IMG/VR virus record: IMGVR_UViG_3300035510_000237
Strand: one strand, 5' to 3'
Length of the DNA: 64,000 nucleotides
From: a virus
The notes beneath the pieces were generated by a model. The model had not been told where the DNA came from. It saw only the letters and a program-made list of their open reading frames with translations, and did no database searches. Of this stretch, positions 1-64,000 are shown piece after piece; within the stretch, counting starts at the first letter, position 1; each line of letters starts with the position of its first letter. Both the position numbers and the translations under genes were made by a program.

Positions 1-32
1 GTTTAATCACATTTATCTGCAATGTTATCGGC

Positions 33-290
33 GTGTATGTGGTCAAATGGGTAGAAGAAAAGCTCGAAAAAGATAAATTATGGAGAATAGAGGTTACTAT
101 TCCTAATAATCAGGCGGGTGCGGTAATTGCAGAAGCCAAAAATCAAGACTTGTCTTTCAATTATATTGATATTAACAAGTATTTCCTTTTCAATTTCTAC
201 TGTCCCACGCAAGCGGATAGTGCAGAGGTTAAAAAGCTTTTAAACCAGTATGACGCAAAATATTTTGTAAGCGAAAGCAAAAATCTTTAA
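33..290 (+). CDS. hypothetical protein (GTG start; frame open to window edge, may be 5'-partial)
   Basis: 85-codon ORF, TAA stop 288-290, upstream of first early promoter. Confidence 0.35.
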   Translation: MYVVKWVEEKLEKDKLWRIEVTIPNNQAGAVIAEAKNQDLSFNYIDINKYFLFNFYCPTQADSAEVKKLLNQYDAKYFVSESKNL

Positions 291-297
291 AAAGTTC

Positions 298-326
298 TTG
301 ACAAATCTCTCTTGGGGTGTTATAAT
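298..326 (+). promoter_or_regulatory. class-1 (early-type) sigmaA-like promoter
   Basis: TTGACA 298-303, 17-bp spacer, TGtTATAAT 318-326; conserved leader AAAGAAAGGAATTGATA then ATG 371. Confidence 0.7.
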
Positions 327-370
327 AAAGATACTCCAAGAGAGATAAACAAAGAAAGGAATTGATAAAC

Positions 371-556
371 ATGACAGTAGTTGCCCATATCGTAGCGACT
401 AAAGAGGTGGAGATTCCAGATTTTGACGACCTCACCTATGCGGAAATTATTTCCAGAGCTGAAGAAGCAACAGGCGTGCCGTTTGGTGATCCAGAGGCTG
501 AGGCAACCATAGATGGGATTTACCTCCTAGATGGCCGAGCAATCATTGAGTGGTAA
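371..556 (+). CDS. hypothetical small early protein
   Basis: ATG 9 nt after conserved GGAATTGATA leader; ORF track frame 362..556. Confidence 0.55.
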   Translation: MTVVAHIVATKEVEIPDFDDLTYAEIISRAEEATGVPFGDPEAEATIDGIYLLDGRAIIEW

Positions 557-577
557 GGGTTAGCGTCCTTGCCACTC

Positions 578-610
578 GGCCGGCGCTTTGCGAACGCCAG
601 CGCCGGTTTT
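578..610 (+). terminator. rho-independent terminator (GC hairpin + T tract)
   Basis: GGCCGGCGC..GCGCCGG stem 578-606 followed by TTTT 607-610; member of repeated GCCGGCGC hairpin family. Confidence 0.6.
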
Positions 611-666
611 CGCGTCAATTCGCATTTTACACAAAATTTCAATCAAATTTTTGGTTATTTTGACGA

Positions 667-695
667 TTGACTTTTTCCCAAAATTTTAGTATACT
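667..695 (+). promoter_or_regulatory. class-1 promoter
   Basis: TTGACT 667-672, 17 bp, TATACT 690-695; leader AAAGAAAGGAATTGATA 711-727. Confidence 0.65.
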
Positions 696-728
696 ATAGT
701 CACAAGATAAAGAAAGGAATTGATACCT

Positions 729-1181
729 ATGAATAAGATTTTATGCTGGGATATGGATGGAACTATCGCTGACCTCTACTCTGTAGATAATTGGTTGCCG
801 AAATTGCGGGCTGAGGATGCTAGTCCCTACAAAGAAGCAAGCCCTATGTGGGATATGGATAAGCTAAACGCCATTCTGGAAAAGCTCCATGAGGCTGGAT
901 GGGAAATCAGAATTATCACTTGGTTGTCCATGAATGCAAGTGAGGAATACAAAGAAGCCGTGCGGGAAGCTAAAAAGGCGTGGCTGAAAAAATGGGGCTT
1001 TGTGTATGACCACTTTCATGGAGTACAGTATGGAGCAACAAAAGCTGACAGTGTGCGAAATGTTGCTGACTATGCCATTTTGGTAGATGATAACGAAAAG
1101 GTTAGAAATGGGTGGCATTTGGGTGAGACAATCGACCCAACAAATGGAAATCTCCTGGAGGCTCTAATGAGCCTCCTGTGA
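729..1181 (+). CDS. HAD-superfamily 5'(3')-deoxyribonucleotidase-like phosphatase
   Basis: N-terminal DMDGTIAD (HAD motif I DxDGT); ATG at conserved distance from leader. Confidence 0.6.
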   Translation: MNKILCWDMDGTIADLYSVDNWLPKLRAEDASPYKEASPMWDMDKLNAILEKLHEAGWEIRIITWLSMNASEEYKEAVREAKKAWLKKWGFVYDHFHGVQYGATKADSVRNVADYAILVDDNEKVRNGWHLGETIDPTNGNLLEALMSLL

Positions 1182-1197
1182 GAGGAGGAAAATAAAA

Positions 1198-1551
1198 ATG
1201 GGAATGTTTGTAATTGGTTATCTGACTTGCTATGTAACATTTTATATTTTAGGAGCTGTATCTGTAGAAGCCGTGAGCACGGCCCTTGCACCCTTAGATT
1301 GGATTATAGTCGCGCTTTGCTACATCCCTAAAGTCATTTGGCATATTTTCCGGCATCTGGTAAAGGGCGTTACCCCTGATAGAATGGATATTATTTTAGA
1401 TTTACCGCATTTTAACATTGGAAAATTTTATGTGTTCCTTGACACAAAAGCGCATTTTCTTGGAAATAAAATTTTCTTTTTGAGAGTGAAAAAGCCAAAA
1501 AAAGGTATTGACAAATCCCTTCCCGCATGGTATAATAAACTCAGAAAATAA
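1198..1551 (+). CDS. hypothetical membrane protein
   Basis: strong RBS GAGGAGGAAAATAAAAATG; hydrophobic N-terminus; 3' end runs into next promoter so real stop uncertain. Confidence 0.4.
   Translation: MGMFVIGYLTCYVTFYILGAVSVEAVSTALAPLDWIIVALCYIPKVIWHIFRHLVKGVTPDRMDIILDLPHFNIGKFYVFLDTKAHFLGNKIFFLRVKKPKKGIDKSLPAWYNKLRK
1508..1536 (+). promoter_or_regulatory. class-1 promoter
   Basis: TTGACA 1508-1513, 17 bp, TGgTATAAT 1528-1536; leader AAAGAAAGGAATTGAT. Confidence 0.7.
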
Positions 1552-1569
1552 AGAAAGGAATTGATTGTT

Positions 1570-2019
1570 ATGTATCTTGTAACCTATTATGAAGCTGAGG
1601 ACGGAACCCGGTTCGACACAGAAGCAGAGTGCATTGAGTATGAAAAGCAGTGCTCCATGGAGTCTTTGGGTAGTGATGTTATCATGCTGGATTTTGCTGG
1701 AAAGCCGACCGATGATATTAGCGCTGTTGAGTTTCTAATTGTCAAAACCGATGAAGCTGCTAGAAAGGTTCAGGCAATTTTTGACATGAATGAAATTGTT
1801 GCCCCATTTGATGAAATGACTCCGCAAGCTGGGTATTATTTGTATAATAGTGATAGTTGGAGCTGGATTTCTTTAGAAGATGAAATTGAACATTTCAATA
1901 ACCTTTGGGCTTTTTTCTTTGGGCATCCACTCATTGATATCAAGTTCCAGGAAAATGCTCTACCGCAATACATTCCTAGAGAGGAAACCGCAGACATGAA
2001 TGAAGCCGATTTTATTTAA
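1570..2019 (+). CDS. hypothetical early protein
   Basis: ATG after conserved leader; 149 aa acidic protein. Confidence 0.55.
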   Translation: MYLVTYYEAEDGTRFDTEAECIEYEKQCSMESLGSDVIMLDFAGKPTDDISAVEFLIVKTDEAARKVQAIFDMNEIVAPFDEMTPQAGYYLYNSDSWSWISLEDEIEHFNNLWAFFFGHPLIDIKFQENALPQYIPREETADMNEADFI

Positions 2020-2027
2020 AAAAGTTC

Positions 2028-2056
2028 TTGACAAAATCCCCTTGGGATGCTATAAT
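2028..2056 (+). promoter_or_regulatory. class-1 promoter
   Basis: AAAAAGTTCTTGACA..TGcTATAAT, 17-bp spacing; near-identical to promoter at 298. Confidence 0.7.
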
Positions 2057-2112
2057 ATAAGTGTTCCAAGGGGAACAGAATAAAAAAACAAATTTGAAAG
2101 GAATTGATAATT

Positions 2113-2337
2113 ATGTATGGATATTTAATGAATGATTGTACTTGGGGAATTTTGGCTGATAATAAGCATGAGGCTTTAAGTCTTGCTTCTAAAGCATTGG
2201 GCAGAGAAGTAAAATGGAAGGAAATGCACCGTGTTTGTTACTCCTCCGGTGGAAGCGAAGCAATGTATTGCACAATTTTGGGAGAATGGCGTGAAAGCTT
2301 TACAGAACGCCTTAAAAAATATTATGGAATTGCATAA
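2113..2337 (+). CDS. hypothetical small early protein
   Basis: ATG after GAAAGGAATTGATAATT leader. Confidence 0.5.
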   Translation: MYGYLMNDCTWGILADNKHEALSLASKALGREVKWKEMHRVCYSSGGSEAMYCTILGEWRESFTERLKKYYGIA

Positions 2338-2343
2338 ATAAAA

Positions 2344-2409
2344 AAGTCAATAGGCATAGTTACTAATTTTCAAATGAGAATTTTGTACACTATGCCTATT
2401 GACTTTTTC
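2344..2409 (+). terminator. rho-independent terminator (16-bp stem)
   Basis: AAGTCAATAGGCATAG ... CTATGCCTATTGACTT inverted repeat then TTTTT. Confidence 0.7.
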
Positions 2410-2410
2410 G

Positions 2411-2600
2411 GCCGGGCGCCAACGCCCAAGCGCCCCGGTTTTTGCGCAAAATTATATTATATCAAATTTTTTCCGCAATGTCAATAGGCAAAATGAACAA
2501 AATTTATTTCCCGAAATTGTGCACTATGACGAACGCTGCAGTTAGTTAGCACTAACGGCCTGACGCTAACAGGTTAGCACTCTCCGGGCGGGGGTGCTAA
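2411..2600. repeat. composite intergenic element copy A (GC hairpin + ~90-bp AT-rich box + GTTAGTTAGCACTAAC)
   Basis: GCCGGGCGCC..GCGCCCCGGTTTTT hairpin 2411-2443; TTATATCAAATTTTTTCCGCAATGTCAATAGGCAAAATGAACAAAAT shared almost exactly with 5060-5110; partial copies at 560-700 and 7217-7400. Confidence 0.6.
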
Positions 2601-2745
2601 AATGAAGGAAATCTTGCAAACGCTTCACTCTTCTAAAGTGCTAAAGAATGCAGGAAATCTTGCAAAAACTTTAGGCCACTAAAGCTCTAAAGAAAATGCA
2701 GGATTGAGGCTGACCTCTTGCAAATGATGCAAGTCCGTCATTCAA
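2600..2745. repeat. three imperfect ~46-bp tandem repeats (GAAATCTTGCAAA / CTAAAG motifs)
   Basis: AATGAAGGAAATCTTGCAAACGC..TCTAAAGTGCTAAAG / AATGCAGGAAATCTTGCAAAAAC..CACTAAAGCTCTAAAG / AAAATGCAGGATTGAGG..CTCTTGCAAATGATGCAAG. Confidence 0.5.
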
Positions 2746-2776
2746 AAAATTCATTTTGATAAATTAAAATTTTTAC

Positions 2777-2805
2777 TTGACATATAACGCATTAGGGCTT
2801 ATAAT
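2777..2805 (+). promoter_or_regulatory. class-1 promoter
   Basis: TTGACA 2777-2782, 17 bp, TATAAT 2800-2805. Confidence 0.6.
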
Positions 2806-2847
2806 ATAGGAGCATTGAAGATTCGATGCAGAAAGGATTTGATAAAA

Positions 2848-3645
2848 ATGCCCATTAACGAACTGAATATTGACCGCCGGAAGAAGTATATTCTAATGGT
2901 GGACACTGAAACAGCCAACTGCCATGACGGTGAAAAGGTCAATCCGGTGTCCGCTTTGGTATACGACTTTGGATGCGCTGTAGTGGACAAAAAAGGAAAC
3001 GTGTATTACACGTTTAGCGCCATTAACAGAGACATTTTTGTGTATGAGCGTGACCTGATGCAATCCGCTTACTATGCTTGGAAAATCCCTCAGTATGTCG
3101 AAGATATTCGCAATGGACAGCGAAAAATGCTGGATTGGGTAGAAATCAAATTGAAGGTGCGGGAAATTATCGCGGCATTCGGTATAACTACGGTATGCGC
3201 CCACAACGCTAGATTTGATTACTACGCTATCCAGGCAACTGAGCGGTATATCTCCAAGTCGAAGTATCAGTATTTCTTCCCTTACGGTATGGAATGGTGG
3301 GATACTATGAAGATGTCACGGAGCGTCATTCATAACCAGCCAACATACAAGGCATTTTGTCAGGAACATGGGTTTATGACAAAATCCGGCCGATGCTCCA
3401 CGACAGCAGAAAACCTTTATAAATACATTACCCTAAACCTAGACTTTAAAGAAAGCCATACAGGGCTGGAAGATGTGCTGATTGAAAAGGAAATTCTTGC
3501 TTATTGCTTTAGACAACACAAGGCAATGGAAAAGAACCTATGGAAGCAAGACGGCCTGACAGATAGACAGATAGAGATTCTGTTAGAACGGCAGTGGGAA
3601 TTTCTACCCGCATTCCCCACAAAAAATATTTTTCAAGAAATCTAA
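2848..3645 (+). CDS. DnaQ-like (DEDDh) 3'-5' exonuclease
   Basis: Exo I MVDTETA, Exo II CAHNARFD, Exo III HTGLEDV; RBS GAAAGGATTTGATAAAAATG. Confidence 0.7.
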   Translation: MPINELNIDRRKKYILMVDTETANCHDGEKVNPVSALVYDFGCAVVDKKGNVYYTFSAINRDIFVYERDLMQSAYYAWKIPQYVEDIRNGQRKMLDWVEIKLKVREIIAAFGITTVCAHNARFDYYAIQATERYISKSKYQYFFPYGMEWWDTMKMSRSVIHNQPTYKAFCQEHGFMTKSGRCSTTAENLYKYITLNLDFKESHTGLEDVLIEKEILAYCFRQHKAMEKNLWKQDGLTDRQIEILLERQWEFLPAFPTKNIFQEI

Positions 3646-3654
3646 AAAAAGTTC

Positions 3655-3683
3655 TTGACTTCTGACCCAAGGTGTGGTAGAAT
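3655..3683 (+). promoter_or_regulatory. class-1 promoter (distal of tandem pair)
   Basis: TTGACT-17-TGgTAGAAT. Confidence 0.6.
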
Positions 3684-3753
3684 AAAGACGTTCCAAGGGA
3701 ACAGGGCGAGTCCTGAGTGAGGTTAGAAAACCTTGCAAAACCTTAAAAAGGTC

Positions 3754-3782
3754 TTGACAAGCCCTAAACCCTGTGGTACAAT
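3754..3782 (+). promoter_or_regulatory. class-1 promoter (proximal)
   Basis: TTGACA-17-TGgTACAAT; leader CAGAAAGGAATTGATATT. Confidence 0.65.
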
Positions 3783-3835
3783 ACATAACGTAAGGTGACA
3801 AGGACAGTCGTTAAAACCAGAAAGGAATTGATATT

Positions 3836-4216
3836 ATGGATAAGATGACTAATGTGAAGGCTCTGGAGTTCGTGCTTGCTAATTGCGAGATTCCCGCCGA
3901 TGTAGCTGCTAAACTGACTTCCCTCAAGGGTCAGTATGAGCGCAAGAGTGCAAAGAACCCTGACCGCAAGCCCACCGCCGCTCAAATTAAGCGCAAGGCC
4001 ATTGCAGATGCGGTTTACGCATTCATGATTCCTGACACGTTCTACACTCTGACAGAGCTTGCAGAGGGTGTTCCGGAGCTTGGAGCTATCGAAAATCCTA
4101 GCCCTCAGAAATACCGTGGTGTGGTCGGTGTCCTGATTGATGCCAAACTGGTAGAAGCTACCAAGGAAAAGGGAAAGACTTACTACAGTCTGACCAAGGT
4201 AGAAGCTGGGGCGTAA
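3836..4216 (+). CDS. hypothetical early protein, paralog of 5458..5865
   Basis: shared MTNxKALExVLxNCExPxDVA...EKGKTxY pattern with 5458 protein. Confidence 0.6.
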   Translation: MDKMTNVKALEFVLANCEIPADVAAKLTSLKGQYERKSAKNPDRKPTAAQIKRKAIADAVYAFMIPDTFYTLTELAEGVPELGAIENPSPQKYRGVVGVLIDAKLVEATKEKGKTYYSLTKVEAGA

Positions 4217-4240
4217 AAACCCCACTTCTACCCCCCGGAA
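4208..4240 (+). terminator. stem-loop without T tract (attenuator or processing site)
   Basis: GTAGAAGcTGGGGcgtaaaaaCCCCACTTCTAC. Confidence 0.35.
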
Positions 4241-4255
4241 AAGGTAGGTGATTGA

Positions 4256-4612
4256 ATGACCGCACAAGTTGAAAAGCTAATGAAAACGCTAAACCTCACC
4301 GAAGCCGAAGCACTCCAACTGATTGCAGATGATAAAGCAATCGACAGAGGCGCAAAGCTATTTGAACTTGACCCGGAACTTGAAGCCGGAGCGAAGAAAG
4401 CAAGACAAGCGGAGCGCAAGAAAAGCACTACCCCGGTAAAACGTGAGCGCAAGGAAAACCCGTCCAAGAGAGAAATCATTAAAGCCCTGACTGCGGGTGT
4501 AGGTGATTTACTCGATGCGGGTAGCCTGGAAGTTACCAACGTGGAAAGAGAGTTCACCTTTACAGTCGATGGAGTTAAATACAAGGTTGTACTAAGCGCA
4601 CCCCGCAAGTAA
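4256..4612 (+). CDS. hypothetical basic/acidic early protein
   Basis: RBS AAAGGTAGGTGATTGAATG; 118 aa. Confidence 0.55.
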   Translation: MTAQVEKLMKTLNLTEAEALQLIADDKAIDRGAKLFELDPELEAGAKKARQAERKKSTTPVKRERKENPSKREIIKALTAGVGDLLDAGSLEVTNVEREFTFTVDGVKYKVVLSAPRK

Positions 4613-4666
4613 CCAAAAAGGGAATGGGAGTTACTTCCCATTCCCTACCAGGGAAAGGAAAGTCAC

Positions 4667-4825
4667 ATGGACGAAAAAACCTATTATGTAAATTTCTGGG
4701 GCTGGTGTGAAATCGAAGCAAGTTCCGAGGAAGAAGCGAAAGCCAAATTCTGGGAATATGTCATGAACGAAAAAGCCCTTCCCAAAAACATTTATGAAAT
4801 CTTTAGTGCAAACGAAAAAGCATGA
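4667..4825 (+). CDS. hypothetical 52-aa protein
   Basis: RBS GGAAAGGAAAGTCACATG; MDEKTYYVNFWGWCEIEASSEEEAKAKFWEYVMNEKALPKNIYEIFSANEKA. Confidence 0.45.
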   Translation: MDEKTYYVNFWGWCEIEASSEEEAKAKFWEYVMNEKALPKNIYEIFSANEKA

Positions 4826-4853
4826 TGCGGGAGAAATCCCGCATCAATTTTTT
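4824..4853 (+). terminator. rho-independent terminator
   Basis: GATGCGGGAgaaaTCCCGCATC + ATTTTTT. Confidence 0.7.
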
Positions 4854-4854
4854 A

Positions 4855-5025
4855 CCATCCGCTTTAATACTTTAAAGTCCATCACCCGCGGACACTTTAA
4901 GGCTTTAAATCGCTATTGCTTTAAAGTCCGCCGCTCAAGGACGCTTTAATACTTTAAAGCGACGCACTTTAACACTTTAAAGTCCTCCCCTCATAGACAC
5001 TTTAACGCTTTAAAGCGTGAAACCG
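4855..5025. repeat. array of ~6 ACTTTAA-N2-CTTTAAAG repeats (palindromic CTTTAAAG cores)
   Basis: CTTTAATACTTTAAAG, CACTTTAAGGCTTTAAATCG, GCTTTAAAGTCCGCC, CTTTAATACTTTAAAGCG, CACTTTAACACTTTAAAGTCC, CACTTTAACGCTTTAAAGCG. Confidence 0.65.
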
Positions 5026-5150
5026 GGCGCTCTCTAGCGTGGCGCCCGGAATTTGGCCAAAAATCTATTATATCAAATTTTTTCCGCAATGTCAATAGGC
5101 AAAATGAACAAAATATTTTTCCCGATTTTGTGCATTTTGCTACTAGACAA
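5023..5150. repeat. composite intergenic element copy C
   Basis: CCGGGCGC..GCGCCCGG hairpin then TCTATTATATCAAATTTTTTCCGCAATGTCAATAGGCAAAATGAACAAAAT, near-identical to 2447-2500. Confidence 0.6.
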
Positions 5151-5172
5151 ACAGTCTCCATGGTGGTATAAT
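5144..5172 (+). promoter_or_regulatory. class-1 promoter
   Basis: TAGACA-17-TGgTATAAT. Confidence 0.55.
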
Positions 5173-5277
5173 AAAGACAATCCAAGAGGGATTGATGATG
5201 AAGGCGAAGGGATTTGAAGGCGCCCATAAATCTTGATGAACGCTGACCTTTCCCTCTTGGAGAAAATTAAAAAACAC

Positions 5278-5306
5278 TTGACAAACCATCCGCCTTATGA
5301 TATAAT
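5278..5306 (+). promoter_or_regulatory. class-1 promoter
   Basis: TTGACA-17-TGaTATAAT. Confidence 0.65.
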
Positions 5307-5376
5307 AAAAACGTTCCAAGGGAAGAGCGGTTAGCAAGACAGAAAAAAAGTTTCTGAAAAAAAAATAAAAAAACTC

Positions 5377-5405
5377 TTGACAAACCACTCAACTTGTGGT
5401 ACAAT
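5377..5405 (+). promoter_or_regulatory. class-1 promoter
   Basis: TTGACA-17-TGgTACAAT; leader CAGAAAGGAATTGATACT. Confidence 0.65.
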
Positions 5406-5457
5406 ATAATCAATCAAGGGAAGGAAAACCCTTAAAAACCAGAAAGGAATTGATACT

Positions 5458-5865
5458 ATGGCTACTACTACTGAAAAGACTGTGAAGATGACTAATGCAA
5501 AGGCTCTGGAGTATGTTCTGGAGAATTGCGAAGTTCCTACCGATGTTGCTGAGCGTTTCAACGCAATGTTGACTTCTCTCCAGAAGAAGGCAAGCGCACC
5601 GAAGAAGCCTTCTGCAAAGCGTACTGAAAACGAGGCACTTGCTGAGATTATCTACCAGTACATGGAAGATAACACCTATTACAGCGGAGTTGATTTCCGC
5701 AAGGATGTTCCGGAGGTTGCCGCTTATGGCACGGAGATGAATCCGCAGCGCATGACCGCAATCATGAGAATCCTTGTGAACGAGAACCAGACCGTTACCA
5801 AGGTAACTGAGAAGGGCAAGACCTTCTATGTTAAGAAGAATGCGGAGGATGTGGAAGGGGTTTAA
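5458..5865 (+). CDS. hypothetical early protein, paralog of 3836..4216
   Basis: three upstream promoters; conserved leader; paralogy to 3836 protein. Confidence 0.6.
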   Translation: MATTTEKTVKMTNAKALEYVLENCEVPTDVAERFNAMLTSLQKKASAPKKPSAKRTENEALAEIIYQYMEDNTYYSGVDFRKDVPEVAAYGTEMNPQRMTAIMRILVNENQTVTKVTEKGKTFYVKKNAEDVEGV

Positions 5866-5892
5866 CCCCTTCCCTTCCAGGAGGAATAAAAT

Positions 5893-6057
5893 ATGGACGA
5901 GAAAAAGCGTGTTGTGATTCTTGACCTAGAGGATTGTAACGACCCTCACCCTTTAATGCTGACAGAATCCCAGATTCGGCTATTGGAATGGCTGATTAAA
6001 GAGGGAATGTCAATGCACTTCAATTATTTAAAAATTGGAGATATTCAGCAGATTTGA
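5893..6057 (+). CDS. hypothetical 54-aa protein
   Basis: RBS CCAGGAGGAATAAAATATG. Confidence 0.45.
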   Translation: MDEKKRVVILDLEDCNDPHPLMLTESQIRLLEWLIKEGMSMHFNYLKIGDIQQI

Positions 6058-6069
6058 GGCAAAAATAAA

Positions 6070-6126
6070 GCGTTTTTCCAGTTTTTCACTTAAAAAATCT
6101 CAAAAAACTGGAAAAACGCACTTTTT
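6070..6126 (+). terminator. rho-independent terminator (17-bp stem)
   Basis: GCGTTTTTCCAGTTTTT ... AAAAACTGGAAAAACGC + CTTTTT. Confidence 0.7.
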
Positions 6127-6167
6127 CCCCTATAAAAATCCACAAAAACGCAGAAAACGAGGCAAAA

Positions 6168-6749
6168 ATGGCACAGAATTGGAAATTTTATATCGAAAAT
6201 GATGATTTTGAGGGCGCTTTTGAAAGATTTACCAATGCTACCAAAAATTGGAAGAATCATTGGTTCGACGTATGCGCCCAGATTATGGAAAATTGCAAAG
6301 AGTGGGCAAAAAAGTATCTCTTAGACCCAATAGCAAAGACCATTGAAGTAAAAATCAAAGTACCCCGAACCCGCAAGACCTACGACATCGATACCCAGAA
6401 CATTAACCTTTTAGACGATGCAAAAGAAAAGTGCTACCTTTTCCGTTTCTTTGATGCAGACGGGAACCGCCTGTGCTCTAAGGTTGGAACTACTCAGCGC
6501 ACAGTTTTGAAACGTTTAAAGGAAGAGCTTTCCAGCAAAACCTATATTGGAATGGGTGCAGTTAGAGCAGTAATTGACCGGGTTTATGACTGTGGAGAAA
6601 TGCCCGCCGAAGGGCTGGAAAGTCGGTTGCGTGCGGAGTATATCCAGAAATACCCTGGAGCTTTTAAGAAGAATGACCGCTTTATTTTTGCAGATTTTGA
6701 CCTTGAAGAATGTGATAAAATCGCAAAAAAATATTTGGCTAGGGCTTGA
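6168..6749 (+). CDS. hypothetical protein
   Basis: 193-aa ORF; weak GIY-YIG-like stretch CYLFRFFDADGNRLCSKVGTTQRTVLKRLKEE not considered diagnostic. Confidence 0.5.
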   Translation: MAQNWKFYIENDDFEGAFERFTNATKNWKNHWFDVCAQIMENCKEWAKKYLLDPIAKTIEVKIKVPRTRKTYDIDTQNINLLDDAKEKCYLFRFFDADGNRLCSKVGTTQRTVLKRLKEELSSKTYIGMGAVRAVIDRVYDCGEMPAEGLESRLRAEYIQKYPGAFKKNDRFIFADFDLEECDKIAKKYLARA

Positions 6750-6774
6750 CAAAATCCCCTTGGTGTGGTATACT
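6746..6774 (+). promoter_or_regulatory. class-1 promoter
   Basis: TTGACA-17-TGgTATACT; leader AAAGAAAGGAATTGATATT. Confidence 0.7.
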
Positions 6775-6817
6775 ATAACCATCAAGGGGATACCCCTTAA
6801 AGAAAGGAATTGATATT

Positions 6818-7114
6818 ATGGCAAGCACAACTTTTTGGAATGAACTGTACAGCATGGACCCGGCCCAGCTTGAGGAAGTCATTTGCGAAGCTACCAAGGT
6901 GAAAGAGGACTTGGAAGCTGAGGCAGAGTGCCTTGAAGATTGGAACAAGGTGCGGGAAGCTATGAGAGATTTCTGCTTCAAGCACGATATGGTCATCAGC
7001 TTCCTTGTTTCCGGCATGGTGGATGAAAATACCGCCAAAGAGTTCTGGTATGATGGCTTCGACTTGAATAGCATCTTCGGAGCACCAGGAGTCATTGAAC
7101 TGGGGGAGGGCTAA
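6818..7114 (+). CDS. hypothetical acidic early protein
   Basis: ATG after conserved leader. Confidence 0.55.
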   Translation: MASTTFWNELYSMDPAQLEEVICEATKVKEDLEAEAECLEDWNKVREAMRDFCFKHDMVISFLVSGMVDENTAKEFWYDGFDLNSIFGAPGVIELGEG

Positions 7115-7143
7115 CGCCCTTCCCCTAGGGGGAAACAAAAATG

Positions 7144-7171
7144 AGGCAGAGAAATCTGCCTCGTTTTTTTG
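7144..7171 (+). terminator. rho-independent terminator
   Basis: GAGGCAGAgaaaTCTGCCTC + GTTTTTTT. Confidence 0.75.
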
Positions 7172-7184
7172 TGCAATTTGCCTA

Positions 7185-7213
7185 TTGACAGGAGCCATAA
7201 AGTATGGTATAAT
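7185..7213 (+). promoter_or_regulatory. class-1 promoter reading into a ~750-bp non-coding stretch
   Basis: TTGACA-17-TGgTATAAT; -35 overlaps reverse copy of TGTCAATAGGCAA motif. Confidence 0.6.
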
Positions 7214-7216
7214 TTA

Positions 7217-7400
7217 GCCGGCGCTCTACGAGCGCCGGCCCCGGTTTTCCATTATACCACACATTTCACAAAAAGTCAAGCAAAATTTTTCGTCATTTTC
7301 AACAAAATATTTTTTCCCAAAATTGTGCATTCTGCTAGTCTGCCCGGGTTAGTTAGAACTAACTATAGTTTGTTGAAACTAATTCCTGTCGCGCACCTAG
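7217..7400. repeat. composite intergenic element copy B
   Basis: GCCGGCGCTC..GAGCGCCGGC hairpin, TTTTTCCCAAAATTGTGCATTCTGCTAGTC, GTTAGTTAGAACTAAC. Confidence 0.55.
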
Positions 7401-7679
7401 CTTCTGGCCGGCCGGTTTCGGAAGATTCTGGCCCGTTCTAGCTCTCTGACCCTCATATGCAAATTTTTTTGAACTTCTAGCTACCTCAACGCTTAACCCA
7501 AATTTTCCCAAAATTGCAAATTTTTTCTAATGTCAAATTTTTTAGCGCCCAGCTTGCTCTGGAATAGCGCCTGAGCTATGCTCTTGAGAGCTGCACTCCA
7601 AATGAAAAGAGAAAAACGGAACAGTGTTCGTTTTTTAAATTCCTGAGGCAATGAGAATAGAAAAACAAATCAATCATCT

Positions 7680-7732
7680 ACTTTAAATATTTTACTTTAA
7701 CGCTTTAAAGCGTTAAAGCGAAGAGAATCTTA
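7680..7732. repeat. second cluster of CTTTAAAG-type repeats
   Basis: CTACTTTAAATATTTTACTTTAACGCTTTAAAGCGTTAAAGCG. Confidence 0.5.
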
Positions 7733-7771
7733 AAGGCGAGCGCGCAAGCGCTCATATGCTCGCCTTTTTGA
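7733..7771 (+). terminator. rho-independent terminator
   Basis: AAGGCGAGCGCGCaaGCGCtcatatGCTCGCCTT + TTTG. Confidence 0.6.
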
Positions 7772-7782
7772 ACTTCTAGCAC

Positions 7783-7811
7783 TTGACTTTTAATAAAAAA
7801 TATGTTATAAT
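7783..7811 (+). promoter_or_regulatory. class-2 promoter (first of three tandem)
   Basis: TTGACT-17-TATAAT within TTGACTTTTAATAAAAAATATGTTATAATA cassette. Confidence 0.6.
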
Positions 7812-7844
7812 ATTAAAAAAACACATAAATAGCGGGCGCCGCAT

Positions 7845-7873
7845 TTGACTTTAATTAAAAAATATGATACAAT
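7845..7873 (+). promoter_or_regulatory. class-2 promoter
   Basis: TTGACTTTAATTAAAAAATATGATACAAT. Confidence 0.55.
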
Positions 7874-7906
7874 AATAAAAAAAATATTTTTTTATTATTA
7901 TTTTAT

Positions 7907-7935
7907 TTGATTTTAAAAAAATTTTATGTTATAAT
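7907..7935 (+). promoter_or_regulatory. class-2 promoter
   Basis: TTGATTTTAAAAAAATTTTATGTTATAATATATATAC. Confidence 0.6.
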
Positions 7936-7968
7936 ATATATACAAAAGATATAAAGGAGTCAGATATT

Positions 7969-8514
7969 ATGTTTGATGTTAATGACATTCTTAGTCAGCT
8001 GAAGGATGGTAGAAGCATTGAGGATATTGCGGATGATTTTTCTGTAGTCCTAAATGCAGCTGCGAAGCAGAAGGCAAAGGAAGAGGAAGCTGCGCGAGCC
8101 GCAGAAGAGGCAAAAGCTAAGAAGGCTGCTGAGGAAGCTAAGGCTAAGAAGAGAACCGCAGAGAAGGAAAAGGCTGCTGATTATCTCATTCAGAACTTTA
8201 TTGGCTTCATTAAGGAATTCTATCCTGATGTAGAACTGAGCAAGGATGAACCGGTCACTGGGGCAGAGTTGATTAAAACACTTGATTCACTTTTCAGTAT
8301 CTATGGAAGTATTAAGACATCCCTTGATAAGCTTGCAAATGGCTTCTCTACTACTACTACTACTACAGCAACAGGTCCTAATGGCGGTGAAGCTACTATT
8401 AATTACGCAGTAAACTGGGGTGATAGTGTTGATTCTATTTTTAATACTATTAATAACACCTTTTCAGATACAGACCCGCTTACAAAGTTTCTTGATGTTA
8501 ATGGCCTGCTTTAA
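7969..8514 (+). CDS. hypothetical protein (EAKAKK repeats, poly-Thr tract)
   Basis: RBS AAAGGAGTCAGATATTATG; 181 aa. Confidence 0.55.
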   Translation: MFDVNDILSQLKDGRSIEDIADDFSVVLNAAAKQKAKEEEAARAAEEAKAKKAAEEAKAKKRTAEKEKAADYLIQNFIGFIKEFYPDVELSKDEPVTGAELIKTLDSLFSIYGSIKTSLDKLANGFSTTTTTTATGPNGGEATINYAVNWGDSVDSIFNTINNTFSDTDPLTKFLDVNGLL

Positions 8515-9363
8515 TTGAAAAAGCCTCGAAAATTTAGATAAAAACTTAAAAATAAAGAGATGTTCGTGAGAACTAAAATTTGTTCCACAGAATGGCAATC
8601 TGAATTAGTTTTGAAATAAGTTTTCTGAGCCAAGAGGAAAAAAGAAAAGCGTTGTACTTTGACAAATAAATAAAGTGTTTAGTTAGAGGAAAGAGGAGGA
8701 CGGGCTAGCGGAGACGGTGAAAAGAGGTAGCGTAAAGAGCGGAGCACGCCTATCTCACATTTTCAGAGATTTTTCTTTAATTTCTTTAAAATTTTTAAAA
8801 ATTTTTCTTTACTCTTTAGAAAATTTTTTACATTTTTTTCAAAAAATTTTCTTTGCTTCTAAGAATTTCTTTGCGTTTTAAAGTTTATCCCAATCCCTCC
8901 ATTGACCTTCCACTATTTAGATATTTTCAAAAAAATTTTCAAAAATTTTTTCTACCATTTGTACTAAAAATATCTAATTAGCCTCTTGTCTCCTCCAAAA
9001 GCATTCTAAATATTATACCTACCTAAAAAATTATTTTATTATAACACTAAAAGGTATTCAATATATGATTAAATATATTGAATACCTTTTTTCTTTTTAT
9101 CTGCGCAAAAATCAAATCATTTTTCCATTTGTTCCTTGCCTCTTTTTTCAAATGAGTTTTTCAAATCCTTCTTGGCCCCGGATTTTCAAATCATTTTTCA
9201 AACCTAACCCACCCCCTCTAAAACCTTCCTTCTCTTTGCGGCCCCTCCCCCTATTTGGGCGCGAAACCTTCCCAAGGGTAGATAAAGTTTTCTTGGAGAG
9301 CGAAGCTCGGAAAGAAACTTTATCTACCCTATATTATTTAGTATTATTTTATTACTTAGATAA

Positions 9364-9438
9364 TCTATCACGTTTTACCCATTTTAATACGAAGCATCTA
9401 TCACGTTTTACCCATACGAACTATCACATTTTACCCAT
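9364..9438. repeat. three direct iterons ATCTATCACGTTTTACCCAT
   Basis: copies at 9364-9383, 9396-9415, 9419-9438 (third AACTATCACATTTTACCCAT). Confidence 0.65.
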
Positions 9439-10066
9439 TTAATTGTTTGACTTCCTTATCAACAACCTTAAAACTGAATCCAACAAGCCGCTTCCTCTAC
9501 ATTTTCCCATCATAAAACTCGCAATACTCTATCAACCCAGTATTATGCAAAAAACGTAGCGCATTATTAATAACCTCATAACCTGCACGATGATTCTTTA
9601 CCGAGAGACCGATGTGCTCGCCAAGCTCCTCAGAACTAAACTCATAAAAGCGATTATTTTTCTAAGCAAATTTAAAACGCTAACCAAGATATACATAAAT
9701 TTTAATAATATGTTCTTTACAGTTATCGTTTAAATACTATAATGTATCCAATGGTATCATAAAAAATATATCTTCCATTTCTGGTAAAATATAATTATCT
9801 CCATCTTCTTCCACATAGCCCTTCTCTTTCAAATAATTAAAATGACTTCTATAAGTTTTCGGACTCTTAATACCAAGCTTTTCACATAATACTGTCTACT
9901 TTGGCAAATCTTTGCGGTTTACCACTGTATCATACCCTCCGTCTGGCCTTTTAACAGGTCTTGACAAACTCTATAAAATAGCATATAATTCACTATTAAT
10001 CTTCTTATCGTTTAAAAAAGTTAAGACGTCTAAGCTAGTATCGGCAGGAATACGTTTTGATGTCAC
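9431..10066 (-). CDS. putative replication initiator with tandem winged-helix-like domains (5 in-frame TAG codons, read as Gln)
   Basis: minus-strand RBS GGAAGGAGG 7 nt before GTG; frame open 211 codons only if TAG is sense; VTSKRIPADTSLDVLTFLNDKK...GYDTVVNRKDLPKQTVLCEKLGIKSPKTYRSHFNYLKEKGYV. Confidence 0.5.
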
Positions 10067-10117
10067 ATTAACACCTCCTTCCACTAACTTATAAAATTCA
10101 AAAAGGTAAAAATAAAA

Positions 10118-10340
10118 ATTTTTACCCAAACAATTGAAGCAACTATCTAAAATTACCTAAATTTTTTACCCTTTTATTAAAGTAATATGAAGCATCTATC
10201 TCATTTTACCTATTTTTTTTACCCATTCATTTACTTGAGACCAACTAATAGAAATTTTTGGACAAAACTATAGAAAAATTTGGACACTTTTATAGAAATT
10301 TTTGACCATTCTATAGAAAAAAATGACCATTTTTACTTAC
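10118..10340. repeat. second iteron set (TTTTACCC boxes and three TATAGAAAAATTTGGACA-type repeats)
   Basis: TTTTTACCC at 10119, 10166, 10219; GAAGCATCTATCTCATTTTACC 10189-10210; TATAGAAAAATTTGGACA / TATAGAAATTTTTGACCA / TATAGAAAAAAATGACCA at 10269-10332. Confidence 0.6.
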
Positions 10341-10352
10341 AACGTCCAAAAA

Positions 10353-10381
10353 TTGATTTTTAAATAAAAATATATTATAAT
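10353..10381 (+). promoter_or_regulatory. class-2 promoter
   Basis: TTGATTTTTAAATAAAAATATATTATAATATTTATAGAAA. Confidence 0.65.
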
Positions 10382-10416
10382 ATTTATAGAAAATTAATAA
10401 AGAAGGAGTTTATACC

Positions 10417-10659
10417 ATGAGTTCCAACAATTATTTTATTTACAAAGTAATTTGGTTTGATGATGACAATTATGAAGAAATCACCCATTACGGGACCACC
10501 TTTGGCCATTCTTATGCAGAAGCCATGAGTAATGTTATTGCAGATTATGGTGAAAATGAATCTATCTCCATTGAACTCAAAAAGCTTGCCGACGAAAATA
10601 CTCTGCGGCTTGACCAAGATACCTGTAATAAAATTTATAATGATGATTACAACGATTAA
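10417..10659 (+). CDS. hypothetical protein
   Basis: RBS AAAGAAGGAGTTTATACCATG. Confidence 0.55.
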   Translation: MSSNNYFIYKVIWFDDDNYEEITHYGTTFGHSYAEAMSNVIADYGENESISIELKKLADENTLRLDQDTCNKIYNDDYND

Positions 10660-10711
10660 ATGCGCTTTACCAATTTTTTGGCAATCCGCATTGATAAAAG
10701 GAGTCTAAAAT

Positions 10712-11038
10712 ATGATTGAAAATAGTTTTGTCATTCTTAAAGGATATAAGCTTACTGAAGAAGAAGCAAATCTTCTTCACGAAGACCCAATCGCAAAAAA
10801 TTATATGCGTAAATCTAATAGTTAGGTTGCGCATCCTAAATACATCCTAGGTTATCACCTCAATAGCTACTATAGTATTGATAAAGGCCAATGTTATATG
10901 CGATACTATATAATAGATGATATTTATAGTATTGACGTACTTAAAGATGAAGAAACAGAAAAAGCTCTTACTGAAATCGCAGAGAAATATAATATTGACA
11001 GGCCCATGCACATTTATTTTGGCATTGAAGTCTACTAA
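10712..11038 (+). CDS. hypothetical protein (1 in-frame TAG), paralog of 11052..11381
   Basis: RBS AAAAGGAGTCTAAAATATG; ends ..YFGIEVY like neighbour ..YIGVEVYY. Confidence 0.5.
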
Positions 11039-11051
11039 AGGAGGCATTTAT

Positions 11052-11381
11052 ATGGCAGAACGAAGAGTCGTTATTCAAAGAGATTATCGAATTACAGAAG
11101 AGCAAGCCAATATGATTCTGAAAAATAATTCTGAAAAATGGTATCTTAATTATTCTAATATATATATCAAAGACCCTGAATACCTTCTCAGCTATCGCAT
11201 TGACCTTGATGACTTAATTATTTTAAATAATAACCATTATTATACTATTCAAGACCTGGAAGATAGTGACTTAAAAAATTGTCTCTTTCCAGCGGCAGAA
11301 GAAACCGTAACAAAAATCGCTAAAAAATATGGTATTACAGAACCAATAAAAACTTATATTGGAGTTGAGGTGTATTATTAA
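11052..11381 (+). CDS. hypothetical protein, paralog of 10712..11038
   Basis: RBS AAAGGAGGCATTTATATG. Confidence 0.55.
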   Translation: MAERRVVIQRDYRITEEQANMILKNNSEKWYLNYSNIYIKDPEYLLSYRIDLDDLIILNNNHYYTIQDLEDSDLKNCLFPAAEETVTKIAKKYGITEPIKTYIGVEVYY

Positions 11382-11659
11382 TGTATACCAATGATTTAAA
11401 CCGACCTTCTATAGGTTCAAACTATACAATTCATGGCTGGAAGATTTCTACTGAACTTGCGGCAAGCTTGCCTGAAGAAGCGCAGAAGCTATATCTACTG
11501 AATCCTACACCAAGTTGGCCGCATCCTTCTAACTACTATTTTGGCTACTATGAAGACAGTGGCTCGCGCAATGAACTTGAGCGCGCCATTAGATTTATGG
11601 CTTGCGTATATAATTTCGATTCTTCCATTCCGGAAATTTTTCAGGGAGTGATACTATGA
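11381..11659 (+). CDS. hypothetical protein
   Basis: ATGA-type overlap with upstream gene. Confidence 0.5.
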   Translation: MYTNDLNRPSIGSNYTIHGWKISTELAASLPEEAQKLYLLNPTPSWPHPSNYYFGYYEDSGSRNELERAIRFMACVYNFDSSIPEIFQGVIL

Positions 11660-12105
11660 CTCATTATTGTAAATCTTGCGGACTTCTTAATCCAAAAGAT
11701 AGTGTTTGCATTCTCCTAAAGCGAGCAGTTGATCCAGAAAAGGATTTCTGTAGCTCTTTTCAAAGTCAGAATTATATTTGCGCTCGATGCAATAAGATTA
11801 CTTTAGCGCCAATTATTAACAAAGATGGAGCGCAAATCCTTTGTCAGAAATGCGCCGGAGAATTAGGGACTTGCGCCACTTGCAATAACTCTAATGTATG
11901 TTCTTTTGAAACCAGTTCTTCTTCCACTCCAAAAGTCATTCAACAAAAGGTCCAAACTCCTATGGGAGAAGCAATTAATCAAACGAAGAACCCTGCTAGA
12001 ATTGAAGAGACTTGTAAAAAAGGCTGCGAGTGTTATAAGGAAGACTATGGATGTCTAAAGGAAAATAATCATTGCGGCAACTGGACCTCCAATACTTATA
12101 ATTAA
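11656..12105 (+). CDS. Cys-rich (CxxC x several) hypothetical protein
   Basis: CKSCG, CARCN, CQKCAGELGTCATCNNSNVC motifs. Confidence 0.5.
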   Translation: MTHYCKSCGLLNPKDSVCILLKRAVDPEKDFCSSFQSQNYICARCNKITLAPIINKDGAQILCQKCAGELGTCATCNNSNVCSFETSSSSTPKVIQQKVQTPMGEAINQTKNPARIEETCKKGCECYKEDYGCLKENNHCGNWTSNTYN

Positions 12106-12163
12106 TTTATATAATAATTATACTAAATAAAAAATTAAAAATCAAGTAATAGGAGAATTTAAA

Positions 12164-12607
12164 ATGGAATTCATACTCGGCACGTTACTTATTTGTATTC
12201 TTATTGCTTTTATAATTTTTCTTATTCTATTTTTATCTCTTAAATCTAGTTTTAATAACGATAATATTAAAAATAGTATTACCTTATCTTATAAAGATTT
12301 TCAAACATATTACTCTTTAAATACTTATCGTTGGACTCTATATCCTGATGCTCTTTATGTAAATGTATGGCCGGTTGAATATAGAGTCAATCTTAAAACT
12401 AATATGGATGTCTTTAGATACCATAGAGCTTATAATAAAATTCAAGAGGATAAGTTTAAAAAGCGAGAAAATAAAAACTTAATGGATTTTCTAGCTGCTA
12501 TGCAAAATGATATAAATACATTGCGTGAAAAGGCTAATAAAGAACTAGAAACAGGCGCTAAAACTACTCATGATATAGCTCTTGATATTATAAAAGGTGA
12601 TAATTAA
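12164..12607 (+). CDS. membrane protein, paralog pair A
   Basis: N-terminal TM helix; TYYSLNTYRW motif; RBS AGGAGAATTTAAAATG. Confidence 0.55.
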   Translation: MEFILGTLLICILIAFIIFLILFLSLKSSFNNDNIKNSITLSYKDFQTYYSLNTYRWTLYPDALYVNVWPVEYRVNLKTNMDVFRYHRAYNKIQEDKFKKRENKNLMDFLAAMQNDINTLREKANKELETGAKTTHDIALDIIKGDN

Positions 12608-13118
12608 TATGAACGTTCTTCTTACTATTGTTTCAATTATTCTAGTTATAGCTCTACCTGTTATTATTTTTTATTTGTATTATCTTAAACAAACTTTTAG
12701 TTTAAGTATGGACGATTTCCACCCACTTGAAAGCTCCATTGTATATCTATCTTATGGGGATTTTTTACATTATTATCATTTAAACCCAGACCGTTGGATA
12801 CTTGCCTATGATGGCATTATTATGAAAACTGGTGATAGAGTAAAAATTCTGCCCGGACTTTCTGGAATGACTGTAGACAAAACTATTGCAATTAAATTTG
12901 AAAAACTTTCAGAAATCTTTAAATATAGAAAATTCTATAAACAAAAAATAAAAAATGAAAATCAAGTTAAAAAAGATAAGGCTACTATAGAACTTCTACA
13001 AATAATTCAAAAAGATATAGATAATCTGCGGGCGCAGGCTAACCAGGAACTAAAAGAAGGCGCAGAAGCAACTATAGAAGTAGTAAATAATCTTAATGAA
13101 AAAGACCTTTATCTATAA
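12597..13118 (+). CDS. membrane protein, paralog pair A'
   Basis: N-terminal TM helix; HYYHLNPDRW motif; overlaps upstream gene. Confidence 0.55.
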   Translation: MIINMNVLLTIVSIILVIALPVIIFYLYYLKQTFSLSMDDFHPLESSIVYLSYGDFLHYYHLNPDRWILAYDGIIMKTGDRVKILPGLSGMTVDKTIAIKFEKLSEIFKYRKFYKQKIKNENQVKKDKATIELLQIIQKDIDNLRAQANQELKEGAEATIEVVNNLNEKDLYL

Positions 13119-13124
13119 CTAAAT

Positions 13125-13166
13125 AAATCCCCTTATCAAGTATAAGGGGATTTATTTGTTTTTTAT
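13125..13166 (+). terminator. rho-independent terminator
   Basis: AAATCCCCTTA..TAAGGGGATTT + TGTTTTTT. Confidence 0.7.
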
Positions 13167-13184
13167 TAAAAAATATATTATAAT
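13156..13184 (+). promoter_or_regulatory. class-2 promoter with class-1-type leader
   Basis: TTGTTTTTTATTAAAAAATATATTATAATATATATAGAAATTGAGGAAAGGAATTGATAAATATG. Confidence 0.65.
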
Positions 13185-13217
13185 ATATATAGAAATTGAG
13201 GAAAGGAATTGATAAAT

Positions 13218-13931
13218 ATGCCAACTGCTAAGACATACCAGAAATTTGAGATTATTGGTAGCCCTTATCCCGTTAAAGGTAAGCAGTATATTAAAGTGCG
13301 CGATTCTAAAGGAAATGTAAAGCAGTGCCGTTGGTATACCGAGAAAGAATATGCTAAAATGTATGGCGAACCTGTTCCTGAAGGATGCAACAAGCAGTTT
13401 TCTCAGAAAGAAGCTCTTGGTTTCCAGAATGGATATATCACTGTCTTTAAAGGTGATACATATTCTCACCTTGATTGGTTCCGCCAGTCCATTGCAAGAT
13501 ATACTCGCTTTTGGGGCTGGTATATTGTTTCAACGGATGCAATTCCTGAAGATGTACCAGAAGATTTAACTCCCGTTCAATTACCGTGGGATTCTGTTGG
13601 AACCGACTCTGGCGATTTGAAATCTGAGACTGAAATCAAGGGAATTATTGATTCTTTAATCTATGAACCTTCTCCGTCTGAATATCAGGGTAATATTGGC
13701 GAAATGATTGAGCGCACTCTTACGGTTAAGAAGAATATTCCTTTAGATGGCGCTTATGGAACCAGTTTTATGCACGTTTTTACTGACGAAGATGAAAATG
13801 TTTATGTATGGACGACGAAGGCCAAGAATTGGGCTGTCGATTCTGTCCATTACATTAAGGGCAAAGTTAAAGACCATAAGCTTTATCAGAATACCCAGCA
13901 GACAGTAATAAATTATGTAAAGGAGATTTAA
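13218..13931 (+). CDS. hypothetical protein
   Basis: 238 aa; ATG after GGAATTGATAAAT leader. Confidence 0.55.
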   Translation: MPTAKTYQKFEIIGSPYPVKGKQYIKVRDSKGNVKQCRWYTEKEYAKMYGEPVPEGCNKQFSQKEALGFQNGYITVFKGDTYSHLDWFRQSIARYTRFWGWYIVSTDAIPEDVPEDLTPVQLPWDSVGTDSGDLKSETEIKGIIDSLIYEPSPSEYQGNIGEMIERTLTVKKNIPLDGAYGTSFMHVFTDEDENVYVWTTKAKNWAVDSVHYIKGKVKDHKLYQNTQQTVINYVKEI

Positions 13932-13933
13932 AG

Positions 13934-14233
13934 ATGGCTAAGTATAGAATTTTTGCGGGCGTCTTTGAAGCCTATTATGTTGACACTATTGAGTTTGAAA
14001 CTCTCGCCGAGGCCGAAGAGTATGCGCGCAACCTTGCTATTGAAGAGTTTCAGAACAATGAAGAAGATGTTCCTACGTGGGAAGATATTAAGGAGCAGCT
14101 TGAATTTGAATATTTTTGCGGCACTGACAGCACAGTTCCCGATAAGCTAGTTGATAAGTTCTATTGGGACTATCTTGAAGATTCTATTGTTTATTATGCT
14201 ATCTCAGAATCATTTGACGGGAGATTTGAATAA
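13934..14233 (+). CDS. hypothetical acidic protein, paralog pair B
   Basis: EDVPTWEDIKEQLEFEYF shared with next gene. Confidence 0.5.
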   Translation: MAKYRIFAGVFEAYYVDTIEFETLAEAEEYARNLAIEEFQNNEEDVPTWEDIKEQLEFEYFCGTDSTVPDKLVDKFYWDYLEDSIVYYAISESFDGRFE

Positions 14234-14526
14234 TGCCAAAATATAAACTCTATTCTGGTTTAAATCCCGACCCTGATGAAGTTGGTTATTTCAGCACAGC
14301 TTATTGCGACAATCAGCATGAAGCTGAAGAATTGGCATTTAATCTAGCTGTAGACCTTTTTGAAAACGACCCAGAATGCCCAACCTGGGATGATATATAT
14401 GAGCAGTTGCAGGCTGAATATTGGCCCGAACCTATTGACGATAATGAAGAGCTTATTTATGAAAATTATTGGGACATGGTAAATAGATATATTTGTTTCT
14501 ATGCTGAAGAAGTAGAGGAGGACTAA
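14233..14526 (+). CDS. hypothetical acidic protein, paralog pair B'
   Basis: PECPTWDDIYEQLQAEYW. Confidence 0.5.
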   Translation: MPKYKLYSGLNPDPDEVGYFSTAYCDNQHEAEELAFNLAVDLFENDPECPTWDDIYEQLQAEYWPEPIDDNEELIYENYWDMVNRYICFYAEEVEED

Positions 14527-14527
14527 T

Positions 14528-14686
14528 ATGACAAAATTTCTTTTGATTTGCTGGATGGTAACTTTTGTTGTAAACATTGGTAGAGCCACCAACAAAGATG
14601 AAGATGGGCCTACCTGGAGTGAACTTCTTATAGATGAATTTATGATAATTTTGTTACTTTTTAATGATTTGATTGTGGGGGTATAA
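14528..14686 (+). CDS. small membrane protein (family of three)
   Basis: 52 aa, single TM. Confidence 0.4.
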   Translation: MTKFLLICWMVTFVVNIGRATNKDEDGPTWSELLIDEFMIILLLFNDLIVGV

Positions 14687-14688
14687 AA

Positions 14689-14835
14689 ATGAATCTTTTT
14701 ATTTTGATTGTTTGGTCTCTTGTACTAATTTTAAATAGCATTCAAGCTATCATGGGAGAAGAGCCTTATTGGGCACAAGTAATTTTAGCCGATGCGGTTA
14801 TTGTATTTATAGCTATCGGCAATATGGTAAGTTAA
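14689..14835 (+). CDS. small membrane protein
   Basis: 48 aa, single TM. Confidence 0.4.
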   Translation: MNLFILIVWSLVLILNSIQAIMGEEPYWAQVILADAVIVFIAIGNMVS

Positions 14836-15009
14836 ATGCAAAAACTTTGGTTTATCGTTCTGCTCATAGAAATAGCAATATTTATGCTTGGCGGCAAGCC
14901 TAATTGGGCAGAAGTGTTTGTTCCGACAATTTATTGTTTTGCTTATGAGGTGTATTGTTCCATAGATTGGGACGAAGAAGATTATGATGATAAGGAGGAA
15001 GAAAAATGA
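14836..15009 (+). CDS. small membrane protein
   Basis: 57 aa, TM + acidic tail. Confidence 0.4.
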   Translation: MQKLWFIVLLIEIAIFMLGGKPNWAEVFVPTIYCFAYEVYCSIDWDEEDYDDKEEEK

Positions 15010-15278
15010 AAAAGAGAATTGTTGCGCTCGCTCTTATGTGCCTGATGCTAGTAGGTTTGACTGGATGTGCCAGCTGGTCCAGATTCTGGAAGTCTGTTAA
15101 GAGCGATGTTTCCAATGGCATTGACCGCACAGTAACCGTTTATGATTATAATGGCGGTGTTATTGGACAGTGGTCTGGTAAGTTTGATGTTTCTGAGTCA
15201 ACGGATGAAGTATATTTTGACATTGACGGCAAGAGAGTTATCATTCATGGCGGAATTGTAGTTAATGAGGAGAATTAA
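15006..15278 (+). CDS. putative lipoprotein
   Basis: signal peptide with lipobox LTGC. Confidence 0.55.
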   Translation: MKKRIVALALMCLMLVGLTGCASWSRFWKSVKSDVSNGIDRTVTVYDYNGGVIGQWSGKFDVSESTDEVYFDIDGKRVIIHGGIVVNEEN

Positions 15279-15281
15279 TTT

Positions 15282-15788
15282 ATGCTTTTTCTTATTCTTT
15301 GGATAATTTGTGAAGCACTAGGTATGTTTGCCTATCTTTCTAATTATTGGAAAGATGATATTGTTAGCAAAATCATTTGGAGCACAGCAACAACTTTATG
15401 TGCTATAGGAATATCTGCAATTATTACTTTTTTTGCATGGATAATTGTGGATTGTTTTGCGGATACTTCCGTTATAAATATTGAAACCCATGAACTGGCC
15501 GCAATGAGTGATACAAATGTAATTTCCAGATGTCCTTCAGAAGATGGAATGCAGTATGTATTTTTAATTGAAACAGAAGATGGGTTTAAAATGGAAACTG
15601 CTAATGCTACTAAGGAAAGTTATATTAATTTTACAGAAGATGACGATACCCCCTATGTAGATATTTTCTACCACGATTATAAGAATAAGGTAGCGCGTTG
15701 GCTTCTCCCAAATGAAACTAAGCCGACATATTGTTTCTACATTCCCGAAGGTTCAATAGCAGACAATTATAATATAGACCTATCATAA
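15282..15788 (+). CDS. membrane protein
   Basis: two N-terminal TM helices. Confidence 0.5.
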   Translation: MLFLILWIICEALGMFAYLSNYWKDDIVSKIIWSTATTLCAIGISAIITFFAWIIVDCFADTSVINIETHELAAMSDTNVISRCPSEDGMQYVFLIETEDGFKMETANATKESYINFTEDDDTPYVDIFYHDYKNKVARWLLPNETKPTYCFYIPEGSIADNYNIDLS

Positions 15789-15796
15789 TATTTTCT

Positions 15797-15830
15797 AAGC
15801 CTCCTAGTGACTAGGAGGCTTATTTGATTT
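15797..15830 (+). terminator. rho-independent terminator
   Basis: AAGCCTCCTAGTgACTAGGAGGCTT + ATTTGATTTT. Confidence 0.7.
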
Positions 15831-15852
15831 TATTTAAAAAATATATTATAAT
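15824..15852 (+). promoter_or_regulatory. class-2 promoter
   Basis: TTGATTTTATTTAAAAAATATATTATAATATATATAGAAAGTAAAGAAAGGGGATTGATAATTATG. Confidence 0.65.
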
Positions 15853-15886
15853 ATATATAGAAAGTAAAGAAAGGGGATTGATAATT

Positions 15887-16153
15887 ATGGTGTTGCACAT
15901 TGTTGATGAAAGAGGTCTTAAAAAGACTTATCTTAGCGAGACTTCTATTGGTGATTTCTTTTATGATTGGACCGGACATCTTTGCGTGGTGATTGGTCGA
16001 ATTACAATCGGGCCAAAGGAGTTGTCCACGAGCTATTTTGATTTTGAAAGTAATAAAATGCTTTCTGTCAATTGCTCAGAAGATTACCAAATTAATGAAA
16101 TCCTTACTAGCGTTAGTATCAATATTCTTGCGGGTGATGAAGAAAAGGAGTAA
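15887..16153 (+). CDS. hypothetical protein, paralog pair C
   Basis: IGDFFYDWTGHLCVVIGRI; track ORF 15824.. is extended through the promoter. Confidence 0.5.
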   Translation: MVLHIVDERGLKKTYLSETSIGDFFYDWTGHLCVVIGRITIGPKELSTSYFDFESNKMLSVNCSEDYQINEILTSVSINILAGDEEKE

Positions 16154-16159
16154 GTAAAT

Positions 16160-16408
16160 ATGAGTACTGCGGTATATATTGAAGACCCTGGAAGTAGAGG
16201 TTTGACTTTAGACCAGCTAAGCGTTGGAGAATTTTTCTATGACAAAAATAATCATTTGTCAGTCGTTGTATACAAAAGCTACTATAGCGATCTTTATATA
16301 GATTATTTTGATATTGAAAATAGTAGATATGTGTCTTGCGTCCGTGGTGCTAAAGTCCCAATTGTGGGGAAGATTAAAACTATCAACATCTCAGTAGAAA
16401 GGGAGTAA
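16160..16408 (+). CDS. hypothetical protein, paralog pair C'
   Basis: VGEFFYDKNNHLSVVVYKS. Confidence 0.5.
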   Translation: MSTAVYIEDPGSRGLTLDQLSVGEFFYDKNNHLSVVVYKSYYSDLYIDYFDIENSRYVSCVRGAKVPIVGKIKTINISVERE

Positions 16409-16412
16409 TATT

Positions 16413-16604
16413 ATGTCAACAGTTGGTTATTGGGATACTTACCTTGGTTACCAAGCTCGACAGGAAGAGTTTGAGGATATTATCAATACAATTATTGACG
16501 AAGCCCGCAAGGGAAATACCAATTTTACCCTTGATTTGGCTGGAAATTATACCTCTAGTGAAATTGCATATATCGAAAATGAGGTTGCGCGCCGGCTGTC
16601 ATGA
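16413..16604 (+). CDS. hypothetical protein
   Basis: 63 aa. Confidence 0.4.
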   Translation: MSTVGYWDTYLGYQARQEEFEDIINTIIDEARKGNTNFTLDLAGNYTSSEIAYIENEVARRLS

Positions 16605-16611
16605 CCTTTAA

Positions 16612-16640
16612 TTGATTTTATTAAAAATATATAGTATAAT
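16612..16640 (+). promoter_or_regulatory. class-2 promoter
   Basis: TTGATTTTATTAAAAATATATAGTATAATATTTATAGAA. Confidence 0.65.
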
Positions 16641-16671
16641 ATTTATAGAATCAATAAGGGAGGAGATAATT

Positions 16672-42424: not shown

Positions 42425-43285
42425 ATGTTTTATGTTGGTGATTTTTATAACGACCTTCTTCCGGTAGAAGTAAAGCATTTTCCTGATGGTTCTCTTCATC
42501 TTAACGGCGACTTCTTTCCAGTGCGTCAGATTTATTGGCTGTATGAGAATGATGAGGAAATCTTCACTCTTATTTGTCTGAAACGTCATTTTGACCAGCT
42601 TAATGGTTCAATTCGTCTGATTCTGCCTTACCTGCCTCATGCTCGAATGGACAGGACTAAGACCAATAAGGACGTATTTACTCTTAAATATTTTGCGGAA
42701 GTAATTAATTCTCTTAATTTTGAGGCAGTAAAAGTTCTTGATGCCCATAGTAATGTAAGTCTTGCTCTTGTTAATAATATTGTAAACGTTGACCCTACGT
42801 TCTTTGTTGAGAAAGCTATTAATGATATTCTTTCTCATACTACAGTTGATAATCTTGTGCTTTTCTTCCCCGACGAAGGCGCAATGAAGCGCTATAGCGG
42901 TCTTTTTGCTCGTTCTTATACTTTTGGTATGAAGAAGCGCGATTGGGAAACTGGGGAGATTCTTGGGTTGGATATTGTTAATCCTGAAGCTGTTAAAGAA
43001 AAGGAAGTCCTTATTGTAGATGATATTTGTTCTTATGGTGGGACTTTTTATCGTGCAGATAAAGCACTGCGAGAGGCCGGTGCTTATAGAACCTATCTTT
43101 ATGTTTCTCACCTGGAGAACAGTGTAATCAATGGAAAGCTGTACCAAGAAAGAGCTACTGTTAATCATATTTATACAACAAATAGCATCTTTAATGAGGA
43201 TAATGATGTGGACCAGAAAGTTACCGTATTTCCGGTATTTTCTTGCGAAGAGCTTTATAAGAAGGGAGTCAGATATTACCAGTGA
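42425..43285 (+). CDS. prs: ribose-phosphate pyrophosphokinase (PRPP synthetase)-like
   Basis: PRPP-binding loop VLIVDDICSYGGT; N-terminal Prs-like fold. Confidence 0.55.
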   Translation: MFYVGDFYNDLLPVEVKHFPDGSLHLNGDFFPVRQIYWLYENDEEIFTLICLKRHFDQLNGSIRLILPYLPHARMDRTKTNKDVFTLKYFAEVINSLNFEAVKVLDAHSNVSLALVNNIVNVDPTFFVEKAINDILSHTTVDNLVLFFPDEGAMKRYSGLFARSYTFGMKKRDWETGEILGLDIVNPEAVKEKEVLIVDDICSYGGTFYRADKALREAGAYRTYLYVSHLENSVINGKLYQERATVNHIYTTNSIFNEDNDVDQKVTVFPVFSCEELYKKGVRYYQ

Positions 43286-43728
43286 ACATTGAAACTTTGA
43301 AAAAGGACAAGATTGCGGCGATGAAGGCTGGCGACATCCAGCGAAAGAACGTCCTTACTGATATGATTGATACTATTCAGAAAGCAGCGATTACTCCAAA
43401 AGGACGCATTGAGATTACTGAACAGCTAGTTGATGACACTTTGATTAAGTATCAGAAAACTGTTCAGGAAATGATTGATACTTGTCCTGCTGACCACCCA
43501 GACAAGCTTGCTGAGTATCAGCAGAATATGGAAATTGTTAAGGAATATGCTAAGCAGCTTATCACTGATAGAGAAGTTATTAAAACCCTTATTATGGAGC
43601 TTCTTGATGCAAATGGAATTACTTGTGAGAAGGCCAATAAGGGCAAGATTATGAAGGTCCTTGCGCCTGCCTTTAAGGGCAAGGCAGATATGAAGATCGT
43701 TAATAGCGTCCTAGAGGAATATTTCTAA
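43282..43728 (+). CDS. GatB/YqeY-domain protein
   Basis: MNIETLKKDKIAAMKAGDIQRKNVL.. YqeY-like pattern. Confidence 0.45.
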   Translation: MNIETLKKDKIAAMKAGDIQRKNVLTDMIDTIQKAAITPKGRIEITEQLVDDTLIKYQKTVQEMIDTCPADHPDKLAEYQQNMEIVKEYAKQLITDREVIKTLIMELLDANGITCEKANKGKIMKVLAPAFKGKADMKIVNSVLEEYF

Positions 43729-43732
43729 TAAA

Positions 43733-43790
43733 GCGCGCTCCCAATTTTTTAACTATTTATTAGCAGAATTTTGGGAGCGCGCATTTTCCC
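43733..43790 (+). terminator. rho-independent terminator
   Basis: AGCGCGCTCCCAATTTTTT...AATTTTGGGAGCGCGC. Confidence 0.65.
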
Positions 43791-43795
43791 TATAT

Positions 43796-43824
43796 TTGTG
43801 TTTATTAAAAAAATATATTATAAT
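43796..43824 (+). promoter_or_regulatory. class-2 promoter
   Basis: TTGTGTTTATTAAAAAAATATATTATAATATATATAGAAATTAAGAAAGGCTTGATAAACATG. Confidence 0.6.
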
Positions 43825-43855
43825 ATATATAGAAATTAAGAAAGGCTTGATAAAC

Positions 43856-44062
43856 ATGGCTTCACTAATATATCATCCTTGTTACCGATGTGCTTTAAAA
43901 TGTAAATGCTGTGCTTTTTATAAAAATTCTGAATCAGGGCTTTGCCCAAAGTATTGTGTGTATACAATGAAAGGATTTACATTGAGAAGCCATATAGTAT
44001 ATTGTCCTTTTTGCGGGAAAAGAATTAAAAAGGAGAATGGTGAAATTGAATATCAAGCCTAA
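43856..44062 (+). CDS. Cys-rich zinc-ribbon protein, paralog pair D
   Basis: CYRCALKCKCCAF..CPKYC..CPFCG. Confidence 0.45.
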   Translation: MASLIYHPCYRCALKCKCCAFYKNSESGLCPKYCVYTMKGFTLRSHIVYCPFCGKRIKKENGEIEYQA

Positions 44063-44243
44063 AACTGAATGTTTAGAATGTAAATTTCGATGTTGGTGCT
44101 GTGAATTTTATTCTGATACTTGCAATCGAGATAAAGGAGAATGCTCTTCTAATAATTTTAAACTAATAGAAGATTGGCACCATTGTCCTAATGATGGCAA
44201 AAGATTTGCCAATGTTCCTGTTTTTACCAAAGATTTTGAATAA
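44037..44243 (+). CDS. Cys-rich zinc-ribbon protein, paralog pair D'
   Basis: CLECKFRCWCCEF..C..HCPNDG. Confidence 0.45.
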   Translation: MVKLNIKPKTECLECKFRCWCCEFYSDTCNRDKGECSSNNFKLIEDWHHCPNDGKRFANVPVFTKDFE

Positions 44244-44255
44244 GGAGATTGTTTA

Positions 44256-46043
44256 ATGATTAATAATTATAACCCTCTCTTAATGTGTGATTTTTATAAG
44301 GCTACTCATGCGGAGCAGTATCCGGCAGGACTAACAAAAATTGTTAGTTATTATACTCCACGGCTGTCAAGACTTCCTGATACTAATAAGGTTACTCTTT
44401 TTGGCCTTCAGGCTTTTATTAAAGAGTATCTGATTGGGATGTTTAATGAATGCTTCTTTAACAGAAGCGAAGAATATGTTGTTCATGAGTACGAAAGAGT
44501 GCTGAACAATTCTCTTGGCCGTGGAACTTATTCTGCTGAAAAGATTATTAAGCTGCATCGACTTGGTTATCTGCCTCTTTCTATTAGAGCTGTTCCAGAA
44601 GGAACTAGAACTTCTATTGGCGTTCCGCAGATTGAGATTAGCAATACCCATCCTGATTTTGTTTGGTTGGTAAATGCTATCGAGACTCTTCTGTCTTGCA
44701 CCATGTGGCATACCCAGGTATCTGCGGAAGTCGGTTATCGCTATTGGCAGATTGTTAAAAGGTATTGGGATGCTAGTTGCGATGATTTTGTTGATCCCCA
44801 TATGCTGCTTGGAGACTTTTCTATGCGCGGTCAGCAGTCTGCGGAATCCGCAATTAAATCCAGCGCTGCTTGGTGCCTGAGTTTTTATAATACCGCGACC
44901 GTGCCAGCTATTATGTGGTTGGAAGATAATTATAATTGTGATTCTGGCAAGGATGAAGTTGCCCATGGCGCAGTTTCGACAGAGCATAGCGTTATGTGCT
45001 CTAACTATGCTGTTGATGGCGATGAAATTACTCATATTAAGCGGCTTCTTACTGAAATTTATCCTGAGATTAGTTTCTCTATGGTATCTGATTCTTATGA
45101 TTACTGGAATCTTGTAACCAAAATTCTTCCTAGATGTAAGAAGGAAATCATGGAGCATAAGGGTTGTCTTGCTATTCGTGGCGATAGTGGAGACCCTGTA
45201 GAAGTGATTGCAGGTAAGCGTTTTTATCCTATTGATGGCGCACTCCTTGAGGAGAACGATGAAGATAAAATCGGTGATTGGTTCAACGATTGGGCATTTG
45301 AATACGGCATTGAATATAGTGATATTTATTACTTCCAGGATGCTAATGGAAAAGTTTATTCCGCAGACGTGGATATAGATTATAGTTATGAGTGCGGTTA
45401 TTATACTGATACTGAATACCGGTATATTGATTCCCTTAGAGTGGAATGGAAAGAAATTTCTCCCACTGCTGAAATTATGGGCACTGTTTGGGCGCTGTGG
45501 CAGGAATTTGGCGGCACCCTTAATTCTAAAGGGTATAAGGTTCTAAATCCTCATGTAAAGGCTATTTATGGCGATTCTATTACCCCTCAGCGTTGTGAAG
45601 AGATTTATAAGCGTCTTATGATGCAGGGCTTCGCTATTAGTAATGTTTCTCTTGGCGTTGGTTCTTTCTCTATGATGTGCCTTGAAAATATTGATAGTGA
45701 AGGTAAGATTTCTTATAGTCCTTATACTCGCGATACTTTTGGCATTGCTGTAAAGGCTACTTATGCCGAGGATAAGGATGGTAAGCCCATTATGATTTAT
45801 AAGCAGCCCAAGGCTTTGTCTTGGAAGAAGTCTCAGAAAGGATGCTGCATCGTAGCAGAAGATGGCGAAAGCTATACTGATGAACATACTCTGGAAGAGA
45901 CTGCCAATCATAAGTGCAAAAACTTGCTTATCCCTGTTTTCGCTAATGGGCAGCTTATTAGGCAGTATACACTTGATGAAGTTCGTAGAAATATGTATCC
46001 TGAGACGACGGAAGATTGGTGCGATGAACGTTATTACTGGTAA
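44256..46043 (+). CDS. nadV: nicotinamide/nicotinate phosphoribosyltransferase (NAMPT/NadV family)
   Basis: N-terminal LLMCDFYKATHAEQYPAGLTKIVSYYTPR matches NAMPT N-terminus; 595 aa. Confidence 0.6.
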   Translation: MINNYNPLLMCDFYKATHAEQYPAGLTKIVSYYTPRLSRLPDTNKVTLFGLQAFIKEYLIGMFNECFFNRSEEYVVHEYERVLNNSLGRGTYSAEKIIKLHRLGYLPLSIRAVPEGTRTSIGVPQIEISNTHPDFVWLVNAIETLLSCTMWHTQVSAEVGYRYWQIVKRYWDASCDDFVDPHMLLGDFSMRGQQSAESAIKSSAAWCLSFYNTATVPAIMWLEDNYNCDSGKDEVAHGAVSTEHSVMCSNYAVDGDEITHIKRLLTEIYPEISFSMVSDSYDYWNLVTKILPRCKKEIMEHKGCLAIRGDSGDPVEVIAGKRFYPIDGALLEENDEDKIGDWFNDWAFEYGIEYSDIYYFQDANGKVYSADVDIDYSYECGYYTDTEYRYIDSLRVEWKEISPTAEIMGTVWALWQEFGGTLNSKGYKVLNPHVKAIYGDSITPQRCEEIYKRLMMQGFAISNVSLGVGSFSMMCLENIDSEGKISYSPYTRDTFGIAVKATYAEDKDGKPIMIYKQPKALSWKKSQKGCCIVAEDGESYTDEHTLEETANHKCKNLLIPVFANGQLIRQYTLDEVRRNMYPETTEDWCDERYYW

Positions 46044-46482
46044 TTTGCTTGACGCAAAAGAAACTTATATTTGCCATCAGGTGAATTGTCAAGGCAAGAT
46101 GAACTCTGGCGTAGCAAAAGCTATCCGAGAAAAATACCCAGAAGTATTCAGCAGTTATCTTTTTAAATGTTCAGAGGCCGAATCCGCAGATAAGCTTTTA
46201 GGTTCTACCCAAATGGTAAAGACTAAAGATAATCATTTCGTAATTAATATGTTTTCTCAGTTTAACTATGGATATGATGGGCGACGTTATACTTCATATG
46301 ATGCTTTTTGGAATGCCTTGAATTTAATTAAAAACTCAGTAAGCGAAAACTCTACCATAGCTTTTCCCTTTGGGATTGGCTGTGGTAGAGGTGGCGCAAA
46401 TTGGAATATTATTTACGCCATGATTAAAGAAGTTTTTAATGACTCTGATAATATAGTGTTTTATAAAATGGAGGAGAAATAA
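46024..46482 (+). CDS. macro-domain (ADP-ribose-binding/processing) protein
   Basis: ICHQVNCQGKMNSGVAKAIREKYP; start overlaps nadV end in another frame. Confidence 0.5.
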   Translation: MNVITGNLLDAKETYICHQVNCQGKMNSGVAKAIREKYPEVFSSYLFKCSEAESADKLLGSTQMVKTKDNHFVINMFSQFNYGYDGRRYTSYDAFWNALNLIKNSVSENSTIAFPFGIGCGRGGANWNIIYAMIKEVFNDSDNIVFYKMEEK

Positions 46483-47276
46483 TGCCAGAAAAGAAAACTG
46501 CTTATTTTAAATATCCTCTTAATCCTAAAGAGGAAATTGAAAAAATTGTTGATTGGATTAAGAGATATTTTTATATAAATGCGACTCAAGAGACTTATGC
46601 AATTGTTGGGATTTCCGGAGGAAAAGATAGCACAATCACTGCGGCTTTGCTGGCTCGTGCCCTTGGGCCAGAGCGAGTCATTGGCGTTATGATGCCTTGC
46701 CATTATCAGGCAGACTTACAAGACGCAGAGTCGGTTTGCGAGTATCTCGGTATTCAGAAAATGACTATTGATATTGGCCCAGCTACTACTGCGCTTTATA
46801 AGTCTCTTGAAGCTTCTAAGAGCATGGCTTTTAGTGATGAAAATGTCCAGAGAATTACTACAAATACTCCTGCTCGTATTCGCATGACAACTCTTTATGC
46901 AGTAGCTGCTGCGGTTGGAGGTAGGGTAGCGAATACCTGTAATTATTCTGAAGATTATCTGGGATATTCTACAAAATTTGGTGATACTGCTGGAGATTTT
47001 TCTCTTCTTAGCCATTTTACTGCGACAGAAGTAAAGCAGCTTGGATATGCTTTGGGACTACCTAAACGCTTTGTTGATAAGGCTCCTACAGATGGGATGT
47101 GCGGCAAGACCGATGAAGAGAACTTTGGCTTTACTTATACTGAATTAGATAATTTCCTTCGGAATGAAATCTATCCTGATTATGACTCTTATCGTGATAT
47201 AATGGATAGGCATACCCGCAATCGTCACAAAATAGAAGATATGCCAGCTTATTTTTATAGTCCGCGTTATTCGTAA
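46482..47276 (+). CDS. nadE: NH3-dependent NAD+ synthetase
   Basis: PP-loop GISGGKDST; 264 aa. Confidence 0.7.
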   Translation: MPEKKTAYFKYPLNPKEEIEKIVDWIKRYFYINATQETYAIVGISGGKDSTITAALLARALGPERVIGVMMPCHYQADLQDAESVCEYLGIQKMTIDIGPATTALYKSLEASKSMAFSDENVQRITTNTPARIRMTTLYAVAAAVGGRVANTCNYSEDYLGYSTKFGDTAGDFSLLSHFTATEVKQLGYALGLPKRFVDKAPTDGMCGKTDEENFGFTYTELDNFLRNEIYPDYDSYRDIMDRHTRNRHKIEDMPAYFYSPRYS

Positions 47277-47299
47277 TTTATAAAGTAATACTGACAATA

Positions 47300-47330
47300 G
47301 CTCCCTTAAATGGGAGCTATTTGTTTTTAT
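47300..47330 (+). terminator. rho-independent terminator
   Basis: AGCTCCCttaaaTGGGAGCT + ATTTGTTTTT. Confidence 0.7.
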
Positions 47331-47349
47331 TAAAAAATTATGTTATAAT
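47321..47349 (+). promoter_or_regulatory. class-2 promoter
   Basis: TTGTTTTTATTAAAAAATTATGTTATAATATATATAGAAAGTTAAGGAAAGGAAATGATATATATG. Confidence 0.6.
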
Positions 47350-47383
47350 ATATATAGAAAGTTAAGGAAAGGAAATGATATAT

Positions 47384-47740
47384 ATGAATGGTTGGGTTAC
47401 TTCTTTAAATCCGCAGAAGCATCAAAGAAAAATGAATTATTATATGCGTTCTATGAATAAAAATATTGAGAAAGACGAACTTTGGAATGGGCGCTTTTAT
47501 TGTCGCCAGGTTTATTCTCCGCAGAAGTATGTTTATGAAGATCGTAGCGGCATGGAGTATCATGTTTGTTTGCGCTTTATTGATAAGAAAACAGGTAAGT
47601 ATTATGATAAATATGATACAGTTAATTCCTGGTGTATGTGGAATGGCAGTAAGATTTGGGAAACTATGAACTGGTTTATCGTTGAGTTTATTGACGCATG
47701 GGCCGAAAAGCCCAATCCTTATGAGGAGGTCTGGCATTAA
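47384..47740 (+). CDS. hypothetical protein
   Basis: 118 aa. Confidence 0.5.
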   Translation: MNGWVTSLNPQKHQRKMNYYMRSMNKNIEKDELWNGRFYCRQVYSPQKYVYEDRSGMEYHVCLRFIDKKTGKYYDKYDTVNSWCMWNGSKIWETMNWFIVEFIDAWAEKPNPYEEVWH

Positions 47741-48150
47741 TGAATGATTTGAATATGCTGAAAATTGATTTTGCGCCCTGGACTTATCCTTCCAATTGGG
47801 TAAATAATATTAAAGACATTTTCCGCCATATTAAATGGAGTTGGCAGAGAATCACTAAAGGCTATAGTGAAAGAGACCTTTTTGATTTGGATTATTATTA
47901 TGCCAATCTTTTTAGTGGCACTCTAAAGGATTTTGCAAAAGAGCTTCATAGCTATCCTGGCCCAGAAATCAGTTATGATGAATGGCGTGATGCTCTCTGC
48001 GATACTGCTGATAAGTTTGAAAAGTGTCATAATTATGATTTCTTTACTACTACAACAAATAATTATGAAGAAATCTATGAGCAGTGCAAGAAATATAAAG
48101 ATGAAGGCTTTGACTTCTTGAAGAAATGGTTTTTCCATCTTTGGGACTAA
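47740..48150 (+). CDS. hypothetical protein
   Basis: ATGA overlap with upstream gene. Confidence 0.5.
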   Translation: MNDLNMLKIDFAPWTYPSNWVNNIKDIFRHIKWSWQRITKGYSERDLFDLDYYYANLFSGTLKDFAKELHSYPGPEISYDEWRDALCDTADKFEKCHNYDFFTTTTNNYEEIYEQCKKYKDEGFDFLKKWFFHLWD

Positions 48151-48161
48151 GGAGGTAAATA

Positions 48162-48848
48162 ATGGCTACTTATTGTTGTTCTGACTTACATGGGCAGCTT
48201 TTTCTTTATAAAGCGATAAAAGAATTTATTAAGCCAGAAGATACAGTTTTCTTCCTTGGGGACGCAGGAGATAGAGGCCGCAATTCATGGGAAACTATTA
48301 AAGCTATTTGGAGCGATGAGCAGTTTAAGTATCTTCGCGGCAATCATGAAGATATGCTTGTGAAGGCCATGGAAGAATATTATCAAGGGCATCCATATGG
48401 CAGTGCTTATGAACTTCTAGCTTGGAATGGTGGAGCGCCCACTTATGAAGATTGGTTAGCTGAAAAAACTGCTGACCAACGATTTTGGTATAACCGTTTA
48501 AAATCCTTGCTAACTCAATGGACTTATGTCAATGCATTCGGTATGAAATGTGAACTATCTCATGCGGGTTTTACTCCTGGCGCGCATGAGAAAGATTTAA
48601 TTTGGGATAGAAAACATTTTAGACACCCTTGGCCAGAAGGTTATAATGATACTCTTATTGTTCATGGTCATACTCCTTGTCAGTTAATGGATGAAGAACT
48701 GCTGGTCGGTGAACAAGATGATGAAAGAGAAATTGGAGCTTATTGGTATTGCGACTTTCATAAGGTTGACCTTGACAACGCTTCTTTCTATACAAACGCT
48801 TGTGTGCTTTTAGATTTGGACACTTTTGACGAACATATATTTCAGTAA
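48162..48848 (+). CDS. Ser/Thr-phosphatase-like metallophosphoesterase (PPP family)
   Basis: SDLHG, GDAGDRG, GNHE motifs. Confidence 0.6.
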   Translation: MATYCCSDLHGQLFLYKAIKEFIKPEDTVFFLGDAGDRGRNSWETIKAIWSDEQFKYLRGNHEDMLVKAMEEYYQGHPYGSAYELLAWNGGAPTYEDWLAEKTADQRFWYNRLKSLLTQWTYVNAFGMKCELSHAGFTPGAHEKDLIWDRKHFRHPWPEGYNDTLIVHGHTPCQLMDEELLVGEQDDEREIGAYWYCDFHKVDLDNASFYTNACVLLDLDTFDEHIFQ

Positions 48849-48877
48849 TTGATTTTTACTTTAAATTATGATATAAT
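48849..48877 (+). promoter_or_regulatory. class-2 promoter
   Basis: TTGATTTTTACTTTAAATTATGATATAATATTATTATAAA. Confidence 0.6.
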
Positions 48878-48906
48878 ATTATTATAAAAGAAAGGGGAAG
48901 ATCAAC

Positions 48907-49176
48907 ATGAGAAGTAAGAGAAATAAGAACATGGAAACCCATGATTTCTATTGTTTAAATTGCGGAAAGTCTATTCCGCTTCCTAGAAAGCAGGGTTTCC
49001 AGCCGGCTAGATTTCATAGAAAGAAACTTTATTGTCCTTACTGCCAGGTTGTAATTAATATGGTTGAGTGCAAGACTTATGCCGATATTGTAGAATTTAA
49101 GGAAAATTTTGCTAATGGTTTGTATAAGGAAGAAGCTGCTGAATCGCTGAGTTTTGTTGAGGGTTCTGTTATCTAA
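48907..49176 (+). CDS. zinc-ribbon protein
   Basis: CLNCG ... CPYCQ. Confidence 0.45.
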   Translation: MRSKRNKNMETHDFYCLNCGKSIPLPRKQGFQPARFHRKKLYCPYCQVVINMVECKTYADIVEFKENFANGLYKEEAAESLSFVEGSVI

Positions 49177-49189
49177 GGAGGTAATTAGA

Positions 49190-49699
49190 ATGATTAACTT
49201 GTATTTGTTAGTCGGTTTGCCGGGAAGTGGAAAAAGCACTTGGGCAAAATGTTTTACTTCTAAAAATGATGCTATTTGGATTTCGCGAGACGTATGTCGT
49301 TATAAGCTTTTATCTGCTGGAGATGAATACTTTAGCAAAGAGGAGCTTGTTTGGGAAGATTTTATTGGCTGCATTCAAGATGCTATCATTAAGGGCCGGC
49401 AAAATCCAAAAGAAACCACTAATATCATTGTTGATGCTACTCACTTAAATAAAAAATCTCGTGATAAGGTATTGAATCGTATTCCTTTAAACGGGGTTGA
49501 TTTAATCGCAGTTAATTTTATGACTCCTATTGAGCAGTGTCTAAAAAACAATGCTAAACGAGAGGGCCGAGCTAGAGTACCAAATAACGTTATTTATAAT
49601 ATGTATGATAGATTGGCATTTGTTAAAAACCATGAGGAATATAAAAAACATCCTTATTGGGAAATTCAAAATGAATATTGGTTAGATGGAAAGGAGTGA
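49190..49699 (+). CDS. pnk: polynucleotide 5'-kinase-like P-loop kinase
   Basis: Walker A LLVGLPGSGKSTWAKCF resembles T4 Pnk kinase domain; RBS AAGGAGG. Confidence 0.55.
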   Translation: MINLYLLVGLPGSGKSTWAKCFTSKNDAIWISRDVCRYKLLSAGDEYFSKEELVWEDFIGCIQDAIIKGRQNPKETTNIIVDATHLNKKSRDKVLNRIPLNGVDLIAVNFMTPIEQCLKNNAKREGRARVPNNVIYNMYDRLAFVKNHEEYKKHPYWEIQNEYWLDGKE

Positions 49700-49703
49700 T
49701 GTT

Positions 49704-49760
49704 ATGGCCATTTGGCTAACCTCAGATTGGCATTTTAATAAAAGTGCTGGTCAAGAATAA
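49704..49760 (+). pseudogene. 18-codon duplicate of the 5' end of the downstream phosphoesterase gene
   Basis: MAIWLTSDWHFN.. vs MAIWFTSDWH at 50752; lies between pnk stop and HEG. Confidence 0.5.
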
Positions 49761-49811
49761 TACAACGAATTGATATAATTTTTATATTTTATTGAGAGGA
49801 GGAATATAGAA

Positions 49812-50747
49812 ATGTATTCTGTATATAAAATTACTAACTTAATAAATAATAAATGTTATATTGGTTCAAGTATTAGGGTTGATAAACGATGGAAGGAACA
49901 TCTTAACTGCTCTAAAAATTCAAATGACCCAAAATATGATTATCCTTTATATTGTGCTTTTCGGAAATATGGAATAGAAAATTTTCATTTTGAAATATTA
50001 AGAGATGATTTTGATTCTGTGGAAGAGATGTAGAGCTATGAAAAAGAAATGATTATATTTTTTGATAGCTATAATAATGGGTATAATTAGACTTATAATA
50101 CTGATACGCCTTCTTTAGGGTCAGAAAATCTTCAAAAATATATTTAGCAAATCAGCCAAAAATGTGCAAAAGTTAAAAATGGTAAAATTATTGAAGTTTA
50201 TAATTCTTACCATGAAGCTGCAAGAAAAAATGGTTATGATGGCGATTTTTGGGCTTCCTCAATTAGAAAAGTCTGCAAAGGCCAATAGCGAAATTTTAAT
50301 GGAGATATTTTTCAAGATTTAGATAAAAACAATAATCTTGTTATTCCAAAATACTTAACTTCTTCAAGGCGTCAAAAAATTTTTTGTGTAAATGTTGAGA
50401 CTTTAGAAGAAAAATATTATGATTCAGTTTCTCAAGCCAGTAGAGAATTAAATATAGATAGAAATAGAATATAGCAATGCTCTTCTGGAAATTAGAGATA
50501 TTCAATTGTTCATAATTATATTTTTAGAAAGATTGATGAAGATGGTAATATTATTGAAATAGAAAATGCACCAACCATTGAAGAAAAAATTTTTTAGTAC
50601 AATGAATCTAATCCATTAATTAATGGGGAAAGGCATAGTATTAAAGAATGGTGTAATATATATAATATAACCACTAACAGTTATTACTAGAGAAGAAAAA
50701 AAGGAATGGGAGTAATTGAAGCAATTATTACCCCTAAAAGGAGGTGA
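49812..50747 (+). CDS. GIY-YIG homing endonuclease with NUMOD1 repeats (9 in-frame TAG)
   Basis: YSVYKITNLINNKCYIGSS..RWKEH; two ..Y.S..EAAR/QASREL NUMOD1-like helices; closes at TGA 50745-50747 only with TAG read-through. Confidence 0.55.
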
Positions 50748-51316
50748 TTTTATGGCAATCTGGTTTACTTCAGATTGGCACTGACCATTTTAACCATGAT
50801 AAAGAATTTATTTGGAAAGCGCGTGGTTTTACTAGCGCCCAAGAAATGAATGATATAATTATTAAACATCATAATGATGTTGTTTCTGACGATGATGATG
50901 TTTATGTTTTAGGTGATTTGTGCTTGGGCGATCTTGAAACTGGAAGAGAGTGCATTTCTCAGATGCATGGCAAGCTTCATGTTGTATTAGGTAACCACGA
51001 TACAGCTCGACGCATTGAGATGTATCAATCACTTCCTAATGTAGTTGAAATGGCATATGCGCTTCCTGTTAAATTTGGAAAATATAATTTCATTGCAACG
51101 CATTATCCCATGCTAACAGGAAATTTAGAAAAAGAATCTTTAAAACAAATGGTTCTTAATTTACATGGTCATACCCATTCAATCAATAAATTTTATAATG
51201 AACTTCCTTATTGCTATCATGTGGGAGTAGATGCTCATGATTGCAAGCCTATACAAATAGAAAATATTTTAGAAGATATGAAAAACAAAGTAAATGATTG
51301 TAAACAATATCTTTGA
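50744..51316 (+). CDS. metallophosphoesterase whose N-terminus is disrupted (7-bp CTGACCA indel after the ATG at 50752)
   Basis: ATG 50752 gives MAIWFTSDWH then TGA; GTG 50744 frame gives intact GNHD/GHTH phosphoesterase motifs. Confidence 0.45.
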   Translation: MILWQSGLLQIGTDHFNHDKEFIWKARGFTSAQEMNDIIIKHHNDVVSDDDDVYVLGDLCLGDLETGRECISQMHGKLHVVLGNHDTARRIEMYQSLPNVVEMAYALPVKFGKYNFIATHYPMLTGNLEKESLKQMVLNLHGHTHSINKFYNELPYCYHVGVDAHDCKPIQIENILEDMKNKVNDCKQYL

Positions 51317-51349
51317 ACCTTGAGAATTAAATAAAAGGAGAATTATTTT

Positions 51350-59991: not shown

Positions 59992-62320
59992 TAACACAAT
60001 TGAAGATGAAATTCAGCGCAATAGTTTGGAATATGGTGTTAGTGTTAATACAGATAGAAGTATCCCCGACGCTAAATCTGGTTTAAAACCTGTAGCAAGA
60101 CGAATTATTTATGATGCTTATGAAAAAGGTTTTACTTCTAATAAAAGTCATGTAAAATGCGCGAGCATAGTAGGAGATACAATTGCTCGCTTCCATCCGC
60201 ATGGCGATACCTCCGTATATGACGCTATGGTTCGTCTTTCGCAGGATTGGGTTATGCGTTATCCTTTGATTGACTTCCATGGAAATAATGGTAATATTCT
60301 TGGTGATGGTTCAGCTCATTACCGTTATACAGAAGCAAGATTGGCAAAGATTAGTGAAGATGGCCTTTTAGCTGGATTAAAGAAAAAGAATGTTCCTTTT
60401 ACTCTCACTTTTGATGAAAGAGAAGAAGAGCCTATTACTTTGCCCGCAATCTTTCCTAATCTTTTATGCAATCCAAATGAGGGTATTGGATGGGCAATGG
60501 GCTGTTCTTGGGCGCCGCATAATCTAAATGAAGTAGCGCAGGCCATTTTTGATTATCTTGATGGCAAGGAGCCAATGTTGCCTGGTCCTGATTTCCCAAC
60601 AGGTGGTATTATCATTAATAAGGATGATATTCCTAATATTATGCGAACCGGGCATGGTAGTGTAAAGGTTCGTGGCAAATATCGTATTGATGGAAGAAAT
60701 ATTACTTTCTATGAAATTCCATATGGAACAAGAGTAGAAAGTTTAATGGAAGAAATTGGTAAAGCTTGTGATGAAGGTACTGTCAATGGTGTAATTGATA
60801 TTAGAAATGAAACAGGTAGAAAGAGCGGCCTTCAACTTACTATTGAAATTGATAAAAATGCTAATTTAAAAGCAGTTATTAATCAGTTATTTGCTAAAAC
60901 TAATCTTCAATCTTCTTTCTCTTATAATCAGGTAGCCTTAATTGGTAAAACACCAACTGAGTTGACTCTTAAAGATGCAATTAAGGTTTATATTGACCAT
61001 AATCTGGATTGTATTAAAAGAGAAGCTGAATTTGATTTAAATAAAGCCCAAGCAAGAAAAGAAATTGTTGAAGGACTTCTAAAAGCTTTAGAGGATATTG
61101 ATAATATTATTATTCTTATTAAGAAGTCTGAATCTTCTACAAACGCAAAAGAAAATTTAATTAAAGTATATAATTTTACTGAAAATCAGGCAAAAGCTAT
61201 TGTGGATATGAAGCTTGGTAAACTAGCTGGCTTGGAAAGAATTGAATTATCTAATGAGTTTGCGGAATTGGTTGATACCATTAACCAGCTTAATACCTTG
61301 TTAAATGATGAAAATACCCAGAAGCAAGAACTTATTAACAGATTAACTGAATTTGTTAATAAGTATGGGGATGCGCGCCGCACAGAATTAACGCAGATTG
61401 AGGCTAACACCAAGGAAGAAAAAGAAATTGCAAATGTTGAGCCTGAAAAATGTGTTGTTGTAATGACGGAAAGTGGTTTAATTAAACGCATTCCAAGTTC
61501 CTCCTTTAGAGTTCAAAAGAGAAATGGAAAAGGTGTTAAGACAGTTGATGATATTGTTAATTGTATCATTCGGACAAATACCATTGATAGTCTTATGATT
61601 TTCACAAATAAAGGTAGAATGTATAGAATTTTGGTTGATAATATTCCTACAGGAACAAATGCTTCTAAGGGGCAGCCTATTAAATCTCTGATTGAGATGG
61701 ACGGCGATGAAGAACCAACTATTATGTATTCTATTTACAGAGATACTGATGCGAAATATGTGTTATTTGTAACTAAAAATGGTCTGGTTAAGAAAACAGC
61801 TCTTGAAGAGTATATTAAGACTAAGAAAAAGAGTGGACTCGCAGCTATTAATCTTAAAGAGGGAGATAGCCTTGCTCAGGTAAGTCTTATTAAGGATGAA
61901 GATTTAATTATCTTAACCAAGAATGGTATGGGTATTAAATTTAATTCTACTGAAATTGCGGCTTCCGGCAGAACTACAATGGGCGTTAAGGGTATCTCTT
62001 TGAAGGATGGTGATGAAGTCATTACTGCTCTTCCAGTAAGAGATAAGAATGATACATTAGCTATCTTTGCAAAGAATGGCTTAGGTAAGAAAATTAATTT
62101 AAACGATTTGACTTTGCAGAAGCGCGCAGGCAAGGGTTTAATGGTGTATAAGGATGAAATTGCGGCAGCTACTCTTGTTTCTGATGAAGATAAAATTTTG
62201 GTTATTGGTTTGACAAATAGTATTTGTATTTCTGCAACAGACATTCCTCTCTTGGGAAGAAGTTCTGTTGGTAATCAGATTATTAAAAATACACAGATTG
62301 AAAGGGTCAGTAAGGTATGA
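59981..62320 (+). CDS. type II DNA topoisomerase breakage-reunion subunit (GyrA/ParC-like)
   Basis: GyrA N-terminal core (..ARFHPHGDTSVYDAMVRL..), 780 aa. Confidence 0.75.
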   Translation: MWNNNTIEDEIQRNSLEYGVSVNTDRSIPDAKSGLKPVARRIIYDAYEKGFTSNKSHVKCASIVGDTIARFHPHGDTSVYDAMVRLSQDWVMRYPLIDFHGNNGNILGDGSAHYRYTEARLAKISEDGLLAGLKKKNVPFTLTFDEREEEPITLPAIFPNLLCNPNEGIGWAMGCSWAPHNLNEVAQAIFDYLDGKEPMLPGPDFPTGGIIINKDDIPNIMRTGHGSVKVRGKYRIDGRNITFYEIPYGTRVESLMEEIGKACDEGTVNGVIDIRNETGRKSGLQLTIEIDKNANLKAVINQLFAKTNLQSSFSYNQVALIGKTPTELTLKDAIKVYIDHNLDCIKREAEFDLNKAQARKEIVEGLLKALEDIDNIIILIKKSESSTNAKENLIKVYNFTENQAKAIVDMKLGKLAGLERIELSNEFAELVDTINQLNTLLNDENTQKQELINRLTEFVNKYGDARRTELTQIEANTKEEKEIANVEPEKCVVVMTESGLIKRIPSSSFRVQKRNGKGVKTVDDIVNCIIRTNTIDSLMIFTNKGRMYRILVDNIPTGTNASKGQPIKSLIEMDGDEEPTIMYSIYRDTDAKYVLFVTKNGLVKKTALEEYIKTKKKSGLAAINLKEGDSLAQVSLIKDEDLIILTKNGMGIKFNSTEIAASGRTTMGVKGISLKDGDEVITALPVRDKNDTLAIFAKNGLGKKINLNDLTLQKRAGKGLMVYKDEIAAATLVSDEDKILVIGLTNSICISATDIPLLGRSSVGNQIIKNTQIERVSKV

Positions 62321-64000
62321 TTCAAACACTAAAAGAGTATGAAGCTAGTGTAAATTCTCTTAATATTTATACTTGTTTTTATAATGATGGAAACCCCTTG
62401 GTAAGTGATAAAGAGTGGGATGACCTTTATTTTCAGATTAAAGAATATGAGGAGCGAACTGGGGTTCATAGCCCCTATTCGCCTACTCACGCAATTGTTT
62501 ATCAAAAAGTAGACGAATTGGAGGAAGTAAGTCACAATCATCCAATGTTATCTCTTGATAAAACTAAAGACTGGGATGAATTTCTCAAGTATTTTAGTTC
62601 AAAAGATGCAAGTAAAAATGTCGTAGGAATGGTTAAACTTGATGGTCTGACTTGTAGTTTGCGCTATGTAGATGGCCAACTAGTTTCAGCAGAAACTCGC
62701 GGAAATGGCACAGTGGGTTCTAATATTCTTCATAATGCCTTGGTAATTAATTCAATCCCTAAAAAGATTGAATATAAAGACGAGCTAATCCTTGATGGAG
62801 AAGTCATTTGTAAGCGTAGTGATTTTGAACCTTTTGCTGATGAATATAAAAATCCTAGAAATTTTGCGGCTGGTAGTATTAGACTTCTTGACTCTAGCGA
62901 ATGTGCTCATCGAAATCTAACATTTGTTGTTTGGAATGTTGTTAAGGGCTTTTCTGAATCTAATTCATTTATTGAAAAACTAGAGCTAATTGAAAAGCAA
63001 GGCTTTATTACAGTACCTTGGACTTCTTCTTTTGACTGGGATGCCGCAGATTTTCTTAAAAACCAAGCTGATGAATTGGGCTACCCGATTGATGGCCTTG
63101 TAGGAAGATTTGAGGATATTGCTTTTGGAGAGTCTCTTCCAGCTACTGCGCACCATAATGGGGCTGCATTTGCTTTTAAATTTTATGATGAAGAGTATGA
63201 AACTCAGCTTTTGGATATTGAATATGGGATGGGCCGAACTGGTCAATTAACTCCTGTAGCAGTATTTCAACCTGTAGCTACAGAGGATAGCATTATTGAA
63301 AGAGCTTCTTTACATAATTTAAGTGTTCTAAAGGAAATATTAGGCCAGCCTTATGTTGGACAAAAAATTAAAGTAGCTAAGATGAATATGATTATTCCAC
63401 AAGTCATGTCAGCAGCTGATTGGATTGAAGGTGCGACTGCGATTAATCCTCCTGATATTTGTCCAGTTTGTGGAGGAAAAGCAGAAATTGTAGAATCTGA
63501 TTCCGGTATTAAAAATCTGATTTGCGCCAACCCTCAATGCTCTGGCAAAGCAATTAATGTAATTGACCATTTTGTTGGACTTAAAGGACTTGATATTAAA
63601 GGACTGTCAAAGGCTACAATTGAAAAATTAATTGATTGGGAATGGGTAACTTCTCCAATTGATATTTTTTATCTTGATAGTCATGCAAAAGAATGGGTTA
63701 AGAAGCCTGGCTTTGGGCCTAAGTCTGTTGAAAAAGTTCTTGAGGCCATCAAAAAAGGCTCTGAGGATGTAGACCTATGGAGGATTATTTCTGCGGCCGG
63801 CATTCCTTTAATTGGTTCTACCGTAGCAAAGCAGCTTGCAGAAGAATTTAAAACTTATGAGGCTTTTCGTGAAGCTATTGACAATAAATATGATTTTACT
63901 AAACTGTATGGTTTTGGGTATAATATGGCTGATAGTCTTTTAAATTATAATTATGATGAATTGGATGAAATTGCTAAAATTGTAAATATTAAAGAAGTTG
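62316..64000 (+). CDS. ligA: NAD+-dependent DNA ligase (3'-partial at window end)
   Basis: adenylation motif MVKLDGLTCSLRY (KxDG), Zn finger CPVCGGKAE..CANPQCSGK, HhH region. Confidence 0.75.

Follow-up and report, generated by a model that had tools for sequence, protein, structure and literature searches.

What is an array of short palindromic repeats doing between the early genes of a large phage? The question arises from a 64,000-nucleotide stretch of viral DNA (IMG/VR record IMGVR_UViG_3300035510_000237; hereafter the window), in which copies of a unit centred on the palindrome CTTTAAAG are packed into one intergenic region and recur in smaller groups elsewhere among the early genes. The CTTTAAAG repeats are real, conserved and non-coding, and the phages that carry them are large, uncultivated entities of 120 to >190 kb from animal and human gut samples, with early genes that are nearly all unannotated. 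A conserved cis element of this sort offers a handle for annotating early transcription units throughout the clade, and the unit itself could be used as bait for its regulator.

The genome to which the window belongs is large and phage-like. The window codes for GyrB, GyrA, NAMPT, flotillin and an RNA ligase, as well as for a major-vault-protein-like protein that is 39% identical to one from 462-735-kb 'uncultured phage' records, and it holds a block of 14 tRNAs, including a suppressor tRNA with a CTA anticodon, and a ROOL RNA. Identical sequence of this phage is present in six samples, the longest contig reaching 5.7 kb upstream of the window. The first ~13 kb of the window is an early, host-takeover style module, made up of short ORFs, nearly all unannotated, with terminators and nine perfect TTGACA-17-TATAAT promoters between them. 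Pfam and PHROG scans of ten ORFs neighbouring the array recognized two of them, one as a HAD-like phosphatase (720-1181) and one as a DnaQ-like exonuclease (2815-3645), and no others.

The repeat array and its neighbourhood

Direct reading of the sequence places six CTTTAA-NN-CTTTAAAG units at 4860-5023 (cluster 1; Table 1), five of them exact and one (4911-4929) with a degenerate first hexamer, which bears out the first-pass annotation of this DNA, where an array of about six units had been noticed. The region of unit 2 reads ACACTTTAAGGCTTTAAATCG from 4893. A repeat search resolves the same array into three copies of a ~51-nt super-unit, with spacings of 49 and 56, each super-unit consisting of two units with GTCC-N9-GGAC between them, and the centres of successive octamers in the array lie 33, 16, 33, 23 and 33 bp apart. 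The octamer CTTTAAAG occurs nine times in the 64 kb window, as against 3.6 occurrences expected, with five copies in the array and one in cluster 2. More telling is the core CTTTAANNCTTTAA, with its 12 specified bases, of which there are seven exact copies (0.05 expected), every one in the array or in cluster 2.

Table 1. Positions of repeat units, clusters and neighbouring features in the 64,000-nucleotide window.
Feature	Position	Strand	Sequence or description	Basis or remark
Unit 1	4860-4880		CGCTTTAATACTTTAAAGTCC	Direct reading, repeat search and core count
Unit 2	4893-4912		CACTTTAAGGCTTTAAATCG; one mismatch in central octamer	PWM 19.4 bits
Unit 3	4911-4929		CGCTATTGCTTTAAAGTCC, degenerate	73% copy of super-unit
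Unit 4	4942-4961		CGCTTTAATACTTTAAAGCG	PWM 17.7 bits
Unit 5	4965-4985		CACTTTAACACTTTAAAGTCC	Direct reading, core count and PWM
Unit 6	4998-5023		CACTTTAACGCTTTAAAGCGTGAAAC	PWM 32.9 bits, matrix trained only on other phages
Cluster 2	7680-7720		Degenerate half unit (7680-7694) and palindrome (7695-7718)	PWM 40.3 bits
Cluster 3	2621-2694		Two degenerate units, CGCTTCACTCTTCTAAAGTGCTAAAGAA and AACTTTAGGCCACTAAAGCTCTAAAGAA, 46 bp apart	46-bp repeat in TRF; PWM 17.1 and 15.3 bits
Intrinsic terminator, bidirectional	4823-4846	both	-18.4 kcal/mol, z -5.9	Closes gene 4667-4825; left bound of array
GC-rich hairpin	5021-5052		CCGGGCGC-11 nt-GCGCCCGG	Module present three times in window
Promoter	5067-5095	minus	Perfect TTGACA-17-TGnTATAAT	Fires leftwards into hairpin and array
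Strong promoter, first of three in tandem	5144-5172	plus		-35 at 121 bp from array end
Intrinsic terminator	7732-7770	plus	-20.2 kcal/mol, then UUUUU	Directly after cluster 2
Strong promoter, first of three in tandem	7783-7811	plus		-35 at 65 bp downstream of cluster 2
Exonuclease-gene promoter	2777-2805			-35 at 85 bp downstream of cluster 3
Predicted winged-helix protein, 126 aa	3836-4216	plus	Paralogue of 5458-5865 protein	Weak candidate binder
Predicted winged-helix protein, 135 aa	5458-5865	plus	First gene downstream of array	Weak candidate binder

The second, shorter cluster that the first-pass annotation had placed next to a terminator is likewise where it was said to be. Its main element is a perfect 24-bp palindrome, CTTTAACGCTTTAAAGCGTTAAAG, and Tandem Repeats Finder reports the stretch 7695-7719 as 3.1 copies of a period-8 repeat with the consensus CTTTAAAG. 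Searching the genome for the motif lengthens the list by one cluster in the window (cluster 3) and by a cluster outside it, a seven-unit degenerate array ~5 kb upstream of window position 1 (cluster 4; L068, 435-725) that has a terminator on one side and a promoter on the other. A PWM trained only on the units of other phages finds the window's clusters independently, with matches at 2621/2667, 4893-4998 and 7685/7693, as compared to 0-3 matches in shuffles; the same matrix has zero matches across the 56 kb from 8 to 64 kb.

On its right, the array is followed by a GC-rich hairpin and a minus-strand promoter. Counterparts of the hairpin are conserved in L005, the closest relative described below, and in the loci L121-L124. 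The module of minus-strand promoter and hairpin also exists without any array, at 2400-2520 and 7215-7330 of the window and again in L121-L124.

Anatomy and symmetry of the unit

The consensus of 129 distinct units is yR-CTTTAR-YR-CTTTAAAG-YR-YTAAAG-Yr, and the full site of ~28 bp consists of three tandem 8-bp boxes of the palindrome CTTTAAAG, as in the 28-bp unit TACTTTAACGCTTTAAAGCGTTAAAGCG. Unit 6 is the only full three-box unit of the window array; a recognisable third box is found nowhere else in it. Among the 129 units the T and A positions are 85-99% conserved, with T reaching 90-99% in several columns, and the dinucleotides that lie between the A/T tracts are kept, on both sides, only as pyrimidine-purine. 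When units are oriented by their downstream promoter the two halves mirror each other closely, with the half of the central octamer that is farther from the promoter slightly weaker.

Whether this symmetry belongs to a folded strand or to duplex DNA can be asked of the variable positions. Compensatory changes indicative of hairpin covariation were sought in the 129 units, and none were found beyond what column composition yields: at two variable symmetric positions Watson-Crick combinations number 68 (55.5 expected from column composition) and 51 (61.2 expected), and G-T and A-C mismatches are equally common. Because the pyrimidine-purine steps are kept at positions that are not complementary, the pattern argues against an RNA hairpin or a selected cruciform, and for a protein that reads duplex DNA.

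Spacing from unit to unit has a broad peak at 36-42 bp and minor peaks at 23, 31-33 and 46-47 bp, and is regular without being locked to the helical repeat. The phasing that the first-pass annotation ascribed to the array thus holds loosely, in the form of the broad peak, and does not hold strictly, as the uneven octamer distances given above make clear. The linkers between units are GC-rich and 10-16 bp long. With such linkers, and with units that are 60-100% identical, the array does not have the form of a CRISPR array, for which near-identical 28-37-bp repeats and unique spacers of at least 26 bp were looked for.

Conservation among related phages

Motif scans of IMG/VR show the unit to be carried by ~50 viral contigs of 20-190 kb, most of which have the HAD and exonuclease early genes; a scan with the central part of the unit returned 49 stretches, many of them from contigs of roughly 90-190 kb and many with multiple units. 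Clustering of the ORFs at the motif loci found the HAD-like and exonuclease early proteins to be common to 18-19 loci; the phages with the motif form one broad lineage. Matches in L001, L002 and L004, together with many matches in genome contigs (L013, L016, L020 and others), were rejected as relatives, being simple 8-bp tandem repeats in unrelated genomes.

The closest relative is L005, which comes from a 156-kb contig and whose exonuclease is 70% and whose HAD-like protein is 59% identical to those of the window, with two more early proteins at 45-63% identity. It carries two arrays of ~10 units and, at the position syntenic to cluster 1, an array of three. The order of elements at the syntenic position is that of the window, namely a homologue of gene 4256-4612, a terminator, the array, the same GC hairpin and a minus-strand consensus promoter, and copy number differs, with six units in the window versus three in L005. 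Absence of the motif from syntenic positions in related phages had been named beforehand, along with a lack of protein binding, as what would speak against such binding sites; since the motif is present at the syntenic position in L005 and across ~50 phage contigs, the first of these objections fails.

Elsewhere in the clade the numbers of sites vary, from single units through pairs ~40 bp apart to arrays of 5-10. In L007, L006, L008 and L078, pairs of units ~40 bp apart, with a GC-rich palindrome between them, occupy nearly every intergenic gap, and these contigs also carry one five-unit array. In L003 and L021, contigs of ~139.6 kb, units adjoin the HAD homologue. Enterococcus Herelleviridae-like phages and Phass-1 share the exonuclease and lack the motif, megablast of window positions 3000-9000 and of L007 against GenBank phages gave no match, and a literature search for the raw motif returned primer coincidences only.

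Position relative to promoters

The position of the sites is constrained. In L007, L078, L090, L092, L098, L103, L108, L118, L005, L033, L035 and the window, each cluster was paired with the closest promoter that points away from it and agrees with the consensus at 11 or more of 12 positions, and the distance to the -35 element was measured. In most cases this element is 30-130 bp downstream of the cluster, which itself lies past the previous terminator, the terminator of the preceding gene being on the far side of the cluster from the promoter. The individual values are 71, 91, 79, 64, 46, 90, 89, 49, 81 and 129 bp in L007, include 78, 34, 70, 57, 42, 102, 48, 84, 64, 63 and 60 bp in L092, and are 85, 121 and 65 bp in the window. 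Promoters that fire into a cluster are rare, the exceptions being cluster 1 of the window and its counterpart in L005.

Unlike classical operator sites, the clusters do not overlap or abut promoters. A location 70-200 bp upstream of a promoter is an unusual place for a simple repressor to act, a point that counts against reading the sites as operators. Separately, both of the window's main clusters may be transcribed, unlike those of L007-type phages, as cluster 1 lies downstream of the minus-strand promoter and cluster 2 upstream of a terminator.

Proposed operator-like sites and alternative explanations

What, then, are the repeats? From their symmetry, conservation and placement we infer that the array is, on balance probably, a set of operator-like sites at which a protein of two-fold symmetry (a dimer or higher) would recognize double-stranded DNA by its sequence and regulate or insulate early promoters. 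The sites form a family of cis elements found throughout the clade, which places them in what should be an untranscribed spacer, which runs from the terminator of one early gene through the sites to the next strong sigma-70-type promoter. The bound protein, probably in the form of several cooperating dimers, would act on the adjacent consensus promoters from about -70 to -200, most likely to shut off or insulate early transcription, either through RNA polymerase, which it might contact or trap, or through the DNA, which it might bend or bridge in the manner of phi29 p4. Promoters that match the consensus as well as these do should need no activator, and a negative or insulating role is therefore favoured.

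This explanation retains part of what the first-pass annotation suggested. Sites for a dimeric DNA-binding protein involved in early control agree with the two-fold symmetry, with pyrimidine-purine steps kept without complementarity, and with syntenic conservation; the promoter overlap that would go with a conventional operator is missing. Nothing found points to an early-to-middle switch specifically, and the roles in partition or as sites of nucleoid organisers that were also put forward are not supported.

The array could instead function as RNA, an alternative that we regard as quite unlikely. A minus-strand sRNA of ~235 nt would start from the promoter at 5095-5067, run through the GC hairpin and then through six hairpins that contain CUUUAAAG, and stop at the terminator 4846-4823, possibly serving as a sponge for an RNA-binding protein. 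The perfect TTGACA-17-TGnTATAAT promoter that fires into the array is conserved in L005 despite a differing spacer sequence, and a same-strand terminator closes the transcription unit, but two further copies of this promoter and hairpin module in the window, and others in relatives, have no array attached, and in most relatives the units are preceded by a terminator and followed by the next promoter, in a spacer into which no promoter fires and from which a transcript is not expected. The array region folds well on both strands (z -4.4 and -7.0), yet repeated palindromes give low folding energies trivially, on the opposite strand equally well, and the compensatory variation that a selected RNA fold would leave is absent from the 129 units, where G-T and A-C are equally common. 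The same boxes are found in host genomes, in a 5' leader where they overlap the Shine-Dalgarno sequence, as described below, a setting that would suit an RNA element; a search of the array against Rfam 15 gave no match at gathering score, only chance-level miRNA and snoRNA matches at E up to 10.

Palindromes that spread through intergenic regions are also familiar as selfish or structural elements, and the units could be of this sort, either REP/BIME or MITE-like palindromes or mobile 'terminator-repeat-promoter' cassettes that help to shuffle small early genes, such as have been proposed for T4-type PeSL, in either case with no dedicated binder. Dispersal is indeed seen in L007, L078, L090 and L092, where nearly every gap of the early module contains one to three copies; GC-rich palindromic linkers separate the units; copy number varies at the same locus, as in the window and L005; and the motif is absent from sister lineages that have the same early genes. 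We nevertheless give this explanation little credence. Even between phages with proteins of only 30-60% identity the individual bases of the core are conserved, which indicates selection on the sequence and not on palindromy alone, and the palindrome is not kept by covariation. Promoter distance is constrained as well, and no transposase or RAYT-like gene is present among the annotated genes of the four contigs that cover most of the window.

It is very unlikely that the array represents the iterons of a replication origin, or a centromere bound by a ribbon-helix-helix (RHH) or ParB-type protein. Tandem boxes with an 8-bp period, in both orientations, do resemble RHH sites such as those of ParG, omega and MetJ, arrays of 5-10 units exist, and some relatives have their arrays within extended non-coding stretches that also contain other palindromes and LexA-like boxes and are a few kb away from ORFs read by eye as putative terminase subunits. 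An origin or a centromere would not be expected in so many copies, however: the early region has at least four clusters, and in relatives each intergenic gap has one. Nor does the window have the other marks of an origin: DnaA boxes number 25 against 20 expected, with none at the array, no AT-rich unwinding element lies beside cluster 1 (GC 0.41-0.44), and cumulative GC skew is monotonic, with no switch. ParA, ParB, Rep and RHH genes are likewise absent among the annotated genes of the four contigs covering most of the window.

Least credible of all is that AT-rich palindromes act by DNA structure alone, as cruciforms or hinges that absorb negative supercoiling behind very strong promoters. 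In its favour, the units lie upstream of consensus promoters, are separated by GC-rich clamps and combine a central TTTAAA with TA and YR steps that can flex; one perfect palindrome (7695-7718) folds as a 10-bp hairpin, and the phage encodes its own gyrase. Yet selection does not maintain complementary arms, most units of the window array lack the third box, five of the six not being palindromic beyond 8 bp, and sequence conservation is far above what a purely structural role needs.

Candidate binding proteins

If the repeats are operator-like sites, the next question is which protein would bind them, and no phage protein among those examined tracks the motif. The genes of two winged-helix paralogues flank cluster 1 on both sides and are weak candidates. 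An AF2 model of the 5458-5865 protein (pLDDT 76.6) has a C-terminal domain with a helix-turn-helix and a beta-hairpin, and its top Foldseek matches are nearly all winged-helix proteins (Rpc34, RTP, ArsR/SmtB, PadR, Fur), with a few methyltransferases, at E values of only 0.05-0.3; a PDB sequence search with the paralogues gave nothing significant. These proteins were set aside as the binder, the fold being weakly supported (E of at least 0.046) and the family being found also at the motif-less loci L011 and L012. The 118-aa protein of gene 4256-4612, just upstream of the array, is strikingly conserved, with 1189 homologues, of which the 120 listed are mostly ~56-66% identical, and was rejected in turn, as three of four contigs with a homologue have no motif within 20 kb. 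Neither the HAD-like phosphatase nor the DnaQ-like exonuclease is a DNA-binding regulator, and precomputed Pfam matches for the called genes of four contigs covering most of the window include no HTH, RHH or ParB protein. LexA was also considered: Cheo boxes adjoin units in L003, L007 and L113, and none is near the window clusters, the sole GAAC-N4-GTTC match in the window being at 62456; a box-like CGGAACAGTGTTCG at ~7618 has N3 spacing.

A host-encoded binder is somewhat favoured over a phage-encoded one, and a scan of bacterial genomes points in that direction. The phage-like contigs L033, L035, L021, L026 and L062 are binned in MAGs of Acutalibacteraceae and other Clostridia. The same scan found six chromosomal loci, in Acutalibacteraceae and Clostridia MAGs, that share the leader CACTTTAGCRC..AAAAG-CTTTAAAG-CTTTAAAG-AtTTAAAG-GAGCG. 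Downstream of the leader is the start codon of an operon for a sodium:solute symporter and an AMP-binding acyl-CoA synthetase, and upstream of it is a sigma-70 promoter. The leader is invariant in all six loci, in which the promoter spacer and upstream DNA vary, and its boxes overlap the Shine-Dalgarno sequence; Rfam has no match for it. As a lead that falls short of a result, the leader hints that a host factor recognizes tandem CTTTAAAG boxes. Such a factor would explain why the motif occurs in only some sister phage lineages.

A more specific proposal, tentative and rather unlikely as judged from these sequences, is that the phage units bind a regulator of an Acutalibacteraceae or related Oscillospirales host, which would also bind the leader of the actP/acs-like operon. 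If this is true, the early region of one sub-lineage among the large gut phages has come to carry dozens of sites for a host regulator. Early promoters could in that case be coupled to the metabolic state of the host or, alternatively, the arrays could act as a DNA 'sponge' that titrates the regulator off its chromosomal targets. Should a host factor be involved, the motif, present in some sister lineages and absent in others, might also serve as a host-range marker.

Comparison with known systems

The Bacillus phage phi29 is, to our knowledge, the only phage in which the control of strong consensus promoters from upstream sites is well understood, and it also provides the closest likeness to operator-like sites of the kind proposed here. 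In its early-to-late switch, the p4 dimer binds pairs of imperfect inverted repeats, CTTTTT-15 bp-AAAATG, in which three A-tracts are read indirectly and the DNA is bent, and p4 together with p6 represses the strong early promoters A2b and A2c (PMC3100819, PMC1904284). The units resemble p4 sites in being imperfect inverted repeats of ~24-27 bp with outer A/T tracts that end in C/G and a central A/T tract, and in occurring as adjacent pairs (here 36-42 bp apart) beside strong sigma-A early promoters of a Firmicute phage. Shape reading through deformable pyrimidine-purine steps may be a further likeness. The differences are that the outer arms are 12 bp apart, versus 15 bp for p4, that the sequence is not the same, and that phi29 has four sites in one control region, whereas dozens of units, in arrays of up to 10, are spread over the early module here. 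No p4-family protein (Pfam Phi-29_GP4) is present among the called genes of the four contigs covering most of the window.

A precedent for a motif dispersed in this way is SPBRE, the SPbeta repeated element, which lies in many intergenic and promoter regions, was found in silico, and was later shown to be the recognition site of the master repressor MrpR (PMC10516654). Both are short conserved motifs across many intergenic regions of one phage; SPBRE, however, is a 15-bp element in promoter regions of a temperate prophage, in contrast to a 24-28-bp palindrome, often arrayed, that lies upstream of promoters. No tyrosine-recombinase-like repressor of the MrpR type was seen in the window. For a host factor there is precedent in the host Spo0A boxes near early promoters of phi29 and Nf, which let the state of the host gate the lytic programme (PMC2731898). 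The motif in that case differs, and the host factor proposed here is suggested only by the Acutalibacteraceae leader.

The boxes themselves invite comparison with RHH operators, such as the met-boxes of MetJ, the tetramer boxes of ParG with their 8-bp period, and the heptads of omega. Shared features are short (pseudo-)palindromic boxes with a 7-8-bp period, in either orientation and in variable number. The box sequence is unrelated, however, and units here are split by GC-rich linkers of 10-16 bp instead of forming one uninterrupted run; Pfam and PHROG scans of the ten neighbouring ORFs, and the precomputed Pfam matches, show no adjacent RHH gene or ParA. Mycobacteriophage stoperators, asymmetric 13-mers that act within transcription units, and the OB sites of RK2 KorB, a ParB-family protein that recognizes a single 13-bp palindrome per site and acts 40 to >1000 bp from promoters, likewise place many copies of one repressor site over the intergenic regions of a mobile genome. 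Neither the stoperator-repressor nor the KorB type of protein was seen here. With the family of dispersed operators that includes SPBRE/MrpR, stoperators and P1 C1, the units share the occurrence of one motif in many intergenic regions, and do not share the overlap or abutment with promoters.

The unit, its upstream placement, its arrays, its restriction to a sub-lineage and its possible link to a host factor are apparently undescribed in the literature and databases searched. Regardless of these particulars, the kind of element is already known, both as dispersed operator-like repeats of phages and as upstream regulator sites, and the present phages would add another case to that of phi29, in which very strong consensus promoters are controlled from upstream sites.

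Bacterial leaders and palindromes that resemble the phage unit

A scan of bacterial genomes with the phage unit led to six chromosomal loci, in MAGs of Acutalibacteraceae and Clostridia, that share an invariant leader of three CTTTAAAG boxes, the third of which overlaps the Shine-Dalgarno sequence. The leader is flanked on one side by a sigma-70 promoter and on the other by an operon encoding a sodium:solute symporter and an acyl-CoA synthetase, and it found no match in Rfam. It is a candidate for a host operator or an RNA leader, and L027, L053 and L057 have similar leaders in different contexts. The core of another element, the perfect palindrome GCGCTTTAGYGCTTTAAAGCRCTAAAGCGC of about 30 bp, is also similar to the phage unit, and copies of this palindrome are scattered across five large contigs of a single Actinobacteria MAG (GL140_3).

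Coordinates of features in the window and in related sequences
Feature	Sequence	Position	Remark
Leader with three tandem CTTTAAAG boxes	L014	3965-4004
	L036	6456-6495
	L043	3067-3106
	L045	3867-3906
	L056	1527-1566
	L067	3376-3415	rc
Perfect GCGCTTTAGYGCTTTAAAGCRCTAAAGCGC palindrome	L022	7641-7664
	L024	4842-4865
	three more contigs
Canonical Firmicute LexA (Cheo) box, GAAC-N4-GTTC	L007	2095-2110, 5770-5785, 10425-10440
	L003	near 100-150	rc
	L113	7165-7180
Thrice-repeated module	window	2400-2520, 5020-5150, 7215-7330	88% identity over 94 bp
ROOL RNA	window	25512-26099	RF03087, 320 bits
CTA-anticodon (amber suppressor) tRNA	window	25272-25346	in 14-tRNA block
804-aa protein, major-vault-protein shoulder domain	window	30809-33223	PF11978, 6.5e-21

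Other elements of the early control regions

Each copy of the thrice-repeated module combines a GC-rich hairpin, a perfect consensus promoter on the minus strand that points into the hairpin, and a AAAATGAACAAAAT..TTTCCCGAAATTGTGCA motif. At window 7185-7279, convergent consensus promoters on the plus and minus strands, only ~38 bp apart, face a single hairpin (7215-7240). The relatives L121-L124, L011 and L012 likewise have a promoter with a GC hairpin and T-run directly 3' of it. These modules may produce tiny hairpin RNAs or act as promoter/terminator insulators. The predicted transcript of the promoter at 5144-5172 opens with a long-range hairpin, CCAAGAGGGA ... TCCCTCTTGG (5173-5275), that encloses a micro-ORF of 13 codons, MMKAKGFEGAHKS, and two more consensus promoters come in tandem ahead of the first real gene (5458).

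The non-coding early regions also contain, intermingled with CTTTAAAG units, a recurring palindrome, GTTAGTTAG..CTAAC, and a recurring motif, TTTGTGCA(A/T)TT, with occurrences at window 2540-2560 and 7350-7375 and at several places in the closest relative, L005; these control regions thus seem to hold additional cis elements. The TTGCACAA motif is also present in L011. In several relatives (L007, L003 and L113), LexA boxes directly adjoin or sit near CTTTAAAG units, which hints at SOS-linked control in these phages; the window has no such box near its clusters.

Other genes and RNAs of the window

The conservation of a 118-aa early protein (4256-4612) is unusually strong for a small early phage protein, with 1189 homologues in metagenomes and identity mostly ~56-66% among the 120 homologues listed, some of which are on contigs of up to 221 kb. 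The protein has a basic stretch in its centre and a beta-rich C-terminus, and carries no Pfam or PHROG annotation. The 804-aa vault-domain protein is 39% identical to proteins from 'uncultured phage' genomes of 462-735 kb. The ROOL RNA sits inside a block of 14 tRNA genes (21371-27752), whose amber suppressor tRNA points to recoding of TAG, of the kind known from 'code 15' gut phages.

Follow-up and report, generated by a model that had tools for sequence, protein, structure and literature searches.

The window, meaning the whole 64,000 nt stretch of the viral record IMGVR_UViG_3300035510_000237, contains a phosphoesterase gene that is interrupted within its first 12 codons by a mobile cassette (49740 to around 50818) carrying a free-standing GIY-YIG homing endonuclease gene (HEG); the cassette and the genes adjoining it all lie on the forward strand. 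Upstream is a gene encoding a P-loop kinase (49190-49699; Pfam AAA_33, E = 3e-17), a conserved neighbour to the left of the phosphoesterase gene that also serves as the left homology region in homing and is likewise found at loci L029, L030, L111, L114, L118, L121, L122 and L126 and at the empty-site locus L119. It is followed by the recipient's own phosphoesterase 5' end, a stretch of 12 codons from its ATG (49704-49739; MAIWLTSDWHFN), recognised from the sequence and by comparison with locus L001. The reading frame of this remnant continues into cassette DNA before reaching a stop at 49758-49760, forming an 18-codon ORF from ATG 49704 to 49760 (MAIWLTSDWHFNKSAGQE*) with an upstream ribosome-binding site, GGAAAGGAG. 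The initial annotation had described this ORF as a duplicate of the phosphoesterase start having its own ribosome-binding site, which is borne out, with the remnant being native to the recipient: the window and L001 carry different remnants (MAIWLTSDWHFN and MIFVTSDWHFN, respectively) joined to the same cassette end. As the 12 upstream codons represent the recipient's 5' end, severed by entry of the cassette, the duplication is therefore associated with homing.

The left end of the cassette (49740-49811), delimited through comparison between cassettes, comprises a motif of around 20 nt (AAAAGTGCTGGTCAAGAATAA) and the ribosome-binding site of the HEG (GAGAGGAGG). This motif is conserved across diverged cassettes: L029, L030, L034, L037, L041, L111, L118, L121 and L126 have AAAATGTAGGTCAAAAGTAA or a near version of it. 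The HEG itself (49812-50747) is not confined to a 73 aa ORF, but is a gene of 311 codons ending in TGA, with eight in-frame TAG codons and no other internal stop. When TAG is read as glutamine, the product passes the cut-off for PF01541 (E = 6e-7) and also matches PF22083 (I-HmuI_NUMOD-like; E = 2e-7), giving it a GIY-YIG catalytic domain and a NUMOD-like DNA-binding module. A search turned up over 500 full-length homologues, and Q93, which is invariant in the family, corresponds to a TAG codon in the window. Outside the cassette, ARAGORN detected a suppressor tRNA with the anticodon CUA (25272-25346, forward strand), and the only genes of this phage with in-frame TAG codons are HEGs, PhoH, the endolysin and a holin-like gene. 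Since all eight in-frame stops are TAG and the phage encodes tRNA(CUA), the HEG can be regarded as a live, intact gene; the suppressor tRNA, together with the TAG at a conserved glutamine position, shows that the phage has reassigned this codon to glutamine. The suppressor tRNA shows no clear descent from the phage's tRNA-Gln (42 of 75 columns are identical), hence the assignment of TAG to glutamine comes from the protein alignment.

The end of the HEG (AAA AGG AGG TGA, encoding KRR*) doubles as the ribosome-binding site of a mini-ORF (50752-50781), a cassette-borne replacement start for the phosphoesterase gene that is identical in three phage backgrounds. Preceded by AAAAGGAGGTGA, the mini-ORF consists of an ATG and nine codons (MAIWFTSDWH), includes metal-binding motif I (DxH), and runs directly into a TGA (50782-50784). 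Between its last codon, CAC (50779-50781), and the TTT at 50789 are seven extra bases (50782-50788) absent from HEG-less homologues: the TGA, a C (50785) and a CAT (50786-50788), such that a stop and a single base are enclosed by two His codons (CAC TGA C CAT). The insert, which can equally be written as CTGACCA or CACTGAC, was defined against 17 uninterrupted homologues, all reading TSDxH[FL]xH[DN], and the empty-site allele L119. Deleting it yields MAIWFTSDWHFNHDKEFIW... plus 175 further codons, these forming the remainder of the phosphoesterase gene (FNHDKEF...; 50789-51316, with a TGA at 51314-51316), which is shifted by +1 with respect to the frame of ATG 50752 and contains the motifs GD, GNHD and GHTH. 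All the features initially described for this second start, running into a stop through seven extra bases, are therefore present; however, the insert is not merely a frameshifter, as was first supposed, because it always bears an in-frame stop, usually between matched codons. In the window, the CAC is matched by the CAT directly 5' of the TTT, making these the proposed take-off and landing codons of a translational bypass, to which the position of the stop between matched codons points.

The seven bases are not an artefact of assembly, a question raised when the insert was first noticed. The identical junction occurs at four other loci (L022, L001, L020 and L021) from four separate JGI samples, so that it is seen in at least five assemblies and three diverged phage backgrounds, and the ORF it produces is also present on three JGI contigs and in Logan assemblies (P0001, P0242 and P0241); within IMG/VR, the exact 7 nt junction pattern of the window type was found on one contig only, that holding L001. 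Nor does the HEG appear to belong to a spliced element, as had been suggested. HEGs are often borne by introns, and some database homologues of this one are labelled 'group I intron endonuclease', but the sequence flanking the HEG ORF amounts to only around 70 nt and 40 nt, too little for a ribozyme core. A search of Rfam over positions 49500-51000 gave no intron match at E <= 1, and no in-frame splice junction would leave the terminal G that group I introns require. It is thus extremely improbable that this locus is explained by a self-splicing intron or an assembly error.

Comparison of alleles instead reveals a mobile element. From the left junction (AAAAGTGCTGG...), the cassette of around 1.06 kb is 93-99% identical between the window and L001, whilst the flanking kinase gene is only 45-67% and the downstream gene 57-92% identical; beyond about 50818 the identity drops from 98% to 57-87%, and the cassette ends on the right somewhere between about 50800 and 50818. 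The same HEG protein (P0176) recurs in backgrounds that share only 85% identity in the phosphoesterase. In the empty-site allele L119, an intact 184 aa gene (...TCCGATTGGCACTTCTGGCACGATAAAG...) comes immediately after the kinase gene and is 99% identical downstream to that of the filled locus L020; the flanks of L119 and of the filled L020 and L021 are 99% identical, with L020 matching L119 from about AAAGAATTTATC onwards. The uninterrupted gene that the initial annotation expected of HEG-less relatives is accordingly seen in this allele and in the 17 homologues. Conversion tracts end within around 12-30 nt of the insert, hence the downstream sequence belongs to the recipient.

Through IMG/VR and exact-protein look-ups, around 20 cassettes were found at the same spot in related phages, with HEGs that are only 47-68% identical. 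The idea that the locus is a fresh homing scar consequently holds in that the duplication is linked to homing, but not in that it is fresh, as the same design recurs across these deeply diverged cassettes. All have a ribosome-binding site and a start codon, followed by approximately 10-17 codons ending in [ST]DxH and then a stop-bearing insert of 4-8 nt. The insert is present at every HEG-linked locus except L035, which has the HEG without it, and is absent from all 17 of the uninterrupted homologues, none of which has a HEG. Inserts of 6 nt are found as CAC TGA CAT, CAC TAA CAA, CTT TAG CTT (for instance in L029), CTT TAA CTG, CTT TAA CTA and TCT TAG TCT (as in L041); those of 7 nt as CAC TGA C CAT, CAT TAG C CAC, CAT TAG C CAT and CAT TAG G CAC; those of 4 nt as GGT or TGT, then TAG C, then CAY (GGT TAG C CAT in L114); and that of 8 nt as CAT TAGAAAAT TTT. 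A frame-0 stop comes straight after the last conserved codon in all 13 insert types. Synonymous codons flank this stop in nine of the ten types of 6-7 nt, an arrangement with a chance expectation of roughly 1/32 to 6/64 for each type, the types not being fully independent. The 4 nt, 8 nt and L039 types match at only two of three positions, such that re-pairing would be imperfect (GGU or UGU with AGC, CAU with AAU, and CAC with CAA, respectively).

Taken together, the insert carried by the cassette probably shields the cassette's own target site and is skipped by translating ribosomes, as in the mobA/gene 60 system of T4. On entry the cassette severs the host gene from its original start, now left as the 18-codon remnant ORF, and provides a replacement in the form of a ribosome-binding site within the last codons of the HEG, an ATG, and ten codons that finish with the catalytic SDWH. 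Ribosomes initiating at ATG 50752 would stall with peptidyl-tRNA-His on the CAC and the UGA in the A site; the tRNA would then un-pair, re-pair with the CAU 7 nt downstream, and allow decoding to restart at UUU 50789, producing the wild-type MAIWFTSDWH-FNHDKEF... protein. Of the possible products, that restored by the hop is the only one to hold all the calcineurin-like motifs, with SDWH coming from the mini-ORF and GD, GNHD and HGHTH from the downstream frame, and its match to PF12850 (Metallophos_2) begins at residue 1; no sequence relative of the phosphoesterase was found in the PDB. By analogy with T4, the insert probably disrupts the recognition or cleavage site of the HEG, and genomes carrying the HEG would therefore be immune to it.

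The hop itself is proposed from the sequence, and the stimulators of gene 60 have no evident equivalents here. There is no Shine-Dalgarno-like sequence in the gap, which is too short for one, and no homologous nascent-peptide signal. A hairpin within the mini-ORF (AATCTGG/TCAGATT) recurs at several loci, but the RNA folds at six take-off sites are at most weakly better than those of shuffled sequences, and inconsistently so (z-scores of +0.7 to -2.6), hence RNA structure was not used as evidence. Unstimulated short hops in Escherichia coli have an efficiency of around 1%, from which the efficiency expected at these sites would be low.

Recoding without a hop could also connect the two frames. 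A +1 frameshift at CAC UGA C would give ...SDWH-DH-FNHD..., with two extra residues, such that the predicted junction peptides are FTSDWHDHFNHDK for the shift and FTSDWHFNHDK for the hop; the 4 nt class would likewise be resolved by a +1 shift, and the 6 nt classes by readthrough or suppression of the stop. The 4 nt and 7 nt inserts are all net +1, and the stop is followed by C in most insert types, which is a weak termination context, as at the prfB frameshift site of E. coli (CUU UGA C). In TAG-recoded phages, moreover, an in-frame TAG would be glutamine: TAG is the insert stop in the TAG-recoded L036, L040, L111 and L121, where it may be read as such late in infection. However, a +1 slip would move tRNA-His from CAC onto ACU, with which it cannot re-pair, and three mechanisms would be needed to account for the 4/7 nt, 6 nt and 8 nt classes. 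The insert stop is TGA or TAA, not TAG, in those TAG-recoded phages that have in-frame 6 nt inserts (L030, L039 and L118). Matching of the flanking codons plays no part in frameshifting or readthrough, yet is the defining feature of hops. Finally, frameshifting or readthrough would add one or two residues, lengthening an HxxH motif the spacing of which is constant in every uninterrupted homologue; only a ribosome hop would restore this spacing, as it would in every insert class. Recoding of this kind is accordingly distinctly unlikely.

The mini-ORFs and the downstream sequences bear on whether the interrupted genes remain under selection. The start codon and [ST]DxH are kept in all 23 tabulated HEG-linked mini-ORFs, a set including two near-duplicate pairs, and each has an upstream ribosome-binding site when read by eye; turnover at the Ser codon is synonymous (TCA, AGT, AGC, TCT and TCC). 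By contrast, the equally short upstream remnants have decayed in 8 of 18 lineages, despite being renewed at each homing event (hypergeometric p of approximately 6e-4, an estimate over around 22 distinct lineages). This conserved frame is that of ATG 50752, which bears on an alternative offered by the initial annotation, that the gene now starts at GTG 50744. The resulting ORF of 190 codons (VILWQSGLLQIGTDHFNHD...) is uninterrupted and is the one called by JGI (P0001), yet the GTG falls inside the ribosome-binding site GGAGGTGA and has no such site of its own. Its product would lose the beta-1 strand and, with SDWH replaced by GTDH, the DxH spacing (D-H rather than D-W-H), and the same frame is closed in relatives of the 6 nt class. 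It is therefore very improbable that the GTG-initiated product is the working enzyme.

Downstream of the cassettes, the phosphoesterase ORF is complete in all 19 HEG-linked cases examined (170-252 codons), with a dN/dS of 0.1-0.4 between HEG-bearing lineages, although little weight is placed on this, since the genes that the cassette enters are intact. The HEG-less alleles L132 and L133 both retain the insert (GGT TAG C CAC): their downstream sequences differ at 52 synonymous but only six non-synonymous codons (dN/dS 0.02), and in the mini-ORF dN is far below dS, with no indels. Their inserts lie in a 42 nt stretch identical between the two phages, which may reflect recent gene conversion rather than shared descent.

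These data also bear on whether the cassette and insert simply inactivate the phosphoesterase, with the HEG spreading through efficient homing despite the cost. The downstream ORFs may be intact merely through recent invasion of intact genes, given the mobility of the cassette, near-identical copies of which are found in diverged backgrounds, and given that the conversion tracts leave the recipient's sequence in place. The gene may furthermore be dispensable, or its function partly covered by a paralogous Metallophos gene (48162-48848) 2 kb upstream, and according to Manning and Atkins, most MobA insertions have a recent look too and the element may be mildly parasitic. Nevertheless, inactivation leaves unexplained the immediate in-frame stop in every insert type, the synonymous codons that so often flank it, and the existence of in-frame 6 nt inserts that contain a stop. 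It also sits poorly with the intact ribosome-binding site, start and [ST]DxH of every tabulated mini-ORF alongside decayed remnants of the same size, and with the constraint on the HEG-less, insert-bearing L132 and L133. A selfish knock-out is hence unlikely, and bypassing remains the reading we favour.

To our knowledge, T4 gene 60 is essentially the only bacterial case of efficient programmed bypassing to have been studied well. MobA, the T4 endonuclease, is an HNH-type enzyme, and its target is a topoisomerase, whereas in the window a GIY-YIG/NUMOD enzyme is associated with a metallophosphoesterase. There is no sequence homology between the two cassettes, but the resemblance is otherwise extensive: in each, a homing endonuclease gene has inserted into a conserved enzyme gene, and the cassette bears a short non-coding insert beside the target, opening with a stop right after the take-off codon and flanked by matching take-off and landing codons. 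Copies of the T4 system that have lost the endonuclease and kept the bypass are also known, as in the insert-bearing HEG-less alleles described here. The differences are that this family has 3-5 nt in the coding gap (4-8 extra nt), against 47-50 nt in gene 60; that no gap Shine-Dalgarno sequence, gene-60-type take-off hairpin or homologous nascent-peptide signal was found; and that, unlike in T4, the gene does not become two proteins, the cassette instead re-supplying the first ten or so codons. The T4 bypass insert blocks nicking by MobA, and a 2022 survey still described the cassette as unique (bioRxiv 10.1101/2022.08.31.505936).

Closer in scale are synthetic stop-hops, in which matched codons placed around a stop function in E. 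coli (PMC5009743). The 6 nt class has the same grammar (CTT TAG CTT, CTT TAA CTA, TCT TAG TCT, CAC TGA CAT), to which CAC TGA C CAT in the window adds a single gap base; however, the synthetic examples are engineered reporters, whilst this family is natural, conserved, linked to a mobile element, and known here from sequence. A 2016 review of recoding reported that no natural in-frame stop-hops were known (PMC5009743). The T-even seg genes and mobE in nrdA of phage Aeh1 likewise place a free-standing HEG beside or inside a conserved gene, show homing with co-conversion of flanks and presence/absence polymorphism between related phages, and involve rescue of function without an intron or intein, as is proposed for the window. 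The split halves of Aeh1 nrdA reassemble as two proteins with added tails; the equivalent piece in the window would be only 10 aa, and its design points instead to a single polypeptide produced by bypassing. The byp elements of Magnusiomyces mitochondria, which are 27-55 nt long, are also short mobile inserts in coding sequence, tolerated through bypassing between take-off and landing pairs, but besides being mitochondrial are longer, GC-rich and not associated with homing endonucleases; a review cites 81 instances of this translational correction.

It therefore seems somewhat better than an even prospect that gut phages use natural stop-hops of 4-8 nt as a routine and evolvable device, whereby a HEG cassette disrupts its own target inside a catalytic motif whilst leaving the protein unchanged. 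If so, these cassettes would be independent of the T4 gene 60/mobA cassette, long thought to be unique, and would form a far more diverse parallel to it, and CAC UGA C CAU in the window would be one member of a family in which the roughly 20 diverged relatives constitute the first natural short stop-hops. Homing endonucleases would have become paired more than once with an insert that lies at their own target and can be bypassed, and a phenomenon considered rare may be common. The inserts would also constitute a natural experiment, with at least 13 variants, take-off codons for His, Leu, Ser, Gly and Cys, all three stops and gaps of 3-5 nt, that together probe the minimal requirements for hopping.

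Megablast of the region found no match among GenBank phages, and tblastn with the HEG found only distant, domain-level matches there; against GenBank phage proteins its identity is at most around 30% over 74% of its length, or 47% over the GIY-YIG domain. The clade has no cultured or annotated representative among the GenBank phages searched, and metagenome and genome scans with the HEG retrieved only distant GIY-YIG domains. A pig-gut metagenome is the source of one related cassette, L128. Promoter-like sites did not exceed their frequency in shuffled sequence, and the same scan detected no terminator. Besides the adjoining kinase, the phosphoesterase gene has RNA ligase and NAD-salvage genes nearby; because of these neighbours, its expression may, judging from gene context, be linked to phage counter-defence. 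In annotation, the phosphoesterase genes of this family are all truncated or mis-started by gene callers, the calls being 131-198 aa long and mostly truncated, and TAG-recoded HEGs are broken into fragments.

In the window, the AAA_33 kinase gene (49190-49699, + strand) is followed on the same strand by a ribosome-binding site and an ATG at 49704, opening the short 5' remnant MAIWLTSDWHFNKSAGQE, which ends in a stop codon; by the GIY-YIG homing endonuclease gene (HEG), the ORF of which starts at 49812; and by a second start, composed of AAAAGGAGGTGA and an ATG at 50752, from which a mini-ORF encodes MAIWFTSDWH before reaching a TGA. The downstream part of the phosphoesterase gene comprises a further 175 codons (FNHDKEF...) in the +1 frame, extending to 51316. 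As the motif TSDxH[FL]xH[DN] is unbroken in all 17 uninterrupted homologues, the seven bases between the His codon and the TTT at 50789 are extra in the window. The remnant, the HEG, the second start and the extra bases had been recognised in the initial annotation, and were confirmed.

The junction was found unchanged at four more loci from four samples (L001, L020, L021 and L022), and the resulting ORF is present on three JGI contigs as well as Logan contigs. Such reproducibility speaks against the suggestion that the seven-base indel is an assembly artefact, whilst an Rfam search (E<=1) returned no match that would place the HEG within a spliced element; an assembly error or intron is hence hardly credible. 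Between the window and L001, identity is 45-67% in the kinase gene, 93-99% from 49740 to approximately 50818, and 57-92% over the rest of the phosphoesterase gene. The remnants are unlike (MAIWLTSDWHFN in the window, MIFVTSDWHFN in L001), and both are joined to the same cassette end, AAAAGTGCTGG; the remnant is therefore the recipient's own 5' end, with the cassette supplying a replacement start. The empty site is represented by L119, in which an intact 184-aa gene directly follows the kinase gene. Downstream of the cassette, L020 shares 99% identity with this gene; the donor tract extends no further than approximately 12-30 nt from the insert. At three other loci (L036, L040 and L113) the HEG lies after a different upstream gene, or directly after the kinase gene, with no 5' remnant; in ancestral cassettes the HEG may have lain between genes in this way. 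At its left end, the cassette carries a non-coding motif of around 20 nt (49740-49760; consensus approximately AAAATGTAGGTCAAAAGTAA), found at the same position in L029, L030, L034, L037, L041, L111, L118, L121 and L126. Across cassettes with HEG identities of about 50%, its conservation exceeds that of the HEG coding sequence; it might have a regulatory or operator function, or be a relic of an ancestral gene end.

The same position is occupied by HEG homologues only 47-68% identical to that of the window, and the phosphoesterase ORFs called at these loci are 131-198 aa long, most being truncated. Hence the locus is not the fresh homing scar originally envisaged; instead, on sequence comparison, the cassette design is both ancient and general. 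Downstream of the HEG stop lies a start codon in all 23 tabulated loci (including two near-duplicate pairs), and the HEG C terminus, typically PKRR-stop, overlaps the ribosome-binding site. In the window (50736-50747), as in most cassettes examined, the HEG ends in codons (typically K-R-R-stop, AAA AGG AGG TGA) that themselves form the ribosome-binding site of the mini-ORF, implying translational coupling of the HEG and its target gene. The GTG at 50744, previously considered as the new gene start, falls inside this site and would give a product without DxH, making it a very improbable start. The mini-ORFs run for 10-17 codons to [ST]DxH, sometimes with one or two residues more, and exhibit synonymous codon turnover, with Ser encoded by TCA, AGT, AGC, TCT or TCC.

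A short insert follows the mini-ORF in every tabulated HEG-linked locus but L035. The 6-nt inserts, which are in frame, are CAC TGA CAT (L030), CAC TAA CAA (L039), CTT TAG CTT (L029), CTT TAA CTG (L037), CTT TAA CTA (L118) and TCT TAG TCT (L041, L126). Those of 7 nt are CAC TGA C CAT (the window), CAT TAG C CAC (L042), CAT TAG C CAT (L043, L111) and CAT TAG G CAC (L113); those of 4 nt are TGT TAG C CAY (L034, L036, L040) and GGT TAG C CAY (L114, L121, L122, L130); and one of 8 nt is CAT TAGAAAAT TTT (L033). Every insert has a frame-0 stop immediately after the last conserved codon, and in nine of the ten 6-7 nt types the codon before the stop is synonymous with the triplet before the resume codon. 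Insert lengths are not uniformly multiples of three, yet the HxxH spacing, invariant in the family, is regained in every class if the P-site tRNA moves to the pre-resume triplet. This pattern follows the grammar of translational bypassing, the 6-nt class matching that of the engineered "stop-hop" (PMC5009743). A +1 frameshift or readthrough would also pass the stop, but would lengthen HxxH by one or two residues, require three separate mechanisms and, in the window, offer tRNA-His no +1-frame re-pairing; this seems quite unlikely.

We therefore propose a hop over the window insert. Following initiation at the ATG at 50752, the ribosome would reach a point at which UGA occupies the A site and tRNA-His sits on CAC 50779; this peptidyl-tRNA would un-pair and re-pair with CAU 50786, and decoding would restart at UUU 50789 to give MAIWFTSDWH-FNHDKEF..., a predicted product containing all five metallophosphoesterase motifs. 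An inverted repeat within the mini-ORF (AATCTGG...TCAGATT, 50756-50776), made of the I-W and S-D codons, folds as a hairpin of uncertain significance (z about -2) immediately 5' of the take-off codon; similar hairpins occur in L030, L034, L043 and some HEG-less alleles, such as L018.

The closest known system is the T4 mobA/gene 60 cassette, which is described as one that "remains unique" and in which the bypass insert blocks MobA nicking (bioRxiv 10.1101/2022.08.31.505936). By analogy, the insert probably confers immunity on genomes that carry the HEG, as it would break the target inside a motif intolerant of amino acid change. The endonuclease family and target gene differ from those of T4, the cassette here replaces the 5' end of the gene, and the gaps, of 3-5 nt, lack obvious stimulators. 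According to the review literature, no natural in-frame stop-hops are known (PMC5009743).

Of the HEG-linked loci, 19 were examined for the downstream ORF, and it is complete in every one (170-252 codons), although, with so mobile a cassette, this sequence will often derive from a recipient invaded only recently. No damage is seen in any cassette-borne mini-ORF. The remnants are just as short, and each homing event supplies a new one from a functional gene, yet in 8 of 18 lineages they have indels, truncations or a lost start (p ~6e-4, our own hypergeometric estimate). Two phosphoesterase genes, L132 (IMG/VR 3300045988_171548, 5337-5880) and L133 (3300013426_000017), contain the insert GGT TAG C CAC with no HEG within 5 kb. 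Downstream of it they differ by 52 synonymous and 6 non-synonymous codons (dN/dS 0.02), and in the mini-ORF dN is far below dS, with no indels; the 42 nt around the insert are identical, which could reflect recent conversion instead of common descent. L131 (3300045988_158685) encodes a more distant phosphoesterase (IADTHFG-stop-HENAIKFDGRPF) whose gene contains this insert too, again with no HEG nearby. These may be "immunised" alleles, or ones at which an HEG arrived and was then lost. A selfish knock-out of the phosphoesterase gene by cassette and insert would be consistent with the mobility of the cassette, but leaves the stop, the matched codons and the conservation of the mini-ORF unexplained, and we regard it as unlikely.

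On its sequence, the HEG itself is a live gene. Translation of 49812-50747 gives 311 codons with eight stops, all TAG, and the frame closes with a TGA; a tRNA with anticodon CUA is encoded at 25272-25346. Decoding TAG as Gln yields a protein that is recognised by GIY-YIG and NUMOD-like Pfam models and aligns along its whole length with over 500 database homologues of 304-322 aa, the invariant Gln93 of the family being a TAG codon in the window. Most likely, TAG is reassigned to Gln in this phage. At 50250-50252 the window has TGG (Trp) where L001 has TAG (1027-1029), a single-base change between cassettes otherwise 97% identical. In-frame TAG codons occur only in certain genes that are otherwise intact, namely two HNH HEGs, three GIY-YIG HEGs, PhoH, an endolysin and a holin-like gene. 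TAG-bearing genes lie at 20321-21055, 26897-27517, 27673-28005, 28127-29026, 34203-34844, 53669-54934, 54996-56099, 56103-56459 and 57327-58085, and most other genes of the window lack the codon. Stop codon recoding has been put forward as a mark of late and lysis genes, with which this distribution agrees.

No related phage was found in GenBank, nor any cultured relative. Upstream of the cassette, an auxiliary block (40705-49699) contains RNA ligase, phosphoribosyltransferase-like, NAMPT-like, NAD synthase, Macro-domain, second metallophosphoesterase and AAA_33 kinase genes, a context suggesting an RNA-repair and NAD-regeneration (counter-defence) module, with the disrupted phosphoesterase perhaps acting in end healing alongside the kinase. 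Judged by eye from motifs, the window has at least four further TAG-rich putative HEGs (20321-21055 and 26897-27517, HNH-like; 34203-34844 and 57327-58085, GIY-YIG; and 28127-29026). Two lie inside or next to a cluster of 14 tRNA genes (21371-27752), which includes two copies of tRNA-Ala(UGC), a tRNA-Ile(UAU) and an unusually long, 90-nt "tRNA-Ala(AGC)" call that might conceal an insertion.
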